From a bacterium (GTDB lineage: Bacteria > Patescibacteriota > Gracilibacteria > UBA1369 > PNNO01): a DNA stretch of 62,398 bases. The notes under the pieces are model-generated. The model worked only from the letters and a program-made list of their open reading frames with translations. It made no database searches and had not been told where the DNA came from. The translations under genes and the position numbers were made by a program. The first letter of the stretch is position 1; every line of letters starts with the position of its first letter. This document shows, one piece after another, positions 1 through 62,398 of this stretch. The DNA lies in the NCBI GenBank assembly GCA_021158225.1, contig JAGGUZ010000016.1, positions 1-62,398 of the forward strand, in the 5' to 3' direction.

Positions 1-36
1 ATCATCTTTGACATTATCATCTTTGACATTATCATC
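1..36. repeat. 15-bp tandem repeat ATCATCTTTGACATT (2 full copies + partial; may continue beyond window) encoding DDNVK repeats
   Basis: Read directly: atcatctttgacatt atcatctttgacatt atcatc. Confidence 0.85.
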
Positions 37-102
37 GCCAATAGGCTTAATTGTAAGCTCATCGTTTTGCATTGATAACGGCTGTTTGCTTTCTTCTGGC
101 AT
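1..102 (-). CDS. Partial hypothetical protein (5' part; runs off window start), acidic N-terminus MPEESKQPLSMQNDELTIKPIGDDNVKDDNVKDD
   Basis: ATG (cat at 100-102) opens a frame with no stop to base 1; AT-rich upstream region shared divergently with the S41 protease gene. Confidence 0.6.
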   Translation of the reverse strand, partial: MPEESKQPLSMQNDELTIKPIGDDNVKDDNVKDD

Positions 103-209
103 ATTAAATCTTAATTTTTCTTTTAATTATAGCATTTTTCTTGTTTTCTGTAAATTTAAAAGAACATAACATTCCACTATAGTAAACGTTGATATTTAAT
201 CAAAATAAT

Positions 210-1892
210 ATGATTCTAAACCTAAAACGCATCACAATTGTTTTTGTAATTTTAATACTTTCATACAAAGGTACATTCGCCTCATTTACCGATGTTATCC
301 CGCAAAGTCTTTTCTTTGATGCCGTCAATTACTTTTCGTACGAATACCCAATTATAGGTCTTGATAAAGATAATTTTAGGCCGTTGAGCAAAATAAACAA
401 AGCTGAGTTTTTTAAACTTCTGATTGAAAGCGGAAACACGAATTCACCTGCCGATTCCGTTGACAGCCCATACAAAGATATAAACGGAGACGAATGGTTT
501 GCCAAGTATATAAACACAGCTCTTAAATTAAATCTTATCCATTTTGATCCTGATGATCCGTATTTTAGACCCGGAAACACTATTAATCGCGCCGATGGAC
601 TTAAATATATATTATCTTATTACGGAATAGATCCGGACATTATAGGAAGTTTTTCGAAAGATTATACGGATATCTCTCAAAATGATTATTTCGCAGATGA
701 ATCACAAGTCGCATATATGTTGAAACTTCTCTCGGATTATAAGTTAAAAAGATTTAATCCATACAAAGAGCTTACCAGAGCACAAACCGTTTACATACTT
801 TACAAATTGCATCAATCGGGATTTACAAATAGCACTATGACGAAGTCAAATCCCGTAGAAATACGCGAGAAAGAGTCATATAAACTTTTCTTGGATGTTT
901 ACGATACAATTTTGGATGAATATGTCGACAAAGAAAAAATAGATGAAAACAGTTTAATTTACGGAGCCATATCCGGGATGGTTACAAGTTTAAACGATCC
1001 ATACAGCACATTCATGCCTCCTCAAGACGCACAAGGATTTAGGGAATCACTTTCCGGAGCATTTGATGGGATAGGCGTTTATTTATCTTATAAAGATGGG
1101 AATTATATCATCCAAACACCGTTAAAAGGATCCCCGGCGGAAAAGGTGGGGCTTAAACCAAATGATATTATAATCGATATAGATGGTCAAAATACGACAG
1201 ATATGACATTTGATAACATAACAAATATGTTAAAAGGACCATCCGGAAGTAAGGTTGTCCTTACAATTAAAAGAAATTCTGTTCTAAAGAAATACACATT
1301 AACACGCTCACTTATCGACATTCCGTTTGTTGAGGGAGAAATAATAAACGGCGTTGGCGTAATTCATTATTATCAATTTACAAGCAATTCCAATTACCAA
1401 TTTACTAACAAACTAAATACAATTTTAAACAAAAACCCAAAAGGACTAGTTATAGATTTAAGAAACAATCCTGGTGGGTATGTTTATAGTGCTCAGCAAT
1501 TCATATCAAGATTTCTGGCAGAAAGTGAGCCTTTTGTAACTGTCAATCTTGCAGACAATTATTCTTATAACGAAGTTTCCTACGGTCCGGGAGATCTTTC
1601 AAAATATAAAATTGTCGTTTTAATAAATGGCGGAAGCGCATCAGCCTCAGAAATTGTTGCACTTGCGCTTAAAGAAAATTTGGGAGCAAAAATAGTTGGA
1701 ACACAAAGTTTTGGAAAAGGAAAAATACAAGAAGTTATATCTTATAAAGATGGATCTTCTTTAAAATTAAGTATGGCACAGTGGACTTCCCCAAACGGAA
1801 TTTCCGTAGAAGACGGTGGCATAATTCCCGATATTGAAATAACAGGTGAATCAAATCAACTTAATAAAGCTATATCCCTGGCGACTCATTAG
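210..1892 (+). CDS. S41A carboxyl-terminal processing protease with signal peptide, N-terminal S-layer homology (SLH) repeats and PDZ domain
   Basis: SLH-like motifs FTDV..FRPLSKINKAE, YKDI..WF..FRPGNTINRAD, FNPYKELTRAQ; SLNDPYS, PDZ GIGVYL/GSPAEKVGLKPND; catalytic DLRNNPGG, SASASEIV, SFGKG. ATG 210 preferred to TTG 189. Confidence 0.9.
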   Translation: MILNLKRITIVFVILILSYKGTFASFTDVIPQSLFFDAVNYFSYEYPIIGLDKDNFRPLSKINKAEFFKLLIESGNTNSPADSVDSPYKDINGDEWFAKYINTALKLNLIHFDPDDPYFRPGNTINRADGLKYILSYYGIDPDIIGSFSKDYTDISQNDYFADESQVAYMLKLLSDYKLKRFNPYKELTRAQTVYILYKLHQSGFTNSTMTKSNPVEIREKESYKLFLDVYDTILDEYVDKEKIDENSLIYGAISGMVTSLNDPYSTFMPPQDAQGFRESLSGAFDGIGVYLSYKDGNYIIQTPLKGSPAEKVGLKPNDIIIDIDGQNTTDMTFDNITNMLKGPSGSKVVLTIKRNSVLKKYTLTRSLIDIPFVEGEIINGVGVIHYYQFTSNSNYQFTNKLNTILNKNPKGLVIDLRNNPGGYVYSAQQFISRFLAESEPFVTVNLADNYSYNEVSYGPGDLSKYKIVVLINGGSASASEIVALALKENLGAKIVGTQSFGKGKIQEVISYKDGSSLKLSMAQWTSPNGISVEDGGIIPDIEITGESNQLNKAISLATH

Positions 1893-4251
1893 TATCAGTT
1901 GCCTCAGGTATATCCTCCTCCGTAGGAGCCTCTGCAGGCGTTTCCTTGTTAGAAGTTTCTACAGGCGTTTCTTCTTCTAAAGTTTCTTGTGCAGGGACAT
2001 CTTCTTCCTGAGTTCCTTCCAAAGCCTCTTGCTCCCCTACGTACTCCGTCTCTTGAGCCGCAGATTTAAGCATCTGTTCAGGGTTTGTGGTAACAAGCTT
2101 GTCCTCCCCATACGATGCTATAACTTGAATTGCAACATGCTTATTCCCAGCAAAAAATAAACCTTGTCCAACTCCGCTGTTTAATAGCATATATCTTTCT
2201 CCTTCAGTTAAATTAAAAATTTTCTGCAAGATATCAAGAGCGGCCGGCGCCTGTTTTAAAAGCAATTGCATCGAAGAATTAGTAATAATCGGTTTTCCAA
2301 ATGAATTTTGAACAAAGTCTTCAACATCCTGAGTAATTGTAGTTACTCCCAAATAATATTTCCTAGCTCTTTTTACAAGCCCGTAAAGAAACTTTGCGGA
2401 ATCTTCGTGTTGCATAAGAGACCAAGCCTCATCAATAATAAGAAGTCGTTTTTTTAGAGAACTTCTTACCCTGCCCCATATGAAATTAAGAATTATATAC
2501 ATGGCAATCGGACGAAGAGCGTCCTCAAGATCTCTTATACTAAAGACAACAAGACCTGATGTTAAATCGATATTTGTTGTTTTATTAAAAATCCCCGAAT
2601 ACGTTCCTTGTGTAAATTTTGCAAGTCTTGTAGCTATTCCCTTTGCCCCATCCATAGAATTTAAAATATCGTATAAATCCTCCATGGTCGGTGGTGAAAA
2701 TGTCGATGGATCCTCTGTCTCCATCGTGATACCCCGAAGCGCATAAACATCAGTCAATGCTTTATCCAATATAGCTTCTTCCTCCGGAGATATACCTCCA
2801 AGCATAATTTTAAGTAGCCCATGAAGAGAGATAATATTTGATCGCAATAAATCTCCGGGCTGAACAACTTCATCTTTTAAAGGAGCAGGCAAATCAAAAG
2901 GATTAATTCTTCTGTCTGCATTAAGCGAAACTTTCATATAAGATCCTCCAACCGTCTCGCATAAAGACTCATACTCATTTTCCGGATCAATAATAATCAC
3001 ATCAGCCCCAAACATAAGTGAACGCAAAACTTCCAATTTAACCGCATAAGATTTACCTGCCCCGGATTTTGCAAACACTACTGAATTTGCATTTTCAAGA
3101 GAGAATCTATCAAAAATAATCAAACTGTCGTTATGCCTGTTAAGTCCATACAAAATACCTTTATTTGAAGTAAGCTCCGCAGAATTAAACGGAAACATTG
3201 TAGATAAAGGCGATGTATTCATGTTTAATGTCACATCAAGCTCATCCAAACAAAGAGGAAGTGTTGAATTAAATCCATGTTCAGTTTGAAAATCAGCTGT
3301 TTTTGTCATAATAAGTTTTCCACCAAGTACACTTTCGAGCTGTTTTGCAACTCTTTTAAGTTTCTTCTTATCTTCTGAATAAACCGTCATATATAACGCA
3401 AATTGGAAAAATTTCTCTTGTCCTCTTTGTATTTGCGTTCGCAGTTCATCGGCATCTTGAAGCGCGGTTTCTATGGCAGGATCACTTACGTTCCCCTTCT
3501 CAGCCGACATACGAATTGAAGATTGCATTTGAGCGACTTTCCTCTTTAAAACTTTCATAATCGCCGAAGAGTCGATTGGGTAAACAAATTGAGCGATATC
3601 CATAGTTACATCAAAATTGATCACTGGAGAAAGCCAGTTTGAATCTAAGTACCGCGGATATGCATATACATAAAATGTTTTGGCATACATCCCCTCGACA
3701 CGAATTGAATCAAAATCTATATCCATCGAAGATGGTGAAATAAAATCACGAATCGTAGAAAGACCTTCCTGATACAATTTTTCAGCTTCTTGGAAACGTT
3801 TTTTCTCCTCCGGAGTCATAGGAGATTCTTCTTCCTTCTTCCCTAAAGCAGCATTTTTCGTTGCCTGCTTAGCGTATTCAGCTCTACTTTTGTCCGTTAA
3901 AGAAAACATTTTCTTAAAATTATCGAAAATACTTTTCTTTTGAGAAGCTTTTTTTGCTTGATTACTTTTTTGTGAAGCATCCTGAGCAATTGGACTTTCT
4001 GGTGAAACAGCTTTAACTTCAGCTTTTTCCTGCACTTTAGACTCCTTAGTCACGAGAGTTTTATCTTTATTGCTCGCATTTTTAACCCATGCCGGCAATT
4101 CAGCATCCGATTTAGACAGTTCGGAAGAAGTTTGATTAGTCTTTTTCATGCCTTTTTCAAGCCAAGCAGGAGCTTGCACATTATCTTGAGTAACCTCCTT
4201 TTCTACGGTTTTCGTATTTTGTGCTTGTTGATTTTTTGTTTCTTCTGTCAT
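1870..4251 (-). CDS. VirB4/TraG-like (HerA-FtsK superfamily) ATPase with disordered N- and C-terminal extensions
   Basis: Walker A AKSGAGKS, IIIDPENEY, INPFDL, Walker B IIDEAW, KRARKY, ITQDVEDF; start moved to ATG 4251; overlaps the S41 gene 3' end by 23 bp. Confidence 0.85.
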   Translation of the reverse strand: MTEETKNQQAQNTKTVEKEVTQDNVQAPAWLEKGMKKTNQTSSELSKSDAELPAWVKNASNKDKTLVTKESKVQEKAEVKAVSPESPIAQDASQKSNQAKKASQKKSIFDNFKKMFSLTDKSRAEYAKQATKNAALGKKEEESPMTPEEKKRFQEAEKLYQEGLSTIRDFISPSSMDIDFDSIRVEGMYAKTFYVYAYPRYLDSNWLSPVINFDVTMDIAQFVYPIDSSAIMKVLKRKVAQMQSSIRMSAEKGNVSDPAIETALQDADELRTQIQRGQEKFFQFALYMTVYSEDKKKLKRVAKQLESVLGGKLIMTKTADFQTEHGFNSTLPLCLDELDVTLNMNTSPLSTMFPFNSAELTSNKGILYGLNRHNDSLIIFDRFSLENANSVVFAKSGAGKSYAVKLEVLRSLMFGADVIIIDPENEYESLCETVGGSYMKVSLNADRRINPFDLPAPLKDEVVQPGDLLRSNIISLHGLLKIMLGGISPEEEAILDKALTDVYALRGITMETEDPSTFSPPTMEDLYDILNSMDGAKGIATRLAKFTQGTYSGIFNKTTNIDLTSGLVVFSIRDLEDALRPIAMYIILNFIWGRVRSSLKKRLLIIDEAWSLMQHEDSAKFLYGLVKRARKYYLGVTTITQDVEDFVQNSFGKPIITNSSMQLLLKQAPAALDILQKIFNLTEGERYMLLNSGVGQGLFFAGNKHVAIQVIASYGEDKLVTTNPEQMLKSAAQETEYVGEQEALEGTQEEDVPAQETLEEETPVETSNKETPAEAPTEEDIPEATDTNESPGI

Positions 4252-4411
4252 GGTCGTCCTTAAATAAAATCTTATTAGTATAGCAAATTTTGAGATTTTT
4301 CTCAAGCATTGCCCTATAAAAAAATCCTATGCATTAAATCAAATTTTGTGCTAAAGTTTGCAACGGCTAATTATCAAATAGCCTTTTGATTTCTGTTACT
4401 AATTTTAGAAC

Positions 4412-6988
4412 ATGCCTGACGAGGAAAACAACGAACAAAACCAACTTATCCCTGAGGAGCAAAATGAGGAAATTACATTTGCTCGCAATCTACATAGAAG
4501 AAATATTACGCAAGAAATGGAAGAATCATATCTTGATTATGCAATGAGTGTGATAATTTCTCGCGCCTTGCCGGACGTACGTGACGGGCTTAAACCGGTA
4601 CACAGAAGAATTCTTTACGCAATGCATGATATAGGACTCCATTCAAATGCATCATTTAGAAAATCGGCTACCGTCGTAGGTGAAGTTCTTGGTAAATATC
4701 ACCCTCATGGAGACACAGCTGTTTATGATTCAATGGTTCGTATGGCTCAAGACTTCTCGTTAAGATATCCCCTCGTAAGAGGTCAAGGTAACTTTGGATC
4801 AATCGACGGAGACAGTGCGGCAGCCATGCGTTATACGGAGGCAAAATTGCAAAAAATATCAGACGAAGTCTTGGCAGATATAGGAAAAGAAACTATAGAT
4901 TGGAATCCTAATTACGATGGAAGACACAAAGAACCATCCGTACTTCCTTCAAGAATCCCTCAACTGCTACTTAACGGAACTACGGGTATAGCGGTTGGAA
5001 TGGCAACTTCCATCCCTCCTCATAATCTTGGAGAACTTATAGACGGAACTATTCATCTTATTAATAATCCAGAAGCTACAATCGAAGAATTGATGGAATT
5101 TATTAAAGCTCCGGATTTCCCTACTGCAGGCAAAATTTATGATATCGAAGCAATTAAAGAAGCCTATGTAACCGGACGAGGAGGAATGACTATGCGCGCC
5201 AGAGCGGAGATAGAAGAACGAAAGAACGGAAGATATTCAATAATTATAACCGAAATCCCATATCAAGTGAATAAAGCTTCCCTTGTAGAAAAAATCGCAG
5301 AACTTGTTAGAGATAAAAAAATTGCTGGGATATCAGATATTAGAGATGAATCCAATAAAGACGGCATTCGCATTGTTGTCGAGCTAAAAAAAGACTCTTT
5401 TCCAAGAAAGATTTTAAATCAGCTATACAAATACACACAAATGCAGACGAATTTTAATATGAATATGATTGCTCTTGTTGACGGATTACAACCTAGACTT
5501 CTTAACATTAAGCAAGTCCTTGAATATTTTATAATTCACAGACAAACAGTCGTTAGACGAAGAACCGAATATGAGTTAAGAATTGCAAAAGCAAGAGCGC
5601 ATATACTTGAAGGTTTAAAGATCGCAATCGATAACATAGACGCGGTTATCGAGACAATAAGAAAATCGGACACGAAGGAAGAAGCCCACGATTCTTTAAT
5701 GAAAAAATTTGAACTTTCAGACAAACAGTCAACCGCTATATTGGAAATGAAACTTCAAACATTGGCCGGACTGGAAAGACAAAAAATTGAAGATGAATAT
5801 AAAGAAAAAATAGCATTTATAAATGAACTGGAGATAATTCTTGCCGATCCTCAAAAGATTTTAAATATTATAAAAGACGAACTTGCAGAGATTAAAGAAA
5901 AATATGCGGATGAAAGAAGAACGGAAATAATTTCTCATGGGCTGGGTAAATTCTCTATGAAAGACACAATCCCAAATGAGCCGATGATAGTAATAGTATC
6001 AAAAGAAGGATACATAAAAAGAGTTCCACCTGCATCATTTAAAGCTCAACACAGAGGAGGAAAAGGCACAATAGGAGTGGTAACCAAAGATGAAGATGAG
6101 ATTAATATTATCAGATATGCAAAGAATCATGATAACGCCCTCTTTTTTACAAATCAGGGACGAGTTTTCCAACTTCCCATTTACGAAATAGCAAAGACAA
6201 GCAGGCAAGCAAAAGGACAACCTCTTGTAAATCTTATTCAGCTATCGGAGCGCGAACGAGTTACCGCAATGCTTATTGTAAAAGAAGGATTTAAAGGTCA
6301 ATATCTTATGATGGCAACAAAGAAGGGAACGATTAAGAAAACAAAAATCGAAGCATTTGCCAATGTCAGAAAAAACGGTCTTATTGCAATAAAACTCAGA
6401 GACGGAGATTCTCTTGAATGGGTACGCGGAGTTTCAAAGGAAAACGAAGTGGTAATCGTTACCCGTGAAGGGAAAAGCATTAGATTCAAAGAAGACAATG
6501 TAAGGAGCATGGGACGTACATCGATGGGAGTACGTGGAATAAGATTAAAAGGTGATGATTATGTGGTTGAAATGGACATAGTTTTCACACAAGAAGCATC
6601 ACTATTTGTAGTAATGGAAAACGGGCTTGGGAAAAATTCAAAAATCACAAATTACAGATTGCAAAACAGAGGCGGGACGGGTATAAAAACGGCAAAGGTA
6701 ACAAGTAGAACCGGTAAAGTCGCAGGTGCTAAAATTCTTGAAAAATTCTATGAAGGTGACGCAATTCTAATCTCGAAAAAAGGTCAAATTATTAGAATGA
6801 ATCTAAAAGATATTCCAACCAGAGGAAGATCTACGCAAGGTGTCTATTTGATGAGGTTAAAAAAATCCGATCACGTTAGCACTCTTTCGATTATAAGAAC
6901 TGATGAAATCCCAAAAGAGGAAGAAACTGATAAAAAAGGAGTTGAAAAAGAAAAGGAAGTTAACTCCAAACAACCAAGTTTGCTCTAA
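4412..6988 (+). CDS. gyrA: DNA gyrase subunit A
   Basis: [31 protein letters not shown] (catalytic Tyr), GyrA-box QHRGGKG, C-terminal pinwheel repeats. Confidence 0.97.
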
Positions 6989-6997
6989 TATTACGTT

Positions 6998-8239
6998 ATG
7001 AAACGTAGCTTATATGTGCTTTTGAGCGCCTTACTATGTATGTCTGTCTACACAACTACTGTTTTTGCTCAGGTCTCCGCCGATCTTTCGATATCCGCAG
7101 AAAGCGTCCACTTTTCTAAGGACACTTTTTTGGAAGGGAAATCGGTGAGAATTTATGCGACAATTCAAAATACAAGCAATAAAGATCTACTTGGAACTGT
7201 TCAGTTTTACGATGAAAGCACAAGTTCTCAAATAGGCAGCGACCAAACGGTATCTACTTTTGCACACAAAACCGATGATGTTTTTATTGATTGGACCCCG
7301 TACTTAGAAGGTAACCATTCAATACTCATTTCAATTGATCCGTGGGAAAACAACGAAGATAATACATCAAACAACAATATAAGAAAAACTGTAAAAGTTC
7401 TAAAAGATACAGACCGCGACGGGATTACGGACTCTAAAGATCCGGATGATGACAATGATGGAGTTCTGGATGAGAGAGATGCTTTTCCTTTAAATGCAGC
7501 TGAATGGATTGATACGGACGGAGATAGAATCGGTGATAACAAAGACACTGATGATGACAATGACAGCCATCTGGACAAGGAAGATGCATTTCCTCTTAAT
7601 CCGCTGGAATGGGAGGATACGGACAAAGATGGGATAGGGAACAACAAAGATCTCGACGATGACAATGATAGACTTAACGATAATGAGGAACTAAAGATCC
7701 AAACAAATCCTCTAAAATCGGATAGCGATGATGACGGTATACTTGACGGCGAAGATGCTTTTCCTTTGGATAACACCGAACAATTTGATTATGATAGAGA
7801 CTTAATAGGAGACAACAAAGATACCGACGACGACAACGATGGAGTCCCAGACGAAGAAGACAGCAATGACAATAACAAAGGACCTACAATTATTATTTAT
7901 GGAAATACAAAATTTGCATTTTTAAACAGAGAAATGAATTTTGACGCATCCAAGTCGTTTGATGAAGATGGATCAATTAAAGATATTCAATGGACTATAA
8001 ACGATGAAGAGAGCCAACCCGGGAACAGATTAAAATATCTTGTTACAAAAAAAGCCAGTATTAGCCTTTGTGTCGTAGCTACAGACGACAAAGGAGAAAT
8101 CCGTAAATTAATGTTTAATATTCAAGTTTACAATATTGATTTTTATCTAGTCGGAGCTATGATTTTAATAATAATTGTTCTTGCAATTGTAATATTTTTA
8201 AAGTATAGTTCACGGGCAGAAAAATTATCGAACAGTTAA
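6998..8239 (+). CDS. Surface protein: signal peptide, CARDB-like Ig domain, thrombospondin type-3-like Ca-binding repeats, PKD-like domain, C-terminal TM anchor
   Basis: VFA|Q signal; DLSI..V.I.ATI.N..IDP..E..SNN; repeated DxDxDG..DDDND..DAFPL; FDASKSFDEDGSI..W; hydrophobic C-terminal helix. Confidence 0.8.
   Translation: MKRSLYVLLSALLCMSVYTTTVFAQVSADLSISAESVHFSKDTFLEGKSVRIYATIQNTSNKDLLGTVQFYDESTSSQIGSDQTVSTFAHKTDDVFIDWTPYLEGNHSILISIDPWENNEDNTSNNNIRKTVKVLKDTDRDGITDSKDPDDDNDGVLDERDAFPLNAAEWIDTDGDRIGDNKDTDDDNDSHLDKEDAFPLNPLEWEDTDKDGIGNNKDLDDDNDRLNDNEELKIQTNPLKSDSDDDGILDGEDAFPLDNTEQFDYDRDLIGDNKDTDDDNDGVPDEEDSNDNNKGPTIIIYGNTKFAFLNREMNFDASKSFDEDGSIKDIQWTINDEESQPGNRLKYLVTKKASISLCVVATDDKGEIRKLMFNIQVYNIDFYLVGAMILIIIVLAIVIFLKYSSRAEKLSNS
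7406..7878 (+). repeat. Intragenic Asp-rich TSP3-like repeats (about 35-aa period)
   Basis: DAFPL x3, DDDND x4 in the translation. Confidence 0.85.
8181..8209 (+). promoter_or_regulatory. Putative sigma70 promoter for rpmE inside the upstream gene 3' end
   Basis: TTGCAA(8181-86)-17 bp-TATAGT(8204-09). Confidence 0.5.
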
Positions 8240-8248
8240 AGTTTTATT

Positions 8249-8620
8249 ATGAAACAAGATATACACCCAAAATATTATCCTAATGCAACATTTACATGCG
8301 CTTGCGGAAACGTTATTATTGCAGGATCAACAATAGAAACTCAAAAAACGGATATTTGTAGTAAATGTCACCCTTTTTATACCGGAAAACATAAATTAGT
8401 TGATACTGCCGGACGTGTTGATAAGTTTAAAGCAAGACAAAAAAGGGCCCAAGAAATGCAACAGAAAAGCGACAAGAGTAAAACCAATGAAGCAAAAAAC
8501 GACAAAAGTGATGAGAAATATCTTACCGTAAAGGATATAAAAACACTTAAAGAGAAAACTCCAAAAAAAAGCACTAAGGTTGCTAAGAAACCAACTGCAA
8601 AAAAAGCTAAAGTTGCTTAA
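8249..8620 (+). CDS. rpmE: 50S ribosomal protein L31 (Zn-binding form) with Lys-rich C-terminal extension
   Basis: [29 protein letters not shown]. Confidence 0.95.
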
Positions 8621-8635
8621 TCTTAAACATATTTC

Positions 8636-9703
8636 ATGCCGGGGAATTCCATTGGCAAATTATTTCGAGTGTCTACCTGGGGAGAATCTCACGGGAAAGC
8701 AATCGGTGTTTTAGTCGACGGTTGTCCTCCCGGAATTGCCTTAAATGAAAAAGACATACAACTTAAGCTCGACAAACGAAAACCAAAAGGATTTTTCGAG
8801 ACATCTCGTAGAGAAGAAGATAAAGCTAAAATCCTTTCTGGGGTATTTAAAGGAAAAACAACCGGAATGCCAATTTCAATAATTATTTGGAACAAAGATT
8901 CAAGATCAAAGGACTATGAGAAAATTAAGGATATATACAGACCTGGTCATGCCGACTATACATACGAACAAAAATATGGGATTTATGATTACAGAGGTGG
9001 AGGAAGATCTTCGGGAAGAGAAACGGTTGCAAGAGTTATGGCCGGAGCAATAGCTGAGAAAATACTTTCACGCAAGAAGATTTCAGTTATCGGACATACA
9101 ATCCAAATTGGTGAAATAAAGTCGGAAAAATTTAAAGCAAATGAGATTGGACACAATAATCTTAAGTGTGCAGATAAGCTTGCTGCCAAAGAAATGCTTA
9201 ATTTGCTAACCACGATTAAAAAAGAAAAAAATTCCATAGGAGGAATAATAGAATTAATAATTAGAGGTGTCCCAATTGGGCTTGGAGAGCCTGTTTTTGA
9301 CAAACTGGATGCTGATTTAGCAAAAGCTATTATGTCTATCGGCGGAGTTAAAGGAATCTCGATAGGAACTGGATTTGATGTAGCAACAAAGAAAGGTTCA
9401 AATAATAACGACTCATATGAAATTAGAAGAAACCAAGTCCGTACCGCAACAAATAATGCAGGTGGAATTCTTGGAGGAATATCAAATGGCGAAGATATAA
9501 TCGTACATATTGCAGTAAAAGCACCTGCAAGTATAGGGATTGAACAAAAAAGTCTGAATAAACGAAGAAAAACCGTGAATTTTACAATAGGAGGGAGACA
9601 CGACACATGTATTGTACCAAGAATAATTCCAGTAGCCGAAAGTATGGCCGCAATTACAATCACCGATCACTTATTACTACAAGAATCAAACCAACTACAA
9701 TAA
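8636..9703 (+). CDS. aroC: Chorismate synthase
   Basis: GESHG, RPGHAD, RGGGRSSGRET, GGILGGIS, GRHD.CI. Confidence 0.95.
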   Translation: MPGNSIGKLFRVSTWGESHGKAIGVLVDGCPPGIALNEKDIQLKLDKRKPKGFFETSRREEDKAKILSGVFKGKTTGMPISIIIWNKDSRSKDYEKIKDIYRPGHADYTYEQKYGIYDYRGGGRSSGRETVARVMAGAIAEKILSRKKISVIGHTIQIGEIKSEKFKANEIGHNNLKCADKLAAKEMLNLLTTIKKEKNSIGGIIELIIRGVPIGLGEPVFDKLDADLAKAIMSIGGVKGISIGTGFDVATKKGSNNNDSYEIRRNQVRTATNNAGGILGGISNGEDIIVHIAVKAPASIGIEQKSLNKRRKTVNFTIGGRHDTCIVPRIIPVAESMAAITITDHLLLQESNQLQ

Positions 9704-9704
9704 T

Positions 9705-10880
9705 ATGAATATGAACCAGTTTAAATTTAAAATTATTTCGAAAGATCCAAATACATCTGCAAGGGTAAGTGAGCTTTCCACGCCACATGGAAAAATTAAT
9801 TTACCCACATTTATGCCTGTAGGAACAAAAGCAACCGTTAAAACGCTTAGTCCGGAAGAACTTAAGGATCTTAACGCAAACATAATTTTGGCTAACACAT
9901 ATCACCTCTACTTACGCCCAGGAAGTGATACAATTAAAAAACTTGGAGGACTACACAAGTGGATGAATTGGAGAAACCCGATATTAACCGATTCGGGAGG
10001 TTTTCAGGTTTTTTCTTTGGCTCAACAAAAAAGATTTGGTAAAAACGGAGAAAAAAAATTAGTAAAAATTCTCGAAGATGGAGTTGAATTTAGATCTCAC
10101 ATAGATGGATCAAAGCATTTTTTTACTCCGGAAAAAGTAATGAAGATACAATCCGACCTTGGTGCCGATATTATAATGGCTTTTGATGAATGCGCCCCCG
10201 GAGATTCAACTTACGCATATGCCAAAAAAGCTATGAACCGTACTCACAGATGGGCAGAAAGATGCAAAAAAGAGCATATTAAATTACAAAAATCAAAGAA
10301 AATAAAGCAAGCATTGTTCCCTATTGTTCAAGGAGGGATTTATGATGATCTTAGAATAGAATCGACGAAATTTATGAAAAAATTAAATTTACCCGGTATA
10401 GCGATAGGCGGACTTTCCGTTGGAGAAACAAAAAAACAGATGTACCATACTTTAGATATTATTAAAGATTACCTGCCCGAAGACAAACCAAGATATTTGA
10501 TGGGTGTAGGTTCGCCGGAAGATTTGCTTGAAGGAATATCTCGAGGGATAGACATGTTTGATTGCGTTATGGCTACCCGAAATGCTAGACACGGCTCATT
10601 CTGGACAAAAGACGGGAGATTTCAACTAAGAAATAAAGAATTTAAAGAGAAAAAAGAACCTCTCATGAAGGGCTGTAAATGTTATACATGCAAGAATTAC
10701 TCAACAAGTTATGTAAGACATCTTTATATGGAGAAAGAAACTTTTGGGCTTAGACTTATTACCATACATAATATTAATTTTTTATTGGATTTAATGAACA
10801 AATCCAGAATGCATATTAAAAAAGGGACTTTTAATGCATTCAAAAACAAGTTTCTTAAACATTATTTAAAAAAATCATGA
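9705..10880 (+). CDS. tgt: tRNA-guanine transglycosylase (queuosine 34)
   Basis: FMPVGT, LANTYHL, TDSGGFQVFSL, FDEC, GGLSVGE, DMFDCV, Zn site CKCYTC..H. Confidence 0.96.
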   Translation: MNMNQFKFKIISKDPNTSARVSELSTPHGKINLPTFMPVGTKATVKTLSPEELKDLNANIILANTYHLYLRPGSDTIKKLGGLHKWMNWRNPILTDSGGFQVFSLAQQKRFGKNGEKKLVKILEDGVEFRSHIDGSKHFFTPEKVMKIQSDLGADIIMAFDECAPGDSTYAYAKKAMNRTHRWAERCKKEHIKLQKSKKIKQALFPIVQGGIYDDLRIESTKFMKKLNLPGIAIGGLSVGETKKQMYHTLDIIKDYLPEDKPRYLMGVGSPEDLLEGISRGIDMFDCVMATRNARHGSFWTKDGRFQLRNKEFKEKKEPLMKGCKCYTCKNYSTSYVRHLYMEKETFGLRLITIHNINFLLDLMNKSRMHIKKGTFNAFKNKFLKHYLKKS

Positions 10881-11443
10881 AAGAAAAGCAAATAATAAAT
10901 TACTTTTTTGAACTTGGGATATTAAAAAAGTTCTATCATAACGGTCCGCAAGTTGCAGGTGTTAAACACCCCGACACAATTGCCGAGCATATTTACAGAT
11001 CCTCTGTTATCGGCTTCTTGCTAGGAGAAATGGAAGGCTTAAGTGGCGAAAAAGTAGCAATGATCGCCCTTTTTCATGATAATCCGGAAAGTAGAATAGG
11101 AGATCATAATAAAATTGCTCAAAGATATATGGATCGTGAAAAAATTGAAAAGGATGTTCTAAAAGAACAAACTGCTTATCTCCCCTCTTCAATTGCGAAA
11201 AAAATCAAGAATTATTGGAATCAACATGCGGAGAAAAACTCAAAAGAAGGTCTGCTTGCATACGAAGCCGATTTACTTGAAACAGCCCTTCAGGCAAAAG
11301 AATATCTTGATATCGGCTACCCTACAAAAGGATGGATTTCCAATGTTAAGAAGAAACTTAAATCAAAAAGCGCTAAAAAATTATTACAAGAACTTGAAAA
11401 AACAAATTTTACCGATTGGTGGCAAGAGCTGAAAGTGGTATAG
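10877..11443 (+). CDS. HD-domain hydrolase (YfbR/HDDC2-like 5'-nucleotidase family)
   Basis: TIAEH..R, ALFHD..E..GD, ADLLE..LQAKEY; ATGA overlap with tgt. Confidence 0.8.
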   Translation: MKEKQIINYFFELGILKKFYHNGPQVAGVKHPDTIAEHIYRSSVIGFLLGEMEGLSGEKVAMIALFHDNPESRIGDHNKIAQRYMDREKIEKDVLKEQTAYLPSSIAKKIKNYWNQHAEKNSKEGLLAYEADLLETALQAKEYLDIGYPTKGWISNVKKKLKSKSAKKLLQELEKTNFTDWWQELKVV

Positions 11444-11475
11444 TTTTTTCGTAAAGAAAAATTTACTCAAAACTT

Positions 11476-12042
11476 ATGATTGCTTTCTTGGAAGGGACAA
11501 TTCAAAAAAAATTAAATGGAAACATTATTCTAAATACGGGAGATATCGGGTATCTTGTAAATATTTCGTCAAACAATTTGGCCGAACTTGAAGAAAATGA
11601 TCATTTGAGTTTGTTTATTCATACTTCGGTTAGAGAAGATGACATAAGCTTATTCGGATTTAGAGAACTTGAAGACCTTGAGCTTTTTAAGAAACTTATT
11701 TCCGTATCAGGGGTAGGCCCAAAAACAGGTCTGGAAATATTAAACAATTCAGCTAAAGGCATTAAGTATGCAATCTCTCAAGGAGACACCGATTTACTTG
11801 AAAAAACACCAGGGATAGGGAAGAAAACCGCTCAACGAATTATAATAGACCTTAAAAATAAAGTTTCTCAAACACAGAAACCGGATGATTACATTGATAC
11901 AAAAAACATTAATAGAGATGCCATTAAAGCACTTGAAAAACTCGGATTTAGGAAACATCAGATTATAAACAGACTCAAAAATATTCCGGAAGATATTACA
12001 AACGAAGAAGAAATTATTCGTTATTTTTTACAAAATGCTTAA
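11476..12042 (+). CDS. ruvA: Holliday junction branch migration protein RuvA
   Basis: MIAFLEG, VREDDISLFGF, SVSGVGPKTG, PGIGKKTAQRII, ALEKLGF. Confidence 0.95.
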   Translation: MIAFLEGTIQKKLNGNIILNTGDIGYLVNISSNNLAELEENDHLSLFIHTSVREDDISLFGFRELEDLELFKKLISVSGVGPKTGLEILNNSAKGIKYAISQGDTDLLEKTPGIGKKTAQRIIIDLKNKVSQTQKPDDYIDTKNINRDAIKALEKLGFRKHQIINRLKNIPEDITNEEEIIRYFLQNA

Positions 12043-13102
12043 CAAAATAAGACAGAATTTTCAGAAATATCAGGCTCTTTTTATAAGCAATCCTGTTAAC
12101 ATCTATTATTTAACCGGATTTACAGGAAGCAGAGGTATGATTTTAATAACACCGAAAAAAGCGTATTTCTTTACGGATTTCAGATATATCGAATACGCAA
12201 AAAAAATCATTCCTAAAGAATTTAATATTATTCAAATAAATAAAAAATGGAAAACGGACTGGCCGAAACTGCTTAAAAAATATCGAATAAAGTCACTCGG
12301 AATAGAAGAAAATTATATTACCTATCAACAATTCTTAGATCTTAGAAAAATATCAAAAGGTGTACATTTAAAAAAATCAGGGCTTGTTATTGAACAATTA
12401 AGACAATTTAAATCAGAATCTGAATTAATATATCTAAAAAAATCACAAAAAATTAATGAGGAACTTCTTAGAAAGACACTAAAATTCATTAAAATTGGAC
12501 GCACAGAAAAAGAAGTGGAATGGTTCATTTTAAATAATCTCTCTTCTGTTGGGGCACAGGGGGTTTCGTTTACGCCAATTATTGCTTTTGGGAGTAACAG
12601 CTCGATTCCGCATCATCAAAATGGGAACAAGAAACTAAAAAACGGAGACACGATTCTAATTGATATGGGCGTTAAATATAAAGGATACTGTAGTGATATG
12701 AGCCGCAGTTTTTTTACAAAAAAACCTACAGTTCTACAAAAAAATGTATATCAAACCGTATTAGATGCTCAAAATATGGCAATACAAAAACTAAAAAACG
12801 GCGTTTATGTTAATGAAGTTACAAATGTCGCAATGAATATAATTGAAAAAGCCGGATATAAAAAGAATTTTCAGCACGCACTCGGACATGGAACAGGCCT
12901 TGAAATTCATGAACTCCCGAATCTTGGAGCCAAAGACAAAACCAAACTTTTTGAAAATATGATTACAACAATCGAACCGGGTATATATTTACCCAAAAAC
13001 TTTGGAATTCGTATAGAAGATATGTTAATAATAACTCGTACCGGTTATACGAATACAACTAAATTCCCAAAAGATTTAAAAAATTCAGTTTTAGCCCTAT
13101 AA
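12035..13102 (+). CDS. Xaa-Pro aminopeptidase (M24B)
   Basis: NIYYLTGF, TDFRY, IDMG..YCSDMSR, HALGHGTGLEIHE, TIEPGIY, GIRIED. Confidence 0.92.
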   Translation: MLNKIRQNFQKYQALFISNPVNIYYLTGFTGSRGMILITPKKAYFFTDFRYIEYAKKIIPKEFNIIQINKKWKTDWPKLLKKYRIKSLGIEENYITYQQFLDLRKISKGVHLKKSGLVIEQLRQFKSESELIYLKKSQKINEELLRKTLKFIKIGRTEKEVEWFILNNLSSVGAQGVSFTPIIAFGSNSSIPHHQNGNKKLKNGDTILIDMGVKYKGYCSDMSRSFFTKKPTVLQKNVYQTVLDAQNMAIQKLKNGVYVNEVTNVAMNIIEKAGYKKNFQHALGHGTGLEIHELPNLGAKDKTKLFENMITTIEPGIYLPKNFGIRIEDMLIITRTGYTNTTKFPKDLKNSVLAL

Positions 13103-13115
13103 TATCTTTAGAAAA

Positions 13116-14429
13116 ATGACACCGAAAATCGCAGTAATTTTATTTCCAGGAACCAACTGTGAAATTGAAGCCCTAAGAACACTCGAAAGGTCTGATATGA
13201 CCCCGGTTCTCACAAGATGGAATGACTATAAAATAGACTACTCAAAACTTGATGGATTTTTTATACCGGGAGGTTTCTCGTACGAAGACAGAGGACGATC
13301 CGGAATAATCGCATCAAAAAATCCATTATTAAATAAGATTAAGGAAGAAGCCGAAAAGGGCAAACCCGTACTTGGAGTTTGCAATGGAGCACAAATAGTT
13401 CTTGAAGCCAAACTAATTCCAGGACTTGATAGAAATCATGTAGAAATGGCACTTGCTTGGAATAAGCGCATAGATAAAAACGGGAAGATTCTTGGAACAG
13501 GTTTTTATAATGATTGGATCTATATAAAGAATGTTTCTCCAAGCGGAAGAAGCGCATTTAACAAATATGAGTCAAACCATATAATGCGTATTCCGGTTGC
13601 CCATGCCGAAGGGCGTTTTACAACAATGGACGACGATTTACTTAACATACTTGAAAATAATGAACAGATGATATTTAAATATTGCGATAAAGACGGAAAT
13701 ATCATAAACGAATTTCCTGTAAATCCAAACGGAACCGCTATGAATTTAGCCGGTATTTGTAACCCTGAAGGAAATGTAATGTCTCTTATGCCTCATCCTG
13801 AAAGAACAGAGAAAGGTCAGGCAATATTTGATTCAATGAGAGATTATATCGGGAAATCTTTTTCTATCATTAAAAAAGATTCAACAATAATGCACAGAGA
13901 AACAACCGTAAAAGATATAATTGTGACTTATGAGAAACCAACAATTGAGATTCTTATAGATAGCGTTATAACAGATAACGAAGAAAGAACGATTGAACGA
14001 GCCATTCATGAGATGGGATTCAATAATCTTAAATTAAAAAAACATAAATACTTTGGAATTACTTTGGAACCTAATTTGAACCCAGTACAAATTGCAACTG
14101 ACTTAATAAAATCAGGCGAGCTTGTAAATCTGGCAAAAGAAATACCAACTGTTATTACAAATGGGAAAGCCTATGCTTACAAAGAAGGTGAACTCGAAGA
14201 AAATAATACGAATAAAGAAGATAAGAACGCATACTTAACTTTCAACAAAGAAGATATGGATGGAGAAAGCATATTACAGACAATCAATCTACACTTTTCC
14301 ATACCTGGTATAAAAAAGATAACATCCGGGAAAAAATGGATTTTAAATATCGAACAAAATAAAGCTGTGGAAATAGTTAAAACACAGATTTTTCACAATC
14401 CGCATGCAATGAACATTTATAAAGTTTAA
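13116..14429 (+). CDS. purQ: FGAM synthase glutaminase subunit PurQ with C-terminal tandem PurS-like extension
   Basis: FPGTNC, PGGFSYED, GVCNGAQ (catalytic Cys), PVAHAEG, NPNG, MPHPER; about 190 extra C-terminal aa. Confidence 0.9.
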   Translation: MTPKIAVILFPGTNCEIEALRTLERSDMTPVLTRWNDYKIDYSKLDGFFIPGGFSYEDRGRSGIIASKNPLLNKIKEEAEKGKPVLGVCNGAQIVLEAKLIPGLDRNHVEMALAWNKRIDKNGKILGTGFYNDWIYIKNVSPSGRSAFNKYESNHIMRIPVAHAEGRFTTMDDDLLNILENNEQMIFKYCDKDGNIINEFPVNPNGTAMNLAGICNPEGNVMSLMPHPERTEKGQAIFDSMRDYIGKSFSIIKKDSTIMHRETTVKDIIVTYEKPTIEILIDSVITDNEERTIERAIHEMGFNNLKLKKHKYFGITLEPNLNPVQIATDLIKSGELVNLAKEIPTVITNGKAYAYKEGELEENNTNKEDKNAYLTFNKEDMDGESILQTINLHFSIPGIKKITSGKKWILNIEQNKAVEIVKTQIFHNPHAMNIYKV

Positions 14430-14440
14430 AATTAAACACT

Positions 14441-16222
14441 ATGTGTGGAATATTTGCCTACAAAGGGCAAAAAACAAACGCAGCCCAGCTTGTTGTTAAT
14501 GGACTAAAAAAACTTGAATATAGAGGCTATGATTCTTGGGGAATAGCTTTTAAAACCGGTCATAAAGTAAGTATATACAAAGAAATCGGGAAAATAGGAG
14601 AATTTGATATATCAACATTAAAAGAAAAAGTTGACGGACCAATAAATGGCCACATGGCAATGGGACATTCAAGATGGGCTACGCATGGAGGCGTAACACA
14701 AGAAAACGCACACCCGCATTACTCGCAAGACAAAACAATAGCCGTTGTGCATAACGGAATTATTGAAAATTTTGAAGAATTAAAAACTGAACTAAAAGAA
14801 AAAGGATATAAATTTAGATCCGAAACAGATACGGAAGTAATTTCACATTTAATACAAAAATATAAATCTCTTGGCCCTGTGGATGCTGTTAAAAAAGCAT
14901 TATCACGCCTTCGTGGCAGATATGCCGTACTGGTTTTATGCGCCGAAGATGACAGACTAATAGCAGCACGGAGAGGATCTCCTTTAATTGTCGGGAAAGG
15001 AGAAAATGAATTTTTTATTGCTTCCGATATACCGGCATTCTTAGAATACACAAGAAAAGTTATGTACTTGGATGATAATCAAATGGTTGTTATAAATAAT
15101 GACGCAGAATTTTTCGATCTTGAAACAAATAAAAAAATTGATAAAAGAATCGTTAAAATTGACTGGAGCCCGGAAAGTGCTGAAAAAGGAGAATTCCCAC
15201 ATTTTATGATAAAGGAAATTACCGAGCAGAAAGAGACAATTGCAAGGGCGATTAATCAAGACGAGAAACAATTCATGAAAATTGCGAATGAAATTAAGAA
15301 TGCGTATGGAACATATTTGGTAGGATGTGGAACTGCGGGAAAAGTATGTTTAACCGGCTCGTATCTTTTTGCTAAAATCGCGAAAAGACATGTAAATGTA
15401 ACATTTGGATCGGAATTCCCGAGTTTACAAGATTTCATTACAGATAGAAGTTTAGTGATCGCAGTATCTCAAAGCGGAGAAACAGCTGATACTCTTGAAG
15501 CGATCGAAGTGGCAAAAGGGAAAAAAGCAAAAGTTCTTTCAATTATCAATGTTGAAGGTTCGTCGATGGATAGAATTTCCGATTATGCAATTAATATTAA
15601 AGCCGGACCGGAAAAAGCCGTAGCATCAACAAAAGCTACTACTGCTCAGCTTGCTATTTTGACCCTACTGGCTTATGCCCTTGATAACAGACTTGAGGAA
15701 GGAAAAATTTTGCTTGTAAATACTGCAAGTCAAATTAATGACATGCTAAATCCAAGATATGAAGACCATATTCTTAATCTCGCGAAAAAGATAAAAGATG
15801 TTGAAAGTATGTATGTAATAGGAAAAGGCGTTAATTATCCGATAGCACTTGAGGCTGCAATAAAATTGCAAGAAGTTTCTTATATACATGCGGAAGGATT
15901 TGCAGGAGGAGAATTAAAACATGGACCGATTGCACTAATAAATGACGGCGTTCCATGTGTTGTAATAGTTGCAAACGATGAAACGAAACAAGAAACAATC
16001 AGTAACGCGATAGAAGTGAAATCACGTGGTGGATACATTATTGGAATCGCTCCGGAAAACAATAATATATTTGATTACTGGATAAAAGTTCCGGAAGTGG
16101 GAGAAGCATCCCCAATCGTAAATATTATTCCGATTCAAATCTTAGCTTATCAATTGGCAATTCTAAGAAAAAACAATCCTGACATGCCACGCAATCTTGC
16201 CAAAAGCGTAACAGTCAAATAA
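14441..16222 (+). CDS. glmS: Glutamine--fructose-6-phosphate aminotransferase
   Basis: MCGI, LEYRGYDS, GHSRWATHG, SQSGETADT, ELKHGP, PRNLAKSVTV. Confidence 0.97.
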   Translation: MCGIFAYKGQKTNAAQLVVNGLKKLEYRGYDSWGIAFKTGHKVSIYKEIGKIGEFDISTLKEKVDGPINGHMAMGHSRWATHGGVTQENAHPHYSQDKTIAVVHNGIIENFEELKTELKEKGYKFRSETDTEVISHLIQKYKSLGPVDAVKKALSRLRGRYAVLVLCAEDDRLIAARRGSPLIVGKGENEFFIASDIPAFLEYTRKVMYLDDNQMVVINNDAEFFDLETNKKIDKRIVKIDWSPESAEKGEFPHFMIKEITEQKETIARAINQDEKQFMKIANEIKNAYGTYLVGCGTAGKVCLTGSYLFAKIAKRHVNVTFGSEFPSLQDFITDRSLVIAVSQSGETADTLEAIEVAKGKKAKVLSIINVEGSSMDRISDYAINIKAGPEKAVASTKATTAQLAILTLLAYALDNRLEEGKILLVNTASQINDMLNPRYEDHILNLAKKIKDVESMYVIGKGVNYPIALEAAIKLQEVSYIHAEGFAGGELKHGPIALINDGVPCVVIVANDETKQETISNAIEVKSRGGYIIGIAPENNNIFDYWIKVPEVGEASPIVNIIPIQILAYQLAILRKNNPDMPRNLAKSVTVK

Positions 16223-16235
16223 TTCATAGTGCTAT

Positions 16236-17159
16236 ATGTTAAAGAAATATAAGAATAGCGATCCCGACGAACATTTTGCCAAAAGAACAAACGACGACCT
16301 TATGGATTTACTTTCTCAGTTATGGATAAAATCACCAGAAGATATATCTTATGTTGACCGAATAACTTTTGCTGGACTCAAAACTATTTCGGGGATGGTC
16401 TGCGATTTAATTACAAAAGTATTAAACGAAACACATATAAAAGGTCATCACTTTTTTTTAGATAATCTTGATAAAGTGAGACGTGGCGGGAAAGGCATGC
16501 TTACTACATCAAATCATAGCACTTACCCGGATGATCCTTTTATTCCTGGAGCATTATTAAATGGCCAATACCTAAATTCGTGGAAAATTCTTTTTGGTGA
16601 TAACTCAGAATATGAAAATTGGAAATGGACTCCAGCTGAAAAAAGAAATTTTTTCTATCATAAAAACAAAAAATTAAGAAGAATATTCCGCTGGTTTTTT
16701 GGAAGAACAAAGACAGTTCCAATTTTAAGAGGTCAAGGTTTAAATCAAATAGCGCAAACACAACTTGAATCTTTTCTAAGACATGGTGATTGGGTTCATG
16801 TTTTTGGAGAAGGTACAAGAACACGTAAACATGGGAAGTTAAGAAAATTTAAGCCAGGCATTGGAAAGTTAATTCATCAAGCCCCTCAAACGTTAATAGT
16901 CCCATTTGGACATGATGGACTGCAGAATGTAACCCCACTCGGCAGTGCCGCAGAAGTTATCGATGACAGAACTGGAGAAGTGGATAAACGAATACTGAGA
17001 ACAGGTCAAAGAATTCAAATAGTAATAGGAGAGCCGTTTACCCTAACAAGTATTGTTGAAAAAATGGATCCATCCGTAGAAAACTACCTTGAAATTGCGG
17101 AAATGATTAGAACACGTGTTGCAGAATGTCATCAAGAAGCAATAGAACTTAATAAATAA
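16236..17159 (+). CDS. Lysophospholipid acyltransferase/transacylase, tafazzin-like
   Basis: HX4D motif SNHSTYPDDP, WTPA, VPILRGQG, HGDWVHVFGEG, FKPGIGKLI, GQRIQIVIGEPF. Confidence 0.8.
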   Translation: MLKKYKNSDPDEHFAKRTNDDLMDLLSQLWIKSPEDISYVDRITFAGLKTISGMVCDLITKVLNETHIKGHHFFLDNLDKVRRGGKGMLTTSNHSTYPDDPFIPGALLNGQYLNSWKILFGDNSEYENWKWTPAEKRNFFYHKNKKLRRIFRWFFGRTKTVPILRGQGLNQIAQTQLESFLRHGDWVHVFGEGTRTRKHGKLRKFKPGIGKLIHQAPQTLIVPFGHDGLQNVTPLGSAAEVIDDRTGEVDKRILRTGQRIQIVIGEPFTLTSIVEKMDPSVENYLEIAEMIRTRVAECHQEAIELNK

Positions 17160-17168
17160 TCGGTTTTC

Positions 17169-17177
17169 TGTTATAAT
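17169..17177 (+). promoter_or_regulatory. Extended -10 promoter upstream of the small ORF and pyk
   Basis: TG-T-TATAAT perfect extended -10. Confidence 0.55.
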
Positions 17178-17208
17178 ATATAGAAAACATAGCAATAAAT
17201 TGCTTCTT

Positions 17209-17415
17209 ATGAATATGAATCCAAAAACAAATATTTATGATATGATTCAACAACAGTTTGAAACCAAGTGCGACAATATTCAAAGCGAAACAGATAAGCT
17301 TTTAAATATGGTCCCGAAATACGATATAAAAAGGAGAAAAAAAATCCTTGATCTACATAAACTGAAATTAAAAGAAGCACTATTCAAACTTAATGAAAAT
17401 TTAAAATCACTTTAA
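17209..17415 (+). CDS. Small helical hypothetical protein
   Basis: Fills the gap after the promoter; stop abuts the pyk ATG (TAAATG); ATG 17209 or 17215. Confidence 0.6.
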   Translation: MNMNPKTNIYDMIQQQFETKCDNIQSETDKLLNMVPKYDIKRRKKILDLHKLKLKEALFKLNENLKSL

Positions 17416-18807
17416 ATGCGAGTACAAAATACAAAATTCGTTTGCACACTCGGACCGGCATCAAACAATATGAAAATTCTTGAAAAGATGGTCTACGCCG
17501 GAATGGATGTTGCAAGACTGAATTTTTCTCATGGAGATTATAAGAGTCATGCAAAATTAATTAGATACATCAGAGCAATTTCGAAAAAAACAGGTGTTCC
17601 AATTGCTATTATGCAAGATTTACAGGGTCCGAAAATAAGAATCGGAAAAGTTAAAGATCCCGGAATCAAAGTTAACAAAGGTCAAGAAATTATTCTAACC
17701 TGCGGGAAACTAAGAAAAGATTTAATACCGGTACAATACAAACAACTATATAAAGATGTTAAGAGAAATTCCCTCTTATTAATCGATGACGGATTGATTG
17801 AATTAAAAGTGGAAAAAGTAAAAGGCAAAGATATTTATTGTATATGCAAAAACAACGGAATAATCAAAAAAAACAAAGGTATTAATGTCCCAAACGAGAA
17901 TATTACAACAAGTTCAATAACAACAAAAGATAAAAAAGATTTAGTGTTTGGACTTAAACATGGCATTGATTATGTAGCGCTTTCCTTTGTTAAAGAGGCA
18001 AAAGACATATTGGAAATAAAAAAACTAATCGGCAATAAAAATGTAAAAGTTATAGCAAAAATAGAGCGTTCCAAAGCTGTTGAAAATCTTGATGAAATCA
18101 TTAAAGTCGCGGACTCGCTTATGGTCGCCCGCGGAGACCTTGCAATGGAAATCGGACCGGAAAAAGTTCCGATAGTTCAAAAAGAAATGATTAAAAAATG
18201 CAATCTTGCCGGTAAACCGATAATAACGGCTACTCAAATGTTGCAATCAATGGTGTTAAACCCTCAGCCAACGCGTGCGGAAATAAGTGATGTCGCCAAT
18301 GCAATCTTCGACAACACAGACGCAATTATGCTTTCAAATGAAACTGCGGTCGGGAAATATCCTGTTCGAGCCGTTAAAATCTTTGCAAAAGTCGCCCAAA
18401 CCATAGAGAGAGAACTTAAAAAATATAATAAGACCTCGAATATCGAGAAATCAAGCGATGAGATTGACTATTACGATGCGCTTGGACTTAGCACATGCCA
18501 GCTTGCCAAAGCAATAAAAGCAAGACATATCGTAGTGGTCAGTTCTTCCGGAAAATCCGCAAGATATATATCGAAACAAAGATCATACATTCCAACAATA
18601 GTAATAACTGTAAACGAAAAAATAAAAAACCAATTGTCTTTGTTATGGGGACTAAATGACATTATTATCGAAAAAATAAGTACGAAGAACTACTTGAAAG
18701 ACATAGAAAAAATTCTTAAGAAACACCCAGCTCTTAAAAAAGGTCAGAAAATTGTTATTCTTTATGCACACAGTAAAGAAAAACGTATTGTATCGACAAC
18801 CATATAA
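17416..18807 (+). CDS. pyk: Pyruvate kinase
   Basis: TKFVCTLGPAS, ARLNFSHG, DLQGPKIR, IAKIE, MVARGDL, ATQMLQSM, PTRAE. Confidence 0.96.
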   Translation: MRVQNTKFVCTLGPASNNMKILEKMVYAGMDVARLNFSHGDYKSHAKLIRYIRAISKKTGVPIAIMQDLQGPKIRIGKVKDPGIKVNKGQEIILTCGKLRKDLIPVQYKQLYKDVKRNSLLLIDDGLIELKVEKVKGKDIYCICKNNGIIKKNKGINVPNENITTSSITTKDKKDLVFGLKHGIDYVALSFVKEAKDILEIKKLIGNKNVKVIAKIERSKAVENLDEIIKVADSLMVARGDLAMEIGPEKVPIVQKEMIKKCNLAGKPIITATQMLQSMVLNPQPTRAEISDVANAIFDNTDAIMLSNETAVGKYPVRAVKIFAKVAQTIERELKKYNKTSNIEKSSDEIDYYDALGLSTCQLAKAIKARHIVVVSSSGKSARYISKQRSYIPTIVITVNEKIKNQLSLLWGLNDIIIEKISTKNYLKDIEKILKKHPALKKGQKIVILYAHSKEKRIVSTTI

Positions 18808-18842
18808 AAGTATTATAGAAAAGAACTTTAAGCTTCTTCAAT

Positions 18843-19331
18843 ATGCGTATTTTAGGCATAGATCCAGGAACAGCGCGTGTGGGATATGGCATAATCGATT
18901 TAAATGCGAACATTTATAGTGTTGTTGATTACGGATGTATTACAACAAAAGCACATACGCCTCTTGAAATTAGACTTGGAGAAATAGCGGATGATATAGA
19001 AGAGTTAATTAATAAATACTCACCTGATGTCGCCGCGGTAGAAGAACTTTTCTTCTCCAAGAACACAAAAACAGCGCTTTCCGTAGCACACGCAAGAGGT
19101 GTTATAATAGAAAAAATACAAAGATATAACATCCCCATGTATTCATATAATCCAATGAGCATAAAACAAGCGCTTTGCAGTGATGGGAAAGCAAAAAAAA
19201 TACAAATGCAGAAAATGACAAAATTATTGCTACAACTTTCGGAAATTCCAACTCCGGACGATACAGCCGACGCACTCGCAATAGCTTTATGTCATGGGAA
19301 TGTACATCAAAACAAATTACTTTACGCTTAA
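18843..19331 (+). CDS. ruvC: Crossover junction endodeoxyribonuclease RuvC
   Basis: ILGIDPG, AVEELFF, HARGV, DDTADALAIA.CH. Confidence 0.95.
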   Translation: MRILGIDPGTARVGYGIIDLNANIYSVVDYGCITTKAHTPLEIRLGEIADDIEELINKYSPDVAAVEELFFSKNTKTALSVAHARGVIIEKIQRYNIPMYSYNPMSIKQALCSDGKAKKIQMQKMTKLLLQLSEIPTPDDTADALAIALCHGNVHQNKLLYA

Positions 19332-19333
19332 AT

Positions 19334-20803
19334 ATGAACAAATTCCTTACAATATTAAACTTCATATTACTTACAACGCTAGTAATTCTCACGCTTTATG
19401 TATTTGATATAATTGATATTCCGCTTTTAGATAAGCCAAATACGAAAATTGAAGAATTAAAACAAGATCACTCGAATCCGCCTGAAAAAAAAGAGGTGGT
19501 GGGAAGATCAAAATCGTACGATGAATTAATGTCAAAAGCTAAAGTTTACAGCGATAATGGACTTTACGATTTGGCTATCGATTCTTACACACAAGCAAGC
19601 CAAAAAGCTGAGCTTAACAAAGAACCTCTACTCAGAATAGCGGAAATTCAATTGCTACAAAAAGAATATCAAAAAGCAAAAGATTTAAGCTTGCATATTC
19701 TTACTATCGATCAACATAGCGGTCTTGCAAAACTGTACTTGGGACAAGCTTACATAGGTCTTGAAAAATTTTCCGATGCAAAAAATATTCTTGATAACAT
19801 TACAAGCGACGATCAGAAAATCCAATATTATCAAGGAGTTATGGCTTTGTATTTCGGCGAATACGAAAGAGGACGTTCGCTACTTGAATCCGCTTCAAAA
19901 AAAGAAAATAAAAATGAAATTATAGCCAGAAATGCTCTTAATTTTGTAAATGCATTAAACGAGTTTGATAGATATGAAGCGGGTCTCGACAGTCATTTGC
20001 GTGTTCTTATCGCAAGAAGTTTTGCTCAAACGAACCAGCCTCATCTAGCAAAAGAAGTTATCTGGCCTGTTTTGAAAAAAGAACGAGACTATAGGGATGC
20101 TTGGATTATTTTAGGCTACAGTTATTTAAAACTTGAACAGTTTAAAGATGCTATTGATGCTCTTGAAGAAGCAACAAAACAAGATCCGGAGAAACCGGAA
20201 ACATTGTTTTATCTTGGGTTTGCATATGCCGGAAACGATGAGCCCGAAAAGGCGATAAAAGAATTGGAGCAAGCACTTGAAAATGGGTATGAGCCTAAAA
20301 TTCATGTAGATCAGAAACTCGCAGAACTTTATTTTCTTGTTAAGAATTACGATAATGCAACGAAAAAATATGAAGATGTAATTAGCTTAAATTCAACGGA
20401 AATAGATTATTTTATAAGACCCATATGGCTTTATATCGACAAGCTAAACAAACCCAAAAAAGCGGTAGCTCTAGCGGAAAAAGCACAATTAAATCATCCC
20501 GATAATGCAATGAGTTATAATTTGCTTGGATGGGCTCAAGTTGCAAATAACGATTATATAAACGGTAGAAGAAATTTGGAAAAAGCAATTTTGCTTTCGA
20601 AAAAACTGGATGCTCCATACCTTAACATGGGGTGGATGTATGAGAAACAAAACGATCTGGACAATGCTAAATATTTTTATAAAAAAGCATTTGATCTTGG
20701 GAATGGGAATGCATCACAAATATCTCAGTTGGCCGCCTCGCGCTATAACGCAATTTTAGAGAGGGAAAAAAATAATGCTTTTATGGTAAATATTTTTAAC
20801 TAA
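19334..20803 (+). CDS. Membrane-anchored TPR-repeat protein
   Basis: N-terminal TM helix; multiple TPRs (AWIILGYSY..A..A, LFYLGFAY, SYNLLGW, YLNMGWMYE); ATG 19334 follows the ruvC stop. Confidence 0.85.
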   Translation: MNKFLTILNFILLTTLVILTLYVFDIIDIPLLDKPNTKIEELKQDHSNPPEKKEVVGRSKSYDELMSKAKVYSDNGLYDLAIDSYTQASQKAELNKEPLLRIAEIQLLQKEYQKAKDLSLHILTIDQHSGLAKLYLGQAYIGLEKFSDAKNILDNITSDDQKIQYYQGVMALYFGEYERGRSLLESASKKENKNEIIARNALNFVNALNEFDRYEAGLDSHLRVLIARSFAQTNQPHLAKEVIWPVLKKERDYRDAWIILGYSYLKLEQFKDAIDALEEATKQDPEKPETLFYLGFAYAGNDEPEKAIKELEQALENGYEPKIHVDQKLAELYFLVKNYDNATKKYEDVISLNSTEIDYFIRPIWLYIDKLNKPKKAVALAEKAQLNHPDNAMSYNLLGWAQVANNDYINGRRNLEKAILLSKKLDAPYLNMGWMYEKQNDLDNAKYFYKKAFDLGNGNASQISQLAASRYNAILEREKNNAFMVNIFN

Positions 20804-20812
20804 AAATTTATT

Positions 20813-21616
20813 ATGATACTTCCGATAATTGCACTTTTTATTTTTGGAACAATGTTCGGAAGTTTTTTAAGTGTAATTAATTATAGAATTAGAAAAAATG
20901 AAAAAGGTATATTTTTTGGAAGATCAAAATGTCCCTATTGCCATAAAAACTTAAAAGCATATCAACTTATTCCAATAATTTCTTATTTCGTAGGCGGAGG
21001 GAAATGTATGTTTTGCAAGAAAAAAATAAGTATCACCTATCCCCTGTTGGAACTTGCCGGAGGACTAACTCTTGTTAGTTTATTTATATATGAACCTTTT
21101 ATTAAATTAACATTTTCAGGGATACAATATTTTGCCCTACCATCACTGTTGTATTTTTTGTATCTAAGTTTTATAGGTTTTTGTTTCATCGGAATATTTT
21201 TTTACGATATTCAATATCTCGAAATACCGGAAATCTATACTTTCCCGGCAATTGCATTAGTTTTTTTATGGGGAATTTTCGGGACAACATTATCTCTATA
21301 CGACAGCGCAATAGGAGGTGCTCTTGCAGGTATATTCTTCGGGATACAAGTGCTAATAAGCAAAGAAAAGTGGCTTGGAGCCGGCGATTTGCAACTCGGG
21401 ATTTTAATAGGACTGTTCTTTGGATGGAAATTATTTTTACTGGCTTTATTTATAATTTATTTTATCGGACTTATAATTACATTAATTTTAATGGCAACAA
21501 AAAAAGTTAAACGAACATCAAAAATTCCATTTGCACCATTTTTAATAATGGGAAGTTTTATAACGCTTTTTTTCGGTAAATCTATTTTAAATTTTTATAT
21601 AAACACATTTCTTTAA
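20813..21616 (+). CDS. pilD: Type IV prepilin peptidase (A24)
   Basis: GSFLSV, RSKCPYC, GKCMFC, FYD, LGAGD, IPFAPFL. Confidence 0.9.
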   Translation: MILPIIALFIFGTMFGSFLSVINYRIRKNEKGIFFGRSKCPYCHKNLKAYQLIPIISYFVGGGKCMFCKKKISITYPLLELAGGLTLVSLFIYEPFIKLTFSGIQYFALPSLLYFLYLSFIGFCFIGIFFYDIQYLEIPEIYTFPAIALVFLWGIFGTTLSLYDSAIGGALAGIFFGIQVLISKEKWLGAGDLQLGILIGLFFGWKLFLLALFIIYFIGLIITLILMATKKVKRTSKIPFAPFLIMGSFITLFFGKSILNFYINTFL

Positions 21617-21628
21617 ACAAAACCTTCT

Positions 21629-23149
21629 ATGGAAAATAAAGCTCTTTTAATTATACTTGATGGATACGGCGAAGGTAAAAAATACAAAGGCAACGCTGTT
21701 ACCAATGCAAAAACACCAAATATAAATAATCTTAAAAAGACTTATCCAAAAAGTTTATTAAATACAAGCGGGAATGCAGTTGGTCTCCCAAAAGGATTTA
21801 TGGGAGGATCCGAAGTTGGACACTATACCATCGGTGCGGGAAAAGTAGTTTGGCAATCTTTGGAAGAAATAAATAGAAGTATTAAAAATAAAAAATTCTT
21901 TAAGAAAAAGGAATTTAAAATCGCAATAAAAAATGTAAAAAAGAATAAATCAAAATTACATTTAATAGGCATGGTATCCGACCAAGGAGTACATAGTGAT
22001 TACAGACATCTTTTTGCCTTACTTGAACTCGCAAAAAAATATAAATTAAAAGAAGTTTATATCCACGCATTTACGGATGGCAGAGACGTCCCAGCTAAAT
22101 CAGGCGAGAAATTTTTTAAACATATTAAAGAAGAAATAAAAACAATCGGCATCGGAAAACTTGCAACAATGGTGGGAAGATTTTACGCAATGGACAGAGA
22201 TAATAATTGGAAGAGAACACAAAAAGCATACGACCTGCTAACTCTTGGAAAAGGAGTTAAAGGAACAGACCCCATAATCTCGTTAAAAAAACAATATGAG
22301 AAAGGAATAGAATCGGATTATTACATAAAACCGGTTGTTTTTGATAAAGACGGCGTAATAGAAAATGATGACAGCGTGATTTTCTTCAATTACAGAAGCG
22401 ATAGAGCAAGTCAATTAACAGATGCATTTACTAAACCAAGATTTAAAGGTTTTAAAGAAAAGAAGAAAATTCGTCCATATTTTGTTTGTTTCGGTCCTTA
22501 TTCAAATATAGCTCCAGTTGTATTCCCAGCTCCAGTTATAAAAACAAATTTGGGAAGAATAATAAGTAAAAAGAAATTTCCGCAATTAAGATTGGCCGAA
22601 ACGGAAAAATATGCGCATGTAACATTCTTCTTTAACAGCCAAAATAAAAAACCTTATCCGCTTGAAAAACGAATACTGATTCCATCCCTCAAGGTTGCTT
22701 CTTACGCTGAAAAACCGGAAATGAGTGCATTTGGAATTAAAGACGCACTTATTAATCAAATTAAGAAAAAGGATTTTAAATTAATAGTTGTAAATTTTGC
22801 AAATGGAGATTTGGTTGGACATTCCGGAGATTATAAAGCAACTGTTAAAGGCATTGAGACACTAGACAAATGTATAGGCGAGATTATACCAGTGGCTCAA
22901 GAGAAAGGATATGACATACTTCTAACGGCGGATCATGGAAATTCCGAATATATGATATATCCAAATGGAGAACCTTGTCCTTCACACACGTTGAATCCCG
23001 TACAATTTATTCTTATTTCGGAAAAATATAAAAGTGTTAAGCTAAAGAAGCGTGGAGGACTTTGTAACGTAGCTCCAACAATACTTAGTTTGTTAAAAAT
23101 AAAAAAACCACGTAGTATGACCTGCGACTCCCTAATTATTAAGAAGTAA
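21629..23149 (+). CDS. gpmI: 2,3-bisphosphoglycerate-independent phosphoglycerate mutase
   Basis: LIILDGYG, GGSEVGH, DGRD, AETEKYAHVTFF, DLVGHSG, TADHGN. Confidence 0.96.
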   Translation: MENKALLIILDGYGEGKKYKGNAVTNAKTPNINNLKKTYPKSLLNTSGNAVGLPKGFMGGSEVGHYTIGAGKVVWQSLEEINRSIKNKKFFKKKEFKIAIKNVKKNKSKLHLIGMVSDQGVHSDYRHLFALLELAKKYKLKEVYIHAFTDGRDVPAKSGEKFFKHIKEEIKTIGIGKLATMVGRFYAMDRDNNWKRTQKAYDLLTLGKGVKGTDPIISLKKQYEKGIESDYYIKPVVFDKDGVIENDDSVIFFNYRSDRASQLTDAFTKPRFKGFKEKKKIRPYFVCFGPYSNIAPVVFPAPVIKTNLGRIISKKKFPQLRLAETEKYAHVTFFFNSQNKKPYPLEKRILIPSLKVASYAEKPEMSAFGIKDALINQIKKKDFKLIVVNFANGDLVGHSGDYKATVKGIETLDKCIGEIIPVAQEKGYDILLTADHGNSEYMIYPNGEPCPSHTLNPVQFILISEKYKSVKLKKRGGLCNVAPTILSLLKIKKPRSMTCDSLIIKK

Positions 23150-23155
23150 ACTTAG

Positions 23156-24232
23156 ATGAAAGCTGTAATACTTGCCGGTGGAATAGGTTCAAGATTGTGG
23201 CCTATGAGTAGAAATAGCAAGCCGAAACAATTTCAGAAAATTACCGGAGACAAAACGATGATTCAAGAAACATGCGACAGATTATCGTTCTTAAACCCCG
23301 AGGATATTTTTATAGCAACAAATAAGAATTTCTTCGAGGATATCCTTCTTCAACAATTACCGGATATCCCCTCAAACAACATAATTTTGGAACCGGCACT
23401 CAGAGATACGGCTACTTGCATAGGCTTTGCCGCAATGAAACTGAGCCTTATAGACCCGGAAGATGTAATGGTTGTTATTTACGCCGATCATTTAGTAAAG
23501 GATCCAAATCAATTTATAGAAAAGTTAGAAGTCGCGGAACAAATTGCAAAAGATGGAAAAACATTAAACATTATTGAAGTTAAAGCAAGATTTCCAAATG
23601 TTAATCTTGGATATGTTCATACAGGCAAAAAGATCGAAGAAATAAACGGAAACGATGTTCTTGAATTTAAAGGCTTTACGGAGAAACCGGATATAAAAAA
23701 GGCCAAAGAATTTATTAAATCGGGGAACTATCTATGGAACACGGGGATGTATGTTTGGAGAGTAGATACGATTTTGGAAAAATACAAAAAACATCTTCCG
23801 GATACATACAAAAAATTGATGAAAATGAAGCAAGCTATCGGAAGCGCAAATGAAGAAGCGATAATCAGAAAAGAATATAGTTCATGCGAGAAAATCTCAA
23901 TCGACTATGCAATAATGGAGAAAGTTGATCCAAATGAAGTTAGAATAATTCCGGCCAACTTCGGATGGAGCGATGTTGGCACATGGGAATCTATTCACGA
24001 CGAGCTTGTGAAAACCCCTGAAGAAAACATTTTTCAGGCAAAACAAGTATCTATCGATACAAAAGGATCGCTTATAAAAGCTGAGAATCCTGAAAAAATA
24101 ATAGCAACTATTGGGCTTGAAAATATTATAGTTATAGATACGACCGATGCACTTTTGATTTGCCCAAAGGATAGAAGCCAAGATGTAAAGAAAATTGTCA
24201 AGCTACTCAGGGATAAAAAAGAGTATTTATAG
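23156..24232 (+). CDS. manC: Mannose-1-phosphate guanylyltransferase
   Basis: LAGGIGSRLWPMSR..PKQF, FTEKP, WNTGMY, SIDYAIMEK, WSDVGTW. Confidence 0.92.
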   Translation: MKAVILAGGIGSRLWPMSRNSKPKQFQKITGDKTMIQETCDRLSFLNPEDIFIATNKNFFEDILLQQLPDIPSNNIILEPALRDTATCIGFAAMKLSLIDPEDVMVVIYADHLVKDPNQFIEKLEVAEQIAKDGKTLNIIEVKARFPNVNLGYVHTGKKIEEINGNDVLEFKGFTEKPDIKKAKEFIKSGNYLWNTGMYVWRVDTILEKYKKHLPDTYKKLMKMKQAIGSANEEAIIRKEYSSCEKISIDYAIMEKVDPNEVRIIPANFGWSDVGTWESIHDELVKTPEENIFQAKQVSIDTKGSLIKAENPEKIIATIGLENIIVIDTTDALLICPKDRSQDVKKIVKLLRDKKEYL

Positions 24233-24287
24233 CTTTCCAAGTGAAATAATTTACCGTATAGTATGTGCGCATTAATATATTGATGGT

Positions 24288-24704
24288 ATGAATCAAGGAG
24301 GTACACACGCTATTCAAGTTAAATTAAAACCTTGGGGAAAAGAAATCTGGTTTGCACAAAATAGCCACTATGCCGGTAAGATTTTAGAAATAAAGAAAGG
24401 ACATCGTTATTCGTTGCAATATCACGAGAAAAAAGAAGAAACCCAGTATATTTATTCCGGTTTGGTTAAAATGACATACGGAGATAATAAAAATGATTTA
24501 AAAGAAATAATATTACATCCCGGAGATAAGTTTGATATACACCCATATACTATTCATCGCGCACAAGCTATTGAGGATACGCAAATTTTTGAAGTTTCAA
24601 CCCCACATTTAACAGATGTTGTAAAGCTACACGATGACTATGGACGTAGCGGAAAAGGCAATAATGAAAAATTGGATGAAAAGTTACACAATAAACAAAA
24701 TTAA
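24288..24704 (+). CDS. Cupin protein (type II phosphomannose-isomerase-like)
   Basis: KPWG, SLQYH..K.E, IHR, EVSTP..DVV.L.DDYGR; directly follows manC. Confidence 0.8.
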   Translation: MNQGGTHAIQVKLKPWGKEIWFAQNSHYAGKILEIKKGHRYSLQYHEKKEETQYIYSGLVKMTYGDNKNDLKEIILHPGDKFDIHPYTIHRAQAIEDTQIFEVSTPHLTDVVKLHDDYGRSGKGNNEKLDEKLHNKQN

Positions 24705-24732
24705 AATTTTATATACCTAAACCATACATAAA

Positions 24733-27700
24733 ATGAAAATGAAAGGAAAGTTACTAGGAAAGGTTCTAATTATTCTGGTTGTGGCAGTTGTGCTTGGAAT
24801 TATAGACCTACCGCCGGAAACAAAAAGTCCATATGTAAGTTGGGCACCGGATTATATTAAGAATCAAAAAGTTAGTCTAGGTCTTGATTTACAAGGTGGA
24901 GCAGAGCTCGACTATAAAATCGATCTTAGAAAAGTTCCGGAATCGGATAAAAAATCCATAGTTGACGGTGTGAAAGAAATTATAAACAGACGTGTAAACG
25001 GTCTTGGCGTATCAGAACCAAATATTTTTGTTTCAGAGATAGCTGGAGAAAGCCATATAGTAGTTGATCTTGCCGGCGTTAACGTTGATGAAGCAAAAGG
25101 TATTATAGGAAAAACAATTCAGTTGGAATTTAAGGAGAAAAAAGACAAAATAGACCCGAATGAAAAACAAAAGATTGAAGAGGAGGCAAATGATACACTG
25201 CAGAAAATAAAAGACGGTGCCGATTTTGCGGTTACAGGGAAAGAAGAAGAACAATCGAATCCGGAGCGAGTAACCTACAGTGAAGTCGATTGGAAATTTA
25301 AAGATGAAGTAAATAAAAGTATAGCCGATAAATTATTTTCTCTATCTCCTGGAGAATATTACGACGGAACAATTGAAAGCAGTGGTGAATACAGCGTTAC
25401 TCCAGATGGACAGTTTGTTGAAATGACAGGGGTAAATATTATTAAACTCATTGATAAACAAGAAGTTGAAAGAACAGTAAAAAACAAACGGAAAGTATTT
25501 GTAAGTCATCTGCTTGTCTCTTATTCCGGGGCAAAAAGAGCCGATCCATCTATAACCAGAACAAAAGAAGAAGCATATAAGCGTGCTCAAGAAGCTCTTG
25601 ATAAAATTAAGTCGGGAGGAGATTTTGCAACAATCGCAAATGAATATACAGATGATCCAAGTAATGGAGGTACTAAAGGTGGTGTGCTCACGTCTCCTGC
25701 CGGGGACGGGCAATATGCAGATGCTTTTGAATCAGCCTCTCTTGCATTACAAAGCAAAGATGACTTAAGCGACATTGTAGAAACAGGTTTTGGATACCAT
25801 ATTATAAAAGCCGATAACATAGAACCGGCTTCTGAAGAAACAAATAAAGAAGAACAAATTAAATATGCCAAGATTTTCTATTCAACAATGCCAAGCGAAT
25901 GGAAGACCACAGGTTTAACAGGAGAACACTTTGTACATGCCGATGTTAAATTTAATCAAGTATATCAACCTTACGTTTCAATCCAGTTTAATAGTGAAGG
26001 TGCAAAACTTTTTACGGATATCACGGAAAGAAATATAAATAAGCCTCTTGCTATTTTCGTTGGTGGAGATATGATCTCGGCTCCAACCGTAAGAGGTAAA
26101 ATAAGTGGAGGCCAAGCCCAAATAGAAGGAAATTTTTCCGTTAAAGAAGCAACTGACCTCGCCAGAGATTTAAATACGGGAGCTATCCCCGCTCCTATTG
26201 TTCTTGCCGGACAATATACAATCGGATCTACACTCGGACATGATGCTCTTACAAAAAGTTTGGGAGCAGGTATTCTAGGGCTTATCATCTTGGCAATTTA
26301 CATGATTTTATACTACAGAGCCTTCGGTTTTATGGCTATTATCGCACTTGGGATTTACTCAACTATCTTAATTTTCTTAATTCAAAGCAAACTCAGTACT
26401 TTCGTCGCTGTTATTATTGCTGTCTCAATGTTTGTATTTCTCATGATGAAAATACTGAACAATAAAGACAACGGATGGGAAAAATTATTAACATCAGTTC
26501 TTGCTGTTTTTGCCTTATTCTTCATAGTTTTCTTACTTGCAAATCCAATTGTACTTACCCTTGCCGGCGTAGCTGGTGTAGTACTTTCAATTGGTATGGC
26601 AGTAGATGCAAACATACTTATATTTGAACGTATTAAGGAAGAAATTAAAGATGGCAGAACGCTTGGCTCTGCAATAGATATAGGCTTCGGTAGAGCTTGG
26701 ACAAGTATTCGCGACAGTAATTTCTCATCACTTATTACATGTGCCATTTTGTTCTACTTTGGAAGTTCAATTATCCAAGGATTCGCATTTAACCTTGCGG
26801 CAGGTATTTTGGTTTCAATGTTTACAGCCATTATGATTACCAAAGTGCTATTAAAAACACTTGTCGGAACAAAAATCGCTAATAATGCATTTTTAATCGG
26901 AGCAAAAGAAACTAATAAAAAGAGAAGAATTCTTCCTATTATCAAAAATTCTAAAATTTGGTTGGGATTTTCAGGAACAATTATTGCAATAGCATTTGTA
27001 TCGATGGTTGTATTTGGACTTAGACTCGGTATAGATTTTACAGGTGGAACTTTAATGCAATTAAAATTCGAAAATGAAATTTCTCAAGAAGATTTAAAAT
27101 CATCTTTGGAAGAAATAGGACGAGAACTGGATGGCACTAAAGCTGCACAAGCAGATTCAACAGATACGAAATCACCGGTTGTAGAAAAAACACCAAAAGC
27201 AACTACACCAAAAGGAACAATAACAAAAGAAGAAGCAGAAGGAACTGATGAAAACAGCACATTAACCAAATCGGTTGAAAATGTTGATTTTAGCAATGCC
27301 TCAATTATCTCATCAAACGAAGGATATATAATTAAATCAAAATATATTTCTTCCGAAGCCCATGATGCAGTACTGGCAAAACTTAAAGATAAATTTGGAA
27401 ACTTTGAAGAAACAAGATTTACAACCGTTGGTCCAACCGTTGGAGATACCATGAAATATAAAGCGACAATAGCCTTGTTAATAGCCATATTAGCAATTGT
27501 ATTTTATATAGCTTTTGCTTTCCGAAAAATACCAAGAAATATCAGTCCATGGAGATTCGGTATTAGCGCCATTATAGCTCTTGCACATGACATTCTATTT
27601 GTAGTCGGAATATATGCAATCTTGGGATTCTTCTTTAAAGTGGAAATAGACGCACTGTTTATCACCGCATTATTAACTATTTTAGGATTCTCCGTACATG

Positions 27701-27996
27701 ATACAATTGTTGTATTCGACAGACTACGTGAGAACCTAAAGAACATGAGCAGAGAAGTAAGTTTTGGAGACGTAGCAAACGAAGCGTTAAACCAAACAAT
27801 GGCTAGATCATTAAATACTTCAATCTCGACATTGTTTACTCTTTGTGCGCTTTTAGTCCTTGGCAGTAGTTCAATATTTTACTTTGTACTGGCTCTTGTA
27901 CTTGGAACTGTAATTGGAACATATTCTTCAATTTTCGTTGCCAGTCCTATACTTGTTATATGGCATAACAAAGCCATGAAACAAAAGCAACATTGA
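24733..27996 (+). CDS. secDF: Fused protein translocase SecDF with inserted parvulin-type PPIase domain(s)
   Basis: LGLDLQGG, RRVNGLGVSEP, GMAVDANILIFERIKEE (SecD); GIDFTGGT, GFSVHDTIVVFDRLREN, RSLNTS, GTYSSIF (SecF); parvulin SHLLV..GFGYHIIK. Confidence 0.93.
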   Translation: MKMKGKLLGKVLIILVVAVVLGIIDLPPETKSPYVSWAPDYIKNQKVSLGLDLQGGAELDYKIDLRKVPESDKKSIVDGVKEIINRRVNGLGVSEPNIFVSEIAGESHIVVDLAGVNVDEAKGIIGKTIQLEFKEKKDKIDPNEKQKIEEEANDTLQKIKDGADFAVTGKEEEQSNPERVTYSEVDWKFKDEVNKSIADKLFSLSPGEYYDGTIESSGEYSVTPDGQFVEMTGVNIIKLIDKQEVERTVKNKRKVFVSHLLVSYSGAKRADPSITRTKEEAYKRAQEALDKIKSGGDFATIANEYTDDPSNGGTKGGVLTSPAGDGQYADAFESASLALQSKDDLSDIVETGFGYHIIKADNIEPASEETNKEEQIKYAKIFYSTMPSEWKTTGLTGEHFVHADVKFNQVYQPYVSIQFNSEGAKLFTDITERNINKPLAIFVGGDMISAPTVRGKISGGQAQIEGNFSVKEATDLARDLNTGAIPAPIVLAGQYTIGSTLGHDALTKSLGAGILGLIILAIYMILYYRAFGFMAIIALGIYSTILIFLIQSKLSTFVAVIIAVSMFVFLMMKILNNKDNGWEKLLTSVLAVFALFFIVFLLANPIVLTLAGVAGVVLSIGMAVDANILIFERIKEEIKDGRTLGSAIDIGFGRAWTSIRDSNFSSLITCAILFYFGSSIIQGFAFNLAAGILVSMFTAIMITKVLLKTLVGTKIANNAFLIGAKETNKKRRILPIIKNSKIWLGFSGTIIAIAFVSMVVFGLRLGIDFTGGTLMQLKFENEISQEDLKSSLEEIGRELDGTKAAQADSTDTKSPVVEKTPKATTPKGTITKEEAEGTDENSTLTKSVENVDFSNASIISSNEGYIIKSKYISSEAHDAVLAKLKDKFGNFEETRFTTVGPTVGDTMKYKATIALLIAILAIVFYIAFAFRKIPRNISPWRFGISAIIALAHDILFVVGIYAILGFFFKVEIDALFITALLTILGFSVHDTIVVFDRLRENLKNMSREVSFGDVANEALNQTMARSLNTSISTLFTLCALLVLGSSSIFYFVLALVLGTVIGTYSSIFVASPILVIWHNKAMKQKQH

Positions 27997-28032
27997 TGAT
28001 ATTGATGATTTCGTCCATATTGTGATATTATT

Positions 28033-28060
28033 AGCAGGCTCATTTATGAGCCTGCTTTTT
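28033..28060 (+). terminator. Probable intrinsic terminator after secDF
   Basis: Perfect 10-bp stem AGCAGGCTCA-ttta-TGAGCCTGCT followed by TTTT. Confidence 0.65.
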
Positions 28061-28087
28061 AGCAATTAACAATTAGTAATTACCCAT

Positions 28088-28164
28088 GCGCTCGTAGCTC
28101 AACTGGATAGAGCACTGGTCTTCGGAACCAGGGGTTGGGGGTTCGAATCCCTCCGGGCGTACCA
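28088..28164 (+). tRNA. tRNA-Arg (anticodon TCG), encoded CCA
   Basis: Acceptor GCGCTCG/CGGGCGT + ACCA; D-arm GCTC..GAGC; anticodon stem CTGGT/ACCAG with loop CT-TCG-GA; T-loop GTTCGAATC. Confidence 0.96.
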
Positions 28165-28197
28165 TATAATAAACACCATTTAATAAACATCATTCTA

Positions 28198-29364
28198 ATG
28201 AACAAAGGATTCTCTATCACCAAAGTAATCATCGTCTTATTTTTTATTACTGCACTTGGAGTTGGCGGATATTACGGATATACAAATTATATTGCTCCAA
28301 CATTAACATTAAATCCAAATACGCCATTCATTCCGACAAATCTTCAAGAATACGCTCAAGGTGAAAATGCGGAAATTTTCTTAATTTTCAACGATGAAAA
28401 TTCACAATTTTCGAGTTTACTTAAAAACTTAGACATTCCAGAAGAATCAGATATAAAGTTAAAATCTGCTTTAGTACTTGTTAATTATTCACTCAAATGT
28501 GGCTCTGCAGCTCTTGAATTCGAATCATCCGATGCCACAGGGAAATTTAAAGAAATTCTAAAAGAAAAACTAAAAAACACCGAAAAAGAAAAAATTACTG
28601 TCAATCAAAAAGATAAGATATTAACAGTTTCTATTAACGATAATGGAAATTGCTTAAGAGGCAATTTAAAAGACAATCCTTTATTTAAAAGTCTTGATCC
28701 GAAATATGAAGATAATCAAATTGTTTTTGCAGTTAATAATGAAGAGCTCTCAACTTTAACAATGATGCTATCAGGATCTATGAATACCATTTTGAGAAGC
28801 TCACAATTCCAATCTAGTATTCAAAAGGCACATGCCCAAATAATACAATCTTCAAATACCCCTACGATCAAGACTGCTATACCATCAAAAGAAACTAATG
28901 ATACGACAACAAAGTTAATGAATATCTTGCCTATACTGCTAAATAGTACGACCGGCTACTTGAAATTAGAAGATTCAAAAGCTAATTTAACGATAAAAAT
29001 TAGAATTATGGATAAAAAGTCGTTAGAAGAATCAGCTATATTTAAACGATATTTCAAAACCGGAATAGATGAATTCTACGAAGACATGGATAAAATAATT
29101 AATGAAGATCTAAATAAGAAATTTGAGGAAATGAAAAAAAATAATGGAAAGACAAATAGTGCTCATGCCCATTATGAAAATGGTACAATAGCAATAACTG
29201 TAAATTTCGATATTAAAGACCTAAAAAATTTACCTTCATCTCCGCTATCACCAATAATAAACGGTCCATCACAAGCAAGAGATACCTCAAGAATGGATCA
29301 ACTTGAATTACCTCCTAAACTAAAACAAGAACCTATAAAAGTTAAAAGAAAACCCGTCGAGTAG
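28198..29364 (+). CDS. Hypothetical membrane-anchored exported protein
   Basis: The track's start (28135) lies inside the tRNA; ATG 28198 gives MNKGFSITKVIIVLFFITALGVGGYYGY TM segment. Confidence 0.75.
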   Translation: MNKGFSITKVIIVLFFITALGVGGYYGYTNYIAPTLTLNPNTPFIPTNLQEYAQGENAEIFLIFNDENSQFSSLLKNLDIPEESDIKLKSALVLVNYSLKCGSAALEFESSDATGKFKEILKEKLKNTEKEKITVNQKDKILTVSINDNGNCLRGNLKDNPLFKSLDPKYEDNQIVFAVNNEELSTLTMMLSGSMNTILRSSQFQSSIQKAHAQIIQSSNTPTIKTAIPSKETNDTTTKLMNILPILLNSTTGYLKLEDSKANLTIKIRIMDKKSLEESAIFKRYFKTGIDEFYEDMDKIINEDLNKKFEEMKKNNGKTNSAHAHYENGTIAITVNFDIKDLKNLPSSPLSPIINGPSQARDTSRMDQLELPPKLKQEPIKVKRKPVE

Positions 29365-29415
29365 TACAGAATTAAAAGATAGCATTTAATATTTGAATAC
29401 TTAATCACATATAAA

Positions 29416-29727
29416 ATGGCCGGAGAAATAATACAAGCGGAAACAACCAAAGATGCTGAAGATCAGCTTCTGGCTATTTACCGTAAAAAAAGTATAAATC
29501 TTGATATGATAACACGTGAACAATACGAAAGTTATGATTTTTCCGAACATGAAGACAGTGATAATCATTTAAATATCGAAAGGCTTGGGAAAGATACAAG
29601 AATTGTAGATTTAGCCTACTACAAATTCTTACCTGAACGAAAAACAGCTTACAAAATCGATCTTATAGACGAAAACCAAAAACTAAAAAAACAATTCTTT
29701 TTTGTTATGCTTCCATTGGAAGATTAA
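29416..29727 (+). CDS. Hypothetical protein
   Basis: 103-aa ORF with normal composition filling the gap; no recognised motif. Confidence 0.65.
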   Translation: MAGEIIQAETTKDAEDQLLAIYRKKSINLDMITREQYESYDFSEHEDSDNHLNIERLGKDTRIVDLAYYKFLPERKTAYKIDLIDENQKLKKQFFFVMLPLED

Positions 29728-30320
29728 ATCTTTTTAAACTGCGATAATCGAAGTGATCTTTGAATCCTTCCTTGGTTGTACAATTTTGAGAATAGCGAAA
29801 TTCCATGCTCAAATGCACTATAAGTAAATGTTCGAGTAGACACGGCATTAAGCAAAATATTCAGAATTTCTCCCCAAACTCTTTCGTACTTATTTTTTTG
29901 TATACAAATATCTTCTCTTATTGTCGAAGATTTTCCGTGATAAATTTTTCCCCTATATACCCCTGCGTGTTCTGTTACGTATTCATACAAAGCTCCGCGG
30001 GAAATTCCTATGTAATCCATAATATATTCCCAAATATCTTCATATCTCTTATCTTCCAATCCGAAAGCTTCTTTTATTGCAGTAGGTCCATGTTCAACAA
30101 AAAGATTATGGATATAAGCAGTATTATTTCTAACACAATGTTTCACAACTTCCTTTTCAAAGACAAGATAATCAAAAATTACCTTCCAGAGCTCATTGGA
30201 TTTAACATTCAATTTTTCTCTAAGCCCATCCGGCCCATATTCCAAATAATTATGCACAAGCTTATCGTCATACTTTTTTAATATCGAATAAAATTTATTT
30301 CGTTTATGTCGTGAATTCAT
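29724..30320 (-). CDS. Hypothetical protein with three internal ~50-aa helical repeats
   Basis: Repeats YGPDGLRE..LWKVIFDYL / HGPTAIKE..IWEYIMDYI / GKSSTIRE..VWGEILNIL; ATG 30320. Confidence 0.75.
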   Translation of the reverse strand: MNSRHKRNKFYSILKKYDDKLVHNYLEYGPDGLREKLNVKSNELWKVIFDYLVFEKEVVKHCVRNNTAYIHNLFVEHGPTAIKEAFGLEDKRYEDIWEYIMDYIGISRGALYEYVTEHAGVYRGKIYHGKSSTIREDICIQKNKYERVWGEILNILLNAVSTRTFTYSAFEHGISLFSKLYNQGRIQRSLRLSQFKKI

Positions 30321-30458
30321 ATTATTGCGAGTCAAAGGATGATACTATTACACTTTTTAAGAATTTTGTCAAGCCGTGTAGGGAATCCCCTTTTAATAAT
30401 CAAAAAAAACAATTATAGTTATTTCTCGGTTTTATAATCTAAATTCAATTTAAACTAT

Positions 30459-30680
30459 ATGAACAAGAAAAAAATCACAAAAAATGCCAACATACGAGAA
30501 GTATTAGCAGAATATCCGCAACTTTTAGAGGTTTTTCTGGATCATGAAATTGCTTGTGCAACTTGTCATATGTCAGCTTTTGAAACAATAGAAGAAGGGG
30601 TTTCTTCACACGGTATAGATGTGGATAAATTCATTCAACTCTTGAACGACCATATTGAGTTTGTAAAAACAGAAGATTAA
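30459..30680 (+). CDS. DUF1858-like small CxxC protein
   Basis: I.EVL..YP...EVF..H...CATC..S.FETIEEG...HGID. Confidence 0.8.
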   Translation: MNKKKITKNANIREVLAEYPQLLEVFLDHEIACATCHMSAFETIEEGVSSHGIDVDKFIQLLNDHIEFVKTED

Positions 30681-30692
30681 CAGCTATTTGGT

Positions 30693-30720
30693 TTGACATA
30701 TTAGGCTTTTTTGCTATTAT
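30693..30720 (+). promoter_or_regulatory. sigma70 promoter of the RND operon
   Basis: TTGACA(30693-98)-16 bp-TATTAT(30715-20) with extended TG. Confidence 0.6.
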
Positions 30721-30761
30721 CTATTCTCAACGATTTATGACTTTTACTAACAAAATTTATC

Positions 30762-32717
30762 ATGAGTATAGATTCTCAAGATCAATATATTAGACCGCGA
30801 AGAGGATTATTACATCGTTTAATCAACATCCTTTTTGTTATAGGACTTGTTATTTTGGCATATTTTGCATACCAGTATTTCTTTTCCAACTCGTCAAATG
30901 ATAACGAGGATCCAAAATCTTCCACAAAGCAGGAAGAAACAGATATAAAACCACTTGAAGTTAAAACAATTGAAATAAAAAAAAGCCCTATTCCCAAAAC
31001 CAACTTTCAAAAGGTCGGGACTGTAACTCCGTATAAATTTGCAGTATTAACATCTCAGACAACCGGTATTTTAAAAGACTTCAAAGTTGAAGAAGGAGAT
31101 TCTGTTTTAAAAAATGAAAATTTGGTGTCTATAAGCGATTCAGTAAGTACAGAAATTGCTCAAATAAATTATGATAATGCTCTTAAAAATTTAGAAAATG
31201 CAAAAAAATCATATAAAAGTACAAACGATTCGGTACAGAAAGATGCCGATATAGCTACCATTGGAATTCAAAGCGCCAAATTAAATTACGATAATGCAGT
31301 AAAATCCTACGAAAATCTACAGAAATCTATTGAGGAACAAACAAGATCGGCAGAGATAGGTTTGCAATCTAAACAATTGGCTCTTCAAGCAGCCCAAGAA
31401 AATTATTTTAATACAGATACAACATCCAATATAAGTTTTAATAACATTCTTGATCAATCTCTTTCCGGAATAACTCCAGCTTTATCACTTATTGATAGCT
31501 CGACAGACTTGGTAAACAATTTAATTGCAACAAAATCCGTATGGGGAAAGGATCTTAAATTTTTAGAATTGGATAACTTACAAAACGACTCAGATGACAT
31601 CTTCAATAGATATCGCGATCTAAAAAACGAATATAACAATATCCAAGGTGATCGTAATTCAGATAGCACTCGAAATCTTATCTCCAGCACATTAAAACTC
31701 GTTGAGGATGCTAAGTATATTCTACAAGATGTTAAAGATATAATTGACAAAGCAGACTCAAATGAAACACTTATAACTCTTAATACAAGTACTAACGCTT
31801 TACTTGCCTCATTAGCGCAAAGTGAAAACGGATTATATGCGAGTAATCAAACGCTAGAATCAGCCCTTATTAACCGCCAATTACAACCGGAAGGAACAAT
31901 GACTAAAATTGAAATGGCACAAGAACAAGTAACAGCAGCCATACAACAATTAAATCAGCTTAAACAGACGGGAAAAGCGCAACTTGATAATGCTACTCAC
32001 GCAATAGATATCGCAAAAAAACAAGTTGATAGCGCAACCGAACAACACTCAAATATAATAGCTAAAGGATCACTTCAAAAAATCGGAGCGGACAATCAAG
32101 TTTCCGCAGTTGAAGGACAAGTGGCTATAGCAAAGACAAATCTTGAGAGCGCAACTTTAAAAGCTCCTTTTGATGGGACTGTGCTTGAGAAATTTCTTGA
32201 TGAAGGAAACTACGTAAATCCTTCGCAAAAGGTTTTATCTATTGGAGACCTGAAAAAAGTTTATATAACCGTGAATCTTACAACAGAAGAACTATCGTTT
32301 GTAAAACTTGGACAAGAAGTTGAGATAAACGCACCTGGCGGAATTGAAGAAAAAGGGAAAATTACAAAAGTTATACCAACGGTGGATCCTATAAGCAAAA
32401 AAATACATATAAAAATCCTAATCCCTAACAAAGGCGGTAATTTCATCTCGGGAATGTTCACGGACGTTATATTTAAAAACGCAAAAACAAGTACTGCTTC
32501 GAAAATATTAATCCCATTTAATAGCGTGCTATTCGAGCAAAACGATGCTTATGTTTATATTATAAAGGACGACAAGGCGTTAAAAACAAAAATAACATTG
32601 GGAAATCCATCAGGAACGGAAATCGAAGTTAAAGACGGACTATCTCAAGGTGACATAATAATTACGGATGGTGCAAAAACGGTTAAAGATGGAGATAACG
32701 TAAATACAAATGCATAA
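30762..32717 (+). CDS. RND efflux membrane-fusion (adaptor) protein with very long coiled coil
   Basis: N-terminal TM; lipoyl halves VEEGDSV and LKAPFDGTV..EGNYV; IPTVDP, GMF, EVKDGLSQGDIII..G. Confidence 0.88.
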   Translation: MSIDSQDQYIRPRRGLLHRLINILFVIGLVILAYFAYQYFFSNSSNDNEDPKSSTKQEETDIKPLEVKTIEIKKSPIPKTNFQKVGTVTPYKFAVLTSQTTGILKDFKVEEGDSVLKNENLVSISDSVSTEIAQINYDNALKNLENAKKSYKSTNDSVQKDADIATIGIQSAKLNYDNAVKSYENLQKSIEEQTRSAEIGLQSKQLALQAAQENYFNTDTTSNISFNNILDQSLSGITPALSLIDSSTDLVNNLIATKSVWGKDLKFLELDNLQNDSDDIFNRYRDLKNEYNNIQGDRNSDSTRNLISSTLKLVEDAKYILQDVKDIIDKADSNETLITLNTSTNALLASLAQSENGLYASNQTLESALINRQLQPEGTMTKIEMAQEQVTAAIQQLNQLKQTGKAQLDNATHAIDIAKKQVDSATEQHSNIIAKGSLQKIGADNQVSAVEGQVAIAKTNLESATLKAPFDGTVLEKFLDEGNYVNPSQKVLSIGDLKKVYITVNLTTEELSFVKLGQEVEINAPGGIEEKGKITKVIPTVDPISKKIHIKILIPNKGGNFISGMFTDVIFKNAKTSTASKILIPFNSVLFEQNDAYVYIIKDDKALKTKITLGNPSGTEIEVKDGLSQGDIIITDGAKTVKDGDNVNTNA

Positions 32718-35700
32718 CTATAGTAAAGAAGAAATACAGCAGATTAAAACCTCTCCATGGAATTTCTTCATAAATCATGCAAGAGTAACAACCCTTATTA
32801 TTGTCATAATCTTAATATGGGGACTTTCCGCATTATTTAATCTACCAAGAGAACTCCAACCAGAAGTTGATTTACCTTTTGCGTCAATTGTAACGGTTTA
32901 TCCAGGAGCCAACCCATCCGATATAGAGTTACTCGTAACAGACGAAATAGAATCTGCTGTAAAGAATGTTGACGATATAGATACAATAAATTCGACCTCA
33001 CAAGCGGGAGTATCGGCAATAACTATTCAATTTGAATCCGGAACAGATTTAGATACAGCAATAAATGATCTTAGATCCGCAGTTGATACGGCCAATTTAC
33101 CTGAAGATTCAAAGACCCCAAAAATCTCATCATTCTCATCAAATCAACAATCGGTAATTACATTTTCATTATTAAGCAACCTTTCGCAAAGCAAAATCAA
33201 AGATATATCCGAAAAAGTTAAAGACGAATTAAAAAAAGTAAACGGTGTATCCGAAGTAGTAATTATCGGATCACAAGATAAAGAAGTCGAAGTAGATCTG
33301 AAAAAAGAATTACTCGAAAAATATGGACTGACAATAACAGACATTGTTAATGCAATAAAATTTTCAAACATAAATTTCCCAATCGGGGAAATTAAAAATG
33401 ACGGCTATATTTACGGAATAAGAATTGATGCAAAAATAACCGATGCAAACCAGCTATCTAAAATCCCTATTAAACAACTTTCTAAAAAAGATGGAATAAA
33501 TAATTCTATTCTTCTTAAAGATGTTGCGATTATAAAAGAAAAACTTACAGATAAATCCACAATCGCCAGAATCGGTATACAAAAAGATGGGGTAATAAAA
33601 AATTCCATATCGTTACAAATCTACAAAAAAAAGGGTGGTAATATCGTAAAAGTTGCAGAAGATACAAAGAAGAAAATAAACGATATCAAAGACACGATAA
33701 TCCCTAAGAACGTAGAAGTTCATGTAAGCAACGATAATTCAGTATTCATACAAGACGACCTGCAAACCATGGGAAAAAACGGAGTAACAACGGTTATACT
33801 TATAATGGTCCTGCTGTTTGTTTTCCTTGGATGGAAAGAAGCGATTATCGCAGGCATGAGTATCCCTTTTGCAATGCTTATTACTTTTGGAGTGCTATAT
33901 ATTACGGGTGAATCTCTTAATGGAATAGCTCTGTTTTCTCTAGTATTTGCATTAGGACTTTTAATAGACAATGCAATTATTATTATAGAAGGAATTTATG
34001 AGAATTTAAGAGATGGGAAATATACTTCTTACGGAGCGACAATACTCGGTATACGTGAATTTAAATGGCCTATTATCGCCGGCACATTAACAACTGTTTT
34101 TGCCTTTCTGCCAATGCTCACGATAAGCGGAATAATGGGCGATTTTATGAAAGTTATACCAATTACAGTTACCGTTTTATTACTGGCATCACTATTTGTA
34201 AATCTCTCCATTACCCCGATGTTATCTGCAAAATATTTAAAAGCGGGAAAACAAAAAAACTTATTTTTACCGTTACAGAAATGGTACAAAAAATTCATTA
34301 CCGAAATAATTAATTCACGAAGTAAGAAAATTTTAACGATTATTATAATGAGCGCAGTAATGCTCGTTAGTTTTTCACTACCATTGACAGGAGTATTAAG
34401 AACCGAAGCATTTCCTGTAAGTGATTTTGATTATTTCTTTATTGATATAGAAACTCCACCTGGAACCGTTTTGCCCACTACTGAAAAAATCGTAACAAAA
34501 ATTGAGAACATCCTTTTAAAAACTCATGAAATCAAAGATTTCACAACAAATATTGGAACAAATGCAGGTGGTGCACTTAGAAGTTCTTTTGCGACAGCAA
34601 CAACAAGAAAAAATACTGAGAATATAGCAAATATAACAGCAAATCTCGTCGATGCATCGAATAGAAACAAGAAAAGCTATGAACTTGCAGATGAAATACG
34701 TGAAAAAATCAAAAAAATACAAGGAGCAACAATCACAGTTACAGATCTGAAAGGTGGACCACCAAGCGGAGCCCCAGTATTTATTAAACTAACCGGACCG
34801 AATCTAAATAAGCTTGAAGAACTTTCCGAGAAAATAAAACAAATGTTAAAAAATATTAAAGGAACAACTGATGTAGACACATCAATTACACAAGGAGCCG
34901 GAGAATTTAAGATACTACTCGATAGGACCAAATTGAGTTTTTACGGACTTTCCGCAGGTCAAGTCGGAAATATCTTAAGAGGTGCTATTGAAGGAACAAA
35001 AGCAACGGAAATCAGAAAAAACAGTGATGATATAGATGTGATAGTTAAATATAATTTAAACAAAACGAAGGGAAACGAAGTTAGCTTGGATGAATTAAAA
35101 GATATATTTGTTAACTCCCCCATTGCAGGTCCAATACCGATTAGCAATCTGGTTAAGATTGATTTTTCGCAAAATCTAACAAGTATAAAACATATAGATA
35201 CAAAAAGAACCATATATATATCAAGCTATACAAAAGACAGGACAGCAAGCCAAATCATCAATGATTTCACACTTAAAATTAACAAAAGTCCACTCCCTCA
35301 AGGTTATGATATCAGTTATGGAGGTGAGATAGAGGAGATAACTCAATCGTTTAAAGACCTCGGGGCATCACTCCTTGTAGGAATTATATTAATAGCAATT
35401 CTACTTGTATTACAATTTAAATCTTACAAACAACCTTTTATTATATTACTCTCACTTCCGTTTGCATTAACCGGAGTTTTCTTCGGCCTTGCAATAATAA
35501 ATATTTCACTATCAATCCCCTCTGTAATAGGGATTGTAGGACTTGCAGGTGTAGTTGTTAACGATGCGATAGTCCTTATAGATCAAATGAACAATAATAG
35601 ACGCAGAGGAATGAAATTTAAAACAGCTATTATAGAAGGAGCGACTTCCAGGTTACAGCCTGTATTTTTAACAACAGCCACATCAATATTCGGAATTCTA

Positions 35701-35874
35701 CCATTGGCGCTTACTGATGAAATATGGGGAAGCCTTGGCTTCGCCTTTATATTCGGCTTGACTACCCAATATTTTCTTGTACTTCTATTTGATCCTATTC
35801 TTTACTCAATGATGAGTAAAAATGAAGATGTATCTGGTAAAAAAGAAATTTACAGTTCTACCAACACTGTCTAA
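32710..35874 (+). CDS. AcrB/AcrD/AcrF-family RND permease
   Basis: YPGANP..IE, GLLIDNAIIIIE, TLTTVFAFLPM, GVVVNDAIVLID, RLQPVFLT; two TM blocks. Confidence 0.92.
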   Translation: MHNYSKEEIQQIKTSPWNFFINHARVTTLIIVIILIWGLSALFNLPRELQPEVDLPFASIVTVYPGANPSDIELLVTDEIESAVKNVDDIDTINSTSQAGVSAITIQFESGTDLDTAINDLRSAVDTANLPEDSKTPKISSFSSNQQSVITFSLLSNLSQSKIKDISEKVKDELKKVNGVSEVVIIGSQDKEVEVDLKKELLEKYGLTITDIVNAIKFSNINFPIGEIKNDGYIYGIRIDAKITDANQLSKIPIKQLSKKDGINNSILLKDVAIIKEKLTDKSTIARIGIQKDGVIKNSISLQIYKKKGGNIVKVAEDTKKKINDIKDTIIPKNVEVHVSNDNSVFIQDDLQTMGKNGVTTVILIMVLLFVFLGWKEAIIAGMSIPFAMLITFGVLYITGESLNGIALFSLVFALGLLIDNAIIIIEGIYENLRDGKYTSYGATILGIREFKWPIIAGTLTTVFAFLPMLTISGIMGDFMKVIPITVTVLLLASLFVNLSITPMLSAKYLKAGKQKNLFLPLQKWYKKFITEIINSRSKKILTIIIMSAVMLVSFSLPLTGVLRTEAFPVSDFDYFFIDIETPPGTVLPTTEKIVTKIENILLKTHEIKDFTTNIGTNAGGALRSSFATATTRKNTENIANITANLVDASNRNKKSYELADEIREKIKKIQGATITVTDLKGGPPSGAPVFIKLTGPNLNKLEELSEKIKQMLKNIKGTTDVDTSITQGAGEFKILLDRTKLSFYGLSAGQVGNILRGAIEGTKATEIRKNSDDIDVIVKYNLNKTKGNEVSLDELKDIFVNSPIAGPIPISNLVKIDFSQNLTSIKHIDTKRTIYISSYTKDRTASQIINDFTLKINKSPLPQGYDISYGGEIEEITQSFKDLGASLLVGIILIAILLVLQFKSYKQPFIILLSLPFALTGVFFGLAIINISLSIPSVIGIVGLAGVVVNDAIVLIDQMNNNRRRGMKFKTAIIEGATSRLQPVFLTTATSIFGILPLALTDEIWGSLGFAFIFGLTTQYFLVLLFDPILYSMMSKNEDVSGKKEIYSSTNTV

Positions 35875-37378
35875 CAGTATATTTTAAAGTACTTTCTCCA
35901 TCCGCTTCAATAGGAACCATGAAATTATAAGTATATTCATCATCTTTTTCGCTTTCATAATTTGCCTTTGAAATTGATACCGACTGTCCCCAATAATGCT
36001 CTACCACTTTAACCGTAACAGCTTCTTTTTTATGATTTTTAAGCTTAACCTCTATATTTTGAGAACTGCATCTACCACCAATATTAAGTAAGTTTCCCGC
36101 ACTACTCGATTCTTGGACTGTTCTTTTTGCTGTAATATCAAAAGCATTACCAAGAAAAATATCTATATCTTCATCCTTAGGAGTATGATCAATTTCATCT
36201 TCTCCAATAAACTGTAAATGTTCCTGTGAATCTTGTTTATAAACCCTTATTACACCCTTTGGCAATGGAATTCCCAAACCTTTATCTTTGCTGTTCTTGG
36301 TTCCAAGCATAACTCTTACCTTATCAGATGATTTGTTTGTATCATAAACAAATTCTTTTTTTACAGATACATTTTTTGCATTAATAAGAGATATTTGTTT
36401 CTGCTCATTATCTTTTAAATTCGTTTTTCTTCCAAGACTATACAAATGATATTCAAAAAACGACTCTTCGGAAAACCCATCTGGCTTTGCTTCAACCATC
36501 GTCACGGGAGCCATATATTTGTCATAATTCATCCTTTTTGGCTGAGGATTAACAATATGCACATCTCCAGCAACCAATTTTAAAGTTGCATTCGGATAAG
36601 AAGTCCCTGAAGTATTGTTAATCGTCGTCCAACCTTTTAAGTCAACCGAATTATCATCTGCATTTACATAAGCCACATAATCGGCTTTCCATGTTAATCC
36701 TCCAGTAAGATATGTTGTTAAGATATCCCTTTTTCCTGCACTTGAAGCAAACACACTCCAAATAAGAGTAGGTTTTGTTATAAGACCTTCCGGCAATCGC
36801 GGAAACTCGATACTTTGAACATCTTTTACACTTACAACTCCATTCCCGGTATCAAGCATAATTCCATCCAGATAGCTTAGAAGCTTACCTTTATACTCTT
36901 TTACGCCATTTTCCATATTAGAAAAAACTTTAATTTCATCATTCAAATATTTTTCCAAAAGTTTCTGCTGAGAAACCAAATCATACTCATAAGTCTGCTC
37001 AAGAACCTCCGTGTCGTCATTCTGAGTATCTGTAAAAATTACTGATGCAGGCTTTATCTGGCTTGGGACATCTTGATATTTAACTTCATTGTAACCTTTG
37101 GCAAGATCGAGCTCTCTCCCCTCTTTTATAAGTGCCAAATTCTGATTATAAACTGTAACATACGACTCGTTAACAAGATTAGATTGAGTGTCCGCAGCCA
37201 TAAGACCAATAAATTCTTCCGGTTTTTCGCTACTTAATATTTTGTCATGCTTAATAACTCCGTCCAAATTTTTAGAAACCGCTTGCGGTCTTGCAAAGAC
37301 TAAAACGAAAATTGCGATTGAAGCAAGTATTGCCACAAGCGAAAAAATCTTTAAACTAATACTTGTTGTTTTTTTCAT
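35858..37378 (-). CDS. DUF4139-family exported protein
   Basis: N-terminal TM; VTVYNQNLALIKE.R, YEYDL, YLTGGLTWKADY, LKLVAGDV, FEYHLY, GIPLPKG.IRVY, FIGED.IDHTP. Confidence 0.8.
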   Translation of the reverse strand: MKKTTSISLKIFSLVAILASIAIFVLVFARPQAVSKNLDGVIKHDKILSSEKPEEFIGLMAADTQSNLVNESYVTVYNQNLALIKEGRELDLAKGYNEVKYQDVPSQIKPASVIFTDTQNDDTEVLEQTYEYDLVSQQKLLEKYLNDEIKVFSNMENGVKEYKGKLLSYLDGIMLDTGNGVVSVKDVQSIEFPRLPEGLITKPTLIWSVFASSAGKRDILTTYLTGGLTWKADYVAYVNADDNSVDLKGWTTINNTSGTSYPNATLKLVAGDVHIVNPQPKRMNYDKYMAPVTMVEAKPDGFSEESFFEYHLYSLGRKTNLKDNEQKQISLINAKNVSVKKEFVYDTNKSSDKVRVMLGTKNSKDKGLGIPLPKGVIRVYKQDSQEHLQFIGEDEIDHTPKDEDIDIFLGNAFDITAKRTVQESSSAGNLLNIGGRCSSQNIEVKLKNHKKEAVTVKVVEHYWGQSVSISKANYESEKDDEYTYNFMVPIEADGESTLKYTVRQCW

Positions 37379-37545
37379 AAAAATAAAAGTTAAAATATAA
37401 TTATATTTTATATCAGATTAAGCTCTACTTCACAAATAACAATTATATGGTTACAATCAAAGGCGATTGTTGGAAAGTTTCTTTACAAGATAAGCGCGAA
37501 CTAGTGTAAGCAAGGCGAACCTCCTTAGTGACACAATAAAACCCT

Positions 37546-39513
37546 ATGAATAATACATACGCCCAAATTTGTCTTAAAAGAAGGATGCCTCAAAATCTCC
37601 AGACTTTAACTTATGAAATTCCTGATAAATTAAAAGAATCTTTAAAAATCGGAAGTTATGTTAATGTTCCGCTTCGAGGAAAAGCTTCGGAAGGAATTGT
37701 CTTGAGAAAAACAGAAGAAATTCCAAAGCACAACACAAAACAAATATCCAAGTTAATTTACGAAAATCCAATTTTGCAAACATGGCATATTAATCTGGCC
37801 AAATGGATGTCGGATTATTACATGGCTCCTATCCAAAAAACTATTTCACTTTTTTTACCTCCAAAATTTTATAAATCAGATCTATTAAAAGATGAAAAGA
37901 AAGTAGAGCTTTTTAAAAAGCACAAGTTAACCGATTCCCAACAAGAAGCTTTAGATAAAATAATTAACTCGGATAAAAAAACGACACTAATTCATGGAGT
38001 AACCGGCTCAGGGAAGACAGAAGTTTATCTTCATCTTGTAGAAAAATCGATGCAAAAAGGTAAGCAAAGTATAATCGTTGTACCGGAAATTTCACTTACT
38101 CCTCAAACTGTCCAATATTTTCAAAGAATTTTTGGAGATAAAGTTGCAATATTGCACAGTCGATTAACAGAGAAACAAAAATCTCTTGAATGGTTGAAAA
38201 TTTATATTAAAAAAACTCCGATTGTTATTGGACCGAGATCTGCTTTATTTGCACCGGTAAGTAATTTGGATTTAATTATTCTTGATGAAGAACACGAATT
38301 CTCTTATAAACAAGAACAATCTCCCAGATATCACACAAGAACGGTAGCCGAAAAAATAACAGAGCTAACAGGTTGCAAACTTGTACTTGGAAGCGCTACT
38401 CCTTCCATTTCTAGTTACCAAAAAACAGTTGATGGTGAGTATAATTTAGTTGAACTTCCGCAACGAATTGGGAATGTTCCACTTCCCCCTGTTGAAATAA
38501 TTGATCTTCGAGAAGAATTTAAAAAGCAAAACTATTCAATTTTAAGTGACAGATTACAGAAAGAACTCACGAATACTCTCGCACAAAAGAAACAAGCTAT
38601 ATTATTTTTAAATAAACGTGGATCTGCATCCGCAATTGTTTGCCGAGAATGTGGTTATAGCGAAAAATGTGAAGCCTGCGACGTTCCCATGACTTATCAT
38701 AAAACACTTCCTCAACAAAATTCATTCAGACCATCTCTTATTTGTCATCATTGTGGAGCAATTAAAAATATTCCACTCGAGTGTCCAAATTGTAAAAGTC
38801 ATTCAATAAAATATATTGGAGCCGGCACACAAAAAGTTGAAGAAGAAGTTAGGATGCTCTTCCCCGAAGCAAGAGTAGCAAGAGTTGATAGAGATACAGT
38901 CGCAAAAAGAGGATCTTTTGACGAAATTTATAATAAATTAAAAAATGAAGAGCTCGATATTCTTATCGGCACACAAATGATTGGGAAAGGACTACATTTT
39001 CCCAAAGTAAATCTTGTAGGAGTTATTCTAGCAGATATAGGACTTCATTTCCCTGATTTCAGAAGCTCGGAAAGAACATTCCAACTGCTCACTCAAGTAG
39101 CTGGACGAGCTGGTAGAATGGGACAAACAAGCAATGTGATTATCCAAACTTATATGCCGGATAATTACGCAATAATGTATGCAAAGTCGCACGATTACAA
39201 AAGCTTATTCAAACATGAAATTGATCAACGAAAAACATTCAATTATCCACCATTTTCAAAACTTTTAAAGTTAACTTTTGTTGACTTAAGTGCCAAGAAA
39301 GCACTTTTATCCGCACAGAAAGTCCACGAAATAATTAAAGAAAAAAACGATGGCTCAAATATAATAAATATGTATCCGGCTATTATTTTTAAACTTCACA
39401 ATAAATTCCGTTGGCATATTTTGATACAAGGGAAAAACCCTAAGTCTTTAATAGAAGACATAGACCTTCCAGAAAACTGCAGAGTGGATATCGACCCAAT
39501 TTCTACAGGCTAA
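37546..39513 (+). CDS. priA: Primosomal protein N' (replication restart helicase)
   Basis: GVTGSGKTEVY, VPEISLTPQ, DEEHE, GSATPS, four CxxC, GTQMIGKG, QVAGRAGR, VDIDP. Confidence 0.96.
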   Translation: MNNTYAQICLKRRMPQNLQTLTYEIPDKLKESLKIGSYVNVPLRGKASEGIVLRKTEEIPKHNTKQISKLIYENPILQTWHINLAKWMSDYYMAPIQKTISLFLPPKFYKSDLLKDEKKVELFKKHKLTDSQQEALDKIINSDKKTTLIHGVTGSGKTEVYLHLVEKSMQKGKQSIIVVPEISLTPQTVQYFQRIFGDKVAILHSRLTEKQKSLEWLKIYIKKTPIVIGPRSALFAPVSNLDLIILDEEHEFSYKQEQSPRYHTRTVAEKITELTGCKLVLGSATPSISSYQKTVDGEYNLVELPQRIGNVPLPPVEIIDLREEFKKQNYSILSDRLQKELTNTLAQKKQAILFLNKRGSASAIVCRECGYSEKCEACDVPMTYHKTLPQQNSFRPSLICHHCGAIKNIPLECPNCKSHSIKYIGAGTQKVEEEVRMLFPEARVARVDRDTVAKRGSFDEIYNKLKNEELDILIGTQMIGKGLHFPKVNLVGVILADIGLHFPDFRSSERTFQLLTQVAGRAGRMGQTSNVIIQTYMPDNYAIMYAKSHDYKSLFKHEIDQRKTFNYPPFSKLLKLTFVDLSAKKALLSAQKVHEIIKEKNDGSNIINMYPAIIFKLHNKFRWHILIQGKNPKSLIEDIDLPENCRVDIDPISTG

Positions 39514-39759
39514 TTATTTAACTTTTGATAATTTTTCTGGTATTTTTTATATTAGCTTTTCTTGATACTTTCTTCACATCTTGTGATGCAAGCAGTCTTC
39601 CATTCATATTATTTTCATTATTGAATAAACGATTATTTAATTTCGCCACAATCTCGCTTTCCTGACAATTAGCTTACCTTTCAACCATATTAATAATTAC
39701 TGGAACTCAGTATTTCTTTCTAGTATACTCACATATAGAATTGAGTAACCGATTTTCAA

Positions 39760-40740
39760 ATGAAACGAATTCTTTCAGGAGTACAGCCAAGTGGAAATCC
39801 ACATTTGGGAAATTATTTTGGTGCGATGAAACATCACATCGAGATGCAAGATCAATATGAAAGCTATATTTTTATTGCGGATTATCACGCACTTACCACG
39901 GTTAGGGATCCGGAAAAGATGAAAACTTCAACACTTCATCTTGTTCTTGATTATCTTGCCTTGGGGCTTGATCCGGAGAAAACAGTTTTTTTTAGACAAA
40001 GCGATGTTTATGAACATACTCAATTAATGTGGATTTTGGATTGCATAACCCCACATGGGTTTCTTGAACGTGCACACGCATGGAAAGACGCTCTTGCAAA
40101 AGGGAAAAAAGAACCGACCGCAGGCCTTTTTGGTTATCCGGTTTTAATGGCGGCAGATATATTACTATATAGTCCGGATCTCGTCCCAGTTGGAAAAGAC
40201 CAAAAACAACATGTTGAAATCGCAAGAGATATTGCCGGTAAATTCAACAATACTTTTGAAGAAGTTTTTAAATTACCGGAACCTTATATCCCGGAAAGTT
40301 CAGCTTTAATAAAAGGTACCGACGGACAAAAAATGAGTAAAAGTTACGGAAATGTTATAGAAATTTTTGCCGACGAGAAGAAACTTAGAAAACAAATTAT
40401 GAGTATACAAACCAATTCAACCGCACTGGAAGATCCAAAAGATCCAAGTACATGTAATGTATTCTATTTATACTCTATGTTTGCAAACAAGCAAGAAATT
40501 GATGACTTGAGAAACAAATATAAAACCGGTGGATACGGATACGGCTCAGCAAAAAAACTATTATTGGAAAAAATAATTGAATTTTTCAAACCATATCGTA
40601 AAAAAAGAATTGAACTCGCAAACAATTTGGACTACATTGATAAAGTATTAAAAGACGGAGCACGAAAAGCCAGAGAAAAATCCGAGAAAATGATGGAAAA
40701 AGTACGAAAAGCAGTAGGATACGTCAATAATTTTGCTTAA
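39760..40740 (+). CDS. trpS: Tryptophan--tRNA ligase
   Basis: SGVQPSG.PHLGNY, YPVLMAADIL, VGKDQKQH, KMSKS. Confidence 0.96.
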   Translation: MKRILSGVQPSGNPHLGNYFGAMKHHIEMQDQYESYIFIADYHALTTVRDPEKMKTSTLHLVLDYLALGLDPEKTVFFRQSDVYEHTQLMWILDCITPHGFLERAHAWKDALAKGKKEPTAGLFGYPVLMAADILLYSPDLVPVGKDQKQHVEIARDIAGKFNNTFEEVFKLPEPYIPESSALIKGTDGQKMSKSYGNVIEIFADEKKLRKQIMSIQTNSTALEDPKDPSTCNVFYLYSMFANKQEIDDLRNKYKTGGYGYGSAKKLLLEKIIEFFKPYRKKRIELANNLDYIDKVLKDGARKAREKSEKMMEKVRKAVGYVNNFA

Positions 40741-40746
40741 ATTTAT

Positions 40747-42369
40747 ATGGCAACAAAATACATATTTGTTACAGGAGGTGTGTGCAGCTCACTTGGAAAA
40801 GGTATTGCTACCGCATCTATAGGCACCCTTCTGAAAACAGCAGGTTTTCGTGTGTTTACACAAAAATTGGATCCGTATATTAACGTAGATCCCGGAACAA
40901 TGAGCCCTTTTCAACATGGAGAAGTATTTGTAACCAACGATGGAGCGGAAACAGATTTGGATCTCGGTCATTATGAACGTTTTATCGATGTAAACTTATC
41001 CGAACAATCTTCAGTAAGCACCGGTAAAATCTACTCTCAAGTAATAGCCAATGAACGAAAAGGAATATATCTTGGAGGAACAATTCAAATTATTCCACAC
41101 ATAACCAACGAAATAAAAAGAAGGATAAAAGAAGCTGCAAAAAAAAGTAGAGCGGAAATCGTTATCTGCGAAATTGGAGGAACTGTTGGAGATATAGAAG
41201 GACAACCATTTATGGAAGCGATCAGACAACTTAGACAAGAACTTGGAAAAGATAATACAATATTCGTACATTTAACGCTTCTTCCTTATCTACAAGGTTC
41301 AAAAGAATTAAAAACAAAACCGACACAAGCTTCTGTAAGAGAACTCCGAGCAATGGGGATTATTCCAGACTTCATTTTTACAAGAGCCGACTACCCGATT
41401 GCGAAGGAATTGTTAAAGAAAATCTCACTATTTTGCGATGTTCCGGTTGACCATGTAATTCCAACTCCTACGGTAAAATCTATTTACGAGGTTCCTTTAA
41501 TGTTCGAAGAATATAACGTAGCACAACTCATAGGAAAAAAATTAAAGCTCGGGCGTGTAACTCCTAAATTAAAAGAATGGAGAACGCTTGTCGATAAAAT
41601 AAAAAAGGATAGAAAGCCGTTAGAAATCGCCCTTGTTGGAAAATATACAGGCCTTGACGATGCATATCTAAGCGTAATTGAATCGTTAAAAATCGCTTGT
41701 TACCATCAAAACAGAAGCCTCGACCTTATTTGGATAGATTCCGGGAAATTAGAAGAAAACGATGAAAAAACATGGAAGAAATTAAAAGAAGCAGATGGAA
41801 TAGTTGTCCCTGGAGGTTTTGGTATTAGAGGCACGGAAGGTAAAATTCAAGCCGCAAAATATGCACGTGAAAATAAAGTTCCTTACTTGGGTCTTTGTTT
41901 GGGAATGCAAATAATGTCTATTGAATTTGCAAGATATGCTCTTAAAGATCCAAAAATTACATCAGAAGAATTTGATGAAGGGAAAAAACTTGACCCTAAA
42001 GAATATATTATCCATTTTTTACCTGGACAATCCGAAAGCAAAGCCAAAGGTGGGACACTAAGGCTTGGAGCATATCCATGCAGATTAATTCCGGGAACAA
42101 AAACAAAAGCGCTTTACAATAAAAATATTATCAATGAAAGACACAGGCACAGATACGAATTTAACAATAAATTTAAATCTAAGCTTGAGAAAAAAGGTTT
42201 TGTGATTTCAGGAATAAATCCTAAGCAAAATCTGGTTGAAATAGCTGAGATAAAAGATCATCCGTTTATGATCGGATCTCAATTCCATCCTGAATTTCTT
42301 TCCAGACCAAACAGACCGCATCCACTTTTTTACGGATTTGTTAAAGCAAGTATTCAAAATAGTAAGTAA
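40747..42369 (+). CDS. pyrG: CTP synthase
   Basis: TGGVCSSLGKG, KLDPYINVDPGTM, KTKPTQ, GLCLGMQ, RHRHRYE, QFHPE. Confidence 0.97.
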   Translation: MATKYIFVTGGVCSSLGKGIATASIGTLLKTAGFRVFTQKLDPYINVDPGTMSPFQHGEVFVTNDGAETDLDLGHYERFIDVNLSEQSSVSTGKIYSQVIANERKGIYLGGTIQIIPHITNEIKRRIKEAAKKSRAEIVICEIGGTVGDIEGQPFMEAIRQLRQELGKDNTIFVHLTLLPYLQGSKELKTKPTQASVRELRAMGIIPDFIFTRADYPIAKELLKKISLFCDVPVDHVIPTPTVKSIYEVPLMFEEYNVAQLIGKKLKLGRVTPKLKEWRTLVDKIKKDRKPLEIALVGKYTGLDDAYLSVIESLKIACYHQNRSLDLIWIDSGKLEENDEKTWKKLKEADGIVVPGGFGIRGTEGKIQAAKYARENKVPYLGLCLGMQIMSIEFARYALKDPKITSEEFDEGKKLDPKEYIIHFLPGQSESKAKGGTLRLGAYPCRLIPGTKTKALYNKNIINERHRHRYEFNNKFKSKLEKKGFVISGINPKQNLVEIAEIKDHPFMIGSQFHPEFLSRPNRPHPLFYGFVKASIQNSK

Positions 42370-42416
42370 ATACGCTATAATTTACTAGATATGTAAATTT
42401 CAATATTTCAAAACCT

Positions 42417-43808
42417 ATGCCAAAGTTTAGGTATATAATTGTAAACAAAGAAAACAGACAACTTTCCGGAGTTGTTGATGCCCCGGATGTAGATACAGCG
42501 CAAAACGACCTTAAAGAGCTCGGTTTTTCTATAGTTTCGATTGAACAAACAAAGATAAACACTAAAGAAAAAGAAACCGGAATAACTTTTGAATTCAGCG
42601 GAATTGACAAACAAAAAAGAAACATACTTGGAACAATTGTTTCCGAAGACAGATACAGTGCATTTAAAAGACTTATAACAGAATACGATCTTGATGTTAG
42701 ATATATAGTTCAAGCTGATTTGAAAGACAAAGAAAAATTCAAAAAAGCCGGGATTATAGATTTAATGAAACAATATCAGAAAGAAGTAGAAGAAAATACT
42801 CGAATGTTTCATAAAGAAAAACTCAAAAAAATAGACAGAACATTCGACAAGAAAAAAGCTCTTGTTATGAGGCAAGTTGATTTTGTATTAGCAAAAGTAT
42901 CTAAGGCTATAGATACTTTTGCTAACGATTTGAACCCTCAAAACAAGCAAGAAATTAAAGATTACGTAAATAAAATTCTTCGTCTTAAAAACACGACAAA
43001 CTTAGATTATTTAAAAAACACATGCCAAGATTTATTAAAATATCTTCAAAGAGCAGAAATATTTATATCAAAAAAGAGCCGATTAAATGAGAAACTCGGA
43101 CTATACACCCAAACACAAGAGATGATTGACGGATTGCAACGCGGAAAAGATTTTGGCATATACGAAGACTTGCAAGACCAGATTGAAAGATGGAAATCCG
43201 AACATATTAAAGGTAGAAAAAAAATCCCTTTTGGAGATAAAATTACAAATTTTTTCTACACAATCATTCTTAAAGTAATTTATGAAGATAAAGAAATAAG
43301 AATAGTCAAAAAAGAAATTAACAGCTTAAATCGTGACATAAAACAATATTTTCGCATAATTTTAAAATCTAAAGATCCTGAATACAAAAAAGTCGCAAGT
43401 GTAAGCCTTAAAAGTCTACGAACGAAAAAGAAGAAATTAAAAGAGAAATTAGCAATTCTTAAAAAAAATGAAAGGAACAAATTAAATTCCGAAGGTAATT
43501 TAAATATATTCGAAAAAATAATATATCTTATTAACGGACTAAGCGGTTGGTTATTATTTTATTATTTATTTTATTATTTTGTAGCTGAAATTATTATAGA
43601 TAAAGAGTTTATCTATTCAAATTTAGATATTCCAAGTTTGTTTTTCCTATTTAATACCGGACTTATTAAATACATATTGCCTTTAGTTTTTCTCCTGCAT
43701 ATTACTACAAGTATGAAGCTTAATTTCTTCAAAAAAAATGGTATTGCGGATTTAATCTTGGTCCCTGTTTTCACCCTTGCATCATTGTTAATTGTTTTTA
43801 ATTTCTAA
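42417..43808 (+). CDS. Hypothetical membrane protein: two PilC/GspF N-terminal-like modules, coiled coil, three C-terminal TMs
   Basis: MPKFRY..NKENRQLSGVVDA.D...A...L...G; second copy FEFSGIDKQKRNILGTI.S.D...A...L; hydrophobic C-terminus. Confidence 0.65.
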   Translation: MPKFRYIIVNKENRQLSGVVDAPDVDTAQNDLKELGFSIVSIEQTKINTKEKETGITFEFSGIDKQKRNILGTIVSEDRYSAFKRLITEYDLDVRYIVQADLKDKEKFKKAGIIDLMKQYQKEVEENTRMFHKEKLKKIDRTFDKKKALVMRQVDFVLAKVSKAIDTFANDLNPQNKQEIKDYVNKILRLKNTTNLDYLKNTCQDLLKYLQRAEIFISKKSRLNEKLGLYTQTQEMIDGLQRGKDFGIYEDLQDQIERWKSEHIKGRKKIPFGDKITNFFYTIILKVIYEDKEIRIVKKEINSLNRDIKQYFRIILKSKDPEYKKVASVSLKSLRTKKKKLKEKLAILKKNERNKLNSEGNLNIFEKIIYLINGLSGWLLFYYLFYYFVAEIIIDKEFIYSNLDIPSLFFLFNTGLIKYILPLVFLLHITTSMKLNFFKKNGIADLILVPVFTLASLLIVFNF

Positions 43809-43870
43809 TTGCTAATACAAGTACATTTTAGGTACAATTGCGATCGTATTATGTTTATATCAAATCGCTC

Positions 43871-44671
43871 ATGTTTCCTGTACTCATACAAATAGGACCG
43901 ATTGTAGTTTATTCTTTATGGCTTTTTGCAGGAATAGGATTCTTGTTCGGGGTGTTTGTATTTTCTTTTATCGCTCAGCAAAAAAGACTCAATATAAGTT
44001 TTATTTACGATCATAGTATTAGTCTATTCATTTTTGGAATGATTAGTTCAAGATTGTTTTTTGTTTTAGAAAATTTCCAATATTATTTTCAAGATTATTC
44101 AATCCAATCTTTTACAAAGATATTCTTTGTTTGGGATAAAGGATTATCGCTTCTGGGATGTCTTGTCGGAATAATATTGGCTCTTTTCTACTACTCAAAA
44201 AAAGAGCACGAACAAACAAAAAAATGGCTTGATATACTAACAATTTCAACTATATCCGCACTTGCAATAGGTCATATTGGAACATTTTTAGATGGCAGTT
44301 CATATGGGAATGTCACTTCTCTACCTTGGGGAATGATTTTTGACAATCCATCTATAAAATATGCAGTCCCAATTCATCCTACACAACTTTATGCATTTTT
44401 ATACAGTACCATACTTGCAATTTCCTTATTTATTTATTATCGCCGAAAAAAACCCATTGCAGGCAAAATAACGATTATAGGATTAGTCAGTTATTTCTCA
44501 TTTATATTTCTTGAAGGATTTTTACGTGGAGACGATGTATTTATGTATGCCGGATTAAGAGAAGAACAATGGTTCTCATTGCTAATATTTATAATTATTG
44601 GCGGATATTTGTTAAGAAGGTATAATAGAAAACGAAAATCACAAGAATCAAAAAAATCTAACTCTGTTTAA
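43871..44671 (+). CDS. lgt: Prolipoprotein diacylglyceryl transferase (Lgt) family protein, divergent signature
   Basis: SRLFFV, WDKGLS, GHIGTFLDGSSYG, LPWG, HPTQLY, EGFLR; ATG 43871. Confidence 0.8.
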   Translation: MFPVLIQIGPIVVYSLWLFAGIGFLFGVFVFSFIAQQKRLNISFIYDHSISLFIFGMISSRLFFVLENFQYYFQDYSIQSFTKIFFVWDKGLSLLGCLVGIILALFYYSKKEHEQTKKWLDILTISTISALAIGHIGTFLDGSSYGNVTSLPWGMIFDNPSIKYAVPIHPTQLYAFLYSTILAISLFIYYRRKKPIAGKITIIGLVSYFSFIFLEGFLRGDDVFMYAGLREEQWFSLLIFIIIGGYLLRRYNRKRKSQESKKSNSV

Positions 44672-44673
44672 TT

Positions 44674-45078
44674 ATGCCAAGCCTATCCGAAATTATTGCG
44701 TGGGGAACAAGTCCGAATGTTTCAAGAATAATAATTGCTATTTTAGTGGGATATATAATCCTTCTATGGATATCTATAATTATATGGACTACAAAAGATA
44801 TAGTTAGCAGATCCAATAATGTTATATATCAACTTGTTTCGATTTTATTAGTTGTAATATTTAACCTTTTCGGATTAATTATTTATATTACTATCAGACC
44901 GGCTAAAACACTCATAGAAAAGTTTTTTGAAGATCTGGAATATGAAGCTCTTTCTCAAACTACAGAGGAAAAAACGCAATCGCAATCGAAACCAAAAAAA
45001 GCATCCGGCAGAAAACTCGAGAACAATAAAAGCAATAAAAAAAAGAATAAGAAGAAGAAAAAAAATAATATAACTTAA
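44674..45078 (+). CDS. Small membrane protein (PLDc_N-like hairpin) with basic tail
   Basis: W..KDI..RS..LLV..FN.FGL.IY..IRP.KTL; two to three TM segments. Confidence 0.65.
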   Translation: MPSLSEIIAWGTSPNVSRIIIAILVGYIILLWISIIIWTTKDIVSRSNNVIYQLVSILLVVIFNLFGLIIYITIRPAKTLIEKFFEDLEYEALSQTTEEKTQSQSKPKKASGRKLENNKSNKKKNKKKKKNNIT

Positions 45079-45090
45079 CTAAAATCAATT

Positions 45091-45495
45091 ATGCAATTTA
45101 TCAGTTATCTATTCAGTCCTATTCCCGTATCTGTTTTCCATTATTCGTTTTATCTGATAATTTATTCAATTGCCCTAATAGTAATTGCAATCGCCATGAA
45201 AATTATTATTGCAAAGAAAAGCAGTAAAGCTCTTAGAAGAGTTTACAGGAATATGCCGAGTCATTTTATTTGGATAGCCTTAACACTTATTATCCTTATT
45301 GAGTCGCGCACCAATGCAATCCCCTATTTAAGCATGAGATTCCTTCTTTATATAGTAATCCTAATCTCAATTTATTTGGTAGCAATAAATATATATCGTT
45401 TTTTCACAAAATATCCAAAAGTAAAAAACATAATTAAAACAAAGCCCAATAAACAGGAAAACAAACATCATTACTCTACTTCCAAGAAGAAGTAA
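45091..45495 (+). CDS. Hypothetical 3-TM membrane protein
   Basis: Hydrophobic helices, IPYLSMRF motif, basic C-terminus. Confidence 0.7.
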   Translation: MQFISYLFSPIPVSVFHYSFYLIIYSIALIVIAIAMKIIIAKKSSKALRRVYRNMPSHFIWIALTLIILIESRTNAIPYLSMRFLLYIVILISIYLVAINIYRFFTKYPKVKNIIKTKPNKQENKHHYSTSKKK

Positions 45496-46710
45496 TTATT
45501 CCAAAGCAAGATTAATTCTTAAAAACCCTTCTTTATCTATTAACATAATGAGGGGTTTTGTTTGAGAAACATATACATCTTTATTGAAAATATCATTTTT
45601 TAGAATCGGACAATTATCCATTGTCATATCACATAAAAGCAAATTCTTATTCTGCAATATAAAAATATGTTCATTATCGTAAAGCCAATCGAACCAAGAA
45701 ATTTCTTTAGCAAATCTGGCAACTAATTTATTTTTTTCGGTTTCAAACAAGTATACATAAAGTTCCCCATAATTTGATTGATAAAGAATTTTATCCCCAA
45801 GCGGAGAAATATAAATTTTAGAATTAACACCGGAAGCAATTAATGTAAGAACTCCATCCTTATATGTATAAAGATCATCATCAAGTTTTATGAAAATAAA
45901 ATCGTTATCAGCTTGAATACTAATTTCCTTTATTTTAAGTTTATTTTTTATTAAAATTATTTTGTTGAAAACTCCGGCATCACTTATATCCACAACAAAA
46001 AGTGCTCCATTATTTACATAAATTCCTTTTAAATTTGATGTGTAAACAAGCTTAAAATTTATAAACTCATCTGGGATAATAATCTTTATAAATTCGCCGG
46101 AAGAAAGATTAAGAAGATTGATGAGATGTCTATCCTCAAATGCCAAATATTTCTTCCCGACATTATAAACTTTTTTATAAACAATCGTAGTCGGCAAGGT
46201 AATTGTCTTAATTCTATCTTCATCCTCTCCACCCATGTTCAATTCATAAATTAAACTGTTTTTATTATCCAAGAAGAAAAGATCGTCCCCGTTAGAAATC
46301 ATCTTATCGTAAACGAAGTCAAATTTCCCAATCTTACTAAGACCTTCCAAATGCTTCGGAACCAAATAAATACCACTAACTCTTGTAACAAGATCCGGAG
46401 CCACTTCAACAGTTTTCTTCCAATTATGAAAATTCTCACTTTTTATATCGATATTATAAGTCCCCGGTCTAACATTTTTTATTTGATAAGGTAATTTATT
46501 TCCCGCCTCCTCTCCATTTAGGATAATAGAAACATTCGGATAATCCCCTGAAAAATCGATTATACTTGTTTTAACAATGTTCCTGTGCAGAAGATCTACT
46601 TGATATCCGTACGCAGCCAAAAGTGCATAAGAAGTGGCAAAAACGAACAATAAAACACCGGAAATGTGCAAAATAATCTTAAAAAGCTTCCTTCTTCTGG
46701 AATTTGCCAT
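45496..46710 (-). CDS. Membrane-anchored PEGA-domain protein with probable beta-propeller
   Basis: TM + AYGYQ; PNVSIILNG..PGTYNI.I....F..W.K.V.V (PEGA); ISPLGDKILY, WLYDNEHI, CD.D.DNC. Confidence 0.7.
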   Translation of the reverse strand: MANSRRRKLFKIILHISGVLLFVFATSYALLAAYGYQVDLLHRNIVKTSIIDFSGDYPNVSIILNGEEAGNKLPYQIKNVRPGTYNIDIKSENFHNWKKTVEVAPDLVTRVSGIYLVPKHLEGLSKIGKFDFVYDKMISNGDDLFFLDNKNSLIYELNMGGEDEDRIKTITLPTTIVYKKVYNVGKKYLAFEDRHLINLLNLSSGEFIKIIIPDEFINFKLVYTSNLKGIYVNNGALFVVDISDAGVFNKIILIKNKLKIKEISIQADNDFIFIKLDDDLYTYKDGVLTLIASGVNSKIYISPLGDKILYQSNYGELYVYLFETEKNKLVARFAKEISWFDWLYDNEHIFILQNKNLLLCDMTMDNCPILKNDIFNKDVYVSQTKPLIMLIDKEGFLRINLALE

Positions 46711-47205
46711 CTATTTAATGTTGATAATTTCGTACTCCATAACTCCAAGTGGAACCACAACCTTTACTTTATCTCCAACAACCTTATCAAGAAGAGCATT
46801 CCCTACAGGTGATTCATTTGAAATTTTATTCTCGTAATCAGCCTCTGTTGAACCAACAATAGTATACTCAACAGGCTTTGATCCTTTAATCGACTTGTTT
46901 TTTATAACTACGGTTGATCCAAGTTGCACAGTTTTTGTACCGGTTTTCTTCTTTTCATCAATAATCTTTATGCTTTTAACTTTTCCTTCAAGCTCCAAAA
47001 TACGACCTTCTGTAAACGCTTGCTCATTTTTAGCCTCTTCGTATTCAGAGTTTTCAGATAAATCTCCATAACTTATTGCTTCTTTTATTCTGGCCGCAAT
47101 TTCCTTACGTTTAACATTTTTTAAATTATCTAATTCTGCAAGAAGTTTTTTATATCCATCCTTGGTTACTAAAGTTACTTTTTCATCATTTGTTTGTATT
47201 GCCAT
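46711..47205 (-). CDS. greA: Transcription elongation factor GreA
   Basis: GDLSENSEYEEAK.EQ, IVGS.EAD, ISNESPVG.AL. Confidence 0.96.
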   Translation of the reverse strand: MAIQTNDEKVTLVTKDGYKKLLAELDNLKNVKRKEIAARIKEAISYGDLSENSEYEEAKNEQAFTEGRILELEGKVKSIKIIDEKKKTGTKTVQLGSTVVIKNKSIKGSKPVEYTIVGSTEADYENKISNESPVGNALLDKVVGDKVKVVVPLGVMEYEIINIK

Positions 47206-47230
47206 AATTTTAATAAAGTTAAGTAATTTA

Positions 47231-48352
47231 TTAGTTAGGTCTGATTTTCACACTCGTAGGATGCTCTTTGAGTTTTTGAAGTACTTTAGCTTCAATTTGC
47301 CTAATACGCTCACGAGTAACATTAAACTCGTGTCCAACTTCCTCCAATGTATGTCCAACTCCATCTTTAAGCCCAAAACGCATTTCTATAATTTTCCTTT
47401 CACGGGGAGAAAGATATTGAAGCATTTCATGTATATTTTCTTTAATAATTTGCCTATTGGTAGCATCAGACGGAGAAAGCGCATCATCATCTTCAATAAA
47501 ATCCCCAAGCTTACTGTCTTCTTCCGTTCCAACCGGAGCTTCCAAAGAAACAATATCTTGAGAAATTTTCATAATATGACGAACTTTTTTAATATCTATA
47601 TCCATTTCTGCGGCAAGCTCCTCGATAGCAGGTTCACGCCCAAGCTCTTGAACAAGTCTTCTTTGAGCATGAGTCAACTTATTTATAGTCTCAACCATAT
47701 GCACCGGAATTCTAATTGTCCTCGCTTGATCAGCAATTGCACGAGTTATAGCTTGTCTAATCCACCATGTGGCATATGTTGAAAACTTAAACCCTCTATT
47801 CGGATCAAATTTCTCAACAGCCCTAAACAGTCCAATATTCCCTTCTTGAATAAGATCCAAAAATGAAAGACCTCTACCTATATATTTTTTTGCGATACTC
47901 ACTACAAGCCTTAAATTGGCCTCTGCAAGCTTTTGTTTGGCTGTTTGATCACCTTTTCTAATAGCACGAGCAAGGTCTATTTCTTCTTTCGCTGTAAGAA
48001 GTGGAACTTTCCCTATTTCACAAAGATATAAACGGATAGAATCGTTTGCAATTTCCCTAAGTTCAACGGTTTTCTTTTCTTTTTTTGTTGATCCTTTTTT
48101 CTCTTTCTCTTTATTCTTCCAGATCATCGCATCTTTAACATCAATCACATCAATTCCCAAATCCAAGAAAAGACTGTAAATCTCATCTAAAAGTAGCAGA
48201 TCGTCTTCTACATTAGGAACAGCTTTCATAAGTTCCTGCTGAGTCACAAACCCTTGTTGCCTCCCTTTCTTAACAAGCATCCTTACCTCGGGAGGGAATT
48301 GAGCAAGTTTATCATCCGTTGGCTGGACAATGAATTTTTTTGTACGTACCAT
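47231..48352 (-). CDS. rpoD: Primary sigma factor RpoD/SigA
   Basis: [60 protein letters not shown]. Confidence 0.97.
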
Positions 48353-48362
48353 ACAATGTATT

Positions 48363-50141
48363 TTAAGAACTCACGAGTTGTTGAAGTTTTGTAAGCAGTT
48401 TTTTTGCAGTTTCCGTATCCCCTTCTTTTTCCGCAGTTCGAATCTGTGCGGATATATCGCGTCTTTGCTTATTCTGTAATCTTTTTGTTACTTTATCAAG
48501 CAGTTTTTTCGCCTCACTTTGAATCATTTCTTCACTATACATCCCATACAGTTCATCAATAAAAAGTGAGATCATCTCTAGCCTCTGCCTAATATTCAAC
48601 TTAAGACACGCTAAAAATCCATTCCTCTTACCCTCTGCTCGAAGCAAATTATAGTTATCTTTAATACCCTTGTAAATGCTTTTTTCGTTTTCTTCAAGCA
48701 TTTTTTCAGGAATATTACTAAAAACATCTTCAAGAATCAAAGGATGCTCGAAAATTAAACCTAAAAGCAAATCCAAACTGTTAATTTTTTCATTACTGGA
48801 TTGCAATAATTCCTCAGATTTATTTTTCTTCTCTGCAAATAAAGAATTGTGGATTTTACTATTCTTAAGCTCATCATAAATAACCACTTCTTTAATATCT
48901 AAATTCCGCGCAAGCTCACGCACAAAATAATCTTTCTCAAACGAACTTGTAAGCATATGAAAAAACGGCATCATCGTGTCAAGAATTTGTTTTTTCCCTT
49001 TAAGAGATTTTGAATCGTTTGACACAATAACATCATCAATACAAAATTGCATAAACGGAACCACTTTATTCAACAACAATGCCCAATCATCAGAGTTTTC
49101 CTTTATAAAATCAGCAGGATCTTTCGCATTAAGACCGGTTATTACTTCAACATTCATCCCCTCGCTCTGAGCCAATTCAAATCCACGTTTCGCCGCTTGC
49201 CTCCCGGCACTATCGGTATCAAAACTAAATATCATATTTTTTGTAAAACGCTTTATAAGTTTTATTTGCGGAAGAGTAAGCGCAGTTCCAGAAGTCGCCA
49301 CAACATTCGTTATATTTACTTGGTTAGACATAATCACATCAAAATATCCCTCAACAAGAATAACTTTATCATTTTTTTTAATACTGTCTTTTGCAAAATT
49401 ATATCCGTAAAGAACCTCGCTTTTATTATATATCGGCGAATCAGGAGAATTAAGGTATTTCGGCTGATCATCTTGTTTTAATGCTCTTCCTCCAAAACCG
49501 ATTATCCTTCCCGAATGATCATAAATAGGAATCATCAATCTTGCTCTGAAACGATCATAAACATTGTCCACTTGAGTGTTTTTTGCTATTGCCAAACCCG
49601 CAAGTGCAATCATTTTTCTTGAATATCCGGCCTTAACCAAATACATATGTGTTTCGTCAAAAGAATCCGGAGAAAGACCAAAATGAAAACTGTGTATCGT
49701 CTCATCCTTAAGCCCTCTCCCTCTCAAATATTCAAGCACCTTTGATCCTTTTTCAGTATTCCACAATTTATCTTCATAAAACGCAGAAACTTTTACATGC
49801 ATATCGTGAAGTTCGGTTTTTTCCGATTTTGAATGGGAATTCTCTCCGGTAAATTGATAATCGGCTATATCTATACCGGCTTTATCAGCTAAAATTTTGA
49901 TTGCATCTTTAAATTCCACCCCTTCTACTTCTTGAATAAAATTAATAATATCTCCACCCTTATGACAGCCAAAACAATAAGCGATTTGTTTTTCCGGACT
50001 AACCATAAAACTCGGCGTTTTTTCATCATGGAAAGGACATAAACCTTTAAAATTCTTACCGGATTGTTTTAAATGAACATATTGAGATACAACATCCTCA
50101 ATATTAAGTCTTGCCTTAATGTCAGCAACAATATCCGGCAT
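48363..50141 (-). CDS. dnaG: DNA primase
   Basis: [46 protein letters not shown]; ATG 50141. Confidence 0.96.
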
Positions 50142-50248
50142 TGTTTTGTTTACCCAAATAGTAAAGCGGGACTTTATTTTAAAGAGCTTCAAAGAATAAA
50201 TCAACCAGATGAGTTAGCAATACTGTGAAACAACATAGTATCAACTAT

Positions 50249-51307
50249 TTAAAGCTTTTTAAGTCTTCTAACCCCATAAAACACAATAATTGTAGCCATT
50301 ATCACCATTAAAAGCCCCATCGCGATCATAAGGAATAATTTCTGCGTTGTCCCGAGGAAAATAGCACTTCCTCCAAAAAACGCACAAAGGGCATAGATAA
50401 GTAGCAAAGCCTTTCTTTCAGTTAGACCGACTTCCAAAAGTCTGTGATGTAAATGCTTTAAATCCCCCTGCATAGGAGATTTTCCGTGAGCAATTCTACG
50501 TGTGACTACCCAAAATGTATCTAAAATAGGAAATCCAAGAACTAAAAACGCAGTTGCAACCTTTCCTCCTGAATAAATAGCAGAAACAGCTATCAGAAAA
50601 CCAAGAAACATACTTCCGGTATCCCCCATCAAAATCTTGGCCGGATGAAAATCAAAAAGCCAAAAAGCGAATGTACTACCGGCAATAATAACAGCAAGAG
50701 TAGCAATAGTAGTTTGATCAATAACATTGTAATCACCAATACTCAGCGCAAAAAATGTAAGAGCCGCAATAAAAGAGACACCACTTACAAGTCCGTTTAA
50801 TCCATCCAAAAAATTCATTGTATTTACAATTAAAACAATCCATACAATAGTAAATAAGTCAGCCAGAAGAGTAATCTGTACAACAATATTTCCAAGCGGA
50901 AATTCAACTCCAAATTGATCCAAAATAATATCCGGACCAAGAGGATTGGAAATAGAACTTATTCCTATACCTGAAATTACAATTGTTAAAGCCGCAAGAA
51001 ATTGCACAAAAAGACGTATCCAAGGACTTACATCAAAAAGATCATCTAAAAAACTTATAGAAGCTATAAGGAGGGCTCCAATCAAAAGCCCGATTACATG
51101 AATATCCACATGCACAAAAATAATAGTAGAAAGAACAAAAACTACAACAAGAACAAGCCCACCATAATATGGAATCGGCTTTCTTTTAAGCCCATATTTA
51201 TTGGGTCTATCCATAAGCCCCCACTTTGGGAAAAACTTTATAGCCAGCAACACAAGTATTATTGTAGTAACAAATGCAAATAATGTCGGGAAAAGGAATT
51301 TAATCAT
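50249..51307 (-). CDS. WecA/TagO-like polyprenyl-phosphate HexNAc-1-phosphate transferase (MraY/GT4 family)
   Basis: P..GG, SFLDD, NTMNFLDGLNGL, PAKILMGDTGS, DLKHLHHRL. Confidence 0.9.
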   Translation of the reverse strand: MIKFLFPTLFAFVTTIILVLLAIKFFPKWGLMDRPNKYGLKRKPIPYYGGLVLVVVFVLSTIIFVHVDIHVIGLLIGALLIASISFLDDLFDVSPWIRLFVQFLAALTIVISGIGISSISNPLGPDIILDQFGVEFPLGNIVVQITLLADLFTIVWIVLIVNTMNFLDGLNGLVSGVSFIAALTFFALSIGDYNVIDQTTIATLAVIIAGSTFAFWLFDFHPAKILMGDTGSMFLGFLIAVSAIYSGGKVATAFLVLGFPILDTFWVVTRRIAHGKSPMQGDLKHLHHRLLEVGLTERKALLLIYALCAFFGGSAIFLGTTQKLFLMIAMGLLMVIMATIIVFYGVRRLKKL

Positions 51308-51316
51308 AATAATAAT

Positions 51317-52183
51317 TTAAGCCAAACTGATTTGCTTTTTAAATTTAATAAAATTTTTAACATCTGTTTTCTCGATAATCCCAACAAGATTGTTGTTAAA
51401 AATTGCGGCGCAAATATCAATACCTTTTGGTAATTTTTTTTCTATAATCATCCCGTTACGAAGTTTTGAATATTCACGCTCCGTTAATATCACATGTTCC
51501 ATATCTACAACAGCTCTTCCTATTGGCAACAGATATTTCTCAACACCATTTTTCTCTATTTCTTCCAAAGTAAAGCTCCTATTATTCGAAAAATTTCCAA
51601 CAGAAGTTCTTGTTAAAGAAGACAAATAAGCCCCCACCCCCAGTTTTTCGCCTATATCATTTGCCAAAGACCTTATGTAAGTCCCCGTTCCACAATAAAT
51701 TTTCAGTTTGATTAAAGGATAACTATAATCTTCCAAATCAATTGAATATATAATGATTTTTCTCTTTTTCATTTTAATTTCTTCTCCAGCTCTAGCTCGC
51801 TTATAAGCCGGTTTTCCCCCCATTTTTAGAGCCGAATAAACAGGGGGGACTTGCTCTGTTTTTCCTATAAAAGAATTGATAACTTTTGAAACTCTTGCAT
51901 TGGATGGTTTTTGACTATCCCCTTCCAAAATCTCCCCTTCACTATCATATGTACTGGATCTTTTCCCAAGCAAAATCTCAGCTTCATATTTTTTATCGTG
52001 ATCCATCATAAATTCTATAAGTTTTGTCGCTTGCCCAATCGCAATAACTAAAACTCCTGTTGCCGATGGATCAAGCGTTCCTATATGCCCTATTTTTTTT
52101 ATACCTGTCTGTTTACGCAGGAAACGAATAACATCAAACGATGTCATCCCTTTCGGTTTGTAAATATTTATTAATCCGTCCAT
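51317..52183 (-). CDS. truB: tRNA pseudouridine(55) synthase
   Basis: KPKGMTSFD, GHIGTLDP.ATGVL, QVPPVYSA, GTYIRSL. Confidence 0.95.
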   Translation of the reverse strand: MDGLINIYKPKGMTSFDVIRFLRKQTGIKKIGHIGTLDPSATGVLVIAIGQATKLIEFMMDHDKKYEAEILLGKRSSTYDSEGEILEGDSQKPSNARVSKVINSFIGKTEQVPPVYSALKMGGKPAYKRARAGEEIKMKKRKIIIYSIDLEDYSYPLIKLKIYCGTGTYIRSLANDIGEKLGVGAYLSSLTRTSVGNFSNNRSFTLEEIEKNGVEKYLLPIGRAVVDMEHVILTEREYSKLRNGMIIEKKLPKGIDICAAIFNNNLVGIIEKTDVKNFIKFKKQISLA

Positions 52184-52185
52184 AT

Positions 52186-53535
52186 TTAGCCTTCAAGACA
52201 TATATTTTCTTTTGATTCTTTCTTCCCTGGTTCAATTTCAACAATAACTTCGCGACTAAGAAGTTCACGAACAACTTTTCTATCATCCCATGGGATTTTC
52301 TGCCCACCTATAATTTGAATTTCCTCACAACCCTTACCGGCAATTACCACTGTATCCCCTTTTTTAGCCATTGTTAAAGCAAGTCTAATAGCTTCATATC
52401 TATGTGGAATTTTCCATAACCAGTCCCCTTCCTTTCGTTTAATCCCTTCAGAGACATCTTCTATAATTTGCCATTCATCCTCATCGTAAGGATCATCATT
52501 CGTAAGAATAATCATATCGGCAAATTTATCCGCTATCGCACCCATTTTAGGTCTTTTTGCCTTATCTCTCCCTCCTCCTGTAGCTCCAAAAACAACAAAA
52601 AGTTTTCCGGGAGTTAATTTCTTATAAAGTTTCAATAATTTTTCAAGTGAATCTGAAGCATGAGCATAATCAACCACAATCCCATACGGCTGACCAAAAT
52701 CTAACGATTCAAGTCTTCCGGGAATCCCTTCTGCTTTTTCGAGCGCTCTTTTAATAAATGTTAAATTAATATTGTTGGCAAGTGCTGTAGTCGCGGCCGC
52801 AATACTGTTATAAACATTAAACTCACCGGATAAGTTTAAATTAATTTCAATTTGATGATTTGGAATATGCAAATTAAAAGTTGACCCACTAGAATGAAGC
52901 TTAATATCGGTCGCATAGCATGTCCCTTTTTTTAATCCATAAGTATATTTCCTATCAACAATAAATTGATCGAAAAAAGAATAATGAGGATCATCAATAT
53001 TAAGAACAGAAATTTTCGGTATATTTGGTTTTCTTCGTGATTTATTTAATCGCTTAAAAAGACCTCCCTTTGCTTCCAAGTAAAGTTGAAAACTTCCATG
53101 ATACTCTATGTGATCTTCAGTAACATTTGTAATAACGGCCGTATCAAAATTAATACCAAGAACGCGTGATTGAGTTATCGCATGTGAAGACACCTCTAGA
53201 ACACAATGTGTACATTTCTCCTTAACCATTCTTCTAAGAAGTTTTTGGAGAGTAAAAGGACTCATTGTAGTTTGCTTTGAAATATTAGTCCATTTATCGT
53301 CTCCAACTTGAAAATTTATTGTTGAAGCCATTCCCACTTTATATCCTGCTTCTTCAAGTATCATTGTAATAAGATTTACCGTAGTTGTTTTCCCATTAGT
53401 TCCCGTAACTCCAATTACATTCATATTTTTAGCGGGAAAACCATATACAAATACAGCTATAGCAGCTTTTATTTGATGATAAAAAAGTCTAAGAGGATTA
53501 GTGTCTGAAATAAGATTTTTAAGTTTACTGAGCAT
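52186..53535 (-). CDS. murE: UDP-MurNAc-tripeptide synthetase (Mur ligase)
   Basis: GVTGTNGKTT, EVSSH, TNVTEDH, PGRLE, VDYAH, GGGRD..KR, DDPYDE, AGKG; ATG 53535. Confidence 0.9.
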   Translation of the reverse strand: MLSKLKNLISDTNPLRLFYHQIKAAIAVFVYGFPAKNMNVIGVTGTNGKTTTVNLITMILEEAGYKVGMASTINFQVGDDKWTNISKQTTMSPFTLQKLLRRMVKEKCTHCVLEVSSHAITQSRVLGINFDTAVITNVTEDHIEYHGSFQLYLEAKGGLFKRLNKSRRKPNIPKISVLNIDDPHYSFFDQFIVDRKYTYGLKKGTCYATDIKLHSSGSTFNLHIPNHQIEINLNLSGEFNVYNSIAAATTALANNINLTFIKRALEKAEGIPGRLESLDFGQPYGIVVDYAHASDSLEKLLKLYKKLTPGKLFVVFGATGGGRDKAKRPKMGAIADKFADMIILTNDDPYDEDEWQIIEDVSEGIKRKEGDWLWKIPHRYEAIRLALTMAKKGDTVVIAGKGCEEIQIIGGQKIPWDDRKVVRELLSREVIVEIEPGKKESKENICLEG

Positions 53536-53920
53536 AATTTTTAAAATATTTATGAGCGACAAGAATGTCCGACTTGATTTGTTTTATTAAATCTTTCTCA
53601 CTTCTGAATTGTCTCACATCACGAATTTTTTTCAATAGCTTAACACGAGTAGACGCTCCATATACATTTTTATCAAATTTAAATATATGAATTTCACAAA
53701 AAATTTTTCTTTTATCAATTGTCCCAATCGACTTACTTCCATAGTGCATAACAGCTTCATAATTTTCTCCTTCAATTGAGACATTACAGACATAGACTCC
53801 AAATTCAATATCTTTATTAATATCAATAACTCGCAGATTAATAGTTGGATATCCAATAGCACTCCCCTTTTGAACACCTTTCTCAACTATTCCGTGAAAC
53901 TCTGATTTACTACTTGACAT
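53525..53920 (-). CDS. Stand-alone riboflavin kinase (RibF C-terminal domain only)
   Basis: G.V.KG...G..IGYPTINL, GVY, EIHIF.F....YG, IRD..F...L..QI..D. Confidence 0.85.
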   Translation of the reverse strand: MSSSKSEFHGIVEKGVQKGSAIGYPTINLRVIDINKDIEFGVYVCNVSIEGENYEAVMHYGSKSIGTIDKRKIFCEIHIFKFDKNVYGASTRVKLLKKIRDVRQFRSEKDLIKQIKSDILVAHKYFKNYAQ

Positions 53921-53942
53921 AAATATATTTTAGTATTATTAT
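53914..53942 (+). promoter_or_regulatory. sigma70 promoter for the small 53982 ORF; -35 overlaps the riboflavin kinase start codon
   Basis: TTGACA(53914-19)-17 bp-TATTAT(53937-42). Confidence 0.55.
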
Positions 53943-53981
53943 ATTTTTCAGCTATTTTTTATACACTTACAATACTATCAT

Positions 53982-54209
53982 ATGTCAGATAAACCCTGCC
54001 AAACTATAGGGGAATTGAGAGAACAAATAATAACCGGTTTGAAGGAACAAGGACTAACCGAAGAACAATTAAATAAGAAAAGGCTTGGAAGAAAAGTCCT
54101 AACATACTTAACTAGAAGAAGGCTACTGGTAAACGCAACATCGGAAATCATAAACGAGGCTATTATGAGTGTTTTAGCTTCCCCGCAAGAACAAGCATCA
54201 CAGCAATAA
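53982..54209 (+). CDS. Small helical hypothetical protein in opposite orientation to its neighbours
   Basis: 75 aa with an upstream consensus promoter; occupies an otherwise empty gap; 47-bp convergent overlap. Confidence 0.55.
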   Translation: MSDKPCQTIGELREQIITGLKEQGLTEEQLNKKRLGRKVLTYLTRRRLLVNATSEIINEAIMSVLASPQEQASQQ

Positions 54210-55569
54210 TCATCCAGAACAAAAAAGCAAGATCGTTCTTCCAGAATTGGACATCCACAAGCCCATGCAGAAGAATATAAATAAGCATCATCGAGACGGC
54301 AACCGTAATCTGACGCATTTCCGCCGAAAATAATGCGAATGTTTTTCTGATATGTATAAAAGTAAGCACTAAAAGCCATAAAAACGCCACAAATCCAGTA
54401 ATTCCTGTATTAAGCCACGTTTCCATATAAAGGTTATGAGAATGAAGTCTTTGCATCTCGTAAGGTTCATGCCCGAGTAATTCGGAAGCTCTATTTTTAT
54501 ATTCTTTTTCGTATTCTCCCAATCCAATTCCCAAAATTGGATGCTCTTTAATTAAAGAAGCTCCTACCTGCCATATTTCCAAACGCGTAGCAATAGAGGT
54601 ATGTTCATTAACCTTAATTAGATTTTGAAATTTCTCAACATTAAGTATTGCTACAAGTGTCGTCCCAAGCACAACCACAACGGTTATAAATACAATAAGT
54701 TTTGTTAAGAATCCCTTTGTATCTTTATTCTTCGCCTTAAATCTCTCGTAAATTATATAAGCAAAAATTGTTACAAAAACACCCACAACACCTCCATAAG
54801 ATTGGCTTAAAATAAGCGCAACAAATAAGATCGAGACAATCCCGCTTAAAAAAATACGCCTTTCAAAGGAGCCAAACCGGAAAGAAGCAGATTCAAACGC
54901 CCTGTGAACAAAAGTTTGCAATATCCTAACACTAACAAACACAAGGGCGGGAGCTATATACATAGCTAAGTAATTTGCCGAGCTAAAAGGTCCAGACACT
55001 CTTGAATCAACAGTAATGTATTGTCCCGATACAGCTTGAAACATACCTATTAGAGACAAGACAAACGCAGACCCAACATATGAATAAATAACAAGTTGCA
55101 GATCTTCTTTGGTTTTTACCGTTCTATATAAAATAAAGAAATAAATAATTGGGATTAAAATCCAACTCTTTAAAATACCAAGAGCATGTTTATAAGAATC
55201 GCTCGGAACAATTATTGAACCTATAAGTGCGGCGAAAATAAACAGTGTAATTGGAAGAAACGGCGAACCGAGAAACTCGCGGAAAGGCTTCTTCTTAACC
55301 AGAAAAGGGCTTTTTGCCAGATATAGCAATTTGGAAACTGTCCCCTTCTCCAATATTTCATGGTGCCCTGCAAACAATTTATAAAAAACCGGAACAGCTG
55401 AGATTAAAACGAGTAGTTCAATCAAATAAACGGGGATACTTGCTATATTAAATCTAATCAAATAAAGCGGGAAAAACAATGACAACAAAAGAACTGAAAT
55501 CTTTGCCGATTTATAAACGACAACAGACCAAATTAAACAGACCGCCAAAGGTAATATATAATCAGTCAT
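54163..55569 (-). CDS. O-antigen ligase (WaaL/Wzy_C) family polytopic membrane protein
   Basis: RVSGPF..ANYL, SQSYGG, TRLEIW, HPILGIG, HSHNLY...W...GI.G; ATG 55569. Confidence 0.85.
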   Translation of the reverse strand: MTDYILPLAVCLIWSVVVYKSAKISVLLLSLFFPLYLIRFNIASIPVYLIELLVLISAVPVFYKLFAGHHEILEKGTVSKLLYLAKSPFLVKKKPFREFLGSPFLPITLFIFAALIGSIIVPSDSYKHALGILKSWILIPIIYFFILYRTVKTKEDLQLVIYSYVGSAFVLSLIGMFQAVSGQYITVDSRVSGPFSSANYLAMYIAPALVFVSVRILQTFVHRAFESASFRFGSFERRIFLSGIVSILFVALILSQSYGGVVGVFVTIFAYIIYERFKAKNKDTKGFLTKLIVFITVVVVLGTTLVAILNVEKFQNLIKVNEHTSIATRLEIWQVGASLIKEHPILGIGLGEYEKEYKNRASELLGHEPYEMQRLHSHNLYMETWLNTGITGFVAFLWLLVLTFIHIRKTFALFSAEMRQITVAVSMMLIYILLHGLVDVQFWKNDLAFLFWMIIAVMLVLAGKLKHS

Positions 55570-56137
55570 TTTTCTTTTCCAATTCAATTAGACCGTAATC
55601 CCCATTCTGCCTTCTGTAAACAACAGAGAAAAGACCGGTATCATCATTAACAAATGCATAAAAATCATGACCCAGAAGTTCCATTTGCTCCGCAGCTTCT
55701 TGTTCTTTCATTGGTTCCAAGTCATTATATTTTTTTCTCCTGACGATTGAATCCGGATCAATTTCTTTTATGTTTTCTGTAGCAGTTTCAAGCGTTGATT
55801 CCGGAATCCACTGTCCTCCTTTATCTCTCCTATGCTTTTTTGTTTTGTATCTCTCAATTTGCTTTTTAAGTTTTTCCACAGCCAAATCAATTGTTTCTTC
55901 CACGGTAGATCCGTTTACCTCAGCCCTAATAACTGCACTAGGAACATACATCGTTATTTGAGTAACAATTTTTTCATCACCGGATTTTACCTTATTCTTT
56001 TTAACATCTACACGAACAATAGTAGCTTCATCGGCAACTCGTTCTTCATATTTCTTTAAATTATTAATTTTCTCTTCAAGATACTGTTTTTGATTGTCTC
56101 CAAGCGTAATTGATTGACTGAAAAGTTGTATTTTCAT
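55562..56137 (-). CDS. hpf: Ribosome hibernation promoting factor (long HPF)
   Basis: ID.A..KL.KQI.RYK.K; C-terminal PM..EA..QMELLGHDFY.F..VVYRR..G.YGLIE. Confidence 0.92.
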   Translation of the reverse strand: MKIQLFSQSITLGDNQKQYLEEKINNLKKYEERVADEATIVRVDVKKNKVKSGDEKIVTQITMYVPSAVIRAEVNGSTVEETIDLAVEKLKKQIERYKTKKHRRDKGGQWIPESTLETATENIKEIDPDSIVRRKKYNDLEPMKEQEAAEQMELLGHDFYAFVNDDTGLFSVVYRRQNGDYGLIELEKKND

Positions 56138-56173
56138 GGATAAGAAGTGATTAAAAGTATTAGAATTATAAGG

Positions 56174-56833
56174 CTACATAAGTCCCTTGGCAAGATCGGT
56201 TAAAATCTCATATGGATTATTGGCTTTTGTAACTCCAGAGGCAAGCAAAACTCCTGATGCGCCAAGCTGAATTGCTTTTTTAGTATCTTGTGAATTTTTT
56301 ACTCCGGCCCCAACAAGCAATTTTATATCGCCGACAAGAGAAACAGCCTTTGTAACGACTTCCGGTTTTGCACTTGAGATAGAGATATCTCCGCCAATTA
56401 ATTCCGGAGGTTCAACGGCAATGAAATCCGGATTAAATTCTGCTATTTTAGCAGCCACTTCAGGCGTATTTGCACATACACATGTAGTAAGACCAACATC
56501 TTTAGCCCTTGCAATAGAAGATGCAATAACATCAAACTCAAGCTGATGTTCGGCATGATTAAGAAGTGTTCCGTACGCCCCCGCCTGCTTTACAACTTCC
56601 GGCAAAATACTTCCCGTATGTGATCCATATGTAATCGGATCTACATGCTGAGCAAAAACCGGGATAGACACTTCTTGAGTAATACGATACAAATCAGTCG
56701 CCTGTACACAAATTGCAAAAGAAATTCCTGTTTCTCTTGCCACTTTATCATGGACTTTCGCTAATTCAAGAGCATTATCTCCTGTTGCAGACTCATATGT
56801 CTTAAAATTTACTATTACGGTTGGAAGTTGCAT
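56174..56833 (-). CDS. tpiA: Triosephosphate isomerase, archaeal-type short form
   Basis: 219 aa; VNFKTY, AQHVD..GSHTG, LLNHAE, AVEPPELIG, VGAGV, GVLLASGVTKA. Confidence 0.9.
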   Translation of the reverse strand: MQLPTVIVNFKTYESATGDNALELAKVHDKVARETGISFAICVQATDLYRITQEVSIPVFAQHVDPITYGSHTGSILPEVVKQAGAYGTLLNHAEHQLEFDVIASSIARAKDVGLTTCVCANTPEVAAKIAEFNPDFIAVEPPELIGGDISISSAKPEVVTKAVSLVGDIKLLVGAGVKNSQDTKKAIQLGASGVLLASGVTKANNPYEILTDLAKGLM

Positions 56834-56933
56834 TTTTTGTTTCTTAAAATAATTTTAATAACTCACCAACACTTTACTAAATTCCAACCGAAAAAAACAA
56901 GGCGTTTATCTGCAATAATACTTATACGGTTTG

Positions 56934-56962
56934 TTGACTTTAATCTTATTTCTTGATAAACT
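56934..56962 (+). promoter_or_regulatory. sigma70 promoter for the giant ORF
   Basis: TTGACT(56934-39)-17 bp-TAAACT(56957-62) with extended TG. Confidence 0.6.
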
Positions 56963-56995
56963 ACATAGATAAAAATAAAACTTAAATACAGAAAT

Positions 56996-59900
56996 ATGTT
57001 TCTCAAAAAATCAATGCATTTCTTAAATAATGTCTTTAAAAAAGAATTATTTATATGCGAATCCAAACCGGTTTATCTGTCTTTCCGTAACAATGAAACA
57101 AGAACCGAAAGAGTTGTTCCAAATGAAACAGTAAAAGATCGAATGTCATTAAATCGCAAAGCGATAAAAAAACTTAGAGAAGAACTAGCAAAGGGAAAAG
57201 AATATAAAAAAGGATTTGAAAAATATATTGGAAAGAAAATATTTAGAAATACATATAAAAAGAAATTAACAGAAAACGACACTATGAAGATGGGGATAGA
57301 TATGGTTGGAATACTGTTAAATTATTTGCCCAAAGAAAAAAATCGCAAAGAAACAAGTAATCGATATAATTTTATAACTCCTCTTCTCGAAGATATTTCC
57401 AAAATTGCAAGAAGTAACTTGAACATAATCAATCGATATATACCTATAAGTATCCAACTTGGACCCGGTAGTGTATTAGAATTTTACAATGATAAAAAGA
57501 AATTTAGTTTAAAATTCGATTTAGAATTGGACTCACCAAGGTTACAACTTATTCAAAGTCAGCTAGATCATCTCCAAAGATCAAAAGAAAGAAAAGCCCA
57601 AGTAAGAGAGCAAATTCACGCAAGAACAAGAACACAGCTTTCCGGAATGAGACAATCCATAAACCCATCGGCAGAATTTACAAATCAACTGATGAGGACA
57701 TCAAAAAGTCCATATCTAAAGAAAAAGGGTGATATATTTGTAATTGATTTTAAAGGAAAATCAAAACATATTGATAGAAAAGCGGAAAAACAAACTAAAA
57801 TACAAGACATACTTGATTTAAGCCGTTTGAATGGCGGGAATATGTATGTGCGTATTCATCTTGATGGCGTAAGTCCCAACGGTGTAAAACATAAATATTG
57901 GGCATATTATCATCCTACACAAAGAACATTTATAGTGGAGAGAACAACAAAAAGAGCAAGGGTATTTCATGGAACAAAAATAGATAAAATCGAATATAGA
58001 GTAGCTACACCAAAAAAGGCTACTATGCCAATAGTAGCTCCGAGTAGGAAACAAAAAAAGGCCCCTCGTATTAGTGAAAGTAGAAGACGCGCCGAAAGAC
58101 TTGGAAGAATTGAACGAAAAAACTGGGATAATTTTCATAGAAACCATGCCTATATTTTCAAAAACAAGCGTTTTTATGTTCCAAGATTCATTCAAGATGA
58201 CGATGATTTTAAGAACAACTGGGGAAGAATTGATGCGACCTTGGAAGGATCGCTTGCAAGACCTCCTTTTAACTTAAGAAGTACAAAAGCAAGAAGAAAA
58301 TATATACAAGATGTTATACAGGGAAATTCAATGTTTGATCTTAATAGTAGACTTTATGCGCAAGACTTCTTTGAAACGAAAGTTAATGGGAAAAACCTTT
58401 ATAAAGGTGGATATAAAAAGTTCTTAAAAGATTTCCATTCGGTCGATAAAAAAATGGCAAGACTCGGCATGGATTACCTACATCCGCGAAATGCTGAAGA
58501 AACAGACCTTGCTAAAAAATGGTCTAAATTACAATCAATAGCTTTCGGACTGGCAAGCGTTTTTAACGCACTGGGAAGATTAAGTATTCATCCAAAGCAA
58601 GCTGAAACAAATACAGACATATACAGAATTAAATTCCTTGGAATTAAACAAATCAGCGAAAGAGAAATGAAAAAACTTAGACCTCTTAAATACCACAGTT
58701 TGCAATCACTCCTTCATGGCAAGGAAAATGCTCCATCGGGAATTGATATTGGAGTAAGTAACAAAATACTAACAAATATCAAAGATATTGTCATAGACAA
58801 TGAAGCTCCAAATTTAAATATAAGAAAGCTATTAAAAGCGAAAGGTGGTTTAAAATTAATGTTTATGGCTTTCGGATTAAATAGCTTAATCGAAAGAGGA
58901 TGTGTTAAAAAGCTGGACGGCAAACACTATGTAATTGTTAGAATCCCAACAAATGGATGGAGTAACGCACTTTTAACAATAGAAAACAATAAAGCGAAAT
59001 TGTATGACCCATCAAGAGAGAACCTAAAAAAATGGGAAGAGGTTCGAGAATCAATAAATAATGGTAGACGTGCAAGAAATTTCATTCTTAAAATATTTAG
59101 ACCAAACGGATCTGAGGTAAAACAAAATATTAATTGGTGGAAAAAATTATGGCATTGGGATTTTAAAAATAAAAAGAAAATAACAATGGCCTATCTTGGA
59201 AAAATAACTTTAAATCCAAGCGACTTAGAGAAACATGTAGCCACCGATCGCGGATATTGGGATATGATGGAAAAAACTTCAAAACGAGTTGAAGGAACTT
59301 CTTTATATGAACCGCAAAAAGAGAAGGTTCTAAGATTATCCAACCAATATTTGGAATACGGATTACTGGCAACTTTTATGAACACAAGTCCGAAAAATCT
59401 AAAAGATGTTACTAACCAAATACTGCGAGATTTCGACATTGAAAACAAAGTACATTTAAAAACCCCTCTTAATAAGAAAGAAAATAGAATAGGAAACATT
59501 AAAGAAATACATAGAGCAATCTCGTTAAAAGGTTTAAATCCGGCATATCTTACAAATGCTCATATTAAAATGATTCGAATGGGATATGTACTTGGACGAC
59601 AAATTGAAACTGCAAGCAACTGGAGCGAAGTAATGAAAGATAATTTATCGACAAAACCTTTATATAGAAAAATTCAGTTAAAAGCTTTAAGAGACGGCTG
59701 TCCTATATATAAATTAAAGGAGGTTGAACAAAGAGTGCATCTTGCCATATTCGGACTTTCGCAAAGCATGCATGCTCCCGGTGTACACAACCTTAATGTA
59801 CGCGGAGGGGGCGGTGCCGTTGCAATTGATCTTGGAGAATGGGCCGGTCAAAAATGGCATATGAGCGTTGGAGCCGCCGGAGTAGATGGCAAATTCATGC

Positions 59901-62398
59901 CATTTGCAGAAGTTGGAGCTGCAATTAAATTAGGGAAAAAGGTTAAACTAAAATGGAGTCTTGGTACAACAATCGGCTTTAGCGGAGCTTCAGCTGCTGT
60001 TGAGTTCCCTGTTACAAGCGAATGGGATATGTATGTGGGAGCGGGAGTCGGCGTTGACTGGCAAGGTAAAGCTGGAATCGGAGCCGCAATCGGAGCTAGA
60101 TGGGACAAACTGAGAGCAGAGAGGATCCGTGAAACAAAAGCTCTAAAAGAAAGAGGAGTAAAAGAAATAGATAAGTTAATAAGTGCCGGTAATACAGAAA
60201 GAGCGGTAGCACTTATTTTAAGAAATAAAACTTTCGGAGAATATGTAAAAGCACTTAAAGCTAAATTTAATTTACCAAGTTCTGTTCTAGTAGACATCTA
60301 TCAAAATGCAAGAACACAGTGGCTTAATGCCGCACGAAGAGGCGTTAAAATCCCGGCAGTAACAGGATTTGGAGTTGGAGTGTTTGCCGGAGCAAGTGTA
60401 AACCCAGGTGAAACCGGTGTTAGTGTTGGAGCTTACATAACATTTAAAATCCCCGGAACAACCGTTAATTATGTAATAAGACAAGAACATCCAAAATATT
60501 CCGAGTATGTTCAAACCCAAATTGCACAAGAAACCTTAAAAAAGAAATTATTAAAAGCCGGTAACGGCAGAAATGTTATTTCATCGTTTGTCTTGTCCGC
60601 AAACAGTGGAGTTGTATATTTTGATTCAAGACTCGGACGCGGACATATTGCAAGACCAAACGGTACAAGTGAGATGAGACAATCTATTGCCATAAGACAA
60701 GGACGGGAACAAATTGCTAACATTGCAAGGAAAGGTACTCTTGATGCAATTAGACGAACATTTTCGAATTTGGATATGCATGTAGAAATGGTTCCGGATC
60801 CAAAAAATCCAAAACAACATCTACTTGCAATTAGCCCACTTCAAACGCAGGGAAGCAATGTTGAAATGCTCATCGATCCAAAACTTAAGAGCAAAGGAAT
60901 TATTTTAGACAAAGCAAATAACAGAATATTGCTTGCGGCAAGCGAAGCACGCAAGCTTTATGTAACTCGAACAAAATATAGATATCCGTTTGCTCGAAAA
61001 GGCGCAATGAATCTTGAAGTAATTGCATTCAAAGACGATCTAAGAAGAAGCAATATAGAGATTAGAGAAGATTCTCCGCACTATATATATAAGTATAAAG
61101 GAGAAAAATATGCAATGGTTCGAGGTGAAGCCAGAACCGGTCTTTCAGAAGAGAGCAGTAATACAATAACCCTTGAACAGTATAAAAAAAGAAAAGCAAG
61201 ACTCGAGACATTCAAAGATAAAAAACTCGAATTTAGTCTTCTGGAAGGTAAAAAATTAACATCAAAAATGTCAGATGCGGTTGGATATAAAGAACAAGAA
61301 CCTGTTAGATTCGACCAACTTAGACTTAAAGATTTTGCAGACAGCGTATTGGAAAAGCATATGGAAGCATTCCAGAAAGGCCTTGTAAGAGTTGATACTC
61401 CTGAAAAAGAAGCGATATTTAAGACAGAGGTTTTTGGAAGATTAAAAGATGATTTTAAAAAATTCGCGAAAGATATTCTTAAAAATCCAAATTTATCATT
61501 AAATGAACAAGAATTAAACCTTCTATACACTTATATGATCAACCAATCGTTCTCTAAACTAATGAGCAAAAGTGAAGCTGTTATTAACAGACGGCTTGAA
61601 AAAAGAAATAAGTTGTTTAGAGCTTATATGAAAAATTATATAAATAACTTCAAAGCTAAATATCCTGACAAATGGGCGGAAATAAAAGCAATAGATCCTA
61701 CAATAAGTCCGGACTCAATTGCTAATTATTTAATGCTTACAATGCCTCAAAACGCAAATCAATTAAGAGCATTCTTAGGAAGAAAAGGATTGCCAATCGA
61801 AGAAGGATTAAAATTTGCTTCTTACACAAGAAAATATGATGACAAGCACAAGGCACACGAGGCATTCGCAACATCTTACGGAACTCAAATGCCGGAAAGC
61901 ATGAAACCGATCTTGGAAATGGTAAACCCCACTAAACTTAACATAAATTCTCCAGATCCAAGAGAAAGAGCTGCCGCAAGACTTATTTTACAAGTAATGT
62001 CACCTCTAAGTACGGAAAATCTTGAAACACCACAAGGTAAAAAAGATTTCTTAACTTCCGAGCTTTCACTCCTTGTAATTTCCATGTATGACGAAAAAAC
62101 AGGTATTTCACCAATGATAGAAGTGCTTGGAAAGAAAAATTATCAAGGAATGATTGCAATTTACAAAGCTCTTAAAGAAGGAAAAGGATTAGCTGGTGCA
62201 ATTAATGCAAACTCACAAGCATTTGATCAATTTAAGATACTTGTTATGGGTATCCGAAACGCACAATTAAATGCGCAACCTACATTTGTATTTAAAAACA
62301 AATATATATTCCATTTAAATAAAACCGAAGTTTATTCAGGTCCATATTTAAAATGCGGAAACGGAACAATCGCCGCAAGACAACAAATCGGACTATCG
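56996..62398 (+). CDS. Giant hypothetical protein, partial (at least 1801 aa, runs off window end; missing from the ORF track)
   Basis: Read codon by codon from ATG 56996 (MFLKKSMHFLNNVFKKELFICESKPVYL...) to ...ARQQIGLS with no stop; promoter upstream; the short ORFs listed here are shadows. Confidence 0.9.
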   Translation, partial: MFLKKSMHFLNNVFKKELFICESKPVYLSFRNNETRTERVVPNETVKDRMSLNRKAIKKLREELAKGKEYKKGFEKYIGKKIFRNTYKKKLTENDTMKMGIDMVGILLNYLPKEKNRKETSNRYNFITPLLEDISKIARSNLNIINRYIPISIQLGPGSVLEFYNDKKKFSLKFDLELDSPRLQLIQSQLDHLQRSKERKAQVREQIHARTRTQLSGMRQSINPSAEFTNQLMRTSKSPYLKKKGDIFVIDFKGKSKHIDRKAEKQTKIQDILDLSRLNGGNMYVRIHLDGVSPNGVKHKYWAYYHPTQRTFIVERTTKRARVFHGTKIDKIEYRVATPKKATMPIVAPSRKQKKAPRISESRRRAERLGRIERKNWDNFHRNHAYIFKNKRFYVPRFIQDDDDFKNNWGRIDATLEGSLARPPFNLRSTKARRKYIQDVIQGNSMFDLNSRLYAQDFFETKVNGKNLYKGGYKKFLKDFHSVDKKMARLGMDYLHPRNAEETDLAKKWSKLQSIAFGLASVFNALGRLSIHPKQAETNTDIYRIKFLGIKQISEREMKKLRPLKYHSLQSLLHGKENAPSGIDIGVSNKILTNIKDIVIDNEAPNLNIRKLLKAKGGLKLMFMAFGLNSLIERGCVKKLDGKHYVIVRIPTNGWSNALLTIENNKAKLYDPSRENLKKWEEVRESINNGRRARNFILKIFRPNGSEVKQNINWWKKLWHWDFKNKKKITMAYLGKITLNPSDLEKHVATDRGYWDMMEKTSKRVEGTSLYEPQKEKVLRLSNQYLEYGLLATFMNTSPKNLKDVTNQILRDFDIENKVHLKTPLNKKENRIGNIKEIHRAISLKGLNPAYLTNAHIKMIRMGYVLGRQIETASNWSEVMKDNLSTKPLYRKIQLKALRDGCPIYKLKEVEQRVHLAIFGLSQSMHAPGVHNLNVRGGGGAVAIDLGEWAGQKWHMSVGAAGVDGKFMPFAEVGAAIKLGKKVKLKWSLGTTIGFSGASAAVEFPVTSEWDMYVGAGVGVDWQGKAGIGAAIGARWDKLRAERIRETKALKERGVKEIDKLISAGNTERAVALILRNKTFGEYVKALKAKFNLPSSVLVDIYQNARTQWLNAARRGVKIPAVTGFGVGVFAGASVNPGETGVSVGAYITFKIPGTTVNYVIRQEHPKYSEYVQTQIAQETLKKKLLKAGNGRNVISSFVLSANSGVVYFDSRLGRGHIARPNGTSEMRQSIAIRQGREQIANIARKGTLDAIRRTFSNLDMHVEMVPDPKNPKQHLLAISPLQTQGSNVEMLIDPKLKSKGIILDKANNRILLAASEARKLYVTRTKYRYPFARKGAMNLEVIAFKDDLRRSNIEIREDSPHYIYKYKGEKYAMVRGEARTGLSEESSNTITLEQYKKRKARLETFKDKKLEFSLLEGKKLTSKMSDAVGYKEQEPVRFDQLRLKDFADSVLEKHMEAFQKGLVRVDTPEKEAIFKTEVFGRLKDDFKKFAKDILKNPNLSLNEQELNLLYTYMINQSFSKLMSKSEAVINRRLEKRNKLFRAYMKNYINNFKAKYPDKWAEIKAIDPTISPDSIANYLMLTMPQNANQLRAFLGRKGLPIEEGLKFASYTRKYDDKHKAHEAFATSYGTQMPESMKPILEMVNPTKLNINSPDPRERAAARLILQVMSPLSTENLETPQGKKDFLTSELSLLVISMYDEKTGISPMIEVLGKKNYQGMIAIYKALKEGKGLAGAINANSQAFDQFKILVMGIRNAQLNAQPTFVFKNKYIFHLNKTEVYSGPYLKCGNGTIAARQQIGLS

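Follow-up and report, generated by a model that had tools for sequence, protein, structure and literature searches.

By comparing sequences, profiles and predicted structures, we show that a 307-aa protein encoded in a small bacterial genome belongs to the tafazzin-like branch of the PF01553 acyltransferases, is not of the PlsC type and is predicted to be catalytically intact. Its most likely function, to which we give a probability of about 0.55, would be that of a CoA-independent phospholipid:lysolipid transacylase re-sorting scavenged lipids into diacyl membrane species.

Tafazzin is a CoA-independent phospholipid:lysophospholipid transacylase that remodels cardiolipin. The default chemistry of the LPLAT superfamily is donor-dependent. 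To our knowledge, tafazzin is regarded as a eukaryote-only mitochondrial enzyme, and our literature search found no paper linking it with the CPR. In an evolutionary survey (PMC3378450), bacterial look-alikes are described as only very slightly similar to tafazzin and not closely related to it, and bacteria as having no such maturation step. Here, the full tafazzin motif series is found in a bacterial protein, from one of several bacterial clades bracketing the eukaryotic family. These clades bear on the origin of the mitochondrial cardiolipin-remodelling enzyme, and the protein described here, given its predicted function, offers a bacterial system in which CoA-independent transacylation can be tested.

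The acyltransferase gene lies between glmS and pyk

The gene is found in the window, that is the whole stretch of 62,398 nt that we analysed, which is part of a genome (G000) of 0.99 Mb and 99.37% completeness. This size, those of its phylum-mates (about 0.6-2.1 Mb) and the failure to find uL30 in the genome support the CPR-like character proposed in an earlier note made from the letters alone. In a family search of the genome, the following acyltransferase ORF was the only PF01553 gene found; it is listed with its neighbours:

14441..16222, + strand: glmS, upstream neighbour (Pfam GATase and two SIS domains)
16236..17159, + strand: ORF of the tafazzin-like LPLAT-fold acyltransferase (ATG start, 307 aa; PF01553 at 5.6e-14)
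17209..17415, + strand: 68-aa ORF between the acyltransferase and pyk (no Pfam family)
17416..18807, + strand: pyk (pyruvate kinase), downstream neighbour (Pfam PK and PK_C)

The Pfam domains of glmS and pyk support the gene order given in the earlier note. The glmS stop codon lies 13 nt upstream of the acyltransferase ATG, and a terminator scan found no terminator-like site between the two genes. The GC and GC3 of the ORF match those of the neighbouring genes. For the 68-aa ORF, tblastn gave matches of 47-62% identity in L015, L016 and L017, and none in L014 or L018. In a second sample, a contig runs from glmS through the complete acyltransferase ORF, differing in 3 places, and fragments from another study match parts of the ORF and its 3' junction with about 99% identity. 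Thus, neither the gene nor its position is an assembly artefact. Among public sequencing runs, no RNA data set was listed as containing it.

The motif series and active-site residues of tafazzin are conserved

The translated ORF contains, in the order listed by the earlier note, all eight strings of a tafazzin-like series: KVLN, TSNHSTYPDDP, WKWTPA, FFGRTKTVPILRGQGLNQ, LRHGDWVHVFGEG, FKPGIGKLI, PFGHDGLQNVTP and GQRIQIVIGEPF. Two of the proposed spacings were one residue off (FF...K instead of FF..K, and G...V instead of G..V), and the series itself held (8/8). The tafazzin motifs with which it had been compared agree with those of the named seal tafazzin P0113 (ITVSNHQSCMDDP, MRWTPAA, FFSLGKCVPVCRG, LNHGDWVHIFPEG, FKWGIGRLI and GQKITVLIGKPF). 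By aligning the protein with named seal, fish, fungal, willow and algal tafazzins, we could delimit the following elements:

16350..16421, + strand: N-terminal helix of residues 39-62, long and more hydrophobic than any other stretch (helix in the AlphaFold2 model)
16515..16532, + strand: catalytic HX4D motif (H94-S-T-Y-P-D99) inside TSNHSTYPDDP (H94 invariant in 18/18 clade sequences)
16620..16655, + strand: WKWTPAEKRNFF block, counterpart of tafazzin MRWTPAAADICF by alignment (A134, F139 and F140 invariant in the clade)
16716..16748, + strand: VPILRGQGLNQ block, counterpart of tafazzin VPVCRGDGVYQ (P162, R165 and Q171 invariant in the clade)
16785..16820, + strand: GDWVHVFGEGTR block, counterpart of tafazzin GDWVHIFPEG (G184, D185, E192 and R195 invariant in the clade)

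In the alignment, the dyad H94/D99 corresponds to H69 and D74 of seal tafazzin (human numbering), for which a catalytic role is described in PMC4412953. The basic cleft residues are also kept, with K130 aligned to R94 of human and seal tafazzin, R148 to K106, K159 to K117, and R165 to R123, the last being invariant in a 20-row eukaryotic alignment. Over 18 clade sequences that are 43-90% identical, 28 columns are invariant. The AlphaFold2 model of the 307-aa protein is confident (pLDDT 89.5, pTM 0.88) and, together with the PF01553 match and the aligned dyad, identifies an LPLAT fold with an intact HX4D motif. The N-terminal helix aligns with its counterpart in tafazzins, a hydrophobic, membrane-associating segment. 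Since the top Kyte-Doolittle 19-residue window, which begins at residue 45, has a mean of only 1.24, this helix is not clearly transmembrane.

In identical order, the protein and eukaryotic tafazzin (TAZ/Taz1; 7zkq chain T) have in common the motifs SNHxSxxDDP, WTPA, FFxxxKxVPxxRGxGxxQ, GDWVHxFxEG, FKxGIGxLI, PxxHxGxxxVxP and GQxIxVxIGxPF, besides the LPLAT fold, the dyad, the basic cleft residues and the N-terminal hydrophobic helix. Judged from the sequence, this likeness is far beyond chance. NHx4DD occurs in 132, and WxHx[FY]xEG in 121, of the 138 full-length proteins among the 146 distant HMMER hits of an all-against-library search, whereas each was found in 0/17 PlsC-type outgroup proteins. 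In contrast to eukaryotic tafazzin, the window's clade has three insertions of its own (about 10, 6 and 13 residues) and a conserved N-terminal extension of ~40 residues bearing an SQLW motif. Also, the protein reads FGEG instead of FPEG, the usual Pro being Gly in most members of its clade. The FGEG of most members and the three clade-specific insertions speak against a transacylase reading.

Profiles and fold are closer to tafazzin than to PlsC

The protein shares with PlsC (TIGR00530; T. maritima, 5kym) the PF01553 superfamily, the HX4D and EGTR motifs and the core fold. However, TIGR00530 scored only 25.5 bits against a cut-off of 102.95 and covered residues 150-221, so that the protein does not belong to that family. 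When the PDB was searched with the single sequence, the only significant match was the tafazzin family protein 7zkq_T (E 1.9e-6). A profile of the clade found 7zkq_T at E 5.1e-11 and PlsC 5kym at E 0.59. As controls, a PlsC-type profile found 5kym at 5.6e-32 and matched no tafazzin, and a eukaryotic tafazzin profile found 7zkq_T at 7.8e-44.

The HMM comparison and the structure prediction that the earlier note had suggested both favoured tafazzin. In HHalign, the window's clade matched eukaryotic tafazzins at 9.2e-50 (score 349, about 25% profile identity) and the bacterial groups A/B described below at 1.1e-48, whereas the match to PlsC-type proteins was 31 orders weaker than that to tafazzin (2.1e-18, score 129.5). 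A Foldseek search with the predicted model ranked 7zkq_T first (TMq 0.61), followed by GPAT1 (0.52) and PlsC (0.47). Also, among 1.84 billion representatives, the 4 clusters of the protein's own clade came first and eukaryotic tafazzins next. The protein is therefore closer in profile and fold to tafazzin than to the other LPLATs compared, namely CPR PlsC-type proteins and PDB chains. Together with the trees, these data uphold the claim of a kinship to tafazzin much above that to a generic PlsC.

The clade branches outside eukaryotic tafazzins within a bacterial radiation

PlsC-type and tafazzin-like proteins were split with a support of 100/99 in our careful tree, and of 99 and 82 in two others. 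The window's clade (19 sequences, 100/100) is bacterial and has a long stem (1.0-1.3 substitutions per site), along which the function may have shifted. Nesting among PlsC clades, the outcome that had been set in advance against a tafazzin-like assignment, is ruled out by an AU test in which placing the clade within a PlsC subclade was rejected (dlnL 54.7, p-AU 2.6e-6). The tafazzin-like radiation parted from the PlsC-type proteins comprises the window's clade, groups A and B and the L022-L026 types, and its bacterial members come from Myxococcota, Chloroflexota, Calditrichota and more.

Eukaryotic tafazzins form a clade of their own (96/87; 95-97 in two other trees), and the window's clade lies outside it. 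We therefore call the protein tafazzin-like and not a tafazzin orthologue. Hence, of the proposal that it is a bacterial relative of tafazzin, the kinship stands, while a strict assignment to tafazzin does not, as the clade lies outside the eukaryotic one and other bacterial groups are related as well. Group B (Myxococcota, Bradymonadia, Dehalococcoidia/Chloroflexota, Leptospiraceae and Oligoflexia MAGs) has the same motif series as the window's protein (HHalign 1.1e-48, 32% identity) and includes its nearest clusters in a protein atlas. Its members are uncharacterised, carry the IMG label 'monolysocardiolipin acyltransferase' and belong to large-genome, free-living phyla. Compared with the window's clade, they are shorter (about 250-280 aa), have none of its insertions and keep FPEG.

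Group B, the window's clade and eukaryotic tafazzins together form one clade (86; 98/84 in the careful tree). The window's clade is no closer to eukaryotes than the Myxococcota/Chloroflexota group, and in the best tree group B is the nearer of the two to eukaryotic tafazzin (97/77), the alternative not being rejected. Since AU tests rejected neither a pairing of the window's clade with eukaryotes (p 0.30) nor its placement beside the PlsC-type outgroup, basal among tafazzin-like lineages (p 0.16), the branching order within the radiation is not fixed. As a tentative proposal that we think could well be wrong, eukaryotic tafazzin would be nested in this bacterial radiation, with Myxococcota/Chloroflexota nearest, the window's clade next and Calditrichota/Delongbacteria and others deeper. 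Donor-free transacylation would then be a bacterial invention, and the window's enzyme would be the sole acyltransferase rebuilding diacyl lipids from host lipids and lysolipids without fatty-acid synthesis, ACP or acyl-CoA.

The gene is rare and its locus is conserved in divergent relatives

A strong match to the protein was found in 1/401 sampled genomes of the phylum and in 1/201 of the order. None of the 12 genomes sampled from the family, among them 3 of the same genus, carries the gene. At the level of the superfamily, some PF01553 gene is present in 33/151 sampled phylum genomes. Because of this rarity, the mechanism of CPR lipid acquisition that had been proposed for the gene cannot be a general one; it would be a lineage-specific solution. 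When 185,579 species genomes were searched with the clade profile, 41 stretches matched the pattern and none of them was a relative, which indicates that the other members of the clade come from organisms outside that collection. A metagenome scan added only four contigs from close relatives, all of them short. L025, the second tafazzin-like type of low GC, is likewise uncommon in the phylum, with 1 weak match among the 401 genomes, on a contig with a GC of 0.60 in a genome with 4% contamination.

In four inspected genomes (three of the same genus, one of the same family), glmS and pyk meet in a clean junction, and homology to these gene-less genomes is interrupted between about 16238 and about 17148. 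In the genomes of the same genus, glmS is 87-88% identical. Flanking direct or inverted repeats that could mark a mobile insertion gave only short, chance-sized matches. We dropped a recent insertion of the single gene as an explanation, because the metagenomic loci L018 and L019 show the order glmS-gene(-pyk), pyk being also downstream of the homolog in L018, with copies that are only 46-49% identical. An old presence followed by losses, or an exchange via the conserved flanks, fits this order in two divergent relatives better. A few CPR lineages carry members of the window's small bacterial clade, at the conserved locus glmS-X-pyk.

A CoA-independent transacylase is the most likely function

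Family searches of G000 gave no match for PlsY, PlsX, ketoacyl synthase, ACP/PP-binding proteins, an AMP-binding acyl-CoA/ACP synthetase or DegV/FakB. These were six-frame searches, which a small ACP could escape. The blank results agree with the expected lack of fatty-acid synthesis and acyl-donor genes: no pathway to an acyl-ACP or acyl-CoA donor was found, one of which PlsC needs, a host-supplied donor being still conceivable. Since no acyl-donor genes were found, a CoA-independent transacylase is the most likely function. The basic surface and the N-terminal helix would bind the cytoplasmic face of the membrane, and the H94/D99 dyad would catalyse direct acyl transfer from a diacyl phospholipid onto a lysophospholipid, as in tafazzin, without acyl-CoA, acyl-ACP or acyl-phosphate. 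Scavenged lipids and lysolipids could in this way be re-sorted into the diacyl membrane species needed by a cell without fatty-acid synthesis. We know of no sequence or structural feature that parts CoA-independent transacylases from acyl-CoA-dependent LPLATs, so that the transacylation mechanism is predicted from homology. According to PMC7242380, CPR bacteria are rich in lysolipids and take lipids from their neighbours; the protein would be a concrete, assayable candidate for how CPR cells without fatty-acid synthesis keep diacyl membranes from lysolipid-rich material.

A conventional lysophospholipid acyltransferase, tafazzin-like in scaffold and PlsC-like in function, that would use host-derived acyl-CoA, acyl-ACP or acyl-phosphate, is less probable and deserves to be kept in mind. 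Such donor-dependent chemistry is the default of the superfamily, and the clade lies outside eukaryotic tafazzins, with a basal position not rejected. The protein also keeps the EGTR arginine (invariant R195) of the PlsC-type FPEGTR consensus, where animal and fungal tafazzins carry EGKVN or EGRVN. However, EGTRSR or EGSRSR is found in plant and algal tafazzins too, so that this arginine does not discriminate. All similarity measures favour tafazzin over PlsC, and no gene was found in G000 for the synthesis or carriage of activated acyl groups. This last argument is not specific, because, according to PMC7242380, other CPR genomes without ACP and PlsX keep ordinary PlsC and PlsY, and because PF01553 genes occur in 33/151 phylum genomes.

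We think it improbable that the gene is a dispensable relic, inherited, in the process of loss and with hardly any remaining function, if any. Its absence from all 12 family genomes, including those of the three other species of the genus, indicates that it is dispensable for this lifestyle; this absence and the four clean glmS-pyk junctions would fit a loss, as would a metagenomic copy (L021) truncated after residue 141 and the fact that 4/5 strain differences within the ORF change a residue. Yet these four exchanges (K>R, D>N, I>V and E>K) are conservative, stops and frameshifts number 0, and the frame is intact in all full-length clade members. The catalytic and 28 invariant columns, the confident model, the neighbour-like GC and GC3 and the occurrence of the gene at the same locus in at least three lineages, with copies only 46-49% identical, also argue for a maintained enzyme. 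More improbable still is a true eukaryotic tafazzin recently captured from a eukaryote, which the extremely patchy distribution in the phylum and the eukaryotic origin of the best scores outside the clade might suggest. The top identity to eukaryotic hits is 32-44%, the clade is monophyletic (100/100) and outside the eukaryotic one, several other bacterial tafazzin-like clades branch nearby, the composition is native and divergent relatives have the same locus.

A further point against the transacylase reading concerns cardiolipin. The host is a bacterium without mitochondria, and searches of its genome for a cardiolipin synthase came out empty (no PLDc_2 match; ClsA at 19 bits, the cut-off being 240), so that tafazzin's classical substrate may not be made by the cell; scavenged cardiolipin is a possible source. 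The single CDP-alcohol phosphatidyltransferase of G000 resembles, below the cut-off, (archaetidyl)inositol-phosphate synthases.

A tafazzin-like gene between glmS and pyk

The acyltransferase ORF lies between the GlmS and pyruvate kinase genes, in the following arrangement:

upstream neighbour: GlmS gene, stop codon 13 nt ahead of the ATG of the acyltransferase ORF
16236..17159 (+): tafazzin-like acyltransferase ORF, ATG start, 307 aa
17209-17415 (+): 68-aa ORF, between the acyltransferase ORF and pyk, directly upstream of pyk
downstream neighbour: pyruvate kinase gene (pyk)

A terminator scan found no terminator-like site between glmS and the acyltransferase ORF, and a promoter-like site is located at the 3' end of this ORF, before the small ORF and pyk. 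The small ORF, which has no Pfam family, is kept at 47-62% identity in three relatives (metagenomic loci L015, L016 and L017) and was found neither in L014 nor in L018. The GC content (0.354) and GC3 (0.234) of the acyltransferase ORF are like those of the neighbouring genes. A contig from a second sample joins glmS to the complete ORF with 3 differences, and pieces from another study cover the ORF in part, as well as its 3' junction, at ~99% identity. The 5 strain differences within the ORF consist of 1 synonymous change and 4 conservative replacements.

The product is tafazzin-like, not of PlsC type

All strings of the motif series on which the earlier note had based its tafazzin assignment were found in the same order, with two spacings off by one residue, and the tafazzin motifs given there agree with a seal tafazzin (P0113) in an alignment. 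Pfam detects in the ORF the generic Acyltransferase domain PF01553 alone (5.6e-14), and with the NCBIfam PlsC model TIGR00530 the protein reaches 25.5 bits, for a cut-off of 102.95. When we searched the PDB with the single sequence, the sole significant relative was chain 7zkq_T, a “Tafazzin family protein” (1.9e-6). Profile searches were done with the window's clade, the small bacterial clade to which the ORF protein belongs, and with three other alignments.

PDB profile searches (E-values against the tafazzin family chain 7zkq_T and against PlsC 5kym)
Alignment: 7zkq_T; 5kym
Window's clade (A1, 18 sequences): 5.1e-11; 0.59
Bacterial groups A/B (A2): 5.1e-21; 8.1e-9
Named eukaryotic tafazzins (A3): 7.8e-44; 8.6e-9
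PlsC-type proteins of CPR (A4): no match; 5.6e-32

With HHalign, the window's clade matched the eukaryotic tafazzins at 9.2e-50 (score 349, 239 columns) and groups A/B at 1.1e-48, compared to 2.1e-18 (score 129.5) for the PlsC-type proteins. An AlphaFold2 model built from the clade alignment was confident (pLDDT 89.5, pTM 0.88), and Foldseek placed 7zkq_T first in the PDB (E 1.7e-8, TMq 0.61), with lower TMq values for GPAT1 (0.52) and PlsC (0.47). In the alignment, H94 and D99 are the counterparts of tafazzin H69 and D74, while K130, R148, K159 and R165 correspond to the tafazzin basic residues R94, K106, K117 and R123; a section of a modelling paper assigns these tafazzin residues to the membrane patch and the substrate cleft (PMC4412953). 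Also, NHx4DD is present in 132 and WxHx[FY]xEG in 121 of the 138 full-length HMMER hits (138 of 146), and both motifs are missing from all 17 outgroup proteins of PlsC type. Together these data show that the ORF encodes an intact, conserved, tafazzin-like acyltransferase rather than a PlsC-type enzyme.

Relatives and phylogeny

A word-indexed search returned 15 clusters, every one metagenomic, with identities of 46-90%; a generic PlsC name is attached to one cluster. When 1.84 billion representatives were searched exhaustively with HMMER, we obtained 754 matches at E<=1e-3, only 4 of which were below 1e-30, the following one being at 1.5e-24. Among the first 10 hits after these 4, whose names we looked up, five came from eukaryotes with a name, namely an oomycete, a chlorarachniophyte, a green alga, a glaucophyte and a haptophyte; of the remaining five, one was labelled monolysocardiolipin acyltransferase and four were nameless. 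Another 10 clusters taken across the main clade were eukaryotic in nine cases, including seal tafazzin, fish tafazzin and a willow “TAZ PROTEIN TAFAZZIN”, and nameless in one. The label “eukaryote” could be confirmed in 14 of these 20 clusters; the six without this attribution include P0024 and P0028, both of bacterial group B.

Three trees were built, with PlsC-type proteins of the same phylum as the only outgroup: a FastTree tree of 179 rows, an IQ-TREE quick search on 80 rows (99 of the 179 dropped) and a careful IQ-TREE search (LG+C20+F+G4 PMSF) on 66 rows x 258 columns, this last set being the 80 rows minus 14 (15 names were marked for removal, 14 of them rows of that set). All three split the PlsC-type rows from all tafazzin-like rows (support 82, 99 and 100/99) and recovered the eukaryotic rows as their own clade (97, 95 and 96/87), a monophyletic group B, and a monophyletic window's clade (100 in each) on a long stem of 1.0-1.3. 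In the careful tree, eukaryotes and group B are sisters (97/77) and together form the sister of the window's clade (98/84). This placement must be tempered, because AU tests reject neither a grouping of the window's clade with eukaryotes (p 0.30) nor a position beside the outgroup (p 0.16). Nesting of the window's clade with a PlsC subclade was rejected (dlnL 54.7, p-AU 2.6e-6) for a group chosen after the tree had been seen.

Some clade members deserve mention. P0007 and P0013, each <60% identical to the query, have a longest contig of the same size (14,676 bases) and could be paralogues encoded on a single contig. L020:156-1163 encodes a full-length member, 46% identical, on a contig with a GC of 0.50, the other contigs being at 0.32-0.37, so that the clade may extend beyond one low-GC lineage. 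The member at L021:3-437 is cut off past the equivalent of residue 141 and followed by unrelated genes, one for a membrane protein and one for an Lrp/AsnC-like regulator; either this is a pseudogene, or the contig is chimeric.

Other bacterial tafazzin-like groups

The bacterial relatives include two subgroups. Group A contains a Calditrichota MAG protein named PlsC by NCBI and monolysocardiolipin acyltransferase by IMG, a name that IMG also gives to group B members. Automatic IMG labels have already flagged some bacterial members in databases. By scanning species genomes with the alignment of both groups, we found 69 loci: group-A-like genes in Calditrichota, Delongbacteria, Cloacimonadota and LCP-89, and group-B-like genes in MAGs of Myxococcota, Bradymonadia, “Deltaproteobacteria”, Dehalococcoidia/Chloroflexota, Leptospiraceae and Oligoflexia, with two complete chromosomes among the carriers of the latter. 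A protein atlas agrees, its nearest clusters being two from Myxococcota and one from Basidiomycota.

In our literature searches we found no paper combining tafazzin with Patescibacteria or “candidate phyla radiation”, no occurrence of the phrases “bacterial tafazzin”, “tafazzin-like” or “prokaryotic tafazzin”, and no mention of tafazzin in the papers listed for its combination with bacterial phyla or myxobacteria. Part of a 2012 survey sets bacterial look-alikes of tafazzin aside as distant (PMC3378450).

The MAG contigs L043-L083 carry a tafazzin-like family of ~250-280 aa from Myxococcota, Bradymonadia, Dehalococcoidia/Chloroflexota, Leptospiraceae and Oligoflexia. It is the sister of all eukaryotic tafazzins in the best tree (97/77) and is thereby relevant to where mitochondrial tafazzin originated.

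Distribution and history of the gene

The genome holding the window (990,274 bases, 33 contigs, 99.37% complete) has the ORF as its single PF01553 gene, and any gene of this family occurs in only 33 of the 151 genomes of a phylum sample. The clade profile matched 5 of 401 sampled phylum genomes at E<=1e-5, strongly only in this genome (3.7e-162), the other four matches ranging from 1.7e-8 to 4.3e-6. It was also the only match among 201 genomes of the order, and 0 of 12 other genomes of the family, three of the same genus included, had one. Since so few genomes of the phylum carry the gene, the CPR-wide mechanism of lipid acquisition put forward in the earlier note is unsupported.

In three same-genus genomes and one of the same family, pyk directly follows glmS (78-88% identical), then come ruvC and a TPR gene, and their homology to the window ends at ~16238 and restarts at ~17148. 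The first impression of an insertion between glmS and pyk is countered by metagenomic loci with deeply diverged copies: L018 has the glmS 3' end (84% identity), a clade member (49%) and pyk (64%) in that order, and in L019 a clade member (46%) comes after the end of glmS (95%). The arrangement is therefore common to at least three lineages. Either the gene has long been at this locus and was repeatedly lost, or recombination through the conserved flanks has carried it from one relative to another.

Lipid genes and possible function

Six-frame family searches, with models each positive in 6-14 of 14 control genomes, gave no match in this genome for PlsY, PlsX, ketoacyl synthase, PP-binding/ACP, AMP-binding synthetase, DegV/FakB or PLDc_2, nor for ribosomal protein uL30. 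The genome is of CPR type, and these searches revealed no gene by which fatty acids could be made or activated. Excerpts from a lipidomics study credit CPR cells with a high lysolipid content and propose lipid uptake from neighbours (PMC7242380).

Like tafazzin, the enzyme would need no activated donor and would shuttle acyl chains between phospholipids and lysophospholipids, a reading that we favour with a probability of roughly 0.55. A lysolipid acyltransferase that depends on a donor, supplied as acyl-CoA or acyl-ACP by the host, is the main rival and seems less likely to us; sequence alone cannot tell the two apart, and the long stem of the clade leaves room for a change of function.

The same genome has a CarS-like cytidylyltransferase and one CDP-alcohol phosphatidyltransferase, outside the window (G000:C26:73254-75819). 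The CarS-like protein (170 aa) scores 153.3 bits with the NCBIfam model for archaeal CDP-2,3-bis-(O-geranylgeranyl)-sn-glycerol synthase (cut-off 148). About 1.4 kb away, the phosphatidyltransferase is closest to (archaetidyl)inositol-phosphate synthases, below cut-off. By their family matches, the two are putative archaeal-type lipid head-group genes within a CPR genome.

Elsewhere in the window, 13116-14429 (+) encodes a 437-aa protein that may be a PurQ-PurS fusion: its PurQ-type amidotransferase domain (GATase_5, 4.6e-43) is accompanied by a weak PurS-like stretch towards the C terminus. A reading frame of 1801 aa or more (56996-62398, +) stays open past the window end.

Follow-up and report, generated by a model that had tools for sequence, protein, structure and literature searches.

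A block of amphipathic strands within a giant bacterial protein is predicted to form most of a single-chain transmembrane beta-barrel of 10 to 11 strands, similar to those of outer membrane proteins (OMPs), and the protein appears to belong to the core set of Peregrinibacteria and related Gracilibacteria-class lineages. In our best reading, to which we assign a rough probability of 0.42, the protein would be exported by a non-Sec route, insert without BAM, and serve as an anchor and narrow conduit, most likely in a host membrane, beside an Ig-type surface protein. The window analyzed here is the whole of contig C6 (JAGGUZ010000016.1; 62,398 nucleotides) of the source genome, G000, a 0.99-Mb, 99% complete genome of the Peregrinibacteria type. 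The sequencing runs listed as containing it were DNA runs labelled hydrothermal vent metagenome, a probable origin of the sequence, with no RNA run among those listed.

RESULTS

A giant protein contains a block of alternating strands

The features of the window that enter the argument are as follows.

1870-4305, minus strand: VirB4-like ATPase, CD1110 family, above cut-off
56174..56833, minus strand: tpiA, divergent and upstream of the giant gene; marks the conserved locus
56996..62398, plus strand: giant protein gene, aa 1-1801 of about 1,885, truncated at the 3' side where the contig stops
57059..57076, plus strand: N-terminal E-x-[RK]-x-[VI]-aromatic motif, aa 22-27, a candidate non-Sec export tag with a putative function
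59735..59770, plus strand: strand 1, aa 914-925, a wall strand in both models at low confidence
59798..60103, plus strand: barrel strands 2-8, aa 935-1036, pLDDT 77-92, with a hydrophobic face against a Gly/Ala/Ser face in column profiles
60107..60340, plus strand: helical insert that separates strand 8 from strand 9, aa 1038-1115, in both models
60359..60445, plus strand: barrel strands 9-10, aa 1122-1150, in both models and in column profiles
60455..60481, plus strand: neck strand, aa 1154-1162, prolonging strand 10 out of the membrane (DSSP of model 2; pairing presumed)
60776..61123, plus strand: conserved soluble alpha/beta domain, aa ~1261-1376, with Arg1325 invariant and Asp1294-Pro1295 near-invariant
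61172..62269, plus strand: large soluble domain, mainly helical, aa ~1393-1758, from an ortholog model with pLDDT mostly 83-98
62354..62362, plus strand: invariant Cys1787-x-Asn1789, in 67/67 aligned rows with a residue there, code-25 relatives included

The part of the giant protein that lies beyond the contig end was supplied by a full-length counterpart, P0021 (1,885 aa, 99.1% identical). The protein has a pI of about 10 and carries neither a Sec signal nor a transmembrane helix. Its beta-strand block spans aa 914-1151. An earlier note, made from the letters of the window, had described membrane-type strand blocks here, and the peptides it quoted were recovered at aa 937-1036 and 1119-1151, 82 residues apart. 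Nine of its roughly ten strands lie in the quoted text, and the tenth (aa 914-925) falls within the block it delimited but was left unquoted.

Strict 7-mers alternating between uncharged hydrophobic residues and Gly occur five times, whereas 20,000 composition-preserving shuffles averaged 0.48 and reached at most 4. This count was also the highest among the 930 ORFs of G000, where the runner-up had 2, with a pattern that was ad hoc and devised after the block had been seen. The alternation is not a product of chance. An earlier alternation score was discarded because membrane helices scored as well, and an antisense ORF at 59848-60297 was set aside as a probable shadow of Gly/Ala codons. Differences from the ortholog in genome G002 (0.23/0.17/0.52 by codon position over 239 codons) indicate that the frame is under purifying selection. 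Two further giant frames were noted in G000, one of about 5,000 aa with a signal-like N-terminus (C25:17727-32834, minus strand) and one of about 1,800 aa (C1:13392-18791, plus strand).

The family libraries gave little with which to name the protein. Pfam returned no match for the window protein, the block, P0021, or P0031; for 17 orthologs, it returned weak matches plus a DUF1340 match (1.2e-6) in a single ortholog, and no SH3 or LysM module at an E value of ≤0.05. PHROGs and NCBIfam had no match for the giant protein, and a sequence search of the PDB found nothing below an E value of 1.5. The best ESM Atlas score, 0.83, is a lead at most, and nothing was returned there for the C-terminal part. 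Internal repeats were absent from 28 full-length proteins. The family was undescribed in the mostly open-access literature searched. The giant protein is real and conserved and fits no known family.

Two structure models predict an OMP-like barrel

Model 1 (AlphaFold2) was built for aa 850-1350 from 50 sequences. It contains ten strands, the eighth and ninth being separated by a helical insert, and its pLDDT is 77-96 over aa ~940-1130. The best fold matches to this model were the designed barrel TMB10_163 (8uzl; Z 14.7, rmsd 3.0, 141/143 residues aligned), OpcA (Z 13.5), and Dot/Icm porin I (Z 13.1), followed by soluble 10-stranded barrels at Z 10-11.6, among them Rv2717c (11.6) and nitrobindin (10.4). 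Model 2 (AlphaFold2; 49 sequences) covers 939 aa of the G003 ortholog, starting at the barrel and stopping where the last strand ends. With a mean pLDDT of 86.9 and a pTM of 0.61, it contains the same ten strands, confident soluble domains, and an extended chain at the end. Its top 13 matches were all 12-stranded membrane barrels (KdgM, Z 14.2; AIDA-I, 14.2; BrkA, 14.0; rmsd 3.1-3.6). With the C-terminus included, the Rv2717c score dropped from 11.6 on model 1 to 7.9 on model 2, and the match to 8uzl was also weaker with the C-terminal strand present (Z 10.2 on model 2). The AlphaFold monomer check proposed by the earlier note gave an OMP-like beta-barrel in two models of different orthologs, and the soluble beta-sandwich or solenoid that it had named as the refuting outcome appeared in neither.

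The aligned range of model 2 in the top matches is 34..939 and ends at residue 937-939, and the target ranges of the 12-stranded matches presumably end about one strand before their C-termini; this suggests that the last Gly-rich strand is strand 11 and sits beside strand 10. This glycine-rich strand, about 650 residues downstream, is accordingly predicted by model 2 to join the barrel. It lies at aa ~1830-1840 of P0021, just past the window end, with a pLDDT of 67-80, and over 63 rows it alternates between hydrophobic positions (0.89/0.78/0.65/0.62) and small ones (0.92/0.67). From Cys1787-x-Asn1789 on, an extended chain runs back to the barrel in model 2, and the tail that follows the last strand is 16% Pro and 14% Gly. 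The lone Cys-x-Asn near the C-terminus may be catalytic. At the other end of the block, strand 1 clearly forms half of a hairpin in most families and looks helix-like, by eye, in the giant protein's own family and in the code-25 clade. A wall of eleven could close only through a parallel seam; alternatively, strand 1 could be a plug within a wall of ten. Both the closure and the in/out orientation of the barrel are what we infer from the models.

AlphaFold has a bias toward joining alternating strands into closed barrels. Covariation in 74 sequences placed the pair of strand 10 and the last strand at rank 73 of 156 and missed most known hairpins as well, and a script-based comparison of loop lengths could not separate the two barrel sides apart from the two large inserts. 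Foldseek with model 2 returned nothing at an E value of ≤0.001 in PDB or BFVD.

Alternatively, several chains could each contribute these strands to the stem of a pore-forming toxin that lyses the host, in which case the monomeric barrel would be a prediction artefact. In the giant protein, the bulky domains would all lie on one side, the hairpin tips lack charges, and long strands return, a layout that resembles beta-pore-forming toxins such as alpha-hemolysin, aerolysin, and MACPF/CDC, whose protomers contribute one or two hairpins each. Host killing, as described for Vampirococcus (PMC8080830), would also suit a toxin. However, the at least ten strands per chain suffice for a monomer, two models of different orthologs give a closed single-chain barrel at high confidence, and the single-copy, syntenic inheritance of the gene is unlike that of polymorphic toxins. 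No pore-forming toxin fold occurred among the matches listed, in lists filled by the barrel and barely covering the other domains. We consider a toxin stem quite unlikely. The earlier note had allowed for either a barrel or pore-forming hairpins, and of the two, the models favor the single-chain barrel and disfavor oligomeric hairpins.

The composition of the barrel faces favors a membrane barrel

On one face of the barrel, large hydrophobic residues account for 66% and charged residues for 1.7%, and the opposite face is 48% Gly and 6% charged, as scored at 77 positions in 42 orthologs (42 of 50 rows after a 70% identity filter) with faces assigned by hand from column profiles. The exposed faces of soluble strands in the same protein are 53% charged. 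The hydrophobic face is also more variable than the soluble core (2.5 versus 1.7 bits). Column profiles place charges and most aromatics at the strand ends on the insert side, leaving about 9-11 uncharged residues per strand, a length that suits a thin bilayer. Judged by composition, the faces are unlike those of a soluble barrel, and the hydrophobic face presumably contacts lipid.

We considered that the barrel may never enter a bilayer and may be a soluble carrier of a ligand or lipid, with the hydrophobic residues inside and the glycine face covered by helical domains. Such a carrier would agree with the Nitrobindin/Rv2717c-type matches to model 1, with the many helices of the protein that could cover it, and with an organism that has no BAM. 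On the other hand, both faces are nearly free of charge, the hydrophobic one is too variable to resemble a core, and the soluble matches fall once the C-terminus is included, and we regard this alternative as improbable. The membrane-type barrel read by the earlier note is backed by the two structure models, the fold searches, and the face composition together. We hold the barrel fold itself to be very probable and its embedding in a membrane to be probable; of the weight given to embedding, a little over half goes to a host membrane rather than to the cell's own.

The gene is conserved in two orders and beside a surface-protein gene

With the block alone as the query, matches were found in 15 of 61 related genomes and in 20 library representatives. 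The barrel-to-end profile matched 126/155 genomes of the order and 82/97 genera. The gene is mostly single-copy, and second matches, among the rows examined, were additional segments of the long frame already matched or of one broken by contig boundaries. Class-level searches matched 50 and 53 of 300 genomes, and a phylum-level search matched 10/301, four of these being weak, glycine-rich, and outside the class (E 1e-4 to 7e-7). The weak class matches turned out to be full-length relatives, two of which open only with TGA read as Gly. Translation with table 25 leaves these frames (L098:4542-9146 and L100:3814-7233) intact, whereas table 11 breaks them up, and the family is consequently missed by standard gene calling in code-25 genomes. 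In the code-25 order, a single-protein query matched 57/101 genomes and a clade profile 69/86, with many of the matches spanning the barrel alone or the C-terminal part alone. The two clade profiles align across the barrel and insert with a probability of 97.9% (E 4e-13). Several large families of the class had no match to the class-search profile (f25, 0/51; f26, 0/33; f40, 0/25; f28, 0/16), which is insensitive (3/51 in a family where the clade profile gave 69/86), so that these absences are specific to the query. NCBI names a close ortholog as Ca. Peregrinibacteria and one code-25 member as Ca. Gracilibacteria.

Ortholog length varies between about 1,100 and 5,000 aa, chiefly in the N-terminal part, and the anchors that flank the insert between strands 8 and 9 are 66-124 residues apart. 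A divergent tpiA lies upstream in most of the order's loci. On the downstream side, either adjoining or separated by one or two small genes, is the gene for a partner protein of 1,100-2,050 aa with a signal-like N-terminus (for example, L017:3121-6690 and, in G000, C4:1-624, a 3' end that opens contig C4). The partner is acidic and of the Sec type; some copies have DUF11/Ig matches, and most have no family. In the giant protein's own family, a gene for a single-helix membrane protein of 160-180 aa was seen between the giant and partner genes. On gene content, the family can be called near-core in two orders, with a Sec-type surface-protein gene adjoining.

Export and insertion machinery

The earlier note had pointed out that CPR are considered to lack an outer membrane and had proposed a genome search for BamA. 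The searches agree with a lack of outer membrane machinery: BamA/Omp85 (PF01103) was found neither in G000 nor in any of 151 genomes of the order, and TolC, secretin, and LpxC were absent from G000. The window does hold VirB4, and G000 has three pilus-type ATPases. An N-terminal hydrophobic stretch of the Sec type was present in 0/45 orthologs versus 12/12 partner proteins, the call being a hydropathy rule (KD11 ≥ 2) instead of SignalP.

Near the N-terminus, 23/45 orthologs carry the E-x-[RK]-x-[VI]-aromatic motif in its strict form. The same motif occurs in 4/682 N-termini of G000 versus 0.57 expected, and in none of the control windows, with a pattern that was fitted after these proteins had been seen. 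It also opens three unrelated G000 proteins (C10:13713, C20:8175, and C25:342), where a charged low-complexity stretch follows, and was found in 0/115 proteins of the code-25 clade. The motif is a candidate lineage-specific sorting tag. In genome G031, tpiA and the giant gene are separated by the gene for a 225-aa protein that likewise starts with this motif (L024:5261-5935).

DISCUSSION

The mechanism that we propose begins with export of the chain by a non-Sec route, possibly type IV secretion or pilus machinery. The ten strands of the block and one C-terminal strand, which is predicted to return along the soluble domains to sit next to strand 10, would then form the barrel, with the bulky domains all on one side and the short loops and Pro/Gly-rich tail on the other. 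Insertion would occur without a BAM complex of the cell's own, and where the cell meets its host, the barrel would serve as an anchor and narrow conduit next to the adhesin-like partner. Whatever the orientation, the hydrophilic tail must cross the bilayer, which counts against this reading.

A location in the cell's own membrane is almost as probable as one in the host's. In this alternative, the same barrel would sit in the single membrane of the CPR cell. Either the basic soluble domains would gate a channel from the cytoplasmic side, or the protein would be displayed outside, with its last strand and tail retained in the cell as a stop-transfer anchor, in the manner of a monoderm autotransporter. 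The lack of a Sec signal in 45/45 orthologs and the pI of about 10 suit a cytoplasmic protein, no export step would be needed, and the gene is single-copy and vertically kept. In OMPs, short loops usually share one side with the C-terminus, opposite the large inserts, and the layout of the giant protein matches this arrangement. However, an open pore in an energised membrane is harmful unless plugged, no insertase was found in G000 (nor Omp85 in the order), and an N-terminal motif common to three unrelated proteins suggests sorting. We give this alternative a real but minority chance.

The host-directed reading can be extended to a class-wide, BAM-independent conduit of Gracilibacteria-class epibionts. 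An exported chain would form an 11-stranded, or plugged 10-stranded, glycine-lined barrel in the host membrane, the C-terminal strand would lock it, Cys-x-Asn would fix or process the contact, and the epibiont would gain direct access to host contents. This extended version is, on present evidence, unlikely. The family reaches into the code-25 order, the kind of lineage that holds cultured predators. Published accounts describe the way in which Patescibacteria obtain host nutrients as largely unknown (PMC11665869; PMC8080830), and a near-core gene in two orders offers a concrete membrane module relevant to this uptake. If our reading is true, the barrel may be how these host-dependent, single-membraned bacteria plug into the host cell, and a BAM-less, monoderm, single-chain barrel closed by a strand 650 residues away would be a new way of building a beta-barrel.

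Comparison with known systems

The block alone is closest to the 10-stranded barrels TMB10_163 (8uzl), OpcA (2vdf), and Legionella Dot/Icm porin I (9nh1), at Z 13.1-14.7. The soluble 10-stranded nitrobindin (3wjb) and Rv2717c (2fr2) share the same handed meander at Z 10.4-11.6 on model 1; unlike nitrobindin and FABP-like barrels, which have a polar outer face, neither face of the giant's barrel is polar (1.7% and 6% charged). In shape and size, the barrel is like the KdgM/NanC porins (4pr7 and 2wjr), FapF (5o65), and the COG4313 channel (4rl8), at Z 12.7-14.2 and rmsd 3.2-3.6. Identity to 12-stranded OMPs is 5-10%, and in contrast to them, the giant's barrel is internal and discontinuous, has no signal peptide, and is encoded in a genome without BAM. 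Rows of basic residues line the lumen of KdgM and NanC, whereas the presumed inner face of the giant's barrel is 6% charged and 48% Gly.

The beta-domains of type Va autotransporters (AIDA-I, 4mee; BrkA, 3qq2; Hbp, 3aeh; NalP, 1uyo) are similarly close, at Z 13.2-14.8. Shared with them are a large N-terminal region before the barrel and a small-residue lumen able to hold a linker. The models put the candidate linker-helix segment, the counterpart of the helix in an autotransporter lumen, in the wall at low pLDDT, and its sequence is helix-like in some clades. Eleven strands align, but the giant's barrel has inserts of 80 and 650 residues, and it is internal, with about 730 residues after strand 10, whereas the autotransporter beta-domain is contiguous and C-terminal. 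The giant protein also differs from type Va autotransporters in having no Sec signal, no terminal aromatic residue, and no Pfam or NCBIfam match.

As in BAM-client OMPs, an antiparallel amphipathic barrel is predicted, but the Sec signal, BamA, and outer membrane that accompany those proteins are absent here. Barrels of this class have an even number of strands and close in antiparallel fashion; in model 2, eleven strands align. The beta-signal consensus is given as LGLGYRF (PMC10629564). The last strand of the giant protein has a hydrophobic-Gly-hydrophobic alternation without the conserved Tyr and is followed by the Pro/Gly-rich tail. Collectively, these comparisons describe a protein that would work like an OMP barrel yet falls outside the BAM-client OMPs, autotransporters, and KdgM porins on tested features.
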